From an uncultured Gammaproteobacteria bacterium (GTDB lineage Bacteria > Patescibacteriota > Microgenomatia > UBA10105 > UBA927), in NCBI GenBank assembly GCA_964639945.1, contig CAZXHY010000003.1, forward strand, positions 1 through 54,439: a DNA stretch of 54,439 nucleotides, given 5' to 3'. Below are positions 1-54,439 of this stretch, piece after piece (the stretch's first letter is position 1; each line of letters starts with the position of its first letter). The notes under the pieces are model-generated. The model was not told where the DNA came from. It made no database searches and saw only the letters and a program-made list of their open reading frames with translations. Both the position numbers and the translations under genes were made by a program.

Positions 1-267
1 CAAATCTTTTTGCTTTACGATGCCAAGTTTTTTTAGATTTTTAATCGCAATTTGATTGTACTCGTCAAGTTTGACGACTTTGTTAAATATACGCTTTGCT
101 TCTGCTATCTCGCCACTTTGCATGTGCGCAAATCCGAGACGGTTGAGGATATTTATGTTGGTCTTATCACTTTTTAGAAGAATAGTGTTGATTCTGACAG
201 CCTCTTTCCAATTTTGATTGAGGGCTGCTTCGATTGCGGCGCGTTCGTTTATGGACGAGTCGGTCAT
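1..267 (-). CDS. TPR-like repeat protein, N-terminal 89 aa only (rest of gene lies outside the window)
   Basis: Not in the ORF track. Hand translation of the minus strand from the ATG at 267-265 gives MTDSSINERAAIEAALNQNWKEAVRINTILLKSDKTNINILNRLGFAHMQSGEIAEAKRIFNKVVKLDEYNQIAIKNLKKLGIVKQKDL, open to position 1, with a helical-repeat pattern typical of TPR. Confidence 0.5.
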   Translation of the reverse strand, partial: MTDSSINERAAIEAALNQNWKEAVRINTILLKSDKTNINILNRLGFAHMQSGEIAEAKRIFNKVVKLDEYNQIAIKNLKKLGIVKQKDL

Positions 268-307
268 GGTGTGAAAGTGTAAAGCTTTCCTGAGAAAAGT
301 CAAGGGA

Positions 308-325
308 GCAAGAATAAATTCTTGC
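308..325. promoter_or_regulatory. 18-bp palindrome GCAAGAAT-AA-ATTCTTGC in the divergent intergenic region (candidate operator)
   Basis: Perfect 8+8 inverted repeat read directly. It lies between the divergent TPR gene and yebC. Confidence 0.25.
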
Positions 326-500
326 CACATTTTCTCTTTATATTATCCTCGACAGAGATATTCTATACTAGTGGGATGAAGGTATCAAAGAAGAAATTTA
401 TACTGGTGCAGAAACAAACGCTCAAACCCTCGGTGAAAACCAGAAAAACTGCACGACGCTTTAGTGGGTATAGTGGCAGATAATACACGCAGAAAGAAAG

Positions 501-530
501 TTGCAAGAAGCTAGGTGGCACCAGTACAAT
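501..530 (+). promoter_or_regulatory. Putative sigma70-type promoter of yebC (TTGCAA - 18 nt - TACAAT)
   Basis: -35 TTGCAA at 501-506 and -10 TACAAT at 525-530. GAGG RBS at 541-544 and ATG at 552. Confidence 0.35.
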
Positions 531-551
531 AAGCGCATCTGAGGTCTCACT

Positions 552-1274
552 ATGAGTGGTCATTCAAAGTGGTCGAAAGTTAAACATCAAAAAGCCGTTA
601 CCGATGTCGTAAAGGCAAGAGATTTTACCAAAGCTTCACGTGCGATAACTGTTGCGGTTTCTGAAGGTGGTGGTATTGCAGATCCGGAAAAAAATTTCCG
701 ATTACGATTAGCAATAGAAAAAGCACGTAGTGTAAACATGCCCAAAGAAAATATAGCACGTGCTATTGATAAGGGGGTATCTGGTTCAGGGCTTTCCTTT
801 GAGCAAGTTGAGTATGAAGGATACGCCAAGGGTGGGGTAGCACTAGTCGTCGAAGCGACAACTGATAATCGCCAACGAACCTCGGCTAATGTGAAGCATG
901 CGTTTGATCGTGCAGGGGGAAGTCTTGCAGTTCCAGGGGCGGTGAACTTTATGTTTGAAAGACTTGGCGTTATCGTTGTAGCGCATGATGGATCGCGCAC
1001 ATTTGATCAAGTATTAGATGCGGCCATTACTTCTGGGGCACAAGATGTGGTTGAGCGATCCGATGCTTTTGAAATATATACTACCGTTTCAGAATTACGA
1101 CGCACAAAAGAGGCGATAGGGCTTGCGGGATTTGCGATAGAGAACACAGAAATTATCATGAAAGCCAAGGCACCAGTTATCGTCAGTGACGAGATACGTA
1201 TGATGACTGATGAGTTAGTTGCGCAGTTAGAGGCATTGGATGATGTACAAAAAGTGTTCACATCAGTAGACTAG
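552..1274 (+). CDS. yebC: YebC/PmpR family DNA-binding transcriptional regulator
   Basis: 240 aa. The N-terminal MSGHSKWSKVKHQKA is the family hallmark (MAGHSKWANIKHRK-like), and length and layout are typical. Confidence 0.93.
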   Translation: MSGHSKWSKVKHQKAVTDVVKARDFTKASRAITVAVSEGGGIADPEKNFRLRLAIEKARSVNMPKENIARAIDKGVSGSGLSFEQVEYEGYAKGGVALVVEATTDNRQRTSANVKHAFDRAGGSLAVPGAVNFMFERLGVIVVAHDGSRTFDQVLDAAITSGAQDVVERSDAFEIYTTVSELRRTKEAIGLAGFAIENTEIIMKAKAPVIVSDEIRMMTDELVAQLEALDDVQKVFTSVD

Positions 1275-1287
1275 CCATAGTGTACAT

Positions 1288-2127
1288 ATGATAAAAACAA
1301 TTCGATTATTTTTTATCAAGCGGTTTAAGCGTTGGGATCGACGTATGTCGTTATCCAAACGACAAGAGTTTGTGCTTATCACGTTTATATTGACCATCGT
1401 TATGATGTTGACCCAGCTCGTATCCTCGGAATTGCGATACCCTATGGTGGTGTTACTTTCGGTGCTCACCTATGTGCTTTGTGCAGTAGCGCTTCGAGAA
1501 GACTTGAAGGGAGCAGAGTGGGTGACACTGCTAACGTTGCCCACACTATTTACGGCGGCTGTAGGAGTATTTTATTTTTTGCTTCCAGTTCGGTGGCTTA
1601 CGAGACTTCCCATCGCTGCGTTATATGCCATAGGGATATATGCATTGCTTCTGACAGAGAATATTTATAATGTTGCGGCAACGCGCACTATAGCATTGCT
1701 GCGCGCGGGTCATTCTGTAGGATTTTTACTTTCTCTGGCCACCTACTTTTTGTTAGTACAAAGTATACTCGCATTTCGACTGTATCCTATTGTAAACGCA
1801 GCGCTCGTAGGCGTGATGACATTTTTGCTTACATTGCAAGTGCTATGGGCGATGGAATTAGAACGCACGATAGGGAAGAGTATACGAAATCTTACGGTTA
1901 TTATAACTTTAGTCCTTATTGAAATTGCTTGGGTTTTTTCTCTCTGGCCAGTGCGTACGACGCTTCAAGCAGTGCTTCTTACCACCTGTTTCTACGGTCT
2001 TGCTGGCATGGGTCAACAGTACTTGGCCGACCGATTGTATAAGCGTACAGTCTGGGAATTTTTTGGCGTTGTCGCAATTGTATTTATTATTTTAATTTTG
2101 GCAACAAATTGGTACGGTGCTGTTTAA
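1288..2127 (+). CDS. Polytopic membrane protein of unknown function
   Basis: 279-aa ORF with about 8 hydrophobic segments and no recognisable catalytic motif. An alternative start is Met20 at 1345. Confidence 0.65.
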   Translation: MIKTIRLFFIKRFKRWDRRMSLSKRQEFVLITFILTIVMMLTQLVSSELRYPMVVLLSVLTYVLCAVALREDLKGAEWVTLLTLPTLFTAAVGVFYFLLPVRWLTRLPIAALYAIGIYALLLTENIYNVAATRTIALLRAGHSVGFLLSLATYFLLVQSILAFRLYPIVNAALVGVMTFLLTLQVLWAMELERTIGKSIRNLTVIITLVLIEIAWVFSLWPVRTTLQAVLLTTCFYGLAGMGQQYLADRLYKRTVWEFFGVVAIVFIILILATNWYGAV

Positions 2128-2386
2128 ATTATTTTTTATCGTGGAACAAGGGGAGAGAGAACAGGGGAAAAGGGGGTGATATAGTTTGATACAGTTAAGT
2201 CAGGTCAATAAAACTATAGGATACGATGTGGATAATTATTTTCACGGGGATTGGTCATTGTTTTCACAGCCTCATTTAGCTTCATATATCTAAAACTATA
2301 GGGTATGTCACTCCTCACTACTAGGCATGTATTCGCTTCACACGCTCACTCTTCTGAGTACAGGATGTGTGCGTAATAATACCCGT

Positions 2387-2814
2387 TTGCATTGTTCTGA
2401 CGCTCTATTTCGTAATACGGGCATGCTTCTAAACTCCTGAAATTAGCCTCAAAATAATGTAATTGGCGCATATTAACGCTCTAAATAAACCCGAAAGGAA
2501 TTAAGCTGGCGTGTACACATGCGCGAGTGCTAACTGCTCTAATGTGCGCTTTCTTGCAATGCCAAAGTATGTATTATTGAGGCTAAAAAATTCACTGCGG
2601 AGCATTTAAACGCTCCGCGCTGTTTCGAGTATAATACTTGTAATTTATAAATAATTAGCCTCGAAAATGATAGAATGGGGCATAATAACGCTCCAAATCA
2701 CGTCACTCCCTGCATATTAATATATATGCGAATTATGCTATTCTAGCCTCGAAAATTATACTTTAGCGCATTATTATGCTCTAAATAGCGACGTCATAAA
2801 TAACCCGAAAGGGT
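2387..2814 (+). repeat. Array of imperfect direct repeats, each carrying a short hairpin (candidate structured RNA, protein-binding or MITE-like modules)
   Basis: Module layout is 7-mer TAGCCTC (2444-2450, 2656-2662, 2744-2750; inverted GAGGCTA at 2579-2585), then an A-rich 11-14 nt spacer, then a hairpin with an 8-nt AT-rich loop. The hairpins are TTGGCGC/ATATTAAC/GCTCTAA (2463-2484), GCGGAGC/ATTTAAAC/GCTCCGC (2597-2618), GGGGC/ATAATAAC/GCTCC (2677-2694) and TAGCGC/ATTATTAT/GCTCTA (2764-2783). Degenerate partial copies lie near 2387-2408 and 2521-2545. Modules 1 and 4 are followed by CCC-GAAA-GG mini-hairpins (2490-2498, 2803-2814). Confidence 0.6.
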
Positions 2815-3342
2815 GTTAGGGGCACCTGCAACTTCTGCTCATTTTGATCTTAATTTAGGTAACGCGATCGTCATAAAGGGCGTGTTACGAAATGTATACA
2901 TGCTGTATTTGAGGCTGTGTACTGCTTCTCTACAAGTGTCACAAATATAAAAATATGTTTGGCCATATTTTGGGCATATACACCTGTCTAGAGAAGAACC
3001 TGTCATAGGTCGCACAATAATACTTTTGCGACGTCTGGAAGCTAGGTACGGAGAAGTGCAATCTTTTGTCATTGTTGTATATATCATCAATTCTTTTATC
3101 AATATTGTGATTACTCCAGTATTTTGCACCATTTGTCGTTGTTACTCTTTTTTCTTCTATTTGCACCTATTGGTCTTTGGCTGTTTTTGTACTTTTTGTG
3201 TTCATCTGTGGTTACCGGATTCTTCGAGTTTTTATAGCATTTTTCCTTACTGTTTACAGAACACTTTAGAATGAGATGACCACTTGTACGTCTCAAATAT
3301 CTGGAACGGCTTGTAGGTCAATACAGGGGCTTAAAAATGAGG

Positions 3343-4047
3343 CTAAATATTGCGAAACGGAAACGATTCAATAACGGTAGTTTTCGACGGATGCATGCCG
3401 GCATTTGTCGTCACCAGCGTTGTTTCTTTTGGTGAAAATATTCCAAACTTTTTATCTTTATTTTCTTCGATCGTTTCTAAAAATAATTTTGTTGGTGGTT
3501 TCGTAAATCTACAAATGGTTACATTTGCAAAAACAATTTCGTTGGTAAAATATTTTTTATCATCAGCAAGATTTGCCTCGGCAAACTGATTACGGAGAGA
3601 TTTAACCATGTGGTCATAATCTGGATCTACCAGCGCGATTATAGATACACTTGTCGGCATAGACAGTAATCCAACCAGTTCAAATGTAGGCGCAGGATAT
3701 GTGGGTATAGATGATCGCAATAAATCTCTGGCGTGCTCAATGTCAGACTCAGTAAAGCTAGCTGGATCACGCACGACACGTATGTTGTGAACCGTGACAT
3801 GCAATGATGATTTTGGAAAGTAATACTGGTCCGGATCGATTACCGCAAGCGGTTTTATGATGGCTTCATGTATGTTTTTGGCGAGTTGCTCTGGCAGATA
3901 TGAGACGGTCGTTAGACACAGTGCATTGTCATTTGCGTAGTCAGACTGCATGGAGACTATTTCAGAAGCTTTAGGGTTGGCAGCGAGCGCAGATTCCATT
4001 TGGCGCATGAGGAAAAGCTGTCGTGTTTGAAACGGTGTCATATACAA
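3343..4047 (-). CDS. Hypothetical protein, possibly a degenerate 2H phosphoesterase (LigT/ThpR-like) fold
   Basis: 234-aa ORF. It has one clean HxTx motif (LHVTVHNI) and a second motif-like stretch ANVTICRF in which the His is replaced by Asn. Spacing of about 100 aa is compatible with the 2H superfamily. Confidence 0.5.
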   Translation of the reverse strand: MYMTPFQTRQLFLMRQMESALAANPKASEIVSMQSDYANDNALCLTTVSYLPEQLAKNIHEAIIKPLAVIDPDQYYFPKSSLHVTVHNIRVVRDPASFTESDIEHARDLLRSSIPTYPAPTFELVGLLSMPTSVSIIALVDPDYDHMVKSLRNQFAEANLADDKKYFTNEIVFANVTICRFTKPPTKLFLETIEENKDKKFGIFSPKETTLVTTNAGMHPSKTTVIESFPFRNI

Positions 4048-4100
4048 AGTGTATCATATTCAGTTGACGTCGCACATTTTATATATCAGACTATATCGTG

Positions 4101-4109
4101 TGCTATAAT
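4101..4109 (+). promoter_or_regulatory. Extended -10 promoter element TGcTATAAT
   Basis: Perfect TGnTATAAT at 4101-4109, ending 9 nt before the ATG at 4119. This implies a leaderless or near-leaderless transcript. Confidence 0.4.
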
Positions 4110-4118
4110 CACCGCCAA

Positions 4119-4688
4119 ATGACCAGATATCCTGATTACTGGACGAATGCATTGGCAAAATATACTTCTCACGAAATTGTTAGTCGAAATTCGATGATCC
4201 CCACAGAGTATCAACTTTGGATAAATGCATATTTTGGCGCGATTGCCGATAGGCAGGAAATAAAACTTGCTGGCCCGATCTCCATAAGTATTAGGCAATC
4301 AAAAAGATTGTTCAATATACGTCCGTTATGGGCAATGTCGTTTGAAGAAAAACGATTTAAAGACCATCGTCGTATCGCAGCATCTATGGCAACCGGTGTG
4401 TTTGAAAATCCTAGTATGAACGCATGGGCATTCCAGCGAGAACTTATTTTTGATTTGAATAGACGTCTCATTCTTGTAGAACGAACAATGGATGCGAGCG
4501 GAAATCTTCAAAAGCTAGCGCTCATGCGATCAAACAGAAATACAACAGATTTGCAGGTCGAACATCGAGTAAATCGTCGAAATTTTAATATAGTAACAGT
4601 GCCGCAAATTGGGCGTAGAACAAGTCTATCAGTCTTGTTATCAAGTCCACGTTCTATAGCCGAAAACGTACCCGCAACCCTTATATAG
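4119..4688 (+). CDS. Hypothetical protein (no recognisable domain)
   Basis: The ORF track starts at a GTG at 4098. The ATG at 4119 (MTRYPDYW...) is preferred because the TGcTATAAT element overlaps the upstream codons. 189 aa. Confidence 0.55.
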   Translation: MTRYPDYWTNALAKYTSHEIVSRNSMIPTEYQLWINAYFGAIADRQEIKLAGPISISIRQSKRLFNIRPLWAMSFEEKRFKDHRRIAASMATGVFENPSMNAWAFQRELIFDLNRRLILVERTMDASGNLQKLALMRSNRNTTDLQVEHRVNRRNFNIVTVPQIGRRTSLSVLLSSPRSIAENVPATLI

Positions 4689-4737
4689 TATTGACAAATT
4701 TCTTCGCGTCGTACAACAATGATTGTGAGGACATGGT

Positions 4738-4762
4738 TGTGAAATTTTTGTACATTTTCACA
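4738..4762. promoter_or_regulatory. Inverted repeat TGTGAAATT-TTTGTAC-ATTTTCACA upstream of the Xer gene (candidate recombinase core site or operator)
   Basis: 7-bp perfect arms TGTGAAA (4738-4744) and TTTCACA (4756-4762), extendable to 9 bp with one mismatch. The centre contains TGTACA. It ends 33 nt before the xer ATG. Confidence 0.35.
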
Positions 4763-4794
4763 TTACTACATTTTGTCTCATTTATTAGCCATTT

Positions 4795-5760
4795 ATGAAT
4801 CTTGAAAAACTTGTATTAGAATTTTTAGAATATCTGGAAATTGAGCGAAATGTTTCTCGTCTCACCATTCGAAACTATAAACATTACTTAGAGAGGTTTT
4901 TGGGCTTTCTAGCAGGCCATTCCCCTACTCCCCTCCCACCAGACAAGGCTAAAAGTGCAATTTCTGGTCTTACAAGCGAGGCTATAACGGCCGAAAATGT
5001 GCGTCAGTATCGTCTGTATTTATCTCGGTTTACGGATGAGCATGAACAGACGTTGAAGCGCGTGACACAAAATTATCATTTGATCGCCTTGCGAAGTTTT
5101 TTGAAGTATCTAAACAAACGGGACATTCCAGCGCTTGCATCAGAAAAAATAGATTTGCCAAAAGCAGAAAGTCACACGATAAAATTTTTGGATCATGAGC
5201 AAGTTGAACGGCTTATGAATATGCCGGAAATTTCAACGCCCGAAGGATTACGAGATAAAGCAATTTTGGAAGTGCTATTCTCCACTGGCCTCCGTGTATC
5301 GGAACTCGTGAGTCTCAACCGCGATCAAGTAAATTTGGACCGCAGAGAGTTTGGTGTTGTCGGAAAAGGACGTAGGGTTCGCGTGGTATTTCTCTCAGAA
5401 AAATCAGCGGAATGGCTCAAGCGGTATCTAGGAACTCGTGAAGATTCGTTGCAGCCGATTTTTATTCGGTATAGCGGAAAGAAACCTGATGCAAGTGATA
5501 TGAGTGGGAATTCTATCAGACTGACGGCTCGAAGCGTACAACGATTAGTAGCAAAATATGCAGCGAAGGCAAAGCTGCTTATCAAAATTACTCCGCACGG
5601 ACTTCGTCACAGTTTTGCTACAGACCTTCTCAGTAACGGTGCAGACCTGCGCGCGATACAAGAATTGCTCGGTCACAAAAATGTATCAACGACTCAAATA
5701 TATACCCATGTTACTAACCCGCAGCTCAAACAAATTCATGATAAATTTCATACCAATTAA
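4795..5760 (+). CDS. Tyrosine site-specific recombinase, XerC/XerD family
   Basis: 321 aa with an N-terminal SAM-like core-binding domain. Catalytic motifs are GLRVSEL (Arg), HGLRHSFAT (HxxR) and LLGHKNVSTTQIYTHV (His and Tyr). Confidence 0.9.
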   Translation: MNLEKLVLEFLEYLEIERNVSRLTIRNYKHYLERFLGFLAGHSPTPLPPDKAKSAISGLTSEAITAENVRQYRLYLSRFTDEHEQTLKRVTQNYHLIALRSFLKYLNKRDIPALASEKIDLPKAESHTIKFLDHEQVERLMNMPEISTPEGLRDKAILEVLFSTGLRVSELVSLNRDQVNLDRREFGVVGKGRRVRVVFLSEKSAEWLKRYLGTREDSLQPIFIRYSGKKPDASDMSGNSIRLTARSVQRLVAKYAAKAKLLIKITPHGLRHSFATDLLSNGADLRAIQELLGHKNVSTTQIYTHVTNPQLKQIHDKFHTN

Positions 5761-5768
5761 GGAGGGCG

Positions 5769-6767
5769 ATGAACATATCAGTTTTGTACAATAAACCAAC
5801 GCATAGGTTTAGTGACACATCAAAAAATGTTGAAGCCGAAGAGGATACACAAGAATCCGCTGAAGAAGTGCTTGAAGCGCTTGAAGAAAAAAAATATCAC
5901 GCAAAACTTGTTCCCATAACAGAAGACAATATCCCTGAAACAGTAGATTTGTTATCCACCAGTGATTTGGTGTTTAATCTCATCGAATGGACTGGTGTAG
6001 ACGCGCATTTTGCTGCGGACGTCTATGATTTGTTTGCAAAGAAAAAGATTAAATACACAGGAGCGACCAAAGAGAGTTATTTCCTCTCGTGCGACAAAGT
6101 TGCTATGAAAAAGCGTTTGGATGAAGGTGGGTTTGCTACTGCACGTTGGCAAGCGTTTGAAACGGGCAACGAACCCATACGAGACGACTTAATTTTTCCT
6201 GTGATTGTAAAAGTAAGTTTGGAACATTCAAGCGTCGGGCTCTCAAAAGAAGCCATTATTGAAGATCCAGACAAATTACAAAAATTTGTAAAAAAACAAA
6301 TTAAAAAATTTAAACAACCAGTGCTTGCTGAGCAATTTTTGACTGGGAGAGAATTCCAAGTCACCCTACTGGATTCGAAAAAGGGACTTGTCGTGCTTCC
6401 CCCTTCTGAAGTGGTCTATTATAAAGGGACAGATGTGCCGTTTTTGACCTACGAAAGTCGATGGAATGCAGATCATCCTGATTTTGATAATTCCACCGTT
6501 GTGATCGCAAAACTTTCACCAGAAATGACGAAGGAAGTCGAAGAGATGTCCAAACAAGTGTTTATAAGTATGGGGTACCGCGATTATGCACGATTTGACG
6601 TGCGTTGTCTTGGCGATCAACCAATGTTTTTGGAAGTGAATTCAAATCCAGGTCTTAGTGACGATCCCCAATATGGTATGACCGTTTCCTATAAATCAGT
6701 CGGTATGACGTTTGCCGATGTGATAGAAGAAATAGTAGAATCCGCCAGACGTCGTTACGGGATATAA
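5769..6767 (+). CDS. ATP-grasp enzyme of the D-alanine--D-alanine ligase-like family (atypical N-terminus)
   Basis: 332 aa. The ATP-grasp core includes PVIVKVSLEHSSVGL, EQFLTGREF and the C-terminal FLEVNSNPGL. The N-terminus (ISVLYNKP..., acidic stretch) differs from canonical Ddl (KIAVLFGG.S.EHEVS). Confidence 0.7.
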   Translation: MNISVLYNKPTHRFSDTSKNVEAEEDTQESAEEVLEALEEKKYHAKLVPITEDNIPETVDLLSTSDLVFNLIEWTGVDAHFAADVYDLFAKKKIKYTGATKESYFLSCDKVAMKKRLDEGGFATARWQAFETGNEPIRDDLIFPVIVKVSLEHSSVGLSKEAIIEDPDKLQKFVKKQIKKFKQPVLAEQFLTGREFQVTLLDSKKGLVVLPPSEVVYYKGTDVPFLTYESRWNADHPDFDNSTVVIAKLSPEMTKEVEEMSKQVFISMGYRDYARFDVRCLGDQPMFLEVNSNPGLSDDPQYGMTVSYKSVGMTFADVIEEIVESARRRYGI

Positions 6768-7348
6768 ACGCGAGCGGTTGCGATACGGAAGTATGGGAGA
6801 GATTCTGGCTCACGGGCTATGACAATCATCAGTTGTGGTTGCCATTTGTGAATGAGTCGGAATTTTTTACTCGTTTTTGAAACTTTCTTTCGTTTGTAAT
6901 CGTAATCCCACCAACGAGCGCGAAAATCGGCCCAGCCATATGATTTACGTTTGCCTGTGGCACTATCCATGAGAACTATTCTACTTTTGGCAGCAAGGTA
7001 GGAGGCGACGACTGCCCAATGTCCAGATTCTGGATGAGGCTCAAATTTTTCATCAAGATCATAAAGATACGAAACGATAACGGCTCGTTGTTCGTTGGCT
7101 CTGTGTTTAAGAGCGCTTTGTAGGTGATGCAGCGTAGAATATTCCATGACTAAACAAGAAAGCCCAAGTTTATTTATCGCCATAATTAAATTTTTGGTCG
7201 ATGTGCCATTTCTTCCTGTTTTGCAAAGTTTGATAAGAGACTCCAAAGATTTTCGCATGCCAATAACGCTCAGTGCGTGTTTGAGTGAAACTGGACCACA
7301 GGTTATGTCGTCTGGTTGTTGAATTGGTTTTACGTGACTTCTGCCCAT
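6755..7348 (-). CDS. Stand-alone papain-like cysteine peptidase, C39-like domain
   Basis: 197 aa. QQPDDITCGPVSLKHALSVIG matches the C39 Q-x5-CG-x2-L...G active-site block, and a downstream His lies in ESGHWAVV. It overlaps the ATP-grasp 3' end by 13 nt (convergent). Confidence 0.6.
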   Translation of the reverse strand: MGRSHVKPIQQPDDITCGPVSLKHALSVIGMRKSLESLIKLCKTGRNGTSTKNLIMAINKLGLSCLVMEYSTLHHLQSALKHRANEQRAVIVSYLYDLDEKFEPHPESGHWAVVASYLAAKSRIVLMDSATGKRKSYGWADFRARWWDYDYKRKKVSKTSKKFRLIHKWQPQLMIVIAREPESLPYFRIATARVYIP

Positions 7349-7396
7349 ATAAAAACTCCTAAAATTGCGTTATAGCGCGTTGGGATAAGCTAACTT

Positions 7397-7425
7397 ATTG
7401 TAAGCTTCTGAAACTAGTCTATCAA
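7397..7425 (-). promoter_or_regulatory. Putative promoter of the C39-like peptidase gene (TTGATA - 17 nt - TACAAT)
   Basis: On the minus strand, -35 TTGATA is at 7425-7420 and -10 TACAAT at 7402-7397. A TAGGAG RBS precedes the ATG at 7348. Confidence 0.4.
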
Positions 7426-7439
7426 GACCTATAGTAGTG

Positions 7440-8177
7440 TTAATCGAGTTGGTAGGTTAGGGTAACTGCTACTACCACCTCGTCCGTGCCTACCTCTATA
7501 TTGGTAGGTTCGCCTCCCCCAGCCATAGGGAGTGCTGATTTATCGAAGGTTTCCATCATAGGGCGTATTTCACCCCCAAACGATTCTTGGTAGTTTATGA
7601 TGCGTCCCAAGGTAAATCCTGCGATTTTGGCAGCACTTTGGGCTTTTTTCTTGGCTTCAGCGACAGCCAGTTTTCGAGCCTCATCTTCCGCTTTGGTTTT
7701 GTCGTCTATACCAAATGATATACCGCCAATTTGGTTGGCGCCGTTTGCAGAGGCTGCGTCTACCACTGAATTTGCGCGATCTATTTCTCTCACCTTTACA
7801 GTGAGATTGCTCGATGCATGATAGCCAGTTACACGCTGGGTGCTTGATGAATAATCATAGGTAGGGCTTATGTTGTAGTGCGATGTTTGCATGTCTTTGC
7901 TGTCTATACCGAGTTTTTTGACGGCAGAGGTCACTGCGTTCATTTTGGTATTGAGTTCTTGTTGCACCACTTTGACCGATGCGCCTTGTACGGTCACCCC
8001 AACGTTTACGAGGGCTATATCTGGAGATACCGTGACTTTTCCTTCGCCTGATACGCTAAAATTATCTGTTTTGGTTGATACGACGCTATTGAGCGAAAAA
8101 GGAATAGGACCGACAAGTTTTGTATAGGCAAACAAAAGAATAAAAAATGCGAGCACTGGAGTAAATGCGAGTTTCAT
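7440..8177 (-). CDS. SIMPL/DUF541 family secreted protein (paralog 1)
   Basis: 245 aa with an N-terminal signal/anchor (MKLAFTPVLAFFILLFA). The GEGKVTVSPD...A.V..GV and C-terminal V.VTLTYQL patterns are typical of SIMPL/26-kDa periplasmic immunogenic proteins. Confidence 0.75.
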   Translation of the reverse strand: MKLAFTPVLAFFILLFAYTKLVGPIPFSLNSVVSTKTDNFSVSGEGKVTVSPDIALVNVGVTVQGASVKVVQQELNTKMNAVTSAVKKLGIDSKDMQTSHYNISPTYDYSSSTQRVTGYHASSNLTVKVREIDRANSVVDAASANGANQIGGISFGIDDKTKAEDEARKLAVAEAKKKAQSAAKIAGFTLGRIINYQESFGGEIRPMMETFDKSALPMAGGGEPTNIEVGTDEVVVAVTLTYQLD

Positions 8178-8197
8178 AGAAATTTCCTTTCTTTATA

Positions 8198-9052
8198 TTA
8201 TTCTACAGCTTTTAGCAAATTTTGCATTAGGCAAGCGACATTTATGGGTCCGACTCCTCCTGGAGTTGGTGTGTACCACGAGACATGATGTTCGATTTCG
8301 GAGACTTCATAGTCTCCATGTAATTTGCCAGCGTCATCTCGCCAAATACCCACACTTATAAGAATAGCGCCAGCTTTGCTGTTTTGAGCGGTCACAATAT
8401 GTGGTTTTCCAACACAACTGACTATGACATCCGCCTGTTTCATAACAAGTTCTGGATCTGGTGTTTGTGAAGAAATCTGAGACGTCGCACAATTCAACGA
8501 TTGAAAGTAACGATAGATTGGTCCTCCAGCCGTCGTACCACGACCTATGACAACTACATTTTTTTCTCTTATCCACGACAAATACGAAGACTCATTACTA
8601 GCAAGGGGTTCCTTAGTTTCTGTACGGTAAATCTCTTTCAAACACTCCCCTACTGCAGATGACACTGGCACGATATACGACGTGTTTGGTAAAAATCCAT
8701 CAATATCTTTGGCTGGACTTATGCAGTCGAGAAGTTTTGATACGTCACCAATCTGTGTCGGTATTGGTCGTTGAACGATAAGTCCGTGTACCTGCGGGTC
8801 ATTGTTGTATTTTTTGATGAGATTCGCTAGCGCGTCTTTTGAAATCGTCGACGATTGATGATCAAAAATAACACTAGCACCTATCGTATCGGCAGCTTTT
8901 TGTTTTTGCTTTATGTATGCAAGCGATGCTGGATCATCTCCGACCAAAATAACTGCCATACATGGTACGATCCCACGTGTTTTGGCAGCAGTCACTTTTT
9001 CTGCAAGTGTTGCAAGTAATTTGGCACTGGTGGCACGTCCATCGATGATCAT
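8198..9052 (-). CDS. folD: Bifunctional methylenetetrahydrofolate dehydrogenase/cyclohydrolase
   Basis: 284 aa. Features are the MIIDGRA...A start, VILVGDDPAS, HGLIVQRP, VVVIGRG and TPTPGGVGP. Confidence 0.93.
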   Translation of the reverse strand: MIIDGRATSAKLLATLAEKVTAAKTRGIVPCMAVILVGDDPASLAYIKQKQKAADTIGASVIFDHQSSTISKDALANLIKKYNNDPQVHGLIVQRPIPTQIGDVSKLLDCISPAKDIDGFLPNTSYIVPVSSAVGECLKEIYRTETKEPLASNESSYLSWIREKNVVVIGRGTTAGGPIYRYFQSLNCATSQISSQTPDPELVMKQADVIVSCVGKPHIVTAQNSKAGAILISVGIWRDDAGKLHGDYEVSEIEHHVSWYTPTPGGVGPINVACLMQNLLKAVE

Positions 9053-9492
9053 GATAAAAGTTCAGTAATATCAGAAATTATTTCTTTGGCGTGCATGTTA
9101 GGATTTACATTTTCATAAATTTTGATGATAACGCCTGTAGCATCGATAAGGAATGAGGTGCGTTTTGGAAATAAAAAGCCATTGGTGCCATATGTTTCTA
9201 TAAGCGCTTTGTCGGTATCAGCTAGGAGAAGAAATGGTAAATCATATTTGTCTGCAAATTTTTTGTGGCTTTCCACCGAGTCGCTGCTAACGCCAACTAT
9301 GACAAGGTATTTGGCCAGTGCCTCGAAATTGTCTCGGAGTCCACATGCTTCGAGTGTACACCCCGGAGTATCATCTTTGGGATAAAAATATAAGAGAATC
9401 CATTTGCCGCGAAATTCTTCCAGAGAATGAGGTGTTCCTTCTTGGTCTTCCAGATTAAAGTCAGGTGCAGGCATTCCTGTGGTTATTTGCAT
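9049..9492 (-). CDS. bcp: Thioredoxin-dependent peroxiredoxin (Bcp type)
   Basis: 147 aa. LYFYPKDDTPGCTLEAC contains the peroxidatic Cys motif PxDxTPGCT. There is a 4-nt overlap with folD. Confidence 0.9.
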   Translation of the reverse strand: MQITTGMPAPDFNLEDQEGTPHSLEEFRGKWILLYFYPKDDTPGCTLEACGLRDNFEALAKYLVIVGVSSDSVESHKKFADKYDLPFLLLADTDKALIETYGTNGFLFPKRTSFLIDATGVIIKIYENVNPNMHAKEIISDITELLS

Positions 9493-9524
9493 TATAGAGA
9501 TATTTTATACTACCAAGCGCGTGA

Positions 9525-9554
9525 TTGACAGGAGAGGGTGCAATACCGTTATAT
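9525..9554 (+). promoter_or_regulatory. Putative promoter of SIMPL paralog 2 (TTGACA - 18 nt - TTATAT)
   Basis: -35 TTGACA at 9525-9530 and an AT-rich -10 at 9549-9554. AAGGAG RBS at 9561-9566. Confidence 0.35.
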
Positions 9555-9573
9555 AGATATAAGGAGAAATTTT

Positions 9574-10308
9574 ATGCAAGATAAATCTGGGGTTGCAGTT
9601 ATCGTGAGTAGTGTTCTTGTTTGTATGCTTATTGCGGTTGGCGCACTCTTTTTGCCGTCATGGGGTAGATTTCAGGTGCAACCAATTCAAAGTATTACGG
9701 TCGTAGGAGAAGCCAAATCTCAGGAAAAGTCTCAAATTGCTGTGTTTAGCGCAGGAGTAAATGCCTATAACGACGACAAACAAGCTGCGATAAATGATGT
9801 AAACACAAAAGTAAACGCCATCATTGAAGCTGCCAAAGAGTTTGGGATAAAGCCAGATGATATAAAAACTCAGAGCCTCAACATTTATCAAAATCAGGAT
9901 AGTTATTACGAAGATGGAAGACAGAAGTTTCGCCCTGGGCAATGGAACGTGGGAAATACGGTAGAGATTAAGCTTCGTGACGTGGATCGTGCATCAACAC
10001 TCGCTAGCATTCTCTCTAAAGGTGGAGCGACCAATGTAAACGGTCCAAACTTTAGTTTTGATGATACGTCTACTGCGTCAGATGCGCTCATAAATGAAGC
10101 GCTTATCAACGCCAAGTCAAAAGCGGAAAAAATCGCTCAATCTGCAAGCCGTAAATTAGGCAAAATTGTAAACGTCACAGAGGGTACTGATGTATCAGCA
10201 CCAATCTACATGTTTCGAGGTGAGGCAGGCGGCGGAGGCGGCGGAGGGGTAGCTCCTGGGAGTGGTACCGTATACAAAACAGTCACTGTTACGTACGCGC
10301 TCGAATAA
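9574..10308 (+). CDS. SIMPL/DUF541 family secreted protein (paralog 2)
   Basis: The track ORF starts at a GTG at 9538. The ATG at 9574 is preferred because of the AAGGAG 8 nt upstream. It has a TM anchor, then the SIMPL pattern (ITVVGEA..., ...TVTVTYALE). A Gly7 run is encoded by (GGCGGCGGA)x2 at 10228-10249. Confidence 0.75.
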   Translation: MQDKSGVAVIVSSVLVCMLIAVGALFLPSWGRFQVQPIQSITVVGEAKSQEKSQIAVFSAGVNAYNDDKQAAINDVNTKVNAIIEAAKEFGIKPDDIKTQSLNIYQNQDSYYEDGRQKFRPGQWNVGNTVEIKLRDVDRASTLASILSKGGATNVNGPNFSFDDTSTASDALINEALINAKSKAEKIAQSASRKLGKIVNVTEGTDVSAPIYMFRGEAGGGGGGGVAPGSGTVYKTVTVTYALE

Positions 10309-10318
10309 TAGTTCGTGG

Positions 10319-10672
10319 CTATCGGCGTATTCGTAAATCAAAATATCGAGGAGTAGTTCGAGACTTTCCTAGCTTTAGCCATTCTCTTGCGGTATCTAAC
10401 TCTTCTTTTGAAATATATTCTGCCTTTCTTGATCGTTTCAGATTATCTAACACTTGTTTGTTTCCCCATTGTGGACCTAGTGAAATAACATTATCTAATC
10501 GTTCGATTTTGATTGGGTGAATAAGAAAACCACATGTATAGTCGTAGACCATGGTGAAGATAGGAGAGGTGCTTCCTATCTGTTTTTCGGCATCTCCTGG
10601 ATCTAGGATTACTCTTACAAATCTTTGATCTTCGAATGATATTGTGCGTAACCACTTTAATTCAGCTTGCAT
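10319..10672 (-). CDS. Hypothetical protein
   Basis: 117-aa ORF with no recognisable motif and a compact intergenic context. Confidence 0.45.
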   Translation of the reverse strand: MQAELKWLRTISFEDQRFVRVILDPGDAEKQIGSTSPIFTMVYDYTCGFLIHPIKIERLDNVISLGPQWGNKQVLDNLKRSRKAEYISKEELDTAREWLKLGKSRTTPRYFDLRIRR

Positions 10673-10777
10673 AGGGTCGTTCTCAAAATGTAAATATTTC
10701 TTAGAGGCAGGTCGAAGCTATGATAATACCATTTTTACCTATAAAAGGCAGTAGGGTGATCCGAAAGATGAAAATAT

Positions 10778-13321
10778 TTATTTGGTGAGGCAGGTAGCGG
10801 CGGCAATCGTGTCATTTTTATCCGTGAAGCGCATCAGGATGACGCCACTGGTCGCACGAGACAATTTCGGCACGGATTTGATAGGAAGCTTCACCACCTG
10901 ACCTTTGTTTGAGGTCAATATTACCTCTTCGCAATCTGGTGGAACGAGTTGTGATACAACCACTTTTCCAGTTTTTGGTTTGATTTCAGCGACTTTTACC
11001 CCTTGTCCCCCACGTCGTTGTTTTGGAAATCCTGACACTTCTGTCTTTTTTCCTATCCCTTTTTCCATGACCGTGAGGAACTCACCTTTTTTGGCTAGAT
11101 CATCTATGACATCCATGCTTACGACAGAATCTTCAGGTTTGAGCATGACTCCTCGGACACCCATGGTGTCGCGCCCTGTGTGACGCACTTCTCCCTCGGC
11201 AAACCTGATAGATTTTCCATCATGGGACACAAGGAGGATATCATCCTCGCCACTGGTAAGTTTTGCCCAAATGAGCTGGTCTCCGCTTTCAAGTTTTATG
11301 GATACAAGGCCATTACGTCGAATATTTTCAAATTCTGAAAGTTTTGTCTTTTTTACCACACCACGTTTGGTGGCCATAAATATATAGGCAATGCCTTTTT
11401 CTTTCTGCTCATTTCGTTTCAAGCTATAGGAAAGCATAGAGGTAACTTTTTCTGAGCTTTCGATATTGATAAGGTTTACGACTGCCTGTCCTTTTGACTG
11501 ACGACTGGCTTCTGGAATATCCCAGACTCGAACTTGATATACTTTTCCTTTATCGGTAAAGAATAACATGTTGTCGTGTGTTTCTGCGGATATAAGTTTG
11601 TCGATCGCATCTTCTTCTTTGGTGGTCATGCCGATGACCCCTTTACCACCGCGTTCCTGAAGCTTGAATGTGCTTCGTGGAACACGTTTTATGTAGCCCG
11701 TTTCGGTCATGGTGATAATGGTTTCTTCGTTGGCTATAAGCTGTTCATCCGAGAGTTCTCCCACCTTGCTCTTGTAGACTTTGGTTCGTCTGGCATCGCC
11801 ATATTTTTCTTTGAGTTTGGCTAGTTCATCTTTGACGACTTTCAGAATTTTTTCTGGGTGCTCCAAAAGATCAAGCAAATACGCTATTGTTTCGCGTATC
11901 ATGGCGAGTTCGTCTTCGATTTTCTGTCGCTCAAGGGCGGCGAGCTTACGAAGTTGCATGTCCAAAATTGCTGTTGTCTGAATTTCTGAGAGACCAAATC
12001 GTGCCATAAGTTTCTTCTTGGCTTCATCTGCATCTTTACTTTTTTTGATAATAGAGATGACTTCGTCGATATGGTCAACGGCAATTTTAAGTCCTTCGAG
12101 TATGTGTTCACGAGCTCTTGCTTCTTTGAGTTCAAATTCACTGCGTTTTCGGATCACATTATGTCGGTGTTTAATGTATTCCTCTAGTATTTCGCGAAGT
12201 GTGAGCGTTTTTGGCGTGCCATCGACGAGGGCCACCATGTTTACTGGGAACGATGTTTGCAGTTCGGTAAACTTGTACAAGTTGTTTAAGACTTTGTTAG
12301 GTTGAGCGTCGCGTTTGAGTTCTACATAGACACGAATTCCGCGGCGATCAGATTCATCCCGAAGATCAGAGATACCTTCGAGTTTCTTTTCTTTTACAAG
12401 ATCTGCAATGCGAGCCACAAGATTTGCTTTGTTTACTTGGTACGGGAGTTCTGTGATAGAGATTGCACTTTTTCCATTGGCTATTTCTTCGATTTCTGCT
12501 TTTCCGCGAATAATGATTTTACCGCGTCCTGTGGCATATGCATTTCGGATCTCGTTTATATCGTAGATTGCTCCTGCCGTTGGAAAATCTGGTCCGGTTA
12601 CAAATTGCATAAGATCTTCTAAATCTGCGTCAAATGTCATGATAGGCGCTTCTGGATTGGGTGCATATTCACCTTTTGCAAGCTTTTTGTCTTCTTTTAC
12701 CACTGGCCTTTTTTCTATTTTGACTTTGCCAATCATGTAATTGATCGCGTCGATAATTTCGGTCAGGTTGTGTGGCGGAATTTTTGTCGCCATACCGACT
12801 GCGATACCTTCACTTCCAGCCAAAAGTAGGTTTGGAAGTTTGGCAGGAAGTACATCCGGTTCTTCTATGGACCCATCAAAGTTTGGAGAAAAACTTACCG
12901 TCTCTTTCTCGATGTCGAGAAGCATCTCGTCGGCTATTGCCGCAAGCTTTGCTTCTGTGTACCGCATGGCAGCTGGTGGATCTCCGTCTATGGATCCAAA
13001 GTTTCCTTGGCCGTCAACCAGTGGATATCGCATCGAAAATTGCTGTGCTAAGCGCACCATGGCATCATAGACCGAGGAATCTCCGTGCGGGTGATACTTT
13101 CCAAGAACTTCTCCAACCACTGTTGCGCTTTTTCTATATTTTGCACTGTGATGCAATCCTACTTGGTGCATGGCAAAGAGAATTCTGCGATGTACGGGTT
13201 TTAACCCATCTCGCACATCAGGAAGTGCACGTGCTACGATGACACTCATAGCATAGTCCATGTAGGACTTTTGCATTTCTGCGACTATCTCAGATGGTTG
13301 AATTTTCCCTATTGCTGCCAT
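10778..13321 (-). CDS. gyrA: DNA gyrase subunit A
   Basis: 847 aa. Features are [11 protein letters not shown], the active-site AAMRYTE (Tyr), the QRDR-like [10 protein letters not shown] and C-terminal beta-pinwheel repeats. Confidence 0.97.
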
Positions 13322-13327
13322 AGTTGT

Positions 13328-13849
13328 TTAGTGATGTGCGGCTATACCGTCTGTTATTTCTTTTTCTGCCACCGCGCGGCCTTTCCATTCCTTGAGTTTT
13401 ACCCATTTCCCTGCTTCTAATTCTTTGTAGTGTTCAAAGAAGTGTTTGATTTTGGCCTTTATCGGTTCTGGGATATCAGAAACATCCTTCCAGACGCCAT
13501 AGAGTGGATCAGATTTTTCGGTGGGAACTGCGACCACTTTCGCATCAACCCCAGATTCATCTTCCATCTCAAGTAGTCCAATCGGAACCACGTTCACCAT
13601 AGTTCCGGGGTGTAGTGGTTGGCTACAAAGCACCATGACATCGACGGGGTCCCCATCTCCACTCATTGTGTTTGGTACAAATCCATAATTGGCTGGGTAC
13701 CCCATGGTGGTACGGACAAAGCGATCTACCATGATAATTTCTGCCTCTTTATCCATCTCATACTTCACCATACATCCTTCTGGGATTTCGATGATGACAT
13801 TTATGTCTTGTGGTGGATTTTTTCCTGCTTTAATTTTAGATAGGTTCAT
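13328..13849 (-). CDS. ppa: Inorganic pyrophosphatase (family I)
   Basis: 173 aa. Motifs are YPANYGFVPNT and DGDPVDV. Confidence 0.93.
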   Translation of the reverse strand: MNLSKIKAGKNPPQDINVIIEIPEGCMVKYEMDKEAEIIMVDRFVRTTMGYPANYGFVPNTMSGDGDPVDVMVLCSQPLHPGTMVNVVPIGLLEMEDESGVDAKVVAVPTEKSDPLYGVWKDVSDIPEPIKAKIKHFFEHYKELEAGKWVKLKEWKGRAVAEKEITDGIAAHH

Positions 13850-13875
13850 ATGCCTCCTTTGAATAAAACAATATA

Positions 13876-15786
<1,911 letters not shown>

Positions 15787-15808
15787 TTAGTATCAGTTTG
15801 AAAGACAA

Positions 15809-15828
15809 CCCCGACGGTCATGTCGGGG
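15809..15828 (-). promoter_or_regulatory. GC-rich hairpin CCCCGAC-N6-GTCGGGG in the gyrB 5' leader / holB 3' region
   Basis: A 7-bp perfect stem read directly, 26 nt upstream of the gyrB ATG. On the minus strand it is followed by the interrupted T-rich run TTGTCTTTC. Confidence 0.4.
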
Positions 15829-15839
15829 GCTATAAAACC

Positions 15840-15868
15840 ATTGTACACAACATCCACAGGCTTGTCTA
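15840..15868 (-). promoter_or_regulatory. Putative gyrB promoter (TAGACA - 17 nt - TACAAT)
   Basis: On the minus strand, -35 is at 15868-15863 (overlapping the holB stop codon) and -10 TACAAT at 15845-15840. Confidence 0.4.
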
Positions 15869-16537
15869 CATAATATTTACATCATTTGCAGTTATAAATA
15901 TATGTTCGATATAGAGAGACAAATTTATATTTGTTCCTTCATATTTTTTCGCTGTAAGCAGTCTATGCAGGAGGGTTGCATCATGTAAATTTGCTTCCTT
16001 CGAATTGAGCATATGCGAGCGAATTGCGGCGATAGAACGAGATAAGAATTCGGATAGTTCTTCTTTTGTTTTACCGAGTGTCGCGCATATGCGCAGTTTT
16101 TCTCCGCGACTTGCCTCTTGGAGCGCCGTTATCTCTTTCCATGCTAATTCCAATTCTGTATCGGTGTAGGAGGGCGCTGTCGCGATCGATATCACCTGAC
16201 ATCGCGAAATGATGGTAGGCAAAAGCACAGAAGTGTTTGGGACGCTGATGATTATACGTACTGTTTCTGGAGGTTCTTCAAGTGTTTTAAGTAGTGCTTG
16301 GGATGCAGCTGCACTAAGAAGTTCTCCGTGTGGAATGATGCCGGCATGGAGTGATGATTGACTGGGTTTAAGTTGTAACGATGAGATAAACGTTCGAATT
16401 TGTGCAATGCTTACTGAATTTTCTTCAGCTTCTAGGCGAAGCACATCGAATGGGTGTATGTTCCATTCTTTTGTAAGTATTGCGGCAGATGCGTCCCTCT
16501 GGGTATCAGTTCCTCCACGTATTATATATGAATGCAT
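15866..16537 (-). CDS. holB: DNA polymerase III delta-prime-like clamp-loader subunit (short form)
   Basis: 223 aa. Motifs are ALLKTLEEPP and IISRCQVI (SRC motif). There is no intact P-loop (GGTDTQR in its place), and it is about 100 aa shorter than E. coli HolB. Confidence 0.75.
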   Translation of the reverse strand: MHSYIIRGGTDTQRDASAAILTKEWNIHPFDVLRLEAEENSVSIAQIRTFISSLQLKPSQSSLHAGIIPHGELLSAAASQALLKTLEEPPETVRIIISVPNTSVLLPTIISRCQVISIATAPSYTDTELELAWKEITALQEASRGEKLRICATLGKTKEELSEFLSRSIAAIRSHMLNSKEANLHDATLLHRLLTAKKYEGTNINLSLYIEHIFITANDVNIM

Positions 16538-16631
16538 AGGCTAGTTTGAGTATATGGATTACCCTTGCAATAATCCTCAGTGTGAATAATACTATTAATA
16601 GAGAATAGTTTACAGTTGACGATTTTTATAT

Positions 16632-18353
16632 ATGCCAGCTACTGCCCAAGATATATTGAGCGCGTTAGTTACTGCAAAGAAGCTATCGCAAGATATAGCC
16701 GATACCATTCGCGTACAATCTCTTAACACGGGTGAATCCGTGGAGGAGCTTTTGAAACGAAAACGCTTCGTAAGTGATGAAGATTTTTCTCGCGCTCGTG
16801 CAGAATCACTCGGAATTCCATTTGTGACATTGGGTGGGCGTGCAATTACACCAGATGTGGTAAATTTTATTCCTGAACCTGTAGCACGCAGATATACGCT
16901 GGTTCCATACGAACTGGAAGCCGGTGACAAAGGAGCGCTCTCTGTTGCCATGCTAGATCCTTTGGATTTTCAGATTGTCGAATTTTTGGAGAAAAAATCT
17001 GGTCGACCGATTAAGCCGCACATGGCATTGGCTGATGACATAGCAAGCGCCATAGAGGAGCTCTATACCCAAAATCTTGGTGCAGACGTGACTGCAGCGC
17101 TTGAAGAGACAGCACCGTCGATCAAAACCTACGAAGCTGGAAAGTTAGGCGAGGTTATTCGTGAAGCACCTATCGCACAAATTGTGTCTGCAGTTCTTGA
17201 GCAGGCAATCCGGATACGTGCAAGTGACGTACATATAGAGCCCCAAGAGGGTGAATCTCGTGTGCGTTATCGAGTAGACGGTATTCTACAGGAACGACTT
17301 GTGCTCCCCCGAAGGCTGCATGAAGCTGTGGTTTCTCGTATAAAAATTTTAGGAGAAATGAAAATAGACGAAAAACGTATTCCTCAAGACGGTCGGTTTA
17401 ACTTCAAAATGGGAGAGAGTGAGGTGGATCTTCGTGTCTCTACCTTGCCTACCGTGCACGGAGAGAAGATTGTTATGCGTTTGTTAAAAAAATCAGGTGG
17501 TATACCTACGTTGGGCGATCTAGGGTTACGGGGACTTGCGTTGCGCAATCTACAGGACGGCATAAGTCGTCCACATGGGATTATTTTGATCACTGGTCCT
17601 ACGGGATCTGGTAAAACAACAACGCTTTATTCTATTTTGGCTATATTGAATAATACAAAAGTGAATATTATGACGCTTGAAGATCCGGTCGAGTATCAGA
17701 TCAGCGGGATCAATCAAGTACAGATTAATCCTCAGGCAGGACTTACCTTTTCTACAGGATTACGCTCGTTCTTGCGACAAGATCCAAATATTATTTTGGT
17801 AGGAGAAATTCGTGATAAAGAAACGACAGAGTTGGCTATCCAAGCAGCTCTTACTGGTCATTTAGTGTTTTCGACTCTGCATACCAATAATGCCGCTGGT
17901 GCTATCCCCCGTCTTATAGACTTGGGAGCGGAGCCATTTTTGGTGGCATCTGCACTCAATGCTGTAGCTGGACAGCGTATTGCTCGTCAGATTTGCCCGA
18001 CCTGCAAAGAAGAATATACACCCGATGGGGCTGTCATCGATGACATAAAAAAAGTTGTTGGATCGCTATGGCCAACTGATAAACCCATGAGGCTGTATCG
18101 AGGAAAAGGTGTCTCAAATGATGTGTCGTGTGAGACGTGTGCTGGGTCTGGTTATTTGGGTCGTGTCGGCGTTTTTGAACTTTTTCCGGTATCTGATGCT
18201 GTGAGTAAATTGACGTTATCGCGGGCGACTATGAAAGAGATTGAAGATCAAGCGGTTAAAGACGGAATGATTACTATGAAGCAGGATGGGTATCTAAAGG
18301 CGCTTGAGGGAACTACAACGCTTGAGGAAGTGTTGCGAGTGGCACAAGACTAA
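16632..18353 (+). CDS. pilB: Type IV pilus assembly ATPase PilB (GspE family)
   Basis: 573 aa with an N-terminal T2SSE_N-like domain, Walker A GPTGSGKTT, Asp/His boxes and the tetracysteine CPTCK...CETCAGSG. Confidence 0.95.
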   Translation: MPATAQDILSALVTAKKLSQDIADTIRVQSLNTGESVEELLKRKRFVSDEDFSRARAESLGIPFVTLGGRAITPDVVNFIPEPVARRYTLVPYELEAGDKGALSVAMLDPLDFQIVEFLEKKSGRPIKPHMALADDIASAIEELYTQNLGADVTAALEETAPSIKTYEAGKLGEVIREAPIAQIVSAVLEQAIRIRASDVHIEPQEGESRVRYRVDGILQERLVLPRRLHEAVVSRIKILGEMKIDEKRIPQDGRFNFKMGESEVDLRVSTLPTVHGEKIVMRLLKKSGGIPTLGDLGLRGLALRNLQDGISRPHGIILITGPTGSGKTTTLYSILAILNNTKVNIMTLEDPVEYQISGINQVQINPQAGLTFSTGLRSFLRQDPNIILVGEIRDKETTELAIQAALTGHLVFSTLHTNNAAGAIPRLIDLGAEPFLVASALNAVAGQRIARQICPTCKEEYTPDGAVIDDIKKVVGSLWPTDKPMRLYRGKGVSNDVSCETCAGSGYLGRVGVFELFPVSDAVSKLTLSRATMKEIEDQAVKDGMITMKQDGYLKALEGTTTLEEVLRVAQD

Positions 18354-18355
18354 CT

Positions 18356-19417
18356 ATGGATATACATGTTCTTTTTTCGGAAGCGGTGAGACTAGAGGCG
18401 TCAGACCTGCATTTAATTGTAGGATTCCAGCCGATGTTGCGCGTGTCCGGAGTGCTTTTGCCGGTTGCTGGATCGACTGTCCTCAATAATGAACAAGCAT
18501 TAGCGCTTGTCGAGTCTACGCTCTCTCCTGAGCAAAAAGATATTTTTGCCACGAATAAAGAAATCGATTACTCGTTGGGTACTCCTGCAGGTCGTTTTCG
18601 TGTCAACGCATATTATCAGAAAAATTCTGTTGCTGCGGCTTTTCGTTTGATACCCGGAAAAATTAAAGGAATTGACGCATTGGGACTGCCAAATATTTGT
18701 CGGGAATTTGTAAAACTTCGTCAGGGACTTATCCTTGTCACAGGACCCACTGGGCACGGAAAATCCACAACGCTTGCGGCGATGATAAATTCTATCAATC
18801 AAACTAAAGGTGTGCACATTATCACCATCGAAGATCCTATCGAATATGTATATCCCGCTGCGATGTCGTTGGTGTCTCAGCGAGAAATGCATGGAGATAC
18901 TCATTCTTGGAATGTTGCACTACGCTCAGTATTGCGAGAGGACCCAGATGTTGTATTGATCGGAGAAATGCGAGATTTTGAGACTATTCAAGCAGCACTG
19001 ACGATTGCCGAAACTGGTCATTTGGTTTTTGCCACACTTCACACAAACTCCGCAGCACAAACAGTAGATCGTATTGTGGACGTGTTTCCTGAAAATCAAC
19101 AAACGCAAGTGCGACTACAGCTTTCGAGTGCACTCGAGGGAATCCTTTCATTGCGTTTGATCCCAGCTGTTGCTGGTGGTCGCGTGCCTGTCGCTGAAAT
19201 TTTAACCGCTACTCCTGCTGTGAAAACACTTATTCGTGAAGGAAAAACGCACCAGCTGGACAATATCATTCAAACATCAGCAGAATTTGGCATGGTGACT
19301 CTTGAGGCGGCACTAGCGGCTTTGGTAAAGGCAGGAAAAATAAGCATTGATGTCGCCTCCTCGTATGCAATTCGTCCTGAGGAGCTTGGGAGATTGATTA
19401 AAACAGTTATTGCATAA
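18356..19417 (+). CDS. pilT: Type IV pilus retraction ATPase PilT
   Basis: 353 aa. It has Walker A GPTGHGKST, a GHLVFATLHTN His box and a PilT-type C-terminus (REGKTHQLDNIIQT). Confidence 0.93.
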   Translation: MDIHVLFSEAVRLEASDLHLIVGFQPMLRVSGVLLPVAGSTVLNNEQALALVESTLSPEQKDIFATNKEIDYSLGTPAGRFRVNAYYQKNSVAAAFRLIPGKIKGIDALGLPNICREFVKLRQGLILVTGPTGHGKSTTLAAMINSINQTKGVHIITIEDPIEYVYPAAMSLVSQREMHGDTHSWNVALRSVLREDPDVVLIGEMRDFETIQAALTIAETGHLVFATLHTNSAAQTVDRIVDVFPENQQTQVRLQLSSALEGILSLRLIPAVAGGRVPVAEILTATPAVKTLIREGKTHQLDNIIQTSAEFGMVTLEAALAALVKAGKISIDVASSYAIRPEELGRLIKTVIA

Positions 19418-19435
19418 CAAGGAGCTCCATAATAT

Positions 19436-20650
19436 ATGCCATTTTTTTCTTATAAGGCTAGATCTCAAGACGGACAAACCGTAAAAGGATTAGTAGAAGC
19501 ACCGAATCAAGAAGCAGCATCAAAATTACTTCATGATAAGCAGTTGTTTATAACGGCGCTTACTGAATCTCGTGGCGGACGTGGGATAGGGTCTGTTACC
19601 ACCAAATATGAACGAGGTATCCCATTTGGCGAGATTGTTAACTTTACGAGGCAATTAGCCACAATGGTTGTGGCTGGTCTTTCACTTCCTGAGGCGCTCA
19701 CTATTCTTCGCGCGCAAACCACAAGTCAAGTATTTGTATCCGTACTTGCCGATATAGAACATCAGATAGTAAGTGGAGGAAATTTGGGAGATTCGCTTGC
19801 TAAATATCCTAAATATTTTCCACCCATATATATCGCGTTGGTGCGAGCTGGAGAGTCGTCTGGGCAACTAGATCAAGTTATGACAAGGCTTGCAGACAGC
19901 ATGGAAGGTCAACGTGATTTTAAAAGTAAGGTTTCTGGGGCCATGATATATCCGGTTATTATCGTGGTTGGTATGGGTGTCGTCGTTATGATCATGATGA
20001 CTGTGGTCATTCCGAAACTTACCGAGCTGTATAGTGATTTTGGTGTGGAGCTTCCGGGGTCTACGAAATTATTGATTAGCATGTCGTCGTTTTTTGTGAA
20101 TTTTTGGTGGCTCGTGATTGCCGCTGCAGTGGGTGGATATTATGCGTTTAACAAATGGAGAAAAACTACGACGGGCGAACTTGTGGTGGACACGATTATT
20201 TTGAAAGTTCCTTTATTTGGAGAGTTGCAGAAAAAAATTATTCTCGTCGAGTTTACTCGAACGTTATCAATGCTTATAACCAGTGGCATACGTCTTTTGG
20301 ATGCGTTACACATACTGAAAGATGCGTTGGGAAATGTGTTGTTCCGAAACGCTATTGTCAATATTTCCAAAAAAGTTGAGCGAGGATTTCCACTAGGTGA
20401 AACGTTTTCAGAATATCCCGTATTCCCTGTCATCGTTTCGCAAATGATGAAAGTAGGAGAAGAAACAGGAAAGCTGGACGATACGTTATTGAAGCTTTCT
20501 AAATATTTTCAATCCGAATCAGAAAATTTAGTGAAGGGACTGACAACTGCCATAGAGCCAATTATCATGGTGGTGCTTGGTGTGGGGGTGGGATTTATTG
20601 TCATATCAGTCATAACACCTATTTATAATCTGACAAGTCAGTTTAAATAA
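19436..20650 (+). CDS. pilC: Type IV pilus platform protein PilC (GspF family)
   Basis: 404 aa with two T2SSF repeats and three TM segments. The start MPFFSYKARSQDGQ is typical. Confidence 0.93.
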   Translation: MPFFSYKARSQDGQTVKGLVEAPNQEAASKLLHDKQLFITALTESRGGRGIGSVTTKYERGIPFGEIVNFTRQLATMVVAGLSLPEALTILRAQTTSQVFVSVLADIEHQIVSGGNLGDSLAKYPKYFPPIYIALVRAGESSGQLDQVMTRLADSMEGQRDFKSKVSGAMIYPVIIVVGMGVVVMIMMTVVIPKLTELYSDFGVELPGSTKLLISMSSFFVNFWWLVIAAAVGGYYAFNKWRKTTTGELVVDTIILKVPLFGELQKKIILVEFTRTLSMLITSGIRLLDALHILKDALGNVLFRNAIVNISKKVERGFPLGETFSEYPVFPVIVSQMMKVGEETGKLDDTLLKLSKYFQSESENLVKGLTTAIEPIIMVVLGVGVGFIVISVITPIYNLTSQFK

Positions 20651-20714
20651 TTGTTTGATGCCTTGACAATACTTTTTCGGCTATGATACACCAGTATATA
20701 GAGGTATTTATTTT

Positions 20715-21230
20715 ATGAAACTACAAAAAGGTTTTACATTGATCGAGCTTCTTATCGTTATCGCACTTTTGGGCGCATTGGCTGTCGGACTTTTGGCCAC
20801 TATCGATCCTTTCGAACAATTGAAAAAGGGTCGCGACACTTCTCTTCGTAACACAGTATCAGAATTCTATAATGCAAATTTGCGCTACTATGCTATAAAA
20901 GGATATTTCCCTTGGAATACCGCAACAACGACAAACGTTGTTAGTGGAAGTGTATATTCTGATTTTACAAGTTCTTTAACTGAGCTTGTTGCAGTGGGAG
21001 AATTGAAAAATCGATTCCAAGAGTTAGCAGGCACGGGTAATTTGAACAAAATAAAAGTTTACTCACCAACATCAGAAACATTATCGGTATGTTTCATGCC
21101 TGAATCCAAATCATTTCAAGCTGATCCAAATACGGTATACGACATGTCAGCCGGTACATCCACAGGATACGGTGCAGCATGTAAAGGCGCAGGTGGCACA
21201 TCACTTACCTGCTTCTTCTGTATCCAGTAA
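20715..21230 (+). CDS. pilA: Type IV (major) pilin with prepilin leader
   Basis: 171 aa. MKLQKGFTLIELLIVIALLG is the class III signal (G/FTLIEL). It is the first pilin after pilBTC. It has Ser/Thr-rich patches and four C-terminal Cys. Confidence 0.85.
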   Translation: MKLQKGFTLIELLIVIALLGALAVGLLATIDPFEQLKKGRDTSLRNTVSEFYNANLRYYAIKGYFPWNTATTTNVVSGSVYSDFTSSLTELVAVGELKNRFQELAGTGNLNKIKVYSPTSETLSVCFMPESKSFQADPNTVYDMSAGTSTGYGAACKGAGGTSLTCFFCIQ

Positions 21231-21239
21231 AAATAATTC

Positions 21240-23252
21240 TTGCCTGCTTACAATAGCTTCATGATACAGGCAGCGTCTATCAGCATTGTATATTTTATTC
21301 TCTCGTGCGTGTATCAGGCGCAAGGTATATACGGTGGTGATAGTGGTGATTTAGTCACCGCAGCAGTGACCATGGGCGTCCCTCACCCCCCAGGGTACCC
21401 GCTCTACACAGCCCTTGGTTGGTTTGCGTCTCACTTACCAGCATTTACCCCTGTTTGGCGGGTCACGCTCGTGTCATCTCTTTCACATGCGATTGTTTTA
21501 TATGTGGTGTATGTGCTTACGTATGCGATTGTCCGCAAGCACATAGTTGCTTTGTTTGCCACGCTTGTATTGGCTGGAAATTATCTTTTTGTACTTTATA
21601 CGTTAACTCCTGAGGTGTTTGGGTTGCATGATCTATTTGTTTCTCTCCTATTGTATTTGCTCTATAGAGTTATGACGGATAAAAATATCCGATGGCTGAT
21701 TCTTGCGTCGGGTGTATGGGGATTTGCGCTTTCACATCATCCTATCATTTTATTCCTTCTTCCTGCGTGGGTATATGCAGCTGTCTCACTGCGACTTGAT
21801 AGAAGATTGGACCTTCGCGGGCGAGTCTATGCGATCGGAGTGTTTGTTTTGGGTCTTATTCCATACATATATATCCCGATAGCAGCACGCGGGACGAGTA
21901 TCGTCAACTGGGATCATGCCGTCACCCTTGGACAGTTTATACGGCTGATTAGTCGTGCAGATTATGGAACGTTCATGTCGAGTGCTGCCGCAGGGACGCA
22001 AATGTATCAACGGTTCTTGAGCATCCGTGCGTATGGAGATTTTTTCTTGTTAGATTTTTCGTATATTGGACTAGCGCTACTTGTAGCAGGAATGCTTTGG
22101 GTGTGGAAATATAACCGCAATTTCCTTGCGGCGTGGATACTAGCCCTCATTAGCATAGGTCCGGGATTTTATTTTTACGCAAGTTTCCCGCTGGGTGGAC
22201 GATTTACTTTAGGAACCTATGAGAGATTTATGTTATCAAGTTATGTGTTGGTAGCGCCCATAATCGGTGTGGGGGCATATGCGGCAGCTCAGAAGCTTGT
22301 GAGCTATCTATCTGGGATTCGCGCCAAATCCAAGGAATCGATTATTACTATTTTTCTTGTCGCTGCACTACTCTACCCTGTCATGCTTGGTGCCATTTCC
22401 GTGTGGAGATTTGTGGGGCTAGCAACAGATAAAACAGCAGAAAATTTTGCTGTCGATATATTGTCCAGCGCACCGCCCAGATCGATCGTGCTGCTTGTTC
22501 ACGACGTTGCGCTTTTTACCACTCAATATGTCCGGTATGGTTTATATATGCGTCCTGATACTATAGTGATTCAGTTTTCTCGACTACAACAACCAGATTA
22601 TCAGTATGTACTCAAACAACTGTTTCCAGATTTAGTTATGCCACCAGATTCTGGGGATTTTCTACAAGAATTTATTGACAAAAATTCCGCACTTCGCCCA
22701 ATAGTTACCAATTCATTGTTTCCCTTGCGCCCAGAATTTGAATGGTTGCCTAATGGGTTATTGTATGTATTGGTTCCGGCCTCAGAAAAACAATCCCCAG
22801 AGGATGTGGTACAAGATAACGCTGTATTGTGGGCACAATTTCACAATCCGACACAAGGCATATTGGGTAGATATCATCATCTTATGCTTTCGAATGTTTT
22901 GGATGAGTACGCCTCCGCTGCTGTTTCGTACGGGGAAGTGCTAGGTCAAAGTGGTCGTTTGCTCCTTGCACGTGCACAATTCGAAAAGGCTATTTCGTAC
23001 GGATCAGACGGCAAAAGCGAAGATGCATATATAAAACTTGGTATGACGCAGGCTATGATGGGAAACTGTCATGAGGCGCTTGGGTCTTTGCGCGAGAGTG
23101 AATCATATGCAGCTGCTCCCAATCAGGAACTCCTAAAGTACGAAGGGATTATTTACCGTGATTGTTTACGCGACGCTTCGCGGGCGGCGGCACTTTTTTT
23201 TCGGTACGATGCCGTGCAGAAAAAATCTGAAACACCATTAGAGCAGTTGTAA
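21240..23252 (+). CDS. DUF2723/TMEM260-like GT-C membrane glycosyltransferase with C-terminal TPR-like region
   Basis: 670 aa (TTG start at 21240; alternative ATG at 21261). The N-terminal GGDSGDLVTAAVTMGVPHPPGYPLYT block is the DUF2723 hallmark. It has more than 10 TM segments. Confidence 0.65.
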   Translation: MPAYNSFMIQAASISIVYFILSCVYQAQGIYGGDSGDLVTAAVTMGVPHPPGYPLYTALGWFASHLPAFTPVWRVTLVSSLSHAIVLYVVYVLTYAIVRKHIVALFATLVLAGNYLFVLYTLTPEVFGLHDLFVSLLLYLLYRVMTDKNIRWLILASGVWGFALSHHPIILFLLPAWVYAAVSLRLDRRLDLRGRVYAIGVFVLGLIPYIYIPIAARGTSIVNWDHAVTLGQFIRLISRADYGTFMSSAAAGTQMYQRFLSIRAYGDFFLLDFSYIGLALLVAGMLWVWKYNRNFLAAWILALISIGPGFYFYASFPLGGRFTLGTYERFMLSSYVLVAPIIGVGAYAAAQKLVSYLSGIRAKSKESIITIFLVAALLYPVMLGAISVWRFVGLATDKTAENFAVDILSSAPPRSIVLLVHDVALFTTQYVRYGLYMRPDTIVIQFSRLQQPDYQYVLKQLFPDLVMPPDSGDFLQEFIDKNSALRPIVTNSLFPLRPEFEWLPNGLLYVLVPASEKQSPEDVVQDNAVLWAQFHNPTQGILGRYHHLMLSNVLDEYASAAVSYGEVLGQSGRLLLARAQFEKAISYGSDGKSEDAYIKLGMTQAMMGNCHEALGSLRESESYAAAPNQELLKYEGIIYRDCLRDASRAAALFFRYDAVQKKSETPLEQL

Positions 23253-25383
23253 GCAATGTGAACCCCAGAGTCCCCCAGATTCCATACGTTATACTCTCAG
23301 GTTCATAGGTGAACGTAACGGTGTGTGTGCCTTGTGGCACAAAAACAGCGCGTTGTGTGAAGTTTGCTGTGAATATATGTGTAGGCTCGCCATCGATTTT
23401 TGCAATCCAACCGGGGTAGCTTGTGTCAGCAAGAACAAGCATCGCGTCTATTGCGTTGGATGTTGTGATTTCTACCTTCGTATCCTGATCAATGCTGATG
23501 GTTGCAGATGATGACGCAAGGGGGTTTTGTATACTTGGCGTGAGAAATGTTGAAAGATGAGGGTTTTTGATAAACTCATGATTTTCGAGAATTACTGTTT
23601 TTTTGGGATCAAACGTAGATTCTTGAAACAGCGCACCTACTCGCTCTACCGTATCTGCTGTTACAACTTGCGATACAAAACGCGCTCTCGGTAACGCGTT
23701 CGTATTGTGGTAGAGCTCTAGGGTGATTCCATGGTTCGTTTGTGAGTATGTGTGGGTGAGCCCAAGATGTGTGAGCGGAAAAAATGAGATGATATTGGTA
23801 ACCGACAGCATATTTAGGAGTGAGTGTGCTGTTGCGGACATCGTAGCATGGCCAGATTTTATGCTGATTTCCTGCATATTTAATAACTGATCTATGACTG
23901 TAGGGCGAAGTAAAAATCTTCCTGCATATATTCCATGCTGGGGTATATCCCAAAGCATGTTGCTCAGTGGCGCTACTCCATTGCGCAGTTCAAAATATGG
24001 CTTTGGGTCTACCCAGCCTTTGGTGGCAAAAAGTTCTTGTTGAACCTTCTCTTCTCCAATCGTGAAAACTCTCCCTGATTGTAAATGATTGATGATCTCG
24101 GGAGGTTGTATCCATTCGTGTGCTGGAACAAATAATTGGTAAGACCACCATGTGTGCATGAGTTGTATTGCATGAACAAGAATGATGACAAGAATAATAA
24201 TTTTATGACGAGCGTTGCTGCGACGATCTAGCCAGTCCACAGCGCTAGCTGCGATTACAATAAGGAAGAATGAAAAAAGCCAGATAAATCTCGATGGAAC
24301 GCGAAATAGAGTTAGTGGCCAGAGCGTGTAGATGAGATATAGCGGGGAATGTCTTCCACCAGCAAGCAGTAAGGACGCTCCTGCCACGATAGCGAAAAAT
24401 TTTACATACAAGACTTTGCGCGTTGTAAGTAGTGCAAACAATAACAACACTAGAGGAAAGATTCCCATGTATATAGTGTTTTCCCAAGGGATATTGCCAG
24501 CGAGTAAGAATTTTTCAGGAAAAATAGCATATTTATTATTTGCTATAGCAAATGGATTGATAAGCGTTTCAAGATCCATAGATGCAAATGAATACTGTGT
24601 GGCACTCTGATAGGTAAATCCACGAGGAAATGCACTTGCTTTGAGAAATTCCCATGAGGGCACTAGTTGTGCCAGTGCCATCCCCATCCCTAATGCTGTC
24701 GCGGTGATAATGTAGAGAATGTTTTTATATGTATGCGTTGTGACCGCATGCCAAAGTATAAAAGCTAAACTTGTGACAAGTGTGAGAAATGTGGCTTGCG
24801 GAAATCCTGAGAAAATTTGTTGAGTTAATAGGAATGCAAAAATATATCCCCATGGGAACCAACCTTTTTGGGTAATACGTACCGTTGTAGCAAGCAAGAA
24901 TGGCATAATACTGGTTGCCTGAAGCAATGTGATATGTGGAAGTTGTAGCATAGGATATGCAAAAAATGTAAGTGTAATTCCTGCGAAGAATGCCGCAAGT
25001 GGCGAGAAACCGATTATCCGAACAAAACAATACATGCCTACCCCTATCATGCTAAACGCAAGGACAATAATCAGGTTGTATGCCCAAACCGCATCAAATA
25101 TAGAAAAAAATATAGTGTTAGGAAGGTAGAATATTCCAGTTTGCCCTTCAGCAAGAAGAGGAAAGCCGTCGCCGATGGTGCTTTTCCACGTCAGGAGTTT
25201 TCCTTCGTGCAGTGCTTTACCAAGCTCGAATTTTGTCGCAAAACTGAAATGCCACGCATCACTTCTGCCGAGATCTTGTGTGGCGACAATTTGTGGAATT
25301 GGGGCAAATAGTCGAAAGAAAAAGATTATAACCGCGGTTGTTATTCCAAATATTGCTAGTATATCGCTGCTCCATTGTTTCAT
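23149..25383 (-). CDS. YfhO-like polytopic membrane protein (putative GT-C glycosyltransferase)
   Basis: The track ORF extends to 25599 and overlaps pilD. Met73 at 25383 (MKQWSSDILAIFG...) is preferred. It has many N-terminal TMs, a large extracytoplasmic C-terminal domain ending in YPGWIAKIDGEP...TFTYEP, and a final TM, which is the YfhO architecture. Confidence 0.6.
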   Translation of the reverse strand: MKQWSSDILAIFGITTAVIIFFFRLFAPIPQIVATQDLGRSDAWHFSFATKFELGKALHEGKLLTWKSTIGDGFPLLAEGQTGIFYLPNTIFFSIFDAVWAYNLIIVLAFSMIGVGMYCFVRIIGFSPLAAFFAGITLTFFAYPMLQLPHITLLQATSIMPFLLATTVRITQKGWFPWGYIFAFLLTQQIFSGFPQATFLTLVTSLAFILWHAVTTHTYKNILYIITATALGMGMALAQLVPSWEFLKASAFPRGFTYQSATQYSFASMDLETLINPFAIANNKYAIFPEKFLLAGNIPWENTIYMGIFPLVLLLFALLTTRKVLYVKFFAIVAGASLLLAGGRHSPLYLIYTLWPLTLFRVPSRFIWLFSFFLIVIAASAVDWLDRRSNARHKIIILVIILVHAIQLMHTWWSYQLFVPAHEWIQPPEIINHLQSGRVFTIGEEKVQQELFATKGWVDPKPYFELRNGVAPLSNMLWDIPQHGIYAGRFLLRPTVIDQLLNMQEISIKSGHATMSATAHSLLNMLSVTNIISFFPLTHLGLTHTYSQTNHGITLELYHNTNALPRARFVSQVVTADTVERVGALFQESTFDPKKTVILENHEFIKNPHLSTFLTPSIQNPLASSSATISIDQDTKVEITTSNAIDAMLVLADTSYPGWIAKIDGEPTHIFTANFTQRAVFVPQGTHTVTFTYEPESITYGIWGTLGFTLLTTALMVFQIFSARHRTEKKVPPPAKRRVNNHGK

Positions 25384-25469
25384 GTGCCCAAGAGTGTACC
25401 GTAGAGAATCTAATATTGGCAAGAGCGGCGGTTGACAATAACAGGTCCTCCCTGTGAGACTAGATACAT

Positions 25470-26231
25470 ATGTGGATTCTTTTGATCTGTATCGTTGGAC
25501 TTGTTGTAGGGTCTTTTTTGAATGTTTTGATAGATCGAGCACCTCTGGATGAGTCTGTTTTGTGGGGACGATCACATTGTGATCATTGCAAGAAACCACT
25601 TCGATGGTTTGAGCTCATTCCAGTGCTCTCGTATGTACTGCAGCGTGGCCGTTGTCGCAGGTGTCGAAAGCAGTTGCGTTTGCAATATCCGATTATTGAG
25701 GCCGCGAATGCGATACTGTTTGGATTCATTGCGTGGTATTGGGGGCCAATCTCCTCGCTTAGTGACGTTGCCGGATTTTTTGGATTGCTCCTTTTTGCTT
25801 CAGCAGCGCTTTCAATAGTTGTGGCCGATGTTTTATACCAACTTATTCCTGATGGGGCAATCGTGCTTATTCTTCTTGCGAGTGCAGTTCAATATACAAA
25901 CGCTCCTGACCGTATACCCATTGGCATCGTTTCTGCGATGGTGGCGTTTGGTTTATTTTACTTTCTTTGGTGGATTACTCGTGAGAAAGGCATGGGGTTT
26001 GGCGATGTGAAGCTTGCGGGTGCGTTGGGGTTATTTTTAGGGTTTCCAGATATTGTATTAGCGTTATATATAGCTTTCTTGACCGGTGCAGTTGTCGGTG
26101 TCATACTGATGGTAGGAAAGCGTGCGGGCTTAAAAACAAAACTAGCCTTTGGTCCATTTTTAATATTAGGTACAGTTGGTGCGTTAATGTTTAGTCAACA
26201 ATTGTATCAATTGTGGTACAGTCTCGTATGA
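25470..26231 (+). CDS. pilD: Prepilin peptidase / N-methyltransferase (A24 family)
   Basis: 253 aa. It has the zinc-finger CDHCKKPL...CRRCRKQL and the catalytic GMGFGDVKL motif. Confidence 0.93.
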   Translation: MWILLICIVGLVVGSFLNVLIDRAPLDESVLWGRSHCDHCKKPLRWFELIPVLSYVLQRGRCRRCRKQLRLQYPIIEAANAILFGFIAWYWGPISSLSDVAGFFGLLLFASAALSIVVADVLYQLIPDGAIVLILLASAVQYTNAPDRIPIGIVSAMVAFGLFYFLWWITREKGMGFGDVKLAGALGLFLGFPDIVLALYIAFLTGAVVGVILMVGKRAGLKTKLAFGPFLILGTVGALMFSQQLYQLWYSLV

Positions 26232-26668
26232 AAAAAAAAGTTTACCAATCAGGTTTTACCCTCATGGAGCTTTTGATTACTGTCTCAATCATCGCAATTC
26301 TTATTGCGATTGGCATAGCTTCTTATTCCACGATAAACAAACAATCTCGTGATACAAAACGAAAAAGCGACATAGAGCAACTACGTTCTGCTCTCGAAAT
26401 GTATCGAGCTGACAATTCGTCATACCCAAGTGCTGGAGCAGGCAGTTGGACAGCGGCGTCTGATCTTTCAACAGCTCTTGCAACAACCTATATCCTTGCT
26501 ATCCCTTCGGATCCACAAGGAGCCTCTCAGCCATACATGTATCGGGCTACTGATATTGCGAATGGCATATACTATGGGTATTGTATAAGTTCATTGCTAG
26601 AAACGGAGAATCCTACTGATACCTGTACACCGTATACCGGACAATCCTTTGGTATAAAAAATCCATGA
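26228..26668 (+). CDS. Prepilin-type protein, GspG/PulG-like pilin
   Basis: The start ATGA overlaps the pilD stop. MKKKVYQSGFTLMELLITVSIIAILIAIG is the class III signal. There is an A9 tract right after the ATG. Confidence 0.8.
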   Translation: MKKKVYQSGFTLMELLITVSIIAILIAIGIASYSTINKQSRDTKRKSDIEQLRSALEMYRADNSSYPSAGAGSWTAASDLSTALATTYILAIPSDPQGASQPYMYRATDIANGIYYGYCISSLLETENPTDTCTPYTGQSFGIKNP

Positions 26669-27156
26669 CCGCCTTTCGCATACGTCACGATACATATCGA
26701 CAAACTGGATATACGTTATTTGAACTAATTATTTCTATTGCAATTATATCGATAGTATTTGGACTTGCCATAGCTGCATATAATACGTTTAATAAACGAG
26801 AGCGATTACGACAAGCCGGTTTAAATTTAAAAGCTAATTTGCGTTTCGCTCAGACTAAATCTCTTTCAGCAGAAAAGCCATCTTCAGGATGTACAACATT
26901 TTCGGGTATGCAAGTGAGTTTTACTTCTAATACCTATTCGATCGTTCATGTGTGTACTGAGGGGGCAGTGGGAACTTCCATAGATACAACCTTACCTTCT
27001 GATATAACGTTCTCCCCTACCCCAACAACTTTCACCTTTTTACCGCTCACTCGATCGACTTCATTACAGTCTGGACAATCGTTAGTGCTTACCAATGGAC
27101 TTGCGTCGTATACACTCGTAGTATCTGGTGGTGGCGATATAAGTGATTCAGAGTAG
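26665..27156 (+). CDS. Minor pilin / pseudopilin (GspH/FimT-like)
   Basis: QTGYTLFELIISIAIISIVFG is a prepilin N-terminal methylation motif. There is a 4-nt overlap with the upstream gene. Confidence 0.75.
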   Translation: MTAFRIRHDTYRQTGYTLFELIISIAIISIVFGLAIAAYNTFNKRERLRQAGLNLKANLRFAQTKSLSAEKPSSGCTTFSGMQVSFTSNTYSIVHVCTEGAVGTSIDTTLPSDITFSPTPTTFTFLPLTRSTSLQSGQSLVLTNGLASYTLVVSGGGDISDSE

Positions 27157-27169
27157 GTACATTCATTTT

Positions 27170-27607
27170 ATGAGAAAATTAGCAAAACAGCGAGGGCAGA
27201 CTCTCCTTGAATTGATCATTTCGATTGGTGTTGTTGTGTTTGTTATGTTGGGATTGGTCGTCGCAGTGACGTCTTCACTTCGATTTAGTCAGGCAAGTAG
27301 AAATCGTAGTCGGGCAGTGAAATATGCACAAGAAGCTATAGAGATGACTCGTCAAATTCGAGATACAAGCCCATGGGACACATTTTTAGGCTATACAGGG
27401 TCAACATCAAAATCTTGGTGTCTGAGCAAAGAAGGTGTGTGGACTCCAGTTGATGGAACATGCGTTCCATTGGATGGTATATTTACCCGTACAGTCGATT
27501 TGACGTGGAATGACCCCATCGTGGTTGTTGGAGTGGATGTGAGTTGGCAAGATGGTAGCCGAGTTTTGCATAGCCAACTAGATACGTATTTAACACAATG
27601 GAAGTAG
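27170..27607 (+). CDS. Minor pilin / pseudopilin
   Basis: MRKLAKQRGQTLLELIISIGVVVF is a prepilin-type motif. The track start at 27143 would overlap the upstream gene, so the ATG at 27170 is preferred. Confidence 0.7.
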   Translation: MRKLAKQRGQTLLELIISIGVVVFVMLGLVVAVTSSLRFSQASRNRSRAVKYAQEAIEMTRQIRDTSPWDTFLGYTGSTSKSWCLSKEGVWTPVDGTCVPLDGIFTRTVDLTWNDPIVVVGVDVSWQDGSRVLHSQLDTYLTQWK

Positions 27608-27612
27608 GATGT

Positions 27613-28158
27613 ATGAAAAAAGAATCAAACAGTACACCAAATATTTCAGGATTTACACTACTCGAGTTGATTGTGACAGTTGCTGCGATCGCACTTATGA
27701 GCACGGTATTGAGTCAGATATTTTTTACTACCCTAAAAACAAATAAACGAACAGAGCTCTTAAAAGAGGTAAAACAAAACGGTGATTTTGCACAAGAGTC
27801 TCTTACGCGTATGATTCAGAATGCACAGTCCTTGAGTACTATATGTGATTCAGCTGGAGTAGAGAGTACGTCGATTGCGATAGTAAATCCAGATGGTAAC
27901 ACGACGACGCTTACGTGTGTAGATGACGGTGAAGTGGCACGCATGGCTTCGGTAAGTGCATCGCAAACTGAGTATTTGACTTCAACAAACGTGACCCTTG
28001 GGGCTACTTGCACAACGTCTACCTTTACCTTCGTATGCAAAGGAGGAACTGCTGTGCCCAACAGTCTCACCATATCGTTTACCCTTTCGCATGTAGACTA
28101 TGATGCGTTTAGCGCTGCATTTCAGACGACCGTAACGACAAGGAATGTTATACGGTAA
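27613..28158 (+). CDS. Minor pilin / pseudopilin
   Basis: MKKESNSTPNISGFTLLELIVTVAAIALM is a prepilin-type motif. The ATG at 27613 is preferred over the track start at 27598. Confidence 0.7.
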   Translation: MKKESNSTPNISGFTLLELIVTVAAIALMSTVLSQIFFTTLKTNKRTELLKEVKQNGDFAQESLTRMIQNAQSLSTICDSAGVESTSIAIVNPDGNTTTLTCVDDGEVARMASVSASQTEYLTSTNVTLGATCTTSTFTFVCKGGTAVPNSLTISFTLSHVDYDAFSAAFQTTVTTRNVIR

Positions 28159-28192
28159 CGGCACTTGTCAAACATCCGTCTGGTTCTCTACA

Positions 28193-29065
28193 ATGAATAT
28201 GTATATGTCTTACGGTATTAAAAAATCGGCTCAATCTGGTCAAATGCTTTTGATCACAATTTTGGTGCTTACCATAGCCACCACCATTGGACTTTCTTTG
28301 ATCGGAAGATCTACGTTGGACGTTTCAATGACGAATCAACTAGAGGATTCGTCGCGGGCATTTAGTGCAGCCGAGGCGGGAGTCGAACAAGCGCTTCTTA
28401 CTGGTCTTGGCACGGGTAGTCCACAGGTTCTCACTGCAGGTAGCGGAATAACCTATGACGTATCGGTGGGTGTAGTTGGAGGCGCAACTGGAGTCTATCA
28501 GATCGCTCGCAAAACACCTCAAGGTGTCACCGAAACGTTATGGTTGGTAAACCACAATGACGATGGTACGCTAGACGAAACAAGTTCGTATAGAACGAAT
28601 ACATTAAATCTTTGTTGGAGTCAGGAGTTGGTTATCCCTGCGATTGTTGGCACAGTGTTGTATAAGGAAGGCACAGATGGAAGTTATAAAGTAGTAAAAT
28701 TTGCCTACGATCCTGATGCCACAAATCGTAGTAACAACTTTACTAGTGGAGTAGGCGCGGTAAATGGGTGTGGATTAGGAAATTATTATCAGGTGTCAGT
28801 AGATTTTGCAGCGTTAGGAATTTCCCTTTCAGGGGTAAATCAAGATACGTTGCTTGAACTGAGGCTTCGACCTGAATATGCTGATACTACCATCGCGGTA
28901 GACTCTGGACTGACTGCATTGCCTAAGCAAGGAAAGTTGATCCAGTCTGTCGGAAAAGCAGCCTCTGGGGTAACTCGTAAGGTTGTTGTGTATCAACAAT
29001 ATAGAACAGCAGGAAGTATTTTCGATAATGTTATATTTAGTCAATCGTCATTTGGACATAACTGA
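28193..29065 (+). CDS. PilX-like minor pilin (larger, candidate tip or priming subunit)
   Basis: SAQSGQMLLITILVLTIATTIGLSL...SSRAFSAAEAGVEQAL matches the PilX N-terminal pattern. The start is ambiguous (28145, 28193, 28199 or 28205). Confidence 0.6.
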   Translation: MNMYMSYGIKKSAQSGQMLLITILVLTIATTIGLSLIGRSTLDVSMTNQLEDSSRAFSAAEAGVEQALLTGLGTGSPQVLTAGSGITYDVSVGVVGGATGVYQIARKTPQGVTETLWLVNHNDDGTLDETSSYRTNTLNLCWSQELVIPAIVGTVLYKEGTDGSYKVVKFAYDPDATNRSNNFTSGVGAVNGCGLGNYYQVSVDFAALGISLSGVNQDTLLELRLRPEYADTTIAVDSGLTALPKQGKLIQSVGKAASGVTRKVVVYQQYRTAGSIFDNVIFSQSSFGHN

Positions 29066-29097
29066 TGATAGATGTTGCTTTTTAGGAAACTGCCCAT

Positions 29098-30123
29098 ATG
29101 AAATCATTACTCGGCTTAGACATAGGATCGCATAGTATAAAACTTATAGAGATCGCGAAGTCTGGATCAACAAACACACTGATTGCAGCAGGAAGTATAC
29201 CTACGCCACCCAAGGCGCTAAGTTCCCCACTTGATGGGGATAAGCAAGCCATAGCTGCAGCAATACGACAACTTATTCATGATACAGGTGCCAAATCAAG
29301 CTCTGTAGCATTAGCCCTACCTGAGTCGCAAGTGTTTACGCGGGTTATTCAGGTGCCCGCATTGTCGTCTAGAGAACTAACAAGCGCAATTTCTTGGGAA
29401 GCTGAGCAGTACATTCCACTTCCGCTAGATCAGGTCAATGTAGATTACTCTGTGCTCCGAGATGCAAAAGATACGGGTACAGATAAAATGGATGTGTTGC
29501 TCGTGGCCTGCCCCAAAACATTACTGGAGAAATATTTATCTATTATCGAACTTGCTGAGTTAATTCCCGTAGCTGCAGAAACAGAAATTATTGCGACCTC
29601 CAGAGCGCTCGTGCGATCGGTAGCGACAGTAAAGAACGCAGTGCTTCTTGTATCGCTAGGAGCGCAAACGACAGATTTGGCTATATTACGAGGTGGGGTT
29701 CTTGCATTTACGCGATCTATCGCAGCGGGCGGTGAGGCTCTTTCTCGAGCGCTTGTAGCTGGATTAGATTTTAATACATCTCAAGCAGAAGAATTTAAGC
29801 GAACATATGGACTAGAGCAGGATAAATTGCAAGGAAAAATTGTGAATGCGGTAAAACCAATTATGGATACAATTGTGGGTGAGATGAAACGAGCAATTGC
29901 GTTTTATACAGAAAAACATAAAGATGAACGAGTAGAAGCAGTGTTGCTTTCTGGTGGAACCGCAAAGCTTCCCGGAATGGTAGTGTATATTGCCCAAAGC
30001 TTGGGACTGGAGGCACAGTTAGCAAATCCTTGGGTAGGTATCACCCGAGATGCGAGGTTTCATGTTCTCGATACAGAAGGTCCGACATTTACCGTGTCTG
30101 TAGGATTAGCGCTTCGCGATTAA
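29098..30123 (+). CDS. pilM: Type IV pilus assembly protein PilM (actin-like ATPase fold)
   Basis: 341 aa. The MKSLLGLDIGSHSIKLIE start and the position before pilN/pilO are typical. Confidence 0.85.
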   Translation: MKSLLGLDIGSHSIKLIEIAKSGSTNTLIAAGSIPTPPKALSSPLDGDKQAIAAAIRQLIHDTGAKSSSVALALPESQVFTRVIQVPALSSRELTSAISWEAEQYIPLPLDQVNVDYSVLRDAKDTGTDKMDVLLVACPKTLLEKYLSIIELAELIPVAAETEIIATSRALVRSVATVKNAVLLVSLGAQTTDLAILRGGVLAFTRSIAAGGEALSRALVAGLDFNTSQAEEFKRTYGLEQDKLQGKIVNAVKPIMDTIVGEMKRAIAFYTEKHKDERVEAVLLSGGTAKLPGMVVYIAQSLGLEAQLANPWVGITRDARFHVLDTEGPTFTVSVGLALRD

Positions 30124-30157
30124 TCCTCGCCTAGTCTGCTTTATCCTCATATTATTT

Positions 30158-30706
30158 ATGGCGTCATCAGAAATAAACTTACTCAACAAGCGTGCAGTTT
30201 CAGGGCCAATGGGATTTATTACTGCAATAGAACCCAAAGTCCGTGTTGTGGCGTGGTGGGGTTTGCTTGGATTGCTCGGTGTTGGTATATTTCTCGGTTT
30301 GGCTTTTTTATTTGTGAATAGTAGATATCGCAGGTTGGAGGAACAAAAAATACAAATTACCCAGCAATTGAAAAACGCAGCAGCAAAGGAAGGGATAGTG
30401 GTTTCTTTAAAACAGCGAATCACAGTTGCACAGAAAGCGCTTGATGTCGCTCGGCCTTGGGGTAAACTGTTTCCATTACTTGGACAGATTGGACCAGTGA
30501 ATCAGTTTGTGACGCTTACTGTGGATGATTCGGGGCGAGTAAACACTATTATAGAAGTGCAATCTATCGACGAAGCCGTGCAGATTGTAACCAATACGAT
30601 AAATCTTTCGACCGAAAAAATGTTACGAAGTCCACAATTACTTTCATTTTCTCTCAGAGAGATCGGGACTGTGCAGCTGGGACTGTCATTTATACCTATA
30701 TTTTAA
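30158..30706 (+). CDS. pilN: PilN-like bitopic pilus alignment protein
   Basis: 182 aa. It has the short cytoplasmic N-terminus INLL motif (SSEINLLNK), a single TM and a coiled coil. Confidence 0.65.
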   Translation: MASSEINLLNKRAVSGPMGFITAIEPKVRVVAWWGLLGLLGVGIFLGLAFLFVNSRYRRLEEQKIQITQQLKNAAAKEGIVVSLKQRITVAQKALDVARPWGKLFPLLGQIGPVNQFVTLTVDDSGRVNTIIEVQSIDEAVQIVTNTINLSTEKMLRSPQLLSFSLREIGTVQLGLSFIPIF

Positions 30707-30708
30707 TT

Positions 30709-31449
30709 ATGAGAAGATCTGTACCAAAAGTTTTTCGCACCTATCAGGACCTTACCACATCGCTTTTGATTATTGCGTTTACTGTCATTGGAGTTTTTAT
30801 CGGCGTGTTGCCCGCGGCAAGAAAGATTCTCGGTCAGGCTGAAACCGGTCGTCAGTTGTCCATTCAGTTGGAGGTATTGCAAAAAAAATTAGATCTTCTC
30901 AATAGTCTAGATGAAGATTCACTACGCGCTGATTTGGCGACTGTTCTTGCAGCAGTGCCTGCAGATAAATCACTCCCGACAGTTTTTGCCACGGTTGAAG
31001 GATTGGCTGCGCAAGTAGGGGTTGGTATATTAGATCAAAATATTTCAGGAGTTGGAAGTGTAGCGTCGGGATCCGCGACGCAGACCGCATTGGAAAAGCA
31101 ATTAGGAACTCACATGTTACCGTTTAGCGTGACAGTGGAGGGTCCTGTATCTGCTATACAAGAGTTTATCGCACAAGCTTCAAGAGTTAGAAGATTACTT
31201 CGTTTGAAGACGTTCTCGATATCATTTCCGAAAGAGAATGAAATTCTTCGAGTCAATTTGCAAATGAATGCTTTTTATGAGCCATTCCCAACAAATTTAG
31301 GAAGTCTAACAAGTGCTATATCCCCTCTTAACGAAAAAGAGCAGGCTCTGGTTGTACAAATTGGCAACTTTCCTCTCTTAGCTCAAGGTGGCGGCGCGTT
31401 ACCACTTCCTGCGATAGGCGTCGCTAAACAGAATCCTTTCGCTCCATAA
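30709..31449 (+). CDS. pilO: PilO-like bitopic pilus alignment protein
   Basis: 246 aa with a single N-terminal TM and a coiled coil, positioned after pilN. Confidence 0.55.
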   Translation: MRRSVPKVFRTYQDLTTSLLIIAFTVIGVFIGVLPAARKILGQAETGRQLSIQLEVLQKKLDLLNSLDEDSLRADLATVLAAVPADKSLPTVFATVEGLAAQVGVGILDQNISGVGSVASGSATQTALEKQLGTHMLPFSVTVEGPVSAIQEFIAQASRVRRLLRLKTFSISFPKENEILRVNLQMNAFYEPFPTNLGSLTSAISPLNEKEQALVVQIGNFPLLAQGGGALPLPAIGVAKQNPFAP

Positions 31450-32116
31450 GGTCTGGTCTTCGGTTGATGGTCTTTTTTGTGGCTTCCTCTCTCCTCCATG
31501 TATCGATAACCTTATGATTTCCTGAAAGTAACACTTTAGGCACTGATAGGTTTTTGTAAACTTCCGGCCGTGTGTACTGTGGATATTCCAAAAGATTTTC
31601 GCTGAAAGACTCGTGGATTGTGGCGTCTGCCTTTGATAAAACGTTTGGTAAAAGTCTAGTCACACTGTCGACGATTACCATGGCAGGTATCTCTCCCCCT
31701 GTGAGTACATAGTCACCTATAGAAATTTCTTCAGATACGAGATTCCTAACTCGTTCATCTACTCCTTCGTAATGTCCACAAATCAATATTAGATGGTCAA
31801 TTGACGCGAATTTGTGAGCCTTGGCTTGTGTATACGGAGTTCCTTGTGGATCCATAAGCACTATATGAGCTTTCTTTCCTCGCACGGATTTTTTTGCTGC
31901 CAAAATTGCACGATCGACTATATCTACGCGAAGGATCATGCCTGTACCACCCCCGTAAGGATGATGATCGACACTTTTATAGGCATCTGTAGAAAAATCT
32001 CGTAAATTGAAGTATTGTAGTGTGATCTGATTTTTGGCGCGTGCACGTTTTATAATAGAAGCTCCAAATGGACCATCAAACATATCTGGAAATAGCGTGA
32101 GAATAGAAATAGTCAT
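31424..32116 (-). CDS. trmD: tRNA (guanine37-N1)-methyltransferase
   Basis: 230 aa. Motifs are MTISILTLFPDMF, HPYGGGTGMIL, ICGHYEGVDERV and DYVLTGGE. Confidence 0.95.
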   Translation of the reverse strand: MTISILTLFPDMFDGPFGASIIKRARAKNQITLQYFNLRDFSTDAYKSVDHHPYGGGTGMILRVDIVDRAILAAKKSVRGKKAHIVLMDPQGTPYTQAKAHKFASIDHLILICGHYEGVDERVRNLVSEEISIGDYVLTGGEIPAMVIVDSVTRLLPNVLSKADATIHESFSENLLEYPQYTRPEVYKNLSVPKVLLSGNHKVIDTWRREEATKKTINRRPDLMERKDSV

Positions 32117-32134
32117 AACAGTACAAATTTGGTA

Positions 32135-32398
32135 TTAGCTATTTGCGGGTTCTTCAGCTGGGGGTGTTTCTTCAAAAAGAGTGACATCTATATAGCAGTT
32201 CTGTTTGACTGCGATAATCTTCATAAGGTCACGAATTGCTTTTATGATACGACCGCTTTTTCCGATAATTTGGCCCATATCGTCCGCGTGAACATGAATC
32301 GTAAGCACTGTGGTTTCTCCGTCCATGGTCTCATCTATAACGACACTTTCAGGGTGATCAACAATAGCAGAGACAAGATAATGAAGGGTATCTTTCAT
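32135..32398 (-). CDS. KH-domain RNA-binding protein (YlqC/UPF0109 family)
   Basis: The start is trimmed to the ATG at 32398 (ATGA overlap with the rpsP stop). It has the GQIIGKSGRIIKAIR GxxG KH motif and the conserved position between rpsP and trmD. Confidence 0.85.
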   Translation of the reverse strand: MKDTLHYLVSAIVDHPESVVIDETMDGETTVLTIHVHADDMGQIIGKSGRIIKAIRDLMKIIAVKQNCYIDVTLFEETPPAEEPANS

Positions 32399-32628
32399 GA
32401 AGGTTTGACGATAAGTTTGGCGACACCATTGGTTACAACTGCACCTTTGGATACCCAATAATCTACACGTGCTTGATCGAGCTTCATTTCAGCTGGTTTG
32501 ACTTGTGGATTATAAAATCCCAGAATTTCGACTGGTTTCCCATTGCGTCTTTTGCCTTCTTCTATGGCAACGATACGGAACATTCGTCGATTTCTGGCGC
32601 CTGTTTGTGCTAAACGAATTTTTAACAT
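32395..32628 (-). CDS. rpsP: 30S ribosomal protein S16
   Basis: The start is trimmed to the ATG at 32628 (MLKIRLAQTGARNRRMFRIVA...). 77 aa. Confidence 0.93.
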   Translation of the reverse strand: MLKIRLAQTGARNRRMFRIVAIEEGKRRNGKPVEILGFYNPQVKPAEMKLDQARVDYWVSKGAVVTNGVAKLIVKPS

Positions 32629-32641
32629 GTAGGATATTGTA

Positions 32642-33328
32642 TCACGCTTTGGGGTACTTCTCAAGGCCACTGGCTGCCGCGTTTTGTTCAGCCTCTTGTT
32701 TGGACTTCCCACGACCCGATCCAATGGTTTTATCCCCTACTACCACCTCTACCCAAAACACCTTGTCATGATCCGGACCTTCACTTTTTACTACTTTATA
32801 CGTAGGTGAGAGCTTGTTTATGCCTTGAGTAAGCTCTTGGAGTAGACTCTTGTAGTCTACGTAGCTTTTTGTCTCGATAATCGTTGCTGTTTTAGGAAAT
32901 AGTACAGTGGAGAGAAATGTCGTTGCGACCTCTACACCTTGATCTAAATAAATTGCCCCTAAAAGTGCTTCAAAGCAGTCAGCGAGTAAGGAACCATTTT
33001 GCCTACCACCCGACGATTCCTCCCCCCTACTTAGCAGGAGTAAATCTCCTAATTGCAGGGTTGTGGCAACATCGCCAAGGCTTTGCGTTTTTACCAATGT
33101 GGACCGAATGTTGGTCAGAATTCCCTCAGGAAATTTGGGATACTCGCGATATAGAAATTGTGACGTGCAAAATGACAACACTGCATCTCCTAGAAATTCT
33201 AGTCGTTCGTTAGAGTGGAGGAATTCTTTGGACTCGTTAAGATATGAGCGATGTACAAAAGCCTGTTTGAGCAGTGATTGTTCGTGGAACGTGATACCGA
33301 TTTGAGCCTGTAAATCTTCGAGTGTCAT
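32642..33328 (-). CDS. rnc: Ribonuclease III
   Basis: 228 aa. It has the signature ERLEFLGDAVL and a C-terminal dsRBD (G.G.SKQEAEQ.AA). Confidence 0.95.
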   Translation of the reverse strand: MTLEDLQAQIGITFHEQSLLKQAFVHRSYLNESKEFLHSNERLEFLGDAVLSFCTSQFLYREYPKFPEGILTNIRSTLVKTQSLGDVATTLQLGDLLLLSRGEESSGGRQNGSLLADCFEALLGAIYLDQGVEVATTFLSTVLFPKTATIIETKSYVDYKSLLQELTQGINKLSPTYKVVKSEGPDHDKVFWVEVVVGDKTIGSGRGKSKQEAEQNAAASGLEKYPKA

Positions 33329-33672
33329 AGGTGTTTGAGTACGGTGCCAAGGACTCCATTTATAAATTGAGCGCTATGTTCGTTTCCAAATGATTTAGCA
33401 AGCTCTACCGCTTCATCAATGACTACTTTGGGAGGTTCTTTTTTCCCAAATGCCAATTCCCATACCGACAATCGTAAAATTGAAAGATCGATTTTTGATA
33501 TTTTGTCTATTGGCCACTCTGGTGCTGCACGAACAATCTCTTCATCTACGAGTGGGAGTTGATCGATGATTGGGGCGATAGATTTGGTAGTTTTGGTTCT
33601 GAAGCTGTAGCTAAATAGAAGTTGCATCTGCTTGATGCGTCTAACGTGTCGAGGATCTTGGGCCGTTTTCAT
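33325..33672 (-). CDS. nusB: NusB-like transcription antitermination factor (short)
   Basis: 115 aa. It shows an R..RR.A.Q.L-type N-terminus and the C-terminal VIDEAVELAK.FG.....FINGVLG pattern. Confidence 0.75.
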   Translation of the reverse strand: MKTAQDPRHVRRIKQMQLLFSYSFRTKTTKSIAPIIDQLPLVDEEIVRAAPEWPIDKISKIDLSILRLSVWELAFGKKEPPKVVIDEAVELAKSFGNEHSAQFINGVLGTVLKHL

Positions 33673-33739
33673 GAATACTCATTCAAAAGTATCAAACGCA
33701 TCAAAAAGTGCTTTTTGAAGCCTGTGACACCTTTTAAGG

Positions 33740-33943
33740 TTATTTTGACTTTTTCTTGGTCTTCACCTTTTTTATCACTACTGCTTTTCCGCCGTAGAAA
33801 CCACAATTGCCACATACTCGATGTGGAAGTCTAAGACTACCGCAATTTGCGCATGTCATAGAAAGTGGCAGTGTTAATTTCAGCGCTGCGCGTCGTTTGC
33901 CTTGTCGTCGTGTCGAATGTTTGCGTTTCGGTAGTGGTGCCAT
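33740..33943 (-). CDS. rpmF: 50S ribosomal protein L32
   Basis: 67 aa. It starts MAPLPKRKHSTRRQGKRRA and has the zinc-ribbon Cys pairs CANCG...CGNCG. Confidence 0.9.
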   Translation of the reverse strand: MAPLPKRKHSTRRQGKRRAALKLTLPLSMTCANCGSLRLPHRVCGNCGFYGGKAVVIKKVKTKKKSK

Positions 33944-33945
33944 AG

Positions 33946-35988
33946 TTAACTCGCTATAGAAGCAATTTTACTCTGTTTTAGCTCTGCCCTCAAGAGGGGA
34001 AACGATTCTAAGGTAAAATCGTGGCTAGTAAGTGTATGTATCGCGCGGCGAACTTCGGCGATAAGTGCGCCATCGGTGATTTGTGCTACCTTCAAATTGG
34101 GTATACCGTGTTGGGCGGTTCCATAGATTTCTCCTGGTCCTCGGAGTACTAGATCCAGCTCGGCAAGTTCTGGACCATTGTGGATGGTTTCCATAGCTTT
34201 GAGGCGTTTGAGGGTCAGATCCTGCGCGCTTTCGGTAAATAATAAGCAATAGGAGTCTAAGTCGCTTCTCCCTACACGACCTCGGAGTTGATGTAATTGT
34301 GAGAGGCCAAATCGATCTGCTGCCTCTATAACCATGATGGTTGCATTGGGTATATCTATCCCAACTTCGACTACTGGAGTGCTGACGAGTACATCTATTT
34401 TTTTATTGCGGAAGTTATCTAAAATAGCTGTTTTTTCTTTTGGCTTGAGTCTGCCATGCAAGAGCCCTACCGAAAGCTTTGGAAACACTTTCGTAAGATG
34501 TTCATATTCTGTTTTGGCGGCTTTTACCGTGGAAAGAGTTTCTGACTCGTCTATCAGTGGACACACCACGAAACATTGTGACTGGTGTTGTTCTATTTCT
34601 TTTTGTATCCAGCTATACGCGCCTGTTCGTTTTTCTTGTGGAACGACCCATGTTTTGATTTGCTTTCTCCCTTGTGGAGCGGTAGCAAGGACTGACAAGT
34701 CGAGATTGCCAAAAATAACCTGCGCAATTGTGCGGGGTATAGGGGTGGCTGTCATGGTCAATACATGTGGCATATCGTTTTTGGGATACTGTTGTTGCAA
34801 CTGTCCTCTCTGGGCTACACCAAATCGTTGTTGTTCGTCGATTGCAATCAGGCTAACTTGCGGGAATGAAAGGCTAGCAGCAAGAAGTGCATGGGTTCCG
34901 ACGTATATACCGACCTTTGTTGTGTCGGGATTTTTGACTCCTCCTACGATAAGCTGGATTGGTATGTTGTACTGCGAAAGCAGCTGAGTGAGGGTGTTTG
35001 CGTGTTGTTGCGCAAGAATTTGTGTGGGAGCCAGCAGTATCGATGATCGTTTGTGAGCAAATGCTGCATACATGGCAATCGCTGCAACTACTGTTTTTCC
35101 AGACCCGACATCTCCCTCCAGAAGCCTGTTCATAGGAATCTCAGACGCCATGTCTCGCAGTATTTCAGATACTGCATTTTGTTGGTCGCGAGTCAGCTCA
35201 AAAGGAAGTTTTTGCAATACTGAAGAGGTGGTTTTAGCAGAAAGTGATAGTGGTTTTGTAGAAAACTCTGTTTGCCATTTTCGTTTTTGTTCATATCCCG
35301 AAAGGACTAGGTAGAATAACTCTTCAAAAGCTAGTCGCCTCCTCGCAAGTGTTCCCATCTCAAGCGTTGTCGGGAAATGAATCTCTGCTATGGCATCAGA
35401 AAGCGCGAGGAGCTTGTGACGTTCACGAATTTCTGGGGGAAGCGTATCGACAAGAAGATTCTTGCATTCGCTTACAAGAAACGCGATGCGACCCCTCAGC
35501 CACTTGGAAGACACGCCTTCTGTCTCAGAATACACAGGAACAATTCTTCCAGTATGGAGCGATGGATTGTCGGGGTCACCTGATACTTTTTCGTATTCAG
35601 GAGAAAGCATGACTTTTTTTGGTCCAAACCACCCTACTTGACCTGAAAGATACACAATGTCACCACTTTTGAGAAGTTTCGGCAAGTAGATTTGATTAAA
35701 CCATGTAACCTCTATACTTCCGCTACTATCTGATACGACACCCATCTGCAGGCGTTTACCAGTTTTGGTGAAAACATTTTTTATCGATTCTACCGTCGCT
35801 TTTACGGTGACAGTCTCCCCTATTTGTACACGTTTAATTTGCGAAATGACCGAATAATCGTTATAGCGAAATGGGATATGTGTAAGGAGGTCATATACTG
35901 TATGAATGCCTAGGATATCCAGTTTACTTGCCATAGCAGGTCCCACACGAGGGACGTACTGTATAGGTGAGGTGAGATTTAGATCCAT
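33946..35988 (-). CDS. recG: ATP-dependent DNA helicase RecG
   Basis: 680 aa with a wedge/OB N-terminus, Walker A GDVGSGKT, the DEQQRFG box and the QLRGRVGR motif VI. Confidence 0.93.
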   Translation of the reverse strand: MDLNLTSPIQYVPRVGPAMASKLDILGIHTVYDLLTHIPFRYNDYSVISQIKRVQIGETVTVKATVESIKNVFTKTGKRLQMGVVSDSSGSIEVTWFNQIYLPKLLKSGDIVYLSGQVGWFGPKKVMLSPEYEKVSGDPDNPSLHTGRIVPVYSETEGVSSKWLRGRIAFLVSECKNLLVDTLPPEIRERHKLLALSDAIAEIHFPTTLEMGTLARRRLAFEELFYLVLSGYEQKRKWQTEFSTKPLSLSAKTTSSVLQKLPFELTRDQQNAVSEILRDMASEIPMNRLLEGDVGSGKTVVAAIAMYAAFAHKRSSILLAPTQILAQQHANTLTQLLSQYNIPIQLIVGGVKNPDTTKVGIYVGTHALLAASLSFPQVSLIAIDEQQRFGVAQRGQLQQQYPKNDMPHVLTMTATPIPRTIAQVIFGNLDLSVLATAPQGRKQIKTWVVPQEKRTGAYSWIQKEIEQHQSQCFVVCPLIDESETLSTVKAAKTEYEHLTKVFPKLSVGLLHGRLKPKEKTAILDNFRNKKIDVLVSTPVVEVGIDIPNATIMVIEAADRFGLSQLHQLRGRVGRSDLDSYCLLFTESAQDLTLKRLKAMETIHNGPELAELDLVLRGPGEIYGTAQHGIPNLKVAQITDGALIAEVRRAIHTLTSHDFTLESFPLLRAELKQSKIASIAS

Positions 35989-36012
35989 GAGGACATTATA
36001 CGCGTGTGGTCG

Positions 36013-36489
36013 CTACCACGTAAGGCCTTTACGTTGGGCGGTTAAGGCGGTGATAGAAAGCAGGTGTAAATATAAACCCCCTCTACCTACTTTTACGCCC
36101 ATGGCAGCATGTAAGTGTTTTACCCCATCGATAACAGCCTCGATTATAGGTGTACGTGCGGGAGATATGTTTACTGGGCCTGGTATGTTTGATCGAATAG
36201 TAAAACCAACGGAGTGTATGTATCGTTTGTCGTGTGCCACAAGCATTGGCTCAAGATTCATAGATCGACCTTGATACATAAATGAGGGTAGTCTGTCTTT
36301 GATCTGTATGGGCAATCGGCTGAGATTTTGTGCAATTTTTTCATCTTCGCCGGGGTTTTGGCCGAAGCTGAGATAGAGATCTAAGCCAAGTCTATGCAGT
36401 CCTCTACCTCCAATTTCGTGGAGCGTAAATAAGTCTTTTCCTGCGTGTTTATACACATATGTTACCAGTGCTTCTTTTGTGCCACTCAT
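36013..36489 (-). CDS. Hypothetical protein
   Basis: 158-aa ORF with a few His-containing stretches (LHEIGGRGLHRLGLD, GGLYLH) that are not diagnostic. Confidence 0.5.
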   Translation of the reverse strand: MSGTKEALVTYVYKHAGKDLFTLHEIGGRGLHRLGLDLYLSFGQNPGEDEKIAQNLSRLPIQIKDRLPSFMYQGRSMNLEPMLVAHDKRYIHSVGFTIRSNIPGPVNISPARTPIIEAVIDGVKHLHAAMGVKVGRGGLYLHLLSITALTAQRKGLTW

Positions 36490-36538
36490 AGACAGGTAAT
36501 TATATCAGAAATATATACTATAGGCTATATAGTAGCCT

Positions 36539-36649
36539 TTACTGTAGTCCACCGGCAAGAAGCGGGACAAATGAGGAAGCAACCAATGCAATGGATGCGA
36601 TGATAACGATTACTTTCCAAATTTTTTCGTGTTTTCGAAAGAAATTCAT
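36539..36649 (-). CDS. Candidate 36-aa single-TM micro-protein
   Basis: Not in the track. Hand translation gives MNFFRKHEKIWKVIVIIASIALVASSFVPLLAGGLQ*. The ATG is 2 nt after the tyrS stop, with GGAAAATAAT upstream. Confidence 0.35.
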   Translation of the reverse strand: MNFFRKHEKIWKVIVIIASIALVASSFVPLLAGGLQ

Positions 36650-36650
36650 A

Positions 36651-37904
36651 TTATTTTCCTATTTTAACTGCTTTTTTCCCAACAGTAAATATAAGACCTT
36701 CATGCTTTGGTGGGATTTCTTTTGGATTTGTCACAACATATTTAAGGGTTTTTCCTATTGCTGTTGCATTAGTGGTGACAGTTTTCATCAACTCGACTGG
36801 ACCTGCGATACCAGTTGCGCCTGATATGATAAGTCTCCTAGCATCTGAGTTGCTTTTGGCAAACCCTGCTTTAACTGACATGTCCATGTAATTATCATTA
36901 TCTTCGAATTTTACCGTCTCAAGAATCGCATTCTGTAGGTCGTTATTTTGATATCTAATTTTATAATCTGATTCTGCGATAGCAGCTTCGGCTTCCGAGA
37001 AAAGTGATTGTGTTAATTTAAATGCTAAATTAAGTTTAAATGTCATTGGACTGTCAACATTTTTTTCCATACTCTTTTTTATTATTTCAATTTCTTCTAA
37101 AGGCGTGTCGGTCAATAATGTAAAGCATGGAATGATTGTATCGTCACCTAACTCCATTATTTTTCGATAAAAATCTATTGGTTCATCGGTAAGTCCTATG
37201 ACATTTCCTTCGGTTTTTCCAATCTTTACTCCTTTGGAATCCGCAAGAAGTGGCGTGGTCATAACAAACTTCTCTTTGCCGAGCATGTTTTTGACCAATG
37301 TGCGTCCTGCAAGCATGTTGAACGTTTGATCAGATCCACCCAGTTCTAGATCCACCTCCATCGCTACAGAATCATAGCCTTGCAAAAGTGGGTATAAAAA
37401 TTCGCGAAGATTTATCGGGTCTCCTGCTTTCATGCGGACCTGATACATATCCCGCTCTATCATTTGTTGCACAGTGAAATTTTGCGCAATATTGAGGATG
37501 TCTTCGAGCGTAAGTTTAGTCAGCCAGTCGCCGTTGTAGAGAATTTCTACAGGGTTTTCTCCATCAAATCTTACTATTTTTGACGCCTGCATAAGATATG
37601 CTTTGGCATTTTCACGGAGTTCTTCTCGAGACATAAATCGTCCTCGAGCCTTCATCTTTCCCGATGGATCACCAGCTAGGCCCGTTCCGTCGCCAACTAA
37701 GAAAATAACTTTGTGACCGAGGTCTTGCCATTGTCGTAGTTTTCGAAATCCTACCGCATGCCCTACGTGGAGCTGAGTGCCTGTGGGATCAAACCCTTGG
37801 TAGAGTTTAAGTTTTTTTCCGCTTCGTAATACTTTTTCTAAAGCGTCGCGCGTTGGGTATATTGTGTCGACACCGCGTGTAAGTAATATATCTATTGCAT
37901 CCAT
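36651..37904 (-). CDS. tyrS: Tyrosine--tRNA ligase
   Basis: 417 aa. It has the HIGH motif HVGHAVG, the KMSKS variant KIGKTEGN and a C-terminal S4-like domain. Confidence 0.93.
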   Translation of the reverse strand: MDAIDILLTRGVDTIYPTRDALEKVLRSGKKLKLYQGFDPTGTQLHVGHAVGFRKLRQWQDLGHKVIFLVGDGTGLAGDPSGKMKARGRFMSREELRENAKAYLMQASKIVRFDGENPVEILYNGDWLTKLTLEDILNIAQNFTVQQMIERDMYQVRMKAGDPINLREFLYPLLQGYDSVAMEVDLELGGSDQTFNMLAGRTLVKNMLGKEKFVMTTPLLADSKGVKIGKTEGNVIGLTDEPIDFYRKIMELGDDTIIPCFTLLTDTPLEEIEIIKKSMEKNVDSPMTFKLNLAFKLTQSLFSEAEAAIAESDYKIRYQNNDLQNAILETVKFEDNDNYMDMSVKAGFAKSNSDARRLIISGATGIAGPVELMKTVTTNATAIGKTLKYVVTNPKEIPPKHEGLIFTVGKKAVKIGK

Positions 37905-37961
37905 ATTTCCATTTTACTATACCATACTGTGCGCATGGCAGACCACTCTAGTCATAGAAGT

Positions 37962-37990
37962 TTGTCAGATCGTTGATTGCTCGTTACAAT
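37962..37990 (+). promoter_or_regulatory. Putative promoter of the PBP gene (TTGTCA - 17 nt - TACAAT)
   Basis: -35 at 37962-37967 and -10 at 37985-37990, only 8 nt before the ATG at 37999. If used, the mRNA is near-leaderless. Confidence 0.3.
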
Positions 37991-37998
37991 AGGAGAGT

Positions 37999-40557
37999 AT
38001 GTATGAGATGTATCTAGAACGGCAGCGCAGAAAATACTTTGGTACCGCAACTGCGCGCATGAAATTTTGGAGCATGCTTGCCTACGGTGCGTTTATCGCA
38101 CTTATTGTTATTCTTTTGCTTATCGGGTTGTTATTTGCTTGGTATGCCAAAGATTTGCCTCGTCCTGATAAAGTACAACGCAGCACTGGCCTCTCTACTG
38201 TTATTATCGATCGAAACGGGCAACGACTCTATGACATCTTTCAGGAAGCTGATCGAATCCCAGCTGAATGGGGTGATCTCCCCCAGTACCTCAAAGACGC
38301 AACGGTCGCCGTCGAGGATAAGGATTTTTATAAACATCAGGGATTGTCTACGACAGGTATCTTGCGAGGAATGATCGCGTGTGTGGCGCTTAGGCGGTGT
38401 CAGGGAGGATCCACGTTGACTCAACAGTTAGTAAAAAACGCATTATTAAGTCAGGAACGCACGCTCCCTCGAAAAATGAAAGAGGCAGTGCTTGCTACAC
38501 AAATAGAGCGTAAGTACAGTAAGAATGAAATTCTTCTCATGTATCTCAATGAAGCGCCATATGGAGGAACCGCAGTCGGGGTAAAAGCTGCCTCACAAAA
38601 TTATTTTAATAAAGATGTGAAAAATTTAAGCCTTGTTGAGTCTGTTGTTTTGGCAGGACTTCCTCAGTCGCCGAGTTATTATTCTCCATTTACCGGAGAA
38701 GAAAAAGCCTATGTCCCACGAGCTACCCACGTGCTTCGTCGAATGCGAGAGGATGGATATATCACTCCGGTGCAAGAGGCGGACGCCAGAAAACAATTGG
38801 ATGCCGTGAAGTTTGCCGAGGGCGGAGAGTCGCTACGTGCGCCACATTTCGTCGCGTACGTCAAAGAATTGCTTATAAAAAGATTTGGTGAGAAAGCAGT
38901 AAACGCTGGAGGCATGAAAGTCACAACAACTATCGATTGGACGCTTCAAGAGAAAGCGCAGTTGGCAGTAAAAGAAGAGGTAGCAAAAGCTAAAAATCTC
39001 AAAGTATCAAATGGTGCGGCAGTAGTGTTGGATCCCAAGACGGGTGAAATTTTAGCCATGGTCGGTTCGAAAGATTATTCAGCAACAGATAGCTCTGGAT
39101 TTAAATTTAATGTTGTCACACAGGCATTGCGACAGCCGGGGTCTTCTATAAAACCTATATTGTATGCTGCCGCTTTGGCCAAAGGGTACACCGCAGCTCA
39201 GGCACTTATGGATGTGGACACTAAGTATCCATCGGGGGATGCTGCAAAACCTGACTATAACCCCAAAAACTATGATGGAAAATTTCGTGGTCTTACTCAG
39301 ATGCGATTTGCGCTCGCCAACTCCATAAACACTATAGCGGTAAAAACTACCGCCCTCGTAGGAACTCGTGAAGTGCTAAAAATTGCCTACGATATGGGTC
39401 TTACTACTCTTGAGCCAACCAATGACAATCTAAAGCGCCTTGGGCTTTCTATGGCGCTTGGAGGTGGTGAGGTGCACATGCTTGATTTGGCTAGTGCATT
39501 TGGTGTGTTTGCCGCCGAAGGGCAGCGGTCTGAGCCAGTCGCTATTTTGAAGGTTCAAGATGCAAAAGGTAAAGTGCTTTATGAATATAAACCAACCTCA
39601 GGGAAGTCTGTGTTGGATTCGGGTGTTGCATATATTATGTCCTCCATGCTTTCTGATAACGAAGCAAGAAAAGATGTCTTTGGTCTCAAATCGTATTTGT
39701 ATATAGCAGGAAAAACTGTTGCAGCAAAAACAGGTACGACTGATGACAAGCGAGACAACTGGACCGCAGGATACACGAAGTCTCGTGTGGTCGTGGCTTG
39801 GGTAGGAAATAACGACAATTCTCCCATGAGCCAAACATTGGCATCAGGAGTAACCGGAGCTGCGCCTATCTGGAATCGAATTATGCGAGAGGCAATCAAA
39901 GACTTGCCAGATGAGTCATTTGACAGGCCAAGCAATGTAATCGAATTAGAAATTGACGCCATGGGTGGAGGGTTACCTAAAGATGGCTATCCCACACGGA
40001 AAGAGTATTTTGTAAAAGGGACAGAGCCTACCACTCAAGCGCAGATCTATCAGTCGTTAAAAATCTCTCGTAAAGATTCCAATAAGCTTGCAAGCAACGT
40101 CGAAATAGCGACTGGTGATTATGACGAAAAATCGTTTATAGTTCTCCATGAAGATGACCCAGTTTCATCGGATGGTAAGAACCGCTGGCAAGAAGGTATT
40201 GATGCGTGGATAGCCAGTCAAGGCGATAACAAATACAAAGCACCACGCGAAACGTATCAAGGATCATCTGATCAGATAGTGCTTAGTGTCAAATCTCCTT
40301 CCGACAAATCGCAAATAAACAGTAGCAATGTGTCGGTTGAAGCAGAAGCTATCTCCAACAATGATATAGAAAAAATAGAAATTTTTGTCGATGGCACACG
40401 AGTGCGAGAAACATCAAATAAAACAATCTCGGAAAATATCGCAGTAAACGACGGACAACACACGATCAAAATAAAAGCGACGGATAAAAAAGGTGCGACA
40501 AGCGAGCGGGATATTCAGGTCTCCATAAATCAGCCGTTCCCCACATCTACTCCCTAA
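37999..40557 (+). CDS. Class A penicillin-binding protein (glycosyltransferase GT51 + transpeptidase) with C-terminal Ig-like extension
   Basis: 852 aa with a TM anchor. GT51 motifs are EDKDFYKHQG and GGSTLTQQ. Transpeptidase motifs are SSIKP (SxxK), SIN (SxN) and KTGTT. Confidence 0.93.
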   Translation: MYEMYLERQRRKYFGTATARMKFWSMLAYGAFIALIVILLLIGLLFAWYAKDLPRPDKVQRSTGLSTVIIDRNGQRLYDIFQEADRIPAEWGDLPQYLKDATVAVEDKDFYKHQGLSTTGILRGMIACVALRRCQGGSTLTQQLVKNALLSQERTLPRKMKEAVLATQIERKYSKNEILLMYLNEAPYGGTAVGVKAASQNYFNKDVKNLSLVESVVLAGLPQSPSYYSPFTGEEKAYVPRATHVLRRMREDGYITPVQEADARKQLDAVKFAEGGESLRAPHFVAYVKELLIKRFGEKAVNAGGMKVTTTIDWTLQEKAQLAVKEEVAKAKNLKVSNGAAVVLDPKTGEILAMVGSKDYSATDSSGFKFNVVTQALRQPGSSIKPILYAAALAKGYTAAQALMDVDTKYPSGDAAKPDYNPKNYDGKFRGLTQMRFALANSINTIAVKTTALVGTREVLKIAYDMGLTTLEPTNDNLKRLGLSMALGGGEVHMLDLASAFGVFAAEGQRSEPVAILKVQDAKGKVLYEYKPTSGKSVLDSGVAYIMSSMLSDNEARKDVFGLKSYLYIAGKTVAAKTGTTDDKRDNWTAGYTKSRVVVAWVGNNDNSPMSQTLASGVTGAAPIWNRIMREAIKDLPDESFDRPSNVIELEIDAMGGGLPKDGYPTRKEYFVKGTEPTTQAQIYQSLKISRKDSNKLASNVEIATGDYDEKSFIVLHEDDPVSSDGKNRWQEGIDAWIASQGDNKYKAPRETYQGSSDQIVLSVKSPSDKSQINSSNVSVEAEAISNNDIEKIEIFVDGTRVRETSNKTISENIAVNDGQHTIKIKATDKKGATSERDIQVSINQPFPTSTP

Positions 40558-40560
40558 CCT

Positions 40561-42585
40561 CTACTGGATGGTAATCTCAAACTGAGTGCTAAGCATATCT
40601 ACCATACGAGCGTGTATAGGGCGCACATCTTGCGCAGAAAGCGATGTCGATGGGTCACTGTACGTGATACGCAGTGAACGATTTTGTTCATATACGTCTA
40701 CCAGTTCGACTTCTTGGATTTTAGGATCTAGCGCGCGCAGAGCGGTGATGATGTCCCCCACTCTGGTGTTCTCCGTTACTGCGAATGTGATGTCTTCCAT
40801 CATTGGCGGGTAAGATGGTGCGATACTGTAGGGTTGTGACTGGCGCATGGGACTATCCGCGAGCGCTGAGAGTGACAGTTCCGCAACAAATGTTTCTGAA
40901 GGGATCGAGAGAGCAGATGCAATACGCGGATGTAGACGGCCAAATGATCCGATAACTTTTGTTTCAATCGTAATATTTCCTTGAATATCGGGATCAATGC
41001 TAGGATGTGTGCCACGGTTGGTCACATGCACATCGGAAAGACCCAAATTTCTAAGCAAGCCTTCTACGACACCACTTAAATCATAGAGGGTAAGCGCTCG
41101 AGGTTGCTTGTTCCACGAGGTTGTGGAAAGCTCACCGTGCATGATAAGTCCTAAGGCGTTTGTTTCCTCATAGTGTTTCTTTTCTTTTGCGTAGGTTTTT
41201 CCTATTTCAAATAATGCTATTCGTTTTTGGCGGAATCCAAGGCTGCGCTTGGCATAATCAACTAGGTTTGGTAACAGTGTGGGCCGCAATGTCGCTATCC
41301 CAGAATCTGGCGCATTTACGAGTGTTATCGGTGTGGCAAATGATCCGCTCTCTTGGTAAAGTGTGATTTGAGTGTTTGCGATGAGTGTTGAAGTGATAAC
41401 CTCATTGAGCTGCATGGTGATCAATCCATCCCGTACTCTATCCTCAAACAATACGTGTGTTGGTGTGCCCACAGTAGGCAGTTTGCCTGATAATGTTTCC
41501 ACAGGAATTTTCTCATATCCATAGATGCGTACGACTTCTTCTACGATATCCGCTTCATATTGAATGTCTGTTCGGAATGTAGGAACCGTTACCATGAGGG
41601 TAGATCTTTTCGACGTAACCTTGCATTGCAGGTTTTTGAGAATTGTAATGATTTCTTTGTTGGGAATAGATATGCCAACGAGTCTCGTAACAGTCAGCGG
41701 ATTGAATGCAATGATCGTTGGCGAAACAGGATTTGGATAATAGTCTGATACGTCACTTGTCACTTTTCCCTCTGCGATTTCTTCTAAAAGTTTGATTGCA
41801 CGAGCAAGAGTAAATGGTAGCTCTTCTGGATCTTGGTGTTTTTCATGTCTTCCACCGCCTTCTGTGCTTATTTTGTGTCGGCGTGCTGTGCGCCTGCAAT
41901 TTCCCCCATCGTAGACTGCAGTTTCTAAAAGTATAGATGTTGTAGAATCTGTGACTTTTGTTTTGGCGCCACCGATACAGGTAAGGCATTGGACGCCGCT
42001 ATCGTCGCAAATAGCGATATCTTCTGCTGTCAGTTTTACAGTCGTTCCCTGCTGAATAGTTTCAAATTTTTCGCCAGCTTTGGCCATGCGAAGGAAAAGT
42101 GTCTTTCCTTTTAGTTTATGCGCATCGAACGCATGCATCGGGTGACTGGTCTCTACCATGATGTAATTGGTTACATCGACGACATTATTGAGTGGTTCGA
42201 TGCCATAAGCCTTTAATCGTTTGGCTAGCCAATCGGGTGATGGTTTTACAACTACATCTAGTGTGACTCCTATATACCGTTTTACGAGTCCCTCTACCGA
42301 CTTATCTGCTTTTATAAGTGGTGATTTGGGGTTTGTTTTGGGAAGCTTGGCTACGCGTGGTAACGTAAGCGGCGTATTAAACACAGTGGAAATATCCCGT
42401 GCGACACCGATAAGCCCAAACATGTCTGCACGGTTTCCACGAAGTTCTAAATCTATGACTATTTCCCCTTCCACAATTTTGCGTTTGTCGAGCATGTGTC
42501 CAATCATGGTGAGTTTATCCGTCAGATCTGCTTCTGATTTTGGAAGTTTTACGTATTCGGATAGCCATGAAAGTGGTACGTTCAT
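40561..42585 (-). CDS. pheT: Phenylalanine--tRNA ligase beta subunit (lacks the B2 OB-fold tRNA-binding domain)
   Basis: 674 aa. The B1 start MNVPLSWLSEYV runs straight into IDLELRGNRADMFGLIGVARD, which occurs at about residue 150+ in E. coli PheT. B3/4, B5 and the C-terminal FDX-ACB-like regions are present. Confidence 0.9.
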   Translation of the reverse strand: MNVPLSWLSEYVKLPKSEADLTDKLTMIGHMLDKRKIVEGEIVIDLELRGNRADMFGLIGVARDISTVFNTPLTLPRVAKLPKTNPKSPLIKADKSVEGLVKRYIGVTLDVVVKPSPDWLAKRLKAYGIEPLNNVVDVTNYIMVETSHPMHAFDAHKLKGKTLFLRMAKAGEKFETIQQGTTVKLTAEDIAICDDSGVQCLTCIGGAKTKVTDSTTSILLETAVYDGGNCRRTARRHKISTEGGGRHEKHQDPEELPFTLARAIKLLEEIAEGKVTSDVSDYYPNPVSPTIIAFNPLTVTRLVGISIPNKEIITILKNLQCKVTSKRSTLMVTVPTFRTDIQYEADIVEEVVRIYGYEKIPVETLSGKLPTVGTPTHVLFEDRVRDGLITMQLNEVITSTLIANTQITLYQESGSFATPITLVNAPDSGIATLRPTLLPNLVDYAKRSLGFRQKRIALFEIGKTYAKEKKHYEETNALGLIMHGELSTTSWNKQPRALTLYDLSGVVEGLLRNLGLSDVHVTNRGTHPSIDPDIQGNITIETKVIGSFGRLHPRIASALSIPSETFVAELSLSALADSPMRQSQPYSIAPSYPPMMEDITFAVTENTRVGDIITALRALDPKIQEVELVDVYEQNRSLRITYSDPSTSLSAQDVRPIHARMVDMLSTQFEITIQ

Positions 42586-42588
42586 AAT

Positions 42589-44346
42589 TTAGTCCTTATA
42601 TCCTATGTCTCCGTTATATAAAGCTCTGATATCTGATATGCCATATCGTTGCATGACGATGCGATCGAGCCCCATCCCCCAAGCAAATCCTGAGTAGACT
42701 TGTGGATCTAAGCCCGCTTTTATGAACATGTTTGGATGTACCATGCCGGCTCCCAGCATTTCTATCCAGCCGCGCCCTTTGCATACAGTACATCCTTTTT
42801 TGTTACAAAATGCGCAGCTTATATCCACCCCGACTCCCGGCTCAACTTGTGGATAGTATTTACAACGAAATCGTGTCTCACGTGTAGACCCAAAGAATTT
42901 TTTTACAAATACATCGAGAGTACCTTTCAGTTGGGCGAGCGTTATATCTCGACCTACTGCCATGCCTTCGTATTGATAAAACATGATGTTATTGGTGGCA
43001 TTGGCATTTTCATATCGATATACCTTCCCCGGTATGACATATCGAAATGGCGGTGCAACTTCAGCCAACAAGTGACTTTCAACCGATGAAGTATGGGTGC
43101 GTAGTAGCCAGTTGGGCTCTTCGATATAGAGAGAGTCTTGTAGGTCACGCGCCGGATGATCCAGTGGAAGATTGAGTCTGTTGTAGTTATATTCATCATT
43201 TTCTATCTCAGGGCCATCGGCGACAGAAAACCCCATAGACTGAAAGATATCGTTCATTTCGCGAATGACTATGGTCGTGGGGTGCAAGTGTCCCTGTAGG
43301 GGTATATGACCTGAAAGTGTGATGTCTATGGTTTTTGTGTTTGTTTCTGTTTTTTTTGTCGCATTTGCTTGTTCTAGTGCTGATTCAATGACAAGCTTTA
43401 CTTGATTGATAACGATACCGACAGATTGTCTGTCTTGTGGGGGAACACCTTTTATAAGACGCGTCACGCTAGCGAACTCGCTTTTAGCCCCGAGCACTTC
43501 GAGTCTGAGCAAATCTGGCGCAGTTGTAGATGAAGCGATGTATGCGATAGCACTTTGTTGTACATCTAATAATTTTCCGGTAAGTTCTGCTGAGGTAACA
43601 GATGAAGAAATGATTTCTGTGGATACTTTTTCTTTATGCATGGATTCTATTTGATAGTACACACGGACGTGTTCGCCATCATTGGCAACCTCAGAAATGA
43701 TGATGGGTCCAACCTCGGATGCGGAGTGCACTTGTGTACCGCCGTCTGGGATTGGTGCGAAATCTCCCACTGTCAAAATACGAAGCGGTTTGTTTTTGGG
43801 CAAATGAGCGGGCACCCATGCGGCTCGTTTCATAAGCTCATCCAGACTTACAAATTCACAAACAAGCGTTGCATTTTTGGAAACAATTTGGTTCGCTTCC
43901 TTTTCGATAGCAAATTTTTTGTCTATGGTTAGACTGCCGATATATTCAATATAGGGCTTATCTCCGTGTTCACCCTTGAGTGGAGTTATATTTGGATCAA
44001 CAAGTTTTACTGCTTCGTGGATTATATGACCTGCGCTATGGACGCGCATGTTATGAAAGCGCGTGTCCCAATCAATCGTGGTGGTCACCTCGTCGCCGCT
44101 AGCCAGTTCTCCGGTCAGCGTGCATTCGTGAATCGCGACATCTTCGACGAGTCGAACATGGGTGACTTTGGCCAGCCCTTTGGGACCTACAATCGTACCT
44201 TTATCCGAAGGCTGTCCACCTCCTTGGGGATAAAAAATAGTTCGGTCAAGCGTTATCTCCCAATGTTTACCTTTTTTACTTACTGCAACAATTTTTGCAG
44301 TTAATTCTTTTTTGTAACTATCTGATAAATAGATAAGTTCTGTCAT
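42589..44346 (-). CDS. pheS: Phenylalanine--tRNA ligase alpha subunit with an N-terminal AlaX-M-like (Thr/Ala-tRNA synthetase editing, SAD) domain fusion
   Basis: The start is trimmed to the ATG at 44346 (MTELIYL...). The N-terminal 250 aa or so show LDRTIFYPQGGGQPSDKG and MRVHSAGHIIHEAV (HxxxH). The remainder is canonical PheS (coiled-coil arm, HPARD, class II motifs, GAGMVHP). Confidence 0.88.
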   Translation of the reverse strand: MTELIYLSDSYKKELTAKIVAVSKKGKHWEITLDRTIFYPQGGGQPSDKGTIVGPKGLAKVTHVRLVEDVAIHECTLTGELASGDEVTTTIDWDTRFHNMRVHSAGHIIHEAVKLVDPNITPLKGEHGDKPYIEYIGSLTIDKKFAIEKEANQIVSKNATLVCEFVSLDELMKRAAWVPAHLPKNKPLRILTVGDFAPIPDGGTQVHSASEVGPIIISEVANDGEHVRVYYQIESMHKEKVSTEIISSSVTSAELTGKLLDVQQSAIAYIASSTTAPDLLRLEVLGAKSEFASVTRLIKGVPPQDRQSVGIVINQVKLVIESALEQANATKKTETNTKTIDITLSGHIPLQGHLHPTTIVIREMNDIFQSMGFSVADGPEIENDEYNYNRLNLPLDHPARDLQDSLYIEEPNWLLRTHTSSVESHLLAEVAPPFRYVIPGKVYRYENANATNNIMFYQYEGMAVGRDITLAQLKGTLDVFVKKFFGSTRETRFRCKYYPQVEPGVGVDISCAFCNKKGCTVCKGRGWIEMLGAGMVHPNMFIKAGLDPQVYSGFAWGMGLDRIVMQRYGISDIRALYNGDIGYKD

Positions 44347-44401
44347 AGCATTAGTTTTATTATTGTACGTGTACCGCAATAGCCTTGGCAAGATCAACGA
44401 C

Positions 44402-44683
44402 TTATTTGGTTTTTCTATCTCTCCTTCTCGTTTTCATGGCGATAAGCGCCTCTTCTGTAGACGGGTACAGACGATCGCCAAGCCATTTTATAATTCGAGA
44501 TTTTCTACTGTCACTAATTTCATCATGAAACTTCAATAATCTACGTGCTCGTTTTCGAAATATCTGTAGGCCCCCTTCAAAATCTCCGTCTCTCACAAAC
44601 CGCAGACGGAGTAGCCCTTTGCGATAGAGCTCTTTTCCGTGATTTATTCGAACATCTTTTGATGGTAGTGATTTTTTTTCCAT
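44402..44683 (-). CDS. Small basic hypothetical protein
   Basis: 93-aa ORF rich in Arg/Lys. Its ATG directly abuts the U-tract of the upstream terminator, and an A8 run follows the start region. Confidence 0.4.
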   Translation of the reverse strand: MEKKSLPSKDVRINHGKELYRKGLLRLRFVRDGDFEGGLQIFRKRARRLLKFHDEISDSRKSRIIKWLGDRLYPSTEEALIAMKTRRRDRKTK

Positions 44684-44710
44684 AAAAAAACCCCGCTTGT
44701 TTGCGGGGTC
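44684..44710 (-). terminator. Rho-independent terminator (GACCCCGC-AAACAA-GCGGGGT + U7)
   Basis: On the minus strand, a 7-bp GC-rich stem and 6-nt loop are followed by TTTTTTT. It lies downstream of rplT. Confidence 0.75.
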
Positions 44711-44735
44711 CTCGTGTGCGTTATGTTTTTAGGCT

Positions 44736-44804
44736 TTATGCACAGAAAATCACCCCGCTTGGCGAGGTAAAGTAAAACCATGCTGAGACTCGGATATTTG
44801 TCAT
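44736..44804 (-). CDS. Candidate 22-aa leader peptide MTNIRVSAWFYFTSPSGVIFCA
   Basis: Hand translation. The ATG is 1 nt after the rplT stop (TAAcATG). It carries the aromatic cluster W-F-Y-F immediately 5' of hairpin segment 1, and its stop codon is 15 nt past segment 2. Confidence 0.3.
   Translation of the reverse strand: MTNIRVSAWFYFTSPSGVIFCA
44741..44767 (-). promoter_or_regulatory. Upstream hairpin CCUCGC-CAA-GCGGGG followed by UGAUUUUCU (weak terminator or attenuator segments 1:2)
   Basis: A 6-bp stem with one G-U pair. Its 3' arm with flanks (CAAGCGGGGT) is an exact 10-nt repeat of the 3' arm of the main terminator, so it can also pair with the CCCCGC arm at 44703-44708. Confidence 0.45.
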
Positions 44805-44805
44805 G

Positions 44806-45156
44806 TTAGTTAACAGATTTAACCTCTTCGAGAATTGCATCAAACGTAGATGCGTCTTCGACGACGAGATTTGCGAGTGTTTTGCGATCAAGCTCTATGT
44901 TTGCTCCTTTGAGTTTGTGGATGAACGCATTGTAGGAAAGTCCGCGCATTTTTACGGCTTCTGAGATACGAGTAATCCAAAGCTGTCGGAAATCTCGTTT
45001 TCTGTTTTTGCGACCAGCAAATGCGTATTCGCCAGCATGCAAGTATGCTTCTGTAGCCACAGAGATAAGTCTGCGGTTGGTCATTCTGTAGCCTTTGTTG
45101 GCTTGGAAGATTTTATTGTGTTTTGCTTTTGATGCTACTCCTCGTTTAACGCGCAT
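44806..45156 (-). CDS. rplT: 50S ribosomal protein L20
   Basis: 116 aa starting MRVKRGVASKAKHNKI. Confidence 0.95.
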   Translation of the reverse strand: MRVKRGVASKAKHNKIFQANKGYRMTNRRLISVATEAYLHAGEYAFAGRKNRKRDFRQLWITRISEAVKMRGLSYNAFIHKLKGANIELDRKTLANLVVEDASTFDAILEEVKSVN

Positions 45157-45168
45157 AAGATGCTCCTT

Positions 45169-45366
45169 TTAGTTTTGTAAAAATGTCTTTAGTTTTTTAG
45201 TAATTTTGGCTGAATCCAATTTTCGTGGATGATCTTGTCTTCGTTGTCTCGCTTTACTCTTGCGTCTTCGCAAATGTCGTGCGCCTTGTGCTCGATACAT
45301 AAGATCACCATTTTTGGTGACTTTGAATCGCTTGGCTACAATTTTTTTCGTCTTCATTTTGTGCAT
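45169..45366 (-). CDS. rpmI: 50S ribosomal protein L35
   Basis: 65 aa. MHKMKTKKIVAKRFKVTKNG matches the MPKMKT..AKRFK.T pattern. Confidence 0.92.
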   Translation of the reverse strand: MHKMKTKKIVAKRFKVTKNGDLMYRAQGARHLRRRKSKARQRRQDHPRKLDSAKITKKLKTFLQN

Positions 45367-45371
45367 AGTGT

Positions 45372-45932
45372 TTATTTTATAACCATTTCTGGTTTCTCTG
45401 CTTTTGCTTCTGCTTTTTTATCGCTTACTACCATGGCTGCAAGGACTCTTCCTTCCATCCGTGGCTCTCGAACCAATTTTACGACTCCGAGGTCTTTGAT
45501 AAAGCGATTAAGCACTTCAAATCCAAATTGTCGTCTCCCTAGCTCTCGACCCTTGAACATTACATTTACTTTTACTTGATTGCCGTGCTCTAAAAATTCT
45601 AAAGCTTTCCGCAATCTCGTGTCAAAGTCGTGTTGCCCTATAAATGGTCGCAGGCGAATCTCTTTGACGCCGACATTCTTCTGCGTCTTTTTTGCGTCTC
45701 GTTCCTTTTTCGCCTCTTGGTAACGAAACTTCTTGTAATCTATAAGTTTTGCAACTACTGGCTTTGCGTTTGGACCAATTTCTACCACATCCAAACCCAA
45801 TTCCTTTGCTTTCTGCAACGCTTCAATCTTTGAAACGATGCCGATTTGCTTACCTGTGTCATCCAGAAGCCGTATTTGTGGGCTCTGAATTTGATAATTT
45901 ATTCGGTAAAACTTATTCAACTTTCCTTTCAA
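45372..45932 (-). CDS. infC: Translation initiation factor IF-3 (TTG start)
   Basis: 186 aa. It shows RINYQIQSPQIRLLDD (compare RIN.EIR..EVRLI) and conserved N- and C-domains. The start codon TTG at 45932-45930 lies 20 nt inside the thrS 3' end. Confidence 0.9.
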   Translation of the reverse strand: MKGKLNKFYRINYQIQSPQIRLLDDTGKQIGIVSKIEALQKAKELGLDVVEIGPNAKPVVAKLIDYKKFRYQEAKKERDAKKTQKNVGVKEIRLRPFIGQHDFDTRLRKALEFLEHGNQVKVNVMFKGRELGRRQFGFEVLNRFIKDLGVVKLVREPRMEGRVLAAMVVSDKKAEAKAEKPEMVIK

Positions 45933-47658
45933 TCTCCTCGTTCAGATTCGCAAGAAATTCCGAAAGAGCCATACTCTTTTGGTCTCCCCCGCTTCTGGTT
46001 CGTACTGAAATCGTTTGTTGCTCGACTTCTTTATCTCCAATTATAGCTAAGTATGGCACCTTTTGCAACGTAGACTCTCGGATTTTTTTGGAGAGTGGAT
46101 CGTTTTTGAGATTGAGCACGACGCGAATACCTGCGTCTTTGAGCGCTTTGGTCGTCATTTCGGCAGCTTCGGCATGGCGTTCGGAGATAGGAATCACGAC
46201 AACCTGCTCTGGAGCCATCCAAAGTGGAAATGCCCCGCCGTATTGCTCGATAAGGACAGCTAAAAATCGATCAAATGATCCTAAAATAGCCACATGTAGT
46301 ACTGCTGGGCGCTCAGACTTGCTCTCTTCATTTATATAGGAGAGGTCAAAGTTTTCTGGCTGCACAAAGTCCAGCTGGCACGTGGTCAGCTGCCATTCTC
46401 GGCCAAGCGCGTCTTTGACCATGATGTCTATTTTCGGGCCATAAAATGCCGCTTCCCCTTCCCCTACAAAGTAGGGTAATTTGAGGCGTTTAGCTGCCTC
46501 TTCTAGGGCATTTTCTGCCTTATCCCACACCTGTGGGTCTCCCATGTATTTATCAGGATTTTTGGGATCTCGGACAGAAATTCTGGCGCGATAACTGCTA
46601 AATCCAAATGTTTTGTAGATATATAGGGCAAGATCGAGAATTCGATCTATTTCCTCGGCTATTTGGGTGTGTCGCACGAAGATGTGTGAGTCGTCTTGGG
46701 TAAGCGCTCGTACTCGCAAAAGACCATTTACCTCTCCGGCCTTCTCATATCGATAAACCGTCGCGTTTTCTGCGATTCTTAGAGGAAGCTCTCGATAACT
46801 TCGGGGTCTCTCATTGTATATCTGAAAATGATGTGGGCAGTTCATGGGTTTGACCACATAATCGTCTTCGTCGATTTTCATAGGCGAAAACATGGCATCG
46901 TATTTTTGCCAGTGGCCGCTTTTGATGTATAAATCACTTTTGGCTACATGAGGCGTCCATACAAATTGATAGCCACGATTTTCTTTTTCGCGTGTTATCC
47001 ATTGTTCAAGAGCTCGTCTGAGCAAAAATCCTCGAGGCATATAGAGCGGAAACCCAGCTCCCACATCAGGACTCACTAAAAATAATTCTTGTTCCTTGCC
47101 AATTTTTTTGTGATCTCTTTTTTTGGCCTCTTCCTGCATGAGGAGGAAGTTCGCTAATTCTTCTTTTGTTGGAAATACTGTTCCATAGATGCGGGTAAGC
47201 ATTTTATTTTTTTCGCTCCCACGCCAATAAGCACCAGCAACTGACAAAAGTTTAAAGTGCTTTAACTCATGGTCAGGGTGCTCGCAGTGTCCTCCACGAC
47301 AAAGATCTATATATTCACCAGATTGGTAGAGGGTAAGCGATTGCCCTTCTCCAGAAAATTCTTCTATAAGTTCTTTTTTATATTCATTATCCTCAAAAAG
47401 TTTCAGTGCCTCATTTTTTGAAATATCTTTTCTTTCAAAAGATTTCCAAGTTTTGGAAAGTTCACGCATTTTTTGGTCTATGCGGACAAAATCTGCTTCT
47501 GAAACTTTTGTATCACCGAAATCAAAATCATAATAGAATCCATTTTCTATGGCAGGACCTATGGTGCGTTTGGCCTTGGGGTACAGTTCCAGAATTGCCG
47601 CCGCCAAAAGGTGTGCACAGGAATGACGTAAATGATCGAGTTGGTCAGTGTTGTCCAT
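45913..47658 (-). CDS. thrS: Threonine--tRNA ligase (no N-terminal TGS domain)
   Basis: 581 aa. It begins directly at the editing domain (HLRHSCAHLLAAAI, an HxxxH motif), followed by the class II core and an anticodon-binding domain. Confidence 0.93.
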   Translation of the reverse strand: MDNTDQLDHLRHSCAHLLAAAILELYPKAKRTIGPAIENGFYYDFDFGDTKVSEADFVRIDQKMRELSKTWKSFERKDISKNEALKLFEDNEYKKELIEEFSGEGQSLTLYQSGEYIDLCRGGHCEHPDHELKHFKLLSVAGAYWRGSEKNKMLTRIYGTVFPTKEELANFLLMQEEAKKRDHKKIGKEQELFLVSPDVGAGFPLYMPRGFLLRRALEQWITREKENRGYQFVWTPHVAKSDLYIKSGHWQKYDAMFSPMKIDEDDYVVKPMNCPHHFQIYNERPRSYRELPLRIAENATVYRYEKAGEVNGLLRVRALTQDDSHIFVRHTQIAEEIDRILDLALYIYKTFGFSSYRARISVRDPKNPDKYMGDPQVWDKAENALEEAAKRLKLPYFVGEGEAAFYGPKIDIMVKDALGREWQLTTCQLDFVQPENFDLSYINEESKSERPAVLHVAILGSFDRFLAVLIEQYGGAFPLWMAPEQVVVIPISERHAEAAEMTTKALKDAGIRVVLNLKNDPLSKKIRESTLQKVPYLAIIGDKEVEQQTISVRTRSGGDQKSMALSEFLANLNEEIERKVE

Positions 47659-47675
47659 AAAATTCTCCTTTATAC

Positions 47676-47739
47676 AAAAAATCCGTTCCCCTTATACGCC
47701 TCTGATTGTTCAGAGAGATTCCAGCGTATTGAGAAACGG
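47676..47739 (-). promoter_or_regulatory. Terminator-like interrupted hairpin + U6 in the thrS 5' leader, just upstream of the AAGGAG RBS
   Basis: Minus-strand pairings read directly are CCGTT/AACGG (47739-47735 with 47687-47683), ATACGC/GCGTAT (47729-47724 with 47699-47694) and CTCTG/CAGAG (47715-47711 with 47704-47700). These are followed by AUUUUUUG. Confidence 0.4.
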
Positions 47740-47926
47740 TACTTAATTTAGTTTAGTTACGCCTAAACTGGTCGATGCTCTTTGAGATTGGTGAAGTCTC
47801 ATGCAGGCGAGAATAGACGTACGATATCACCTTTACAGTCGGGTCGTCAATACCAGTCTTGCGCTTTTGATGCGGCTCTTCTACTATATTTGTATAGTGT
47901 CATACAATATTTAAAGGAGGCTCCCT

Positions 47927-48688
47927 ATGAAACAATTGATCTTTTTGTTGTGTGTCCTCTTCTTCTCTGCACAGCCAGTTTCTGCTAATCATTCATGGGG
48001 AAATTATCATTGGGCTAGGACGACTCCCGTATTTACTCTTAAATTGGGTAGTAACGTGTCCAACGATTGGGCTACTTATCTGGCCCAAGCATCCTCTGAC
48101 TGGAGTTCGTCTTCTGTATTAAATACATCCGTAGTATCGGGTATGGCTGCACGAAATTGCAAAGCAGTATCTGGACGACTTGAGGTGTGTAACAAGAAAT
48201 ATGGTAATAATGGATGGCTTGGGATTGCTCAAATTTGGACAAATGGTGATCACATCACACAGGCATTGGCCAAAATGAATGATACGTATTTTGGAAGCAC
48301 AAAATACAACACGCCAGCTTGGAAACGATTGGTTATGTGTCAGGAAATTGCCCACGGATTCGGGCTAGATCACCAAGATGAAATTTTTGACAATGCTAAT
48401 CTTGGCACGTGTATGGATTACACGAGTAACCCATTGGGCCCACCAAGCAATGAACATCCCAATACTCATGACTACGATCAATTGACTCAGATATATCAAC
48501 ACATAGATAGTATAACGACAGTGAGTATGTCAGCCTCACCTGCGAATGCATCGCAGGGAGATGATATTGGAGGTGATGACCCAAAGATGTGGGGTAAGAA
48601 GCTAAAAGATAACGGTAGCGTTGGGTTATATGTTCGTGATTTAGGTCACGGACGAAAAATATTTACTCACGTGTACTGGATACGATAA
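47927..48688 (+). CDS. Secreted metzincin-like protein with QExxHxxGxxH in place of HExxHxxGxxH
   Basis: 253 aa with a signal peptide (MKQLIFLLCVLFFSAQPVSA). It has the conserved-looking NHSWGNYHWAR N-terminus and the motif CQEIAHGFGLDHQDE. Confidence 0.55.
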   Translation: MKQLIFLLCVLFFSAQPVSANHSWGNYHWARTTPVFTLKLGSNVSNDWATYLAQASSDWSSSSVLNTSVVSGMAARNCKAVSGRLEVCNKKYGNNGWLGIAQIWTNGDHITQALAKMNDTYFGSTKYNTPAWKRLVMCQEIAHGFGLDHQDEIFDNANLGTCMDYTSNPLGPPSNEHPNTHDYDQLTQIYQHIDSITTVSMSASPANASQGDDIGGDDPKMWGKKLKDNGSVGLYVRDLGHGRKIFTHVYWIR

Positions 48689-48690
48689 TA

Positions 48691-49206
48691 TCAACGTACC
48701 TCGTATACATACACGTGTTTTTGATCGTCACAACGAATTTGTTTCCACTTTGGAAATATAAAACTATTGCTGACCACAAGGCTTCCTGATTTTAATTCAC
48801 GCTCTAATTTGGCAGCCAACTCTTGCATACGCCATGGAAGCAAGTAGACAAACACTACGTCGGCGTCATGTAGGCGAGTTTTCCACAAACTCTCCCATTT
48901 GAGGGATATATGTGTGCGCCATGGTGACAATGCCGCCTTTACTCTGGCATACCACACTAAGTATGGGTTTATTTCTATCCCAATGGCGCGCGCTCCTTGC
49001 GCTGCAGCCAGAAACAGTATTCTTCCATCGCCACTGCCCAAATCATAGATAGTCATTCCTTTTTTGAGTTGAGCAAGTTCGACCATGCGTCGCGCTGTGT
49101 TGGTTTGGGATGGGACAAATGGTGCACCAGTAACAAACGCAAGAAGCAGATACAACATAAATCCAGCCATAAGAAGTTGCAAAACAAGGAAGAATATATA
49201 TATCAT
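48691..49206 (-). CDS. Membrane-anchored class I SAM-dependent methyltransferase
   Basis: 171 aa with an N-terminal TM and then the motif I sequence IYDLGSGDGRILF. There is a 4-nt overlap with the sortase gene. Confidence 0.75.
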   Translation of the reverse strand: MIYIFFLVLQLLMAGFMLYLLLAFVTGAPFVPSQTNTARRMVELAQLKKGMTIYDLGSGDGRILFLAAAQGARAIGIEINPYLVWYARVKAALSPWRTHISLKWESLWKTRLHDADVVFVYLLPWRMQELAAKLERELKSGSLVVSNSFIFPKWKQIRCDDQKHVYVYEVR

Positions 49207-49856
49207 GGGGTGCTACGTTCTGCGATTACAATAAGCCGTTGATATGAGGTTCCCGGAGGCCAACACGTCATAAGCGTGAGTATTTGACGTGTACCTCCAA
49301 CTGATTTAAGGTATTGCACCGCATCTTTCCCAACCATTCGTTTAGAAGTTACCGTATATATGTATTTATCCCCTTTGTAGTAGGTGTCGATAGTGTCTCC
49401 AATTTCCAGTTTCGATAGTAGATAAAAGATCGAGTTATATCGTGTGGCATCGTAAAAATTAACAGATGAATGGGAAAATAAAAACATATTTCCGGCAACC
49501 CCTGGAACTGATGTTCCTTTGGCATGAGCAACGCCTTGTGTAAGCGCTCGTTGATACACACGACTATCATAAGGATCGACATTGGCAATAATTTTCGCAT
49601 TGGCCTCTATTTTCGGGATAACAATACCAAAGTCAGTGCTTGTCGGTTGTATATGTTTTGGGGTCTCTTTTAGGATGGTGTGCTTTATGGCAAACCCAAA
49701 TTCATTTTTGAGTATTGGGGCAAAAGTAAAAAGTATGATGGTTAGGCCAAATGCAATAAGTATAAATCCCGCTTTTGTGAGTATGTTAGGAAGCCCCCGA
49801 GATATTTCGTCGCGAGGTTTAGATTGTGTTTTTTTGAGATTTTTTCCAGAAGGCAT
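49203..49856 (-). CDS. Sortase (transpeptidase)
   Basis: 217 aa with an N-terminal TM, His in LFSHSS, the catalytic TLMTCWP (TLxTC) and a downstream Arg (YQRLIV). Confidence 0.88.
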   Translation of the reverse strand: MPSGKNLKKTQSKPRDEISRGLPNILTKAGFILIAFGLTIILFTFAPILKNEFGFAIKHTILKETPKHIQPTSTDFGIVIPKIEANAKIIANVDPYDSRVYQRALTQGVAHAKGTSVPGVAGNMFLFSHSSVNFYDATRYNSIFYLLSKLEIGDTIDTYYKGDKYIYTVTSKRMVGKDAVQYLKSVGGTRQILTLMTCWPPGTSYQRLIVIAERSTP

Positions 49857-50802
49857 AGAGGATTACTCCTAGAAGGAGTATACCACCAGCAATCATAAGC
49901 ATGCGAGAGTTTGAGGCCACACTCGCATTTTTATCTGACATGGGTGCTTCGGTAATTTCTGGTGTTGGTGCTACTGAGGCGCCGAGTGTCTCACCATTTG
50001 AAGATGGTCCCGTGGATCCGGTAGTCTCAGTTCCAGTGGTTTTTCCAAGCACGCTACCGCCGTTGGCATTATTTACAGGAATTGCGCCTGCTCCTGTAGA
50101 CCCTGTCGCATATATCACTGTCGTAACAGTGACGTTATCTCCGACCACTGCAGATCCGTTACCAAAACTGTCAAATGCGCGAACTGCGTAATAATATGTT
50201 TTATTGCAGTCTGGTGGCGTATTGGTAAAATCTTTCGCTTCATTGGAGCCTGTATTTACCGTGCCTATCTTTGTACCAGAATCTGCCGAAAATGAAGTAT
50301 TTTCTGATCTGTATATTTCTACTTTCGTTGTTTTCCCACCATCATCGGCTGTTTTAAAATGAATGGTATATTCACAACTATTGGTGTGCGTTTTATTGTA
50401 GTCACGGACATCTCCCGGACCTGATGTGTTGTAGGTTACGCTTGCGGTGTCATTTGCACTGTCTGCGCCTGCAGTAACTTCAACTTTAAATGCATATGTT
50501 CCATTGGCGTTCATAAATGAATTGCTGTTTTGGCAATATGCAGTGTTCCCTCCACTAGAGAGCGCTATATCTGAACCATACTGGACATATCCCCCATCTG
50601 AAGGGCCTTGTTTAAAACATTTAGCCGTCATGGGTCTTCCGAGTATGTCTAGGGCGACAAAATTTAAAGCAAAATCATTTTGGTTTGTAGGGCTTTTTGG
50701 CTGTTCGACTCGAACTGATACATTTGCAGCAAACGCCGGCGTTGAAAGCACAAAGCTCAGCGCGACAAGTACTAGTGCAATTTTTGTAAATTGTTTAAAC
50801 AT
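49819..50802 (-). CDS. Secreted surface protein with a fibronectin type III-like domain and a C-terminal TM anchor
   Basis: 327 aa with a signal peptide ending in AFA. YYYAVRAFDSFGNGS is FN3-like. The C-terminus has a Gly/Thr-rich linker, NGETLGASV, a TM and a KK tail, but no canonical LPXTG. Confidence 0.7.
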   Translation of the reverse strand: MFKQFTKIALVLVALSFVLSTPAFAANVSVRVEQPKSPTNQNDFALNFVALDILGRPMTAKCFKQGPSDGGYVQYGSDIALSSGGNTAYCQNSNSFMNANGTYAFKVEVTAGADSANDTASVTYNTSGPGDVRDYNKTHTNSCEYTIHFKTADDGGKTTKVEIYRSENTSFSADSGTKIGTVNTGSNEAKDFTNTPPDCNKTYYYAVRAFDSFGNGSAVVGDNVTVTTVIYATGSTGAGAIPVNNANGGSVLGKTTGTETTGSTGPSSNGETLGASVAPTPEITEAPMSDKNASVASNSRMLMIAGGILLLGVILYAFWKKSQKNTI

Positions 50803-53800
50803 ATTTCCTCCCTGCGAATTTTCCAGCTGTGATAAGGCCTAGGCCAAAAAGAATCGTAAGTGCTGCTATGACAAGCCATGCGCTGTCTGCACCGGTATCT
50901 GGAAGTTCTATAGAGGCTCCCAATACTTCCCCGTTTACTGTGACATTGTGTGATCCACCGGATTGAAGATTTTTTACCACATTTACTTGTGTGCCGACGA
51001 ATGTGTCTGTGACAAATCCTGGATTTACTGCAAGGGATATAACACTGTTGCTGTCCCCAGTTGTACAGTTAATTTCATATACACATCCTGCTGCCCATGC
51101 CAAATCTTTATATAAGCCAGGTTTGACGTCGGCCCCAATGTCAGCCAAATAGGTCAGAGTGATGACCTCATTCTCATCCATATCGCCAAGCTGCCATGTA
51201 CCTGGAGAGGCATAGGTAGGCTCTGTAGTGACGCCTAGAGCCTTCAAGTCGTCGCCGTTACTAGAGCTTGCTGTCCAACTGCCTACACGGTAGGTAAAGC
51301 CTTCAGGGAGCAAATCTGTTACGGTCACATTATGCGCTGCACTTTGTGTTGCTGTGACGGTCAATGTGTAAAGCACACTATCTCCTGTCACTTTGTCACC
51401 AGCGGTATTGTTTAGCTTGCTGATGGTTAAGATAGGATCGAGTTCTTCGTTTCCAAAGTCGTATACCGGAGCTCTGGGGGTAAAGTTTTCTAATTGATCA
51501 AGATTTTCTGGATTCTCATCTGGAAGGCTTATGAGATGACATCCTTCATTTGCTACAGGATATGTTTGTGCCCATCCGCCTTGTAATACTTCACAGACTT
51601 TGTAGTCTCCTGGGAATAATTTGGTGAACCAATACCATCCAAATTCAGCGCCTTCGTTGGTATCTGTGGTTGTGGTTTGGAAAAGTTCGTATGTTTCGCC
51701 GACCAATTTATAAAGGTTTATAGTCCAGTCGCCCAAGAGGTCTTCTTCTCCCATCTGACCATTTCCATCGGCATCACTCCATTTGCGTCCATGGATGCTG
51801 CCATTTGGACTATTTATGAATGTACAGTTAACCGTCTCATCCTTGCTGACATTGGTAAATACAATTGATCCGTCTGCGATGTCTTCGCCACAACTTCCAT
51901 AGATCAAATCGAATCCTAGCTGTTGAAGTTCACGAACGTTATAGTTTCCGGTTTTTGCTGGAGCAAATGTGGTTGCACCTTCAACATTAGTGAATTGTGT
52001 AAAGAAGTCTGATGCATCTCCAAATCCGTCAGCACCCATTTCCCATCCTTCGCCATCAAATTGATCTTCTGTTGTTTCCAAGTTTCCGTCGGCATCAATT
52101 ATTTTGTTAACGATGATGGTTCCGGTGTCTCGGGTGTTTGTAAATGTACAAACCAAATCTTGTCCAGGTGTAAGTGTCACTTCTTGGCTTTCTACAGCAC
52201 CATAATTTGTTTCGCCACACGTTAGGTTTGTCACGTGATAGTTTGTTTGTTGATCTTCTGAGATGGTATGTGCTCCTGCCGCTATGCCTTCTACAGTATT
52301 ATCGCCTTCGCTTGCAGAATAATTACCAGATCCGTCTATATCCCAAGTCCAACTAGGAGCGTGGATTACATCTATCTCTGCATCTGACAAATCTCCATCG
52401 CCATTGGCATCTACATTCTTGTACACCGTTATCGTACCTTGTCCTTGGTTACCTACATAACACGTCAAGTCTTCGCCTGCAGCAAGAGGGAATGAAAGGT
52501 TATCAGTGCCCGCGTTATAAATTTCACTCTGTTGACCGCAAGTAATATTCGTTTGTACCCAACCTGATTTCAATTGTTCACTCAAGGTGAATGTATTTGG
52601 AAGAAGATCCCCAAACGTCACTTGTCCTTGGACTTGTGCGCCCGTCCATTGATATGCATCAACATCTGTGCCTACTAGATGCATTTCCCATCTCGTTGCT
52701 TCTACGTCTGCTCCAACTCCTGTATCACCAAGTACTTCCTCATTATCGTTTTTCACGCCATTACCATTTTTGTCGTTGTATTTCACAACGGTAACATTGC
52801 TTAATTCGGTGTTAGTAAATGTACAGGTAATTGTTTCACCTGCGTCTAGTTCTAGACTTGCAGCACTTTCAGTATCGCGGATTGAGCTGATACAGGAAGT
52901 GTTTGTGAGATTCCATCCGGTTGGTACCGTTTCGGACACACTGTACGTACCTGGTACTAATGATTGATTGTTTGGCGTAGCTGCGTCAGTCAAGGCAAAA
53001 TCTGCATATGCACCACCTGTGCCATCAAAACTAAAGCTCTGCTCAGATCCTGTTGGATTGGTAACTTTATCGACTATTATGTGTCCGCGTTGTGTGTTGG
53101 TGAACGTGCAGATTATATCTTCTCCAGATTGTAGACTGATGCTGGATGGGTCACTTCCGTCACTACATGTTGCGCTAGTCAAATCCCAGCCGTCTTCAGG
53201 GAGTTCAGTCACTGAATACGTTCCTGGTGCTAAATCACCGGACAGATCGGCAAATTCATCTGTCAAAAGGAAATTGTCAGCATGATAATCCGCATCAAAT
53301 GCGAAATTTTCTGTACTTCCATCTGGAATGGTTTGCTTGAATACGGTAATACTTGAGTCTTTTTGGTTGGTAAATGTACAGGTTATATCCTCTCCTGATT
53401 GCAGACTGATGCTTGATGGATTACTGCCATCTGTACATGTTGCGCTTAGCAAATCCCATCCCGCAGGTGTGTTTTCTGACACGGAATAGGTTCCGGGAAG
53501 TAAATTCCCTGAGTTGTCTTGCTGACCATCAGCCAGATCTGCGTCTCCATCTCCATAGCTCAAGTCAAAATCAAACGACTGTATGCTGCCATCTGGATCT
53601 GTTTGTTTTTCTACTGTGATTGTTCCGTACTCTGTGTTTACAAAATTATTACCGGTTGTGTCGTCCGAATCTGTCAGAGTTACATCTATTCCTGCTCCAC
53701 CTGTTGGGAAAAGCTGAGCCCAACCTGCTTGGAGCTGTTCTCGTAGTTGGTATACACCAGGAATAAGATTTACAAAAGAAAATATTCCGCTTCCATCTGT

Positions 53801-54439
53801 CGTATCTGTGAGCCCAGTATTTACAAATGCGTCATTTACCCATTTCCATAGTTCGATGACCCATCCAGACAGCACCTCTTGACCATCTGTTGTTTGGATA
53901 TCTCCATCTTCATCACCGAGTTTGAGACCAGAAATTGTTAGATCTCCACGGTTGCCGAAGTTTTTATCGGTAAATACATCGCCGTTGTCGGTAACGGAAA
54001 ATACATGACATGCATCGCCAGCTGGGAATGTTTGGGCATATCCTGCAGGCACTGTCTCACACACTTTATAATTTCCAGTCGCTAAATCTTCAAAGCTATA
54101 AAGACCATTTGTGTCAGTAACATCAGTGCCCAATGATAGATCTGGTTCTTCGTCTGTGTCATAGAGCGTTACGGTAACTCCAGACATAGTTGCTTCGCCT
54201 AGCCATACTCCATCACCATTTGCATCAAAGAATTTGTACCCTGATACGCTGCCCAGTGCGTCGATGTCTACGACTGCTGCTGCTGTAGGACTTATAACTT
54301 TATCTTCTGGGTCACATTCTGCAGTATCTGTCGTACATGCTTCTGTCCAAGCCTCGTTACCTGTGTAGGTGGTTGTAGGATCATCATTGGTTATTTGTAA
54401 TGCGGTAAATGTAACAGTGACAGTATAACTTTCACCTGG
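50795..54439 (-). CDS. Giant sortase-anchored adhesin (SdrD-B/CnaB-like and prealbumin-like fold repeats), 5' end outside the window
   Basis: The track ORF starts at a Met at 54187. Hand translation shows the frame stays open to 54439, so the gene is N-terminally truncated by the window edge. Repeated D.D.DG Ca-binding-like loops and ..GED(I/L)TCTFTN modules are present. The C-terminal sorting signal is LPDTG + TM + GRKYV. Confidence 0.85.
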   Translation of the reverse strand, partial: PGESYTVTVTFTALQITNDDPTTTYTGNEAWTEACTTDTAECDPEDKVISPTAAAVVDIDALGSVSGYKFFDANGDGVWLGEATMSGVTVTLYDTDEEPDLSLGTDVTDTNGLYSFEDLATGNYKVCETVPAGYAQTFPAGDACHVFSVTDNGDVFTDKNFGNRGDLTISGLKLGDEDGDIQTTDGQEVLSGWVIELWKWVNDAFVNTGLTDTTDGSGIFSFVNLIPGVYQLREQLQAGWAQLFPTGGAGIDVTLTDSDDTTGNNFVNTEYGTITVEKQTDPDGSIQSFDFDLSYGDGDADLADGQQDNSGNLLPGTYSVSENTPAGWDLLSATCTDGSNPSSISLQSGEDITCTFTNQKDSSITVFKQTIPDGSTENFAFDADYHADNFLLTDEFADLSGDLAPGTYSVTELPEDGWDLTSATCSDGSDPSSISLQSGEDIICTFTNTQRGHIIVDKVTNPTGSEQSFSFDGTGGAYADFALTDAATPNNQSLVPGTYSVSETVPTGWNLTNTSCISSIRDTESAASLELDAGETITCTFTNTELSNVTVVKYNDKNGNGVKNDNEEVLGDTGVGADVEATRWEMHLVGTDVDAYQWTGAQVQGQVTFGDLLPNTFTLSEQLKSGWVQTNITCGQQSEIYNAGTDNLSFPLAAGEDLTCYVGNQGQGTITVYKNVDANGDGDLSDAEIDVIHAPSWTWDIDGSGNYSASEGDNTVEGIAAGAHTISEDQQTNYHVTNLTCGETNYGAVESQEVTLTPGQDLVCTFTNTRDTGTIIVNKIIDADGNLETTEDQFDGEGWEMGADGFGDASDFFTQFTNVEGATTFAPAKTGNYNVRELQQLGFDLIYGSCGEDIADGSIVFTNVSKDETVNCTFINSPNGSIHGRKWSDADGNGQMGEEDLLGDWTINLYKLVGETYELFQTTTTDTNEGAEFGWYWFTKLFPGDYKVCEVLQGGWAQTYPVANEGCHLISLPDENPENLDQLENFTPRAPVYDFGNEELDPILTISKLNNTAGDKVTGDSVLYTLTVTATQSAAHNVTVTDLLPEGFTYRVGSWTASSSNGDDLKALGVTTEPTYASPGTWQLGDMDENEVITLTYLADIGADVKPGLYKDLAWAAGCVYEINCTTGDSNSVISLAVNPGFVTDTFVGTQVNVVKNLQSGGSHNVTVNGEVLGASIELPDTGADSAWLVIAALTILFGLGLITAGKFAGRKYV
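52808..53626 (-). repeat. Three consecutive 270-nt (90-aa) tandem repeat modules inside the adhesin gene
   Basis: Protein residues about 188-274, 278-364 and 368-458 each read I(T/I)V.K.T.P.GS...F.F...PGTYSV(S/T)E.P.GW.L....C.....S.L..GE.I.CTFTN. Nucleotide similarity is visible between 53096-53167 and 53366-53437. Confidence 0.8.

Follow-up and report, generated by a model that had tools for sequence, protein, structure and literature searches.

The locus considered here raises the question of what a series of repeated, palindrome-bearing modules is for in a stretch of non-coding DNA of a Microgenomates chromosome. The modules lie within the 54,439-nt stretch of DNA that was analysed (hereafter the window), in a gap at 2128-3342 that is ORF-poor and on which the neighbouring genes converge, in agreement with the first-pass annotation, which had called it ORF-free. 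The conserved non-coding locus measures about 1.2 kb and carries the module array in its left arm; searches for ORF conservation and against Rfam found no conserved ORF or known RNA in the gap. The reading that we consider moderately probable, from comparison of sequences, is that the modules are not RNA genes but act in cis, as double-stranded DNA to which sequence-specific proteins would bind, and that they would be lineage-specific accessories of a control region of the dif (possibly ori/ter) type, whose left arm contains them.

Four modules begin at 2444, 2579, 2656 and 2744 (spacings of 135, 77 and 88 nt), as the first-pass annotation had described them, with one heptamer inverted. Module A (2444..2498, + strand) consists of TAGCCTC at 2444-2450, a quasi-palindrome at 2462-2485 and a AACCCGAA box at 2488-2495. 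In module B (2579..2619, + strand) the heptamer is inverted in place (GAGGCTA, 2579-2585) and is followed by a quasi-palindrome at 2596-2619. Module C (2656..2705, + strand) carries TAGCCTC at 2656-2662, a quasi-palindrome at 2674-2697 and a remnant of GCGACGTC (ACGTCA, 2700-2705), while module D (2744..2813, + strand) comprises TAGCCTC at 2744-2750, a quasi-palindrome at 2762-2785, the Xer-arm half-site GCGACGTC at 2788-2795 and a AACCCGAA box at 2802-2809. The consensus of this composite site is YAGCCTC, a fixed gap, and a 24-bp quasi-palindrome TTTRGMGC-N8-GCKCTAAA, to which either the Xer half-site GCGACGTC or a AACCCGAA box is often appended at a constant offset. The core GCATWWWWWYGCTC has four exact occurrences and seven with at most one mismatch, a count reached by 0 of 100 shuffles; a repeat search recovers a 43-nt direct repeat in three copies with 72-77% identity, and five of the six copies of TAGCCTC in the 54-kb window fall in the gap.

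Smaller elements accompany the modules. The stretch 2354..2410 (+ strand), in which a block CTGAGTACAGGATGTGTGCGTAATAA precedes a lone half-site GACGCTCTATTT, is conserved in the window sequence and in relatives L001-L015, and two GCT(C)TAA half-sites lie at 2527..2543 (+ strand), with a xGCTAA motif kept about 55 nt past module A in relatives. The two 'degenerate copies' of the first-pass annotation correspond to these, being conserved GCKCTAA-type half-sites at 2389-2410 and 2527-2543. Its CCC-GAAA-GG mini-hairpin survives as a conserved box, AACC(C/G)GAA, but is not conserved as a stem, and its ACGTCA box, which is present, forms part of GCGACGTC, the right arm of the neighbouring Xer-type site. 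The repeat search also located an inverted heptamer box GAGGCTG on the - strand (2911..2917).

The modules are conserved as a set in related genomes. Among 60 related Microgenomates loci, 49 have full-length modules. The 117 copies share the + strand and lie within the gap; a scan of the loci (about 800 kb) and of the 54-kb window gave none elsewhere. Arrays contain one to six copies with irregular spacing (72-298 nt across loci); modules A-D occupy matching positions in the aligned relatives (window and L001-L015), and the intervening DNA is not conserved. The 115 distinct copies can be aligned without any gap, so that the distance from box to palindrome is fixed; G25 and C40 are invariant, and AGCCTC is 88-98% conserved. 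RCGACRT occurs at an offset of 1-2 past the palindrome in 19 of the 117 copies, compared with 0.2 expected, and AMCSGAA is found at fixed offsets in 60 module copies. Upstream of the Xer core-type site described below (the anchor), AGCCTC outnumbers GAGGCT by 166 to 56, and this bias reverses downstream (63 GAGGCT, 25 AGCCTC). The distance from the last module to the anchor ranges from 227 to 400 nt across loci, without helical phasing. The array is specific to Gottesmanbacteria-like Microgenomates and is missing in more distant lineages that keep the anchor, DnaA boxes and polar motifs, which argues that the modules are not essential to the core function of the locus.

The first-pass annotation had read the differing stems of the modules as compensatory changes and suggested a family of small structured RNAs. 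The 115 distinct copies are no better paired or covarying than column shuffles, with 77.6% of cells paired (78.9% in shuffles) and a covariation score of 0.106 (0.118 in shuffles), a value reached by 452 of 500 shuffles. Fisher tests on the module arms gave no positive covariation, 68 of 115 copies (59%) lack a pair at one arm position, RNAalifold run on the modules returned 0 pairs and no consensus structure, and neither the window nor 13 other loci had an Rfam match at gathering threshold, the gap giving only chance-level matches (E of at least 0.14). The predicted hairpins hold for module B (-15.3 and -17 kcal/mol, z -2.4 and -3.3), the sole strong one among the four, but modules A, C and D, whose 'stems' hold C-T or G-T oppositions, fold no better than shuffles (z +0.5 to -1.4). 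One arm position does show G-T oppositions in excess of A-C on the + strand (42 versus 4), which, like the stable hairpin of module B, speaks for an RNA; against this, C-A oppositions occur at another arm position and the central 8 nt are found in both orientations. No excess of promoters or terminators was seen either. Selection for structure, whether on a tandem family of small RNAs or on hairpins that act as single strands in the manner of attC, is thus a highly improbable account of the modules and already largely refuted. An attC assignment is rejected on account of the lack of an R''/R' pair (there is no GTTRRRY partner), of 77-135 nt intervals that hold no ORF, and of the integron-integrase score of the adjacent recombinase (109.6, with a cut-off of 265).

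Several other RNA or coding interpretations in the locus were examined and rejected. Long-range pairing between the TAGCCTC and GAGGCTA boxes finds no support in their variants, which do not covary. A hairpin upstream of the anchor (CTTCTCT/AGAGAAG) falls in a region that is unalignable across loci, and is better seen as polar purine patches. The anchor itself is not an RNA hairpin: its arm positions 5/20 read CG in 44 cases, CA in 32, TA in 26 and TG in 18, and position 2 shows an uncompensated T-to-A change. Small peptides on the - strand, suggested by cores that resemble a Shine-Dalgarno sequence with an ATG and by three short peptides with FEAN in common, were likewise discarded: the ATG is GCGT in about half of the 117 copies, one copy has an in-frame stop, and no ORF is conserved.

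Mobile DNA and transcriptional control offer two further accounts of the repeats. That they are decayed mobile elements, either MITEs or remnants of dif-integrated elements (IMEX), might be suggested by their position beside an Xer site and by the varying content of the segment between anchor and xer (250-5500 nt). The MITE proposal of the first-pass annotation fails on the distribution of the modules, none of whose 117 copies lies beyond the gap in about 800 kb and which sit at orthologous positions in aligned relatives; each locus has a single two-armed anchor, and the anchor is absent from viral contigs. The mobile-DNA reading is already largely refuted, and we give it next to no probability. 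The anchor-xer segment was also considered as a series of integron- or IMEX-like cassettes and dismissed, only half-sites being present inside it; the centres of these are unlike that of the anchor, so that recombination between half-sites and anchor is unlikely. The exclusion of a CRISPR array in the first-pass annotation was correct, the repeats being 72-77% identical at spacings of 135, 77 and 88 nt. Its suggestion of 'iteron or recombinase binding sites' was the right kind of answer, though plasmid-type iterons (17-22 bp with a period of about 22 bp and a rep gene) do not fit spacings that are irregular over 72-298 nt, and no rep gene was found among the seven flanking ORFs. As operators, the palindromes would be bound by a transcription factor controlling promoters in the gap, for example of a non-coding transcript or of read-through from neighbours; they are 24-bp palindromic sites conserved in sequence, and that of module D overlaps weak -35/-10-like hexamers on the - strand. 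Promoter-like sites are, however, no more numerous than in shuffles (4 versus 4.8 expected), the putative -10 region is not conserved, and the flanking genes converge on a gap that holds no conserved ORF or known RNA, which makes this account very unlikely. Sigma-70 promoters within the modules were rejected on the same two observations, lack of enrichment and a -10 position that is not conserved.

To the right of the modules, at a distance of 225 nt, lies the anchor, an Xer core-type site (3006..3034, + strand) composed of TAG-GTCGCACA, the centre ATAATA and CTTTTGCGACG-T (about 11-6-11), which is probably the chromosomal dif. It reads GTCGCACA-ATAATA-CTTTTGCGAC, that is, inverted arms of about 11 bp around a hexamer centre, 26-28 bp in all. 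The first-pass annotation had linked the repeats to Xer recombination; the link is real, but the true site is the one at 3006-3034, outside the region in which that annotation placed it, and is not GCGCAT(A/T)A. The anchor occurs once in the 54-kb window and is found with at most four mismatches in 48 of 60 syntenic loci, while a 24-nt anchor pattern (with two degenerate positions) has an exact match in at least 120 metagenome contigs, once in each. The gene upstream of it encodes DUF5656 in all 68 loci in which this could be tested, and in 31 of 35 loci xer follows downstream, even though DUF5656 is only 27-45% identical in most anchor-bearing metagenome loci. The anchor is nearly invariant: multi-base changes are restricted to the central hexamer, and the arms are better conserved. 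Only one two-armed anchor is present per locus. A phage site was considered and rejected, as viral contigs contained no match to the anchor.

The xer gene, a conserved neighbour of the locus, is a single Xer-family tyrosine recombinase gene (4795..5760, + strand; Pfam Phage_integrase, E 6e-45), and no second recombinase ORF was found in the 54-kb window. Its NCBIfam scores are 250.9 for XerC, 242.7 for XerD and 225.2 for XerA, and only the XerA cut-off (220) is passed. The xer promoter region (4691..4730, + strand) contains TTGACA at 4691-4696, an anchor-arm half-site GTCGTACAA at 4708-4716 that overlaps a -10-like TACAAC, and a degenerate second arm. Of 123 loci, 114 have an anchor-arm half-site in the 250 nt that precede xer, compared with about 0.1 per locus expected by chance. 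Where an anchor-arm half-site adjoins a -35 box, the protein that recognizes it may be a transcription factor and not Xer, which counts against the reading preferred here.

Around the anchor, polar G-rich motifs switch strand. AGGGGAG is found left of the anchor 101 times on the + strand and never on the - strand, and right of it 3 times on the + strand and 155 times on the - strand, with the switch located at most about 100 nt from the anchor. The canonical motif GGGNAGGG is distributed 70:6 left of the anchor and 10:49 right of it. Per locus, the + orientation is in the majority on the left in 105 of 106 and the - orientation on the right in 69 of 73; within the window the KOPS-like polarity persists for 46 kb, in genes of both orientations. 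A classical dif or terminus would show a flip in skew. At the anchor neither GC3 nor AT3 skew changes sign, and that of GC3 is constant over no less than 10 kb on the left and 50 kb on the right. GC skew of one sign over whole chromosomes has been reported for other Microgenomates (PMC7143001), with which the unflipped GC3 skew agrees; to explain it, Kadnikov et al. postulated a juxtaposed origin and terminus, which they did not locate (PMC7143001).

Because of the KOPS-like strand switch at the anchor and the copy of its arm in the promoter of the adjacent single xer, we take 3006-3034 to be, probably, the dif of this chromosome within a dif-xer module. Features of a dif that the anchor has are inverted arms with a variable centre and convergent polar motifs; a position at a GC-skew switch it lacks, GC3 skew having the same sign on both sides. 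No specific description of a dif or oriC of CPR bacteria was found in the literature. In single-Xer systems the recombinase gene adjoins dif (PMC5357621). The locus resembles the single-recombinase dif-xer modules of streptococci and lactococci (difSL-xerS), of Helicobacter and Campylobacter (difH-xerH) and of some archaea (dif-xerA) in having one Xer gene beside an imperfect-palindrome core, conserved arms with a variable centre of about 6 bp, and convergent polar G-rich motifs. In those modules the site occurs once per chromosome, and here there is one anchor per contig in 168 loci. Shared as well is the equal scoring of the recombinase as XerC and XerD, with only the XerA cut-off passed. 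The differences are that no GC-skew switch coincides with the anchor, that a DnaA-box cluster and, in one clade, the module array flank it, and that its arm has a copy in the recombinase promoter. PMC5357621 quotes the arms of difSL and difH, and to these the anchor arm GTCGCACAA bears no relation.

At the left end of the gap, three DnaA boxes are clustered with AT-rich 11-mers and KOPS-like G-runs, an assembly that, like the Xer core-type site, other lineages also have. It begins with a G-rich stretch (2143..2179, + strand) containing two KOPS-like AGGGGA motifs (2149-2154 and 2163-2168) aimed at the anchor, which corresponds to a G/A-rich patch after the DUF5656 stop codon in aligned relatives and in compact loci. 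The alignment then shows an AT-rich repeat TATAGTTTGATA at 2180-2191, present as two or three tandem copies in relatives, and an inverted box AACTATAGG at 2212-2220 (together 2180..2222, + strand), of which a second copy lies at 2294-2302. Next come a perfect DnaA box TTATCCACA on the - strand (2227..2235) and two DnaA-box-like TTTTCACR sequences 22 bp apart (2239-2246 and 2261-2268; 2239..2268, + strand). Gap DNA, 188 kb in all, contains TGTGGATAA 118 times and never in the opposite orientation, and 1178 kb elsewhere contain it 9 times; TTTTCAC[AG] has a density of 1.30 per kb in gaps and 0.032 per kb elsewhere, and in 75 pairs of it the spacing is 22-23 bp. In 59 of 106 loci the anchor is preceded by TATAGT[TC]TGATA. 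At the other end of the gap is an end block (3273..3345, + strand) made up of a quasi-palindrome GAGATGA..CGTCTC, then GGCTTGTAGGTCAATACAGGGGCT and then an inverted heptamer TGAGGCTA, which is kept 200-310 nt past the anchor in many lineages; its hairpins were rejected as RNA, having no RNAalifold structure and no excess covariation. A search with the YebC protein for an extension to the left gave matches only on contigs of at most 4.6 kb.

The DnaA boxes raise the possibility that the gap is a replication origin, or a locus controlling DnaA like DARS2 or datA, in which the modules would be iteron-like or regulator sites tuning a DnaA complex. Three DnaA boxes within 42 bp, enriched 40-80 fold, in fixed orientation and beside tandem AT-rich 11-mers, form a box cluster of the oriC kind, and gyrB and gyrA lie 8-13 kb away. 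DARS2 and datA of E. coli are conserved non-coding, mid-chromosome loci distant from oriC, with at least three DnaA boxes and flanking sites for architectural proteins (IHF and Fis) at conserved spacing (PMC5742627), and in these respects they resemble the present locus; they are known from proteobacteria only and have no Xer site or polarity switch, and at the present locus the flanking sites are palindromes. Speaking against an origin role of the modules, no skew minimum or extremum was found, and dnaA was found neither in the 54-kb window nor in the 2-15 kb examined at each of 179 loci. Moreover, the modules begin about 180 nt from the boxes, extend over 370 nt and are missing where the boxes persist, their spacing is not iteron-like, and a Pfam scan of the seven flanking ORFs (552-7348) found no rep gene. 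We regard this role for the modules as distinctly unlikely. Less unlikely, though still improbable, is a Ter-like polar fork barrier, in which a terminator-type protein, bound to the oriented asymmetric modules, would arrest forks that arrive beside dif from one side. The array resembles Tus-Ter (E. coli, R6K and R1) and RTP-Ter (B. subtilis) in having several oriented asymmetric sites near dif or the terminus, each here a box plus an imperfect inverted repeat as in RTP sites, and its uniform orientation, one-sidedness, one to six copies and irregular spacing recall back-up Ter sites. It adjoins a dif-like site at a KOPS-like switch, and the skew has one sign on both sides, as published for whole chromosomes (PMC7143001). 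Unlike Tus-Ter and RTP-Ter, the modules form one orientation group rather than two opposed ones; no Tus- or RTP-like gene was found in the conserved neighbourhood, lineages without modules show the same pattern of skew and polarity, and, if the G-rich strand is the leading strand, a block to the unproductive fork would require modules on the other side of the DnaA boxes. Such a barrier would set the terminus and, with an origin beside it, make replication effectively unidirectional.

Returning to the reading of the modules as protein-binding DNA, a 24-bp quasi-palindrome is the kind of site that a dimeric DNA-binding protein would recognize. We infer that the modules may recruit a putative dimeric protein, with Xer monomers occupying the half-sites embedded in the array, and that the resulting nucleoprotein structure beside dif would control events there. 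For the specific task we would put an accessory role in Xer recombination first, a polar fork barrier or terminus second and origin- or DnaA-linked regulation third, each at less than even chances. Precedents for the first are cer of ColE1 and psi of pSC101, in which the non-coding DNA on one side of an Xer core carries sites of other proteins (cer has a palindromic ARG box). These accessory regions are bound by ArgR/PepA/ArcA-type proteins, measure about 180 bp, abut the core and are phase-sensitive; control by FtsK is not used. Origin-type features are also found close to the Xer site in these replicons. Here too the sites lie on one side of the core, in an oriented array with embedded Xer half-sites. 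Unlike the plasmid regions, the array is 370 nt long, stops about 195 nt short of the core and shows no phasing, and the KOPS-like polarity suggests FtsK control. By this analogy the modules could, as a tentative proposal that we would put below even chances, be accessory or architectural sites governing Xer synapsis and the selectivity of resolution. A distance of 227-400 nt from the last module to the anchor, without phasing, is a looser arrangement than in cer and psi and counts against this explanation, as does the consideration that a dif guided by KOPS and FtsK is not expected to need accessory sites.

A broader interpretation, to which we assign a low probability, is that the gap is the juxtaposed origin-terminus-dif region postulated by Kadnikov et al. 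(PMC7143001), with the oriented modules as a polar barrier or terminus structure. Replication would then be fired at the DnaA boxes and AT-rich repeats, one fork would circle the chromosome, and replication would end a few hundred bases away at dif with its converging KOPS-like motifs; in the Gottesmanbacteria-like clade the oriented array would enforce this one-way replication and its ending.

If these assignments hold, Microgenomates, a large uncultivated group of CPR bacteria, would have a recognizable chromosome-maintenance locus, comprising a new dif sequence, a single XerA-like recombinase, KOPS-like motifs, a DnaA cluster and a clade-specific array of sites. The modules would provide defined DNA probes with which their binding protein may be found, and the anchor, as a landmark of 26 nt, would help annotators to orient CPR assemblies and to check them. 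The published puzzle of one G-rich strand all round some Microgenomates chromosomes would thereby become testable at a concrete locus.

Converging genes border the non-coding gap at 2128-3342, namely the gene for a DUF5656 membrane protein on the left (1288-2127, + strand) and orf234, an unannotated 234-aa ORF, on the right (3343-4047, - strand). A search for relatives of the DUF5656 protein yielded 59 syntenic loci in Gottesmanbacteria-like CPR genomes (60 loci with the window), with the common gene order yebC - DUF5656 - gap - (orf234) - xer, and in aligned relatives the gap is conserved block-wise. Neither orf234, which is restricted to close relatives, nor orf196, which has no match among the 59 genome loci, matches a Pfam or NCBIfam family. 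The anchor-to-xer segment (3343-4688 in the window) measures between 250 and 5500 nt, depending on the locus.

The most strongly conserved element in the gap falls beyond the stretch singled out by the first-pass annotation. Sequence comparison places this anchor, a nearly invariant Xer core-type site of 26-28 bp and probable dif, at 3006-3034 on the + strand (3009-3034: GTCGCACAATAATACTTTTGCGACGT). It occurs once in the window and, with up to four mismatches, in 48/60 loci, always on the + strand; a 24-nt pattern with two degenerate positions, for which an exact match was required, occurs a single time in each of at least 120 metagenome contigs, and the anchor has no match in viral contigs. 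All 68 loci that could be tested have DUF5656 upstream, and 31 of 35 have xer downstream; this arrangement persists although the identity of the DUF5656 protein is only 27-45% in most of these loci. The arms are inverted (GTCGCACA, CTTTTGCGAC) and flank a hexamer, in which the multi-base variants fall (TTATAT, ATATAT, AGCGTA and others); this is the anatomy of a tyrosine-recombinase core site. An RNA stem was rejected for the anchor, as its arm positions lack stem-like covariation. Apart from an overlapping 97-aa ORF (2839-3132, - strand) called in a public assembly (L180), which is probably spurious since it is kept in the nearest relative only, no ORF traverses the anchor. Directly after it comes a T-rich, low-GC tract (3060-3270; GC ~0.35, AT skew -0.33) whose sequence and length differ from locus to locus. 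An end block (3273-3345), in which two quasi-palindromes are accompanied by an inverted GAGGCTA box, is found 200-310 nt past the anchor in many lineages; an RNA fold is unsupported for it.

When 7-mers were screened for a strand bias that changes from one anchor flank to the other, AGGGGAG stood out (+:- counts of 101:0 left of the anchor, 3:155 right of it); in 100-nt bins, its + strand copies prevail until -100 and its - strand copies from +100. Beyond 1.5 kb on each side, AGGGGAGA gives 35:0 and 1:41, and similar polarity is seen for GGGNAGGG, the canonical E. coli KOPS (70:6 left, 10:49 right), and GAGAAGGG, the B. subtilis SRS (22:1 left, 2:13 right). The majority strand is + on the left in 105/106 loci and - on the right in 69/73, and the bias can be followed out to -10 kb and +13 kb across the loci, and as far as +46 kb within the window. 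A ribosome-binding site was rejected because the window motifs lie inside genes in sense and antisense alike. Such polarity is the hallmark of FtsK-orienting sequences that converge towards a dif site, and the G-rich patch at 2143-2179 belongs to this KOPS-like set.

The xer gene next to the anchor encodes a Xer-family recombinase whose XerC and XerD scores are similar and which clears only the XerA cut-off; the window has no second ORF for a recombinase. In single-recombinase systems, the recombinase gene adjoins its own dif site (PMC5357621). Compared with XerC/XerD profiles, the protein (4795-5760) apparently carries ~25-30 additional residues after the N-terminal SAM-like helix (~residues 41-70). 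The anchor is the only two-armed site, other occurrences being half-sites. In 114/123 loci the arm motif GTCG[CT]A[CA]A[AT] stands no more than 250 nt ahead of the xer start (chance ~0.1 per locus), where it overlaps a -10-like TACAAT or abuts a -35 TTGACA. In the window, half-site GTCGTACAA lies 15 nt past TTGACA upstream of xer (4691-4730), and GTCGCACAT is joined to TTGACG upstream of orf196 (4064-4077). The location of these half-sites in promoter-like sequences suggests autoregulation by the anchor-binding protein.

The repeats for which the gap was originally flagged are found at the positions first described, with the TAGCCTC heptamer at 2444, 2656 and 2744 (modules A, C and D) and an inverted copy at 2579 (module B). 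Their core GCATWWWWWYGCTC occurs four times exactly and seven times with up to one mismatch, a number reached by 0/100 shuffles, and a direct-repeat search of the window returned a 43-nt repeat in three copies. Scanning the 60 loci (~800 kb) with a profile derived from module D gave 117 full-length copies in 49 loci, all on the + strand and within the gap, and none outside it. Modules A-D occupy equivalent positions in the window and 15 aligned relatives (L001-L015), separated by DNA that is variable; this distribution rules out MITEs and recent duplication. The array is oriented and lies on one side, with 1 to 6 copies per locus at irregular spacings (~78, 87, 96, 105 and 180-215 nt), and its final module begins 227-400 nt upstream of the anchor without helical phasing. 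Of the two box orientations, AGCCTC dominates ahead of the anchor and GAGGCT past it. Modules are limited to a Gottesmanbacteria-like subset; distant lineages retain the G-runs, DnaA boxes, anchor and end block, and have 150-300 nt of unconserved DNA instead of modules.

The first-pass annotation had read the modules as hairpins maintained by compensatory stem changes. Module B does fold clearly above shuffled sequence, but A, C and D do not, and C-T and G-T oppositions occur in their 'stems'. An alignment of the 115 distinct copies runs gap-free over 50 columns (consensus YAGCCTC-RAAA-N7-TTTRGMGC-RTWWWWAY-GCKCTAAAT). Across the eight arm pairs, 77.6% of cells are paired vs 78.9% in shuffles, the covariation score is 0.106 vs 0.118, and one arm position is unpaired in 68/115 copies without covariation (Fisher p = 0.22). 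RNAalifold predicts no structure from the alignment, and Rfam has no match in the window or 13 further loci. The repeats are real, but the key inference of structural covariation was wrong. The central 8 nt are also asymmetric and found in both orientations (GTATTAAT, ATTAATAC), even among orthologous modules. Taken together, the modules have the properties of a quasi-palindromic protein-binding site rather than a structurally selected stem. What was taken for a GNRA mini-hairpin is conserved as a box, AACC(C/G)GAA, and not as a stem, its 3' G's not being retained; the 'ACGTCA box' exists but is properly GCGACGTC, found 1-2 nt past the palindrome in 19/117 copies (0.2 expected).

The left part of the gap looks like an origin in sequence. 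It contains a perfect DnaA box (2227-2235, - strand) and, in the 2180-2268 region, two TTTTCACR boxes 22 bp apart with adjoining AT-rich 11-mer repeats; across 168 loci, gap DNA shows a 40-80 fold enrichment of DnaA/TTTTCACR boxes, which keep a fixed orientation. In one locus (L094), four tandem CCTATAAT boxes at ~3360-3420 (~320-260 nt upstream of its anchor at 3677) stand where other lineages have AACTATAGG or ATTATAGG, a further case of a short box repeated in the left arm. No dnaA turns up in the window, nor in the 2-15 kb covered at each of 179 loci. The gyrA and gyrB genes, located near the origin in many bacteria, lie 8-13 kb to the right (10781-15786, - strand), with no dnaA or dnaN seen near them. 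The window + strand is G- and T-rich throughout, and GC3 and AT3 skew keep their sign across the anchor irrespective of gene strand, a pattern unlike that of a classical terminus. According to Kadnikov et al. (PMC7143001), cumulative GC skew is near-linear in closed genomes from other Microgenomates; they suggested that the origin is close to the terminus, without naming a locus. The KOPS-like switch without a GC3/AT3 flip agrees with this published one-sign skew, and the present locus is a candidate for the proposed region.

We conclude that the modules are predicted to serve the dif control region as accessory sites for protein binding. Because Xer half-sites are embedded and the orientation is one-sided, we favour an accessory role in Xer synapsis, by analogy with the accessory sites of cer and psi. 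Two other roles are in play: a Ter-like barrier, with which the loose spacing and uniform orientation of the modules and the skew anomaly at the locus are consistent, and replication control, to which the nearby DnaA boxes point. The element is best filed as a Xer/dif module with predicted accessory sites. The KOPS-like switch, DnaA-box cluster and unflipped skew form an unexplained combination, which makes the locus of more interest than the repeats alone.

What the first reader, a model, noticed from the sequence alone, without database searches (positions are those of the whole stretch)
42589..44346. PheRS alpha subunit fused to an AlaX-M-like trans-editing domain with an altered zinc motif
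The single 585-aa ORF joins two parts. The first is an N-terminal domain of about 250 aa typical of free-standing AlaX-M / COG2872 proteins, with LDRTIFYPQGGGQPSDKG and then MRVHSAGHIIHEAV carrying the HxxxH zinc ligands. The second is a complete PheS (helical arm, HPARD, class II motifs). The second zinc motif of the editing fold, normally CGGTH, reads DGGTQVH here, so Cys becomes Asp and His becomes Gln. The domain may therefore have changed metal binding, substrate or role. In canonical bacterial PheRS, editing of Tyr-tRNAPhe resides in the beta subunit, so an extra Ala/Thr-type editing module on alpha is not part of the textbook enzyme.
Basis: partly seen in the sequence, partly recalled or inferred. 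Interest (0 to 1): 0.6.

Follow-up and report, generated by a model that had tools for sequence, protein, structure and literature searches.

The report
PheRS alpha carrying an AlaX-type domain
This gene encodes the catalytic subunit of the phenylalanine tRNA-charging enzyme with a complete extra proofreading-type domain on its front end, whose usual cysteine is replaced by a conserved aspartate, an arrangement shared by a clade of tiny uncultured bacteria.

Summary
Window 42589-44346 (minus strand) is one 585-aa ORF. Residues 1-233 are a full AlaX-M-type fold (NCBIfam AlaXM 1-233/234, E 8e-41). A disordered linker of about 18 residues follows, then the PheS helical arm and class II core. HSAGH is kept. 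CGGTH reads DGGTQ.

It is not a misassembly. Contigs from 4 of 4 runs bridge the junction without differences, and 118 of the 120 best database relatives share the architecture. The variant is selected, not decayed. In 145 Asp-type domains, H103, H107, R96 and R189 are 145/145 and D201 is invariant.

The same Asp-type clade also occurs free-standing, at the C-terminus of PheT (about 11 clusters and one genome), and on TrpRS (2 clusters). The gene is a mosaic: the N-domain and arm follow same-genus fused genes, while the core is 89% identical to an unfused PheS.

My best reading is a flexibly tethered extra aminoacyl-tRNA deacylase on PheRS with a cysteine-free site. Its substrate is unknown. 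Rivals are a non-catalytic tRNA-binding appendage and a generic AlaX parked on PheRS.

My searches found no published description. I rate it a new variant of a known kind.

The parts
42589..44346 (-). Whole gene: 585-aa PheS with an N-terminal AlaX-M-like domain (stop included)
43648..44346 (-). AlaX-M-like domain, residues 1-233 (beta-barrel subdomain plus editing core)
   Evidence: NF040865 1-233/234, E 8e-41. AF2 pLDDT mostly above 90. Foldseek to AlaX-M 9iuw TMt 0.88 and to the AlaRS editing domain 2zze rmsd 2.4 A.
44026..44040 (-). HSAGH, the retained HxxxH motif (H103, H107)
   Evidence: 145 of 145 Asp-type domains keep both His.
43732..43746 (-). DGGTQ in place of CGGTH (D201, Q205)
   Evidence: Aligned on CGGTH of solved AlaX-M/AlaRS chains, verified. 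D is 145/145. Position 205 is Q 133, H 7, I 3, L 2.
43594..43647 (-). Linker, residues 234-251, predicted disordered
   Evidence: pLDDT below 50 for residues 238-247. Sequence.
43345..43593 (-). PheS N-terminal helical arm, residues 252-334
   Evidence: PF02912 at 279-333. Helices 252-334 in the model.
43297..43356 (-). Approximate recombination breakpoint of the mosaic (residues about 331-350)
   Evidence: Sliding-window identities switch partners here.
42592..43329 (-). PheS class II catalytic core, residues 340-585, with a CxxC...CxxC knuckle at 42781-42816
   Evidence: PF01409, E 5e-81. 89% identical to an unfused PheS of genome G018. Knuckle.
40561..42585 (-). pheT, 674 aa. B3_4, B5, CLM and FDX-ACB are present; the B2/tRNA_bind domain is absent
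   Evidence: Pfam. Alignment to T. thermophilus PheT skips residues 35-152. Editing-site residues.
44402..47658 (-). Upstream genes of the same strand: 93-aa ORF (no Pfam match), rplT, rpmI, infC, thrS

Best explanation
This is a genuine single gene for the alpha subunit of PheRS. Its N-terminus carries a complete AlaX-M-type aminoacyl-tRNA deacylase domain, joined by a disordered linker of about 18 residues to the helical arm and catalytic core.

The appended domain is maintained by selection. It has a cysteine-free active site: His103/His107 are kept, Asp201 replaces the Cys, and Gln205 replaces the second His.

Most likely it works as an extra, flexibly tethered post-transfer editing site. 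It would hydrolyse a wrongly acylated tRNA as it leaves PheRS, in addition to the B3/4 site of the beta subunit. That B3/4 site is atypical in this lineage.

Shown here: the architecture, the fold, the conservation of the site, the repeated linkage to PheRS, and the mosaic origin. Inferred: that it is catalytic, that tRNAPhe is the target, and which amino acid it removes.
For: (1) Real and intact.
- One ORF.
- Contigs of 4 of 4 runs bridge the AlaXM/arm boundary with no differences or indels. These runs come from one study, and two may be the source sample.
- 118 of the 120 best relatives are full-length fusions. The other 2 are short fragments.

(2) Fold.
- The AF2 model gives the N-domain a pLDDT mostly above 90.
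- Foldseek matches AlaX-M 9iuw (TMt 0.88), 3kew (TMt 0.83) and the AlaRS editing domain 2zze (rmsd 2.4 A over 249 columns).

(3) A site under selection.
- In 145 Asp-type domains, G43, Q45, D48, R96, M100, H103, H107, R189, D201, G202 and G203 are 145/145. H127, K186 and Y231 are 144/145.
- Of the top 120 relatives, 117 read DGGTQ and 3 read DGGTH.
- The residue matching PhoAlaX-M T172 is aliphatic here (L191), as in Zn-competent AlaRS-type domains. It is not the Tyr of ThrRS-type domains (PMC12003907, sections 10-11 read).

(4) Linkage to PheRS.
- On a tree of 155 domains, 39 of 41 Asp-type rows fall in one 43-row group (SH-aLRT 90). That group holds PheS N-terminal fusions (23), C-terminal fusions (5, of which Pfam found PheT domains in the 4 that were scanned) and free-standing forms.
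- Further PheT fusions are P0284-P0289 (by the precomputed Pfam families; three of them, P0284, P0287 and P0289, re-scanned; motifs) and genome G035.

(5) Mosaic.
- The N-domain is 50-65% identical to same-genus fused genes, whose cores are only 34-38% identical to this one.
- The core is 89% identical to an unfused PheS of G018. The switch lies near residues 335-350.
- So the appendage was kept, or re-joined, across a replacement of the core.

(6) The beta editing site is atypical.
- Five residues are listed in PMC8599791 (passages read): Arg244, Asn254, His265, Glu334, Thr354. This PheT has Glu at the Arg244 position.
- 17 of the 18 PheTs examined deviate at one or more of these positions.

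(7) Precedent.
- AlaX-family deacylases act on tRNAs other than tRNAAla: BesG on tRNAThr and AlfB on tRNAMet (PMC13149037, passages read).
Against: - The replaced Cys is described as catalytically important in AlaRS/ThrRS-type editing domains (PMC12003907, section 7). An Asp may not substitute for it, and no assay exists.
- The feature is dispensable and patchy. It was found in 25 of 41 relatives and 24 of 301 sampled class genomes, and was not found in 6 of 17 other same-genus genomes.
- Deviations in the beta editing site do not track the domain. They occur in 11 of 11 genomes with it and in 6 of 7 without it.
- The Asp-type domain is also fused to TrpRS (P0270, P0283). Cys-type AlaXM domains are fused to class IIb synthetases in the phylum. 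The association is therefore not exclusive to PheRS.
- In the one studied precedent of an AlaX-like domain on a non-Ala/Thr synthetase, Plasmodium TrpRS, the domain binds tRNA and does not edit (PMC3680381).
- The model gives no confident packing between the domain and the rest of the protein (pTM 0.45).
Confidence: 0.55

Rival explanations
1. The domain is a non-catalytic tRNA-binding appendage. The AlaX fold has lost its hydrolytic role (Cys gone) and helps PheRS hold tRNAPhe, as proposed for the AlaX-like domain of apicomplexan TrpRS.
For: - Precedent in PMC3680381 (passages read): the domain is needed there for tRNA binding and aminoacylation.
- The catalytically important Cys is replaced (PMC12003907).
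- PheT here lacks the B2/tRNA_bind domain.
- One PheT fusion (P0150) carries a tRNA_bind domain next to the AlaXM domain.
- It is attached to the arm that contacts tRNA. This role of the arm is recalled from the T. thermophilus complex and was not tested here.
Against: - The Plasmodium domain lost all four ligands (PMC3680381). Here every other active-site position is essentially invariant: H103, H107, R96 and R189 are 145/145, and H127 and K186 are 144/145. That degree of conservation is hard to explain by bulk RNA binding.
- All 18 PheTs examined lack B2, as judged by their length and alignment, whether or not the domain is present.
Confidence: 0.2
2. The domain is a generic AlaX parked on PheRS. 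It still clears Ser- or Gly-tRNAAla in trans, and PheRS serves only as an abundant scaffold or co-expression partner.
For: - No DTD was found in this genome, which is 94% complete.
- Its AlaRS is a short form without the beta-barrel subdomain and without C-Ala.
- There is no free-standing AlaX in the genome.
- Members of the same clade are free-standing and not next to pheST in 5 relatives.
- AlaXM domains are fused to several different synthetases in this phylum.
Against: - AlaRS keeps its own editing core with HTAHH and CGGPH.
- The Asp type differs from the Cys type at the Cys/His positions, at M100 (145/145 against mostly Ala/Ser) and at position 219 (Lys/Arg in 95 of 114 Cys-type domains, not conserved in the Asp type).
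- Every synthetase partner found here for an Asp-type domain of this clade (the DGG[T/V/I/L][Q/H/L/I] forms) is PheS, PheT or TrpRS. One class IIb synthetase fusion outside that set, in G553, reads DGGKS at the motif position and was not placed on the tree.
Confidence: 0.2
3. The fusion is an assembly or gene-calling artefact: two genes joined by a missed stop, a frameshift or a chimeric contig.
For: The gene is a mosaic of two lineages, which could in principle come from chimeric assembly of co-occurring strains.
Against: - Single contigs of runs X1 (42817-44336) and X2 (42443-43964) span both the domain boundary and the mosaic breakpoint with 0 differences. Runs X3 and X4 bridge the domain boundary.
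- Seven other database clusters share the same mosaic type, with cores 78-98% identical (P0002, P0004, P0006, P0007, P0008, P0010, P0029).
- The fusion architecture is present in 118 of 120 relatives.
Confidence: 0.02

Closest known systems
AlaX-M trans-editing proteins (Pyrococcus horikoshii 2E1B, P. furiosus 9IUW; NCBIfam NF040865)
   Same: Same two-subdomain fold and length. The profile is matched end to end. The GGGQ loop, HxxxH, the aliphatic shell residue and many other positions are conserved.
   Different: It is fused to PheS rather than free-standing. CxGxH reads DGGTQ. It scores 140 bits against the family cutoff of 300. Met100 is invariant, and the Lys/Arg at position 219 is not kept.
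Editing domain of AlaRS and N2 editing domain of ThrRS
   Same: Homologous fold used in cis by a class II synthetase. ThrRS also carries it N-terminally (Pfam tRNA_SAD in this genome's ThrRS and AlaRS).
   Different: Those domains are described as having invariant HXXXH/CXGXH motifs across life (PMC12003907). Here the host enzyme is PheRS, and Cys and His are replaced.
AlaX-like domain (AXD) at the N-terminus of apicomplexan TrpRS
   Same: An AlaX-type domain tethered by a linker to the N-terminus of a synthetase for an aromatic amino acid. Bacterial TrpRS fusions of the Asp type were also found here (P0270, P0283).
   Different: The Plasmodium domain is of the short AlaX-S type. It has lost all four ligands and is thought to bind tRNA only (PMC3680381). 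The domain here keeps HxxxH and the rest of the site.
B3/4 editing domain of bacterial PheRS beta
   Same: The same enzyme and the presumed same task, clearing mis-acylated tRNAPhe. Both are present in this operon.
   Different: An unrelated fold on the other subunit. In this genome it has Glu at the Arg244 position.
BesG and AlfB, AlaX-family deacylases of biosynthetic gene clusters
   Same: They show that AlaX-family enzymes can be re-targeted to tRNAs other than tRNAAla and to non-standard amino acids (PMC13149037).
   Different: They are free-standing and encoded in biosynthetic clusters. No biosynthetic cluster surrounds this gene; it sits in the thrS-infC-rpmI-rplT-pheST operon.

Membership tests
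PheS (bacterial phenylalanine--tRNA ligase alpha, TIGR00468) | Profile score above the curated cutoff | tested here: met
   252 bits against 237.45, residues 304-582
PheS (bacterial phenylalanine--tRNA ligase alpha, TIGR00468) | Class II core plus N-terminal helical arm, with pheT adjacent | tested here: met
   PF01409 at 340-582 and PF02912 at 279-333. Foldseek to PheS chains. pheT lies 3 bases downstream.
AlaX-M (NF040865 equivalog) | Profile score above the curated equivalog cutoff (300 bits) | tested here: not met
   140 bits in the whole protein and 143 bits for the domain alone. Coverage is 1-233 of 234, E 8e-41.
AlaX-M (NF040865 equivalog) | Beta-barrel subdomain plus editing core fold | tested here: met
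   9iuw TMt 0.88 with rmsd 2.3 A; 3kew TMt 0.83
AlaRS/ThrRS-type editing domains | HxxxH motif | tested here: met
   HSAGH at residues 103-107
AlaRS/ThrRS-type editing domains | CxGxH motif (Cys described as catalytically important, PMC12003907) | tested here: not met
   DGGTQ is aligned on CGGTH. D is 145/145 in the Asp-type group.
AlaRS/ThrRS-type editing domains | Bound Zn and hydrolysis of Ser- or Gly-tRNAAla | not testable with these tools
   Needs metal analysis and deacylation assays

The most novel reading that the evidence does not exclude
The Asp-type AlaX-M clade is a dedicated, cysteine-free (hence oxidation-proof, possibly Zn-independent) proofreading module for the synthetases of aromatic amino acids. 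It was recruited several times to PheRS alpha, PheRS beta and TrpRS. It removes a non-standard aminoacyl group that the B3/4 site does not handle, for example a hydroxylated aromatic or beta-hydroxy amino acid.

This would be a natural exception to the 'invariant' CXGXH motif. It would also show how the catalytic Cys can be replaced.
Probability: 0.2. Interest if true: 0.8.

Novelty: new variant of a known kind. Interest (0 to 1): 0.62.

Why it matters
Bacterial PheRS is a textbook enzyme whose proofreading is assigned to the beta subunit. An AlaX-type module on alpha (and, in relatives, on beta or on TrpRS) adds a second, unrelated editing-type fold to it.

The HXXXH/CXGXH site of this fold has been called invariant from LUCA onward, with the Cys catalytically important and Zn acting as its shield against oxidation (PMC12003907). 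A clade in which Asp replaces that Cys while everything else is frozen offers a natural experiment on what the Cys and the metal do.

It also shows how small-genome bacteria re-use a trans-editing factor by tethering it to different synthetases.

There is a practical consequence. Automatic annotation names these proteins plain PheS, and Pfam tRNA_SAD mostly misses the domain, so the architecture is invisible in current annotation.

Tried and rejected
**Complex prediction.** I ran PheT (alignment A4) against the N-domain 1-235 (alignment A2). The result was 'no answer'. It is neither for nor against binding.

**Compensation for a lost beta editing site.** Rejected as a sufficient explanation. 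Deviations at the five cited residues occur in 11 of 11 genomes with the Asp-type domain and in 6 of 7 without it.

**Compensation for the missing B2 domain of PheT.** Rejected. All 18 aligned PheTs are of the short form regardless of the domain.

**Long frames in family f69 as PheT fusions.** I first guessed that the long frames with matches in the phylum sample (G618, G666, G553) were PheT fusions. Pfam showed class IIb synthetases with C-terminal AlaXM instead; G618 and G666 also carry DUF2000. G338 and G682 are ordinary AlaRS.

**The search for related loci on genome contigs.** It was of little use for taxonomy.

**The second homologous-protein search.** It recovered only the query itself among PheT fusions, because it depends on shared words. 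One search found six more.

**Foldseek on the whole model.** It lists PheS chains first. The AlaX and AlaRS matches start at rank 39. I did not fold the domain alone.

**Free-standing forms in the phylum sample.** I did not check whether the 8 free-standing matches are Asp or Cys type.

**Naming of clusters.** Organism names come only from source labels (Candidatus Gottesmanbacteria, Patescibacteria group).

**Supplements.** Supplementary files of papers were closed. The alignments of PMC12003907 (Supplementary Figs 1-2) and the sequence network tables of PMC13149037 may contain Asp-type or fused sequences that I could not see. PMC13149037 states that it sorted sequences by length to keep standalone proteins, which would exclude fusions.
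Full report
**What is there.** On the minus strand, 44346 down to 42589, lies one open frame of 585 codons. An alternative TTG start 51 bases upstream is unlikely, because homologues and the AlaXM profile begin at MTELIYL.

Pfam finds the PheS class II core (residues 340-582, E 5e-81), the PheS N-terminal arm (279-333) and, at residues 18-94, the last part of the AlaRS model. NCBIfam finds pheS above its curated cutoff. It also finds the AlaX-M model matched from position 1 to 233 of 234 at E 8e-41, although 140 bits is below that model's equivalog cutoff of 300.

Alignments to solved AlaX-M and AlaRS chains place HSAGH on the HxxxH motif and DGGTQ on CGGTH. The coordinates were checked by translation.

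The gene sits in the classical order thrS-infC-rpmI-rplT-pheS-pheT, with a 93-aa ORF of no known family between rplT and pheS.

**Is it real?** Contigs from four sequencing runs cover the region without a single difference or indel. The runs come from one study, and two may be the source sample. Single contigs of X1 and X2 span 42817-44336 and 42443-43964. X3 and X4 bridge the AlaXM/arm boundary.

Independently, a search with residues 1-250 against 5.8 billion proteins gave 314 hits. Of the 120 listed, 118 carry the PheS core as well, and 2 are short fragments. Where sources name them, they call them only 'phenylalanine--tRNA ligase subunit alpha', from Candidatus Gottesmanbacteria or the Patescibacteria group.

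**Structure.** An AlphaFold2 model built from 62 fused homologues has mean pLDDT 87.5.
- The N-domain (1-233) is mostly above 90.
- Residues 238-247 are below 50.
- Helices follow from 252 to 334, and then the core.
- pTM is 0.45, so no fixed packing between the modules is predicted.

Foldseek matches PheS chains for the C-terminal part. For the N-terminal part it matches the AlaRS editing domain (2zze, rmsd 2.4 A over 249 columns), AlaX-M (9iuw, TMt 0.88) and 3kew (TMt 0.83).

**The altered site is conserved, not decayed.** Of the 120 best relatives, 117 read DGGTQ and 3 read DGGTH.

I then pooled all hits that cover at least 200 residues of the domain. That gave 259 of 269 proteins; the 10 partial ones were dropped. 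Of these, 145 have Asp and 114 have Cys at position 201. The Asp count is inflated by close relatives of the query.

In the Asp group:
- G43, Q45, D48, R96, M100, H103, H107, R189, G202 and G203 are 145/145.
- H127, K186 and Y231 are 144/145.
- Position 205 is Q 133, H 7, I 3, L 2.

All 114 Cys-type domains have His at position 205.

Positions that separate the two groups are M100 (Ala or Ser in most Cys-type domains), W93, G128 (Pro in the Cys type) and 219 (Lys/Arg in 95 of 114 Cys-type domains, variable in the Asp type).

The residue matching PhoAlaX-M T172 is L191 here and aliphatic throughout. According to PMC12003907 (sections 10-11 read), that residue decides whether the site is shaped to hold Zn: aliphatic in AlaRS-type domains, Tyr in ThrRS-type domains.

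The same paper (sections 6-8 read) reports three things. Zn is dispensable for deacylation. The Cys is catalytically important and is the target of oxidation. The two motifs are invariant across life. An Asp/Gln version is therefore an exception to the stated rule. Whether His, His and Asp still hold a metal is inference.

**Where else the domain occurs.** A search of 1.84 billion cluster representatives with the 250-aa domain gave 8567 hits at E up to 0.001 and 56 at E up to 1e-30.

Among the best 150 are:
- N-terminal PheS fusions.
- Free-standing proteins of about 240 aa, of both Asp and Cys type.
- Proteins with the domain at the C-terminus of PheT (P0127, P0139, P0150, P0155 and the fragment P0138). 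All are Asp type.
- A class IIb synthetase with a Cys-type domain (P0224).
- An IF-2B-family protein with a Cys-type domain (P0263).

Two further searches added:
- Six more PheT fusions (P0284-P0289). Five show the Asp motif by pattern; P0287 was not matched by my pattern.
- Two TrpRS fusions of the Asp type: P0270 (AlaXM-TrpRS) and P0283 (AlaXM-B3/4-TrpRS).
- One PheS fusion with canonical CGGTH (P0277).

P0124 is another Cys-type PheS fusion, but it has lost H103, K186 and R189.

On a maximum-likelihood tree of 155 domains (quick search, LG+G4), 39 of 41 Asp-type rows fall in one group of 43 rows (SH-aLRT 90), together with 4 Cys-type rows. PheS fusions, PheT fusions and free forms are interleaved there, so fusion and fission happened more than once. 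The deeper branches are weakly supported, and no root was tested.

**Distribution in genomes.**
- Among 41 genomes (the window's own and 40 relatives), 25 have a match: 18 in frames of 575-645 aa (PheS fusions), 1 in a 942-aa PheT fusion, 5 free-standing of 235-256 aa, and 1 fragment. Six of 17 other same-genus genomes had no match. The five free-standing genes are not next to pheST.
- In an even sample of 301 genomes of the class, 24 have a match at E up to 1e-25: 10 PheS-fusion-sized, 1 PheT fusion, 8 free-standing-sized, and 5 other or fragmentary.
- In 401 genomes sampled across the phylum, 14 have a match. Apart from the window's genome, none is PheS-fusion-sized. Eight are free-standing-sized, three are class IIb synthetase fusions, and two are ordinary AlaRS.

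In the samples searched, the PheS fusion is therefore confined to one class and is patchy within it.

**The gene is a mosaic.** Identity of P0001 to other fused proteins falls smoothly in the N-domain (86% down to 35%). In the core it is bimodal: 78-98% for seven clusters and 36-56% for the other 54 of the 61 compared.

An unfused PheS of genome G018 (same family, different genus) is 89% identical in the core but only 40% in the arm. Same-genus fused genes are 50-65% identical in the N-domain and 34-38% in the core. Sliding windows place the switch near residues 335-350.

PheT follows the core. It is 58% identical to G018's PheT and about 30% to same-genus PheTs. G018 itself has a free-standing Asp-type protein elsewhere in its genome.

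**Context in this genome (1.24 Mb, 94% complete).**
- The only other AlaX-fold domains are the editing core of AlaRS and the N2 domain of ThrRS, both with canonical motifs. The AlaRS is a short form without the beta-barrel subdomain and without C-Ala. The ThrRS has no N1/TGS domain.
- No DTD was found.
- Two YbaK/INS-type matches lie in long frames.
- PheT lacks the B2 domain.
- PMC8599791 (passages read) lists five editing-site residues: Arg244, Asn254, His265, Glu334, Thr354. This PheT has Glu130 at the Arg244 position and keeps the other four.
- Among the 18 PheTs aligned, 17 deviate somewhere, mostly with Phe for Glu334. The deviations occur with and without the Asp-type domain.

**Interpretation.** The architecture, the fold and the strict conservation of the pocket argue that the domain still does chemistry of the AlaX kind.

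Three observations argue that its function is tied to the synthetase it sits on: its repeated attachment to both PheRS subunits, its attachment to TrpRS, and its retention across a replacement of the core. Precedents show the family can be re-targeted to other tRNAs (PMC13149037).

I therefore favour a tethered extra editing site with unknown amino-acid specificity (0.55). Two rivals remain:
- A non-catalytic tRNA-binding appendage (0.2), as in Plasmodium TrpRS (PMC3680381).
- A generic AlaX parked on PheRS (0.2).

An artefact is practically excluded (0.02).

**Literature.** Five full-text searches found no description of an AlaX-type domain on PheRS or of an Asp-type site. The AARS Online paper lists AlaX-type domains only for AlaRS, ThrRS and free AlaX (passages). 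Subscription journals and supplements were not searchable.

Noticed in passing
window 42589-44346 (breakpoint about 43297-43356); L099 415-1494: The fused pheS is a recombinant. The N-domain and arm resemble same-genus fused genes. The core is 89% identical (97-100% over residues 376-450) to an unfused PheS of another genus. PheT follows the core lineage.
   Followed up: yes
window 40561-42585 (-): PheT lacks the B2/tRNA_bind domain and has Glu130 where the editing site normally has the tRNA-contacting Arg244. Most relatives instead have Phe for the Tyr-discriminating Glu334. Canonical Tyr-tRNAPhe editing may be altered across this class.
   Followed up: partly
window 42781-42816 (-): A CxxC-x4-CxxC knuckle (CAFCNKKGCTVC) lies inside the PheS core. 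It is nearly invariant in 62 aligned fused PheS proteins (C511, C514, C519, C522). It is probably a small metal-binding insertion.
   Followed up: no
window 45913-47658 (-): ThrRS is 581 aa and begins directly with the editing (N2) domain (HSCAH, then CRGGH). There is no N1/TGS domain.
   Followed up: no
G000 contig C13, locus L001 1486-3108 (-): AlaRS is a short form. The editing core (HTAHH, CGGPH) follows the tRNA-recognition part directly, with no beta-barrel subdomain, and the protein ends without a C-Ala domain.
   Followed up: partly
window 44402-44683 (-): A 93-aa basic ORF between rplT and pheS has no Pfam match. It is unclear whether it is a gene.
   Followed up: no
own genome G000: No D-aminoacyl-tRNA deacylase (PF02580) was found in this 94%-complete genome.
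   Followed up: partly
proteins P0270 and P0283 (metagenome clusters): These are bacterial TrpRS proteins with an N-terminal Asp-type AlaXM domain. P0283 also has a PheT-type B3/4 domain between the two, so two editing-type folds sit on one class I synthetase. Each is a single cluster on a short contig.
   Followed up: partly
L128 453-3458, L129 642-3773, L130 145-2604: In another family of the phylum, class IIb synthetases (OB anticodon domain plus Asp/Lys/Asn-type core) carry a C-terminal AlaXM domain. In two of the three it is preceded by DUF2000. One reads CGGTH and one reads DGGKS at the motif position.
   Followed up: partly
protein P0150 (1089 aa): This PheT fusion has a tRNA_bind/YtpR-like domain relocated after the FDX-ACB domain, followed by the Asp-type AlaXM domain.
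   Followed up: no
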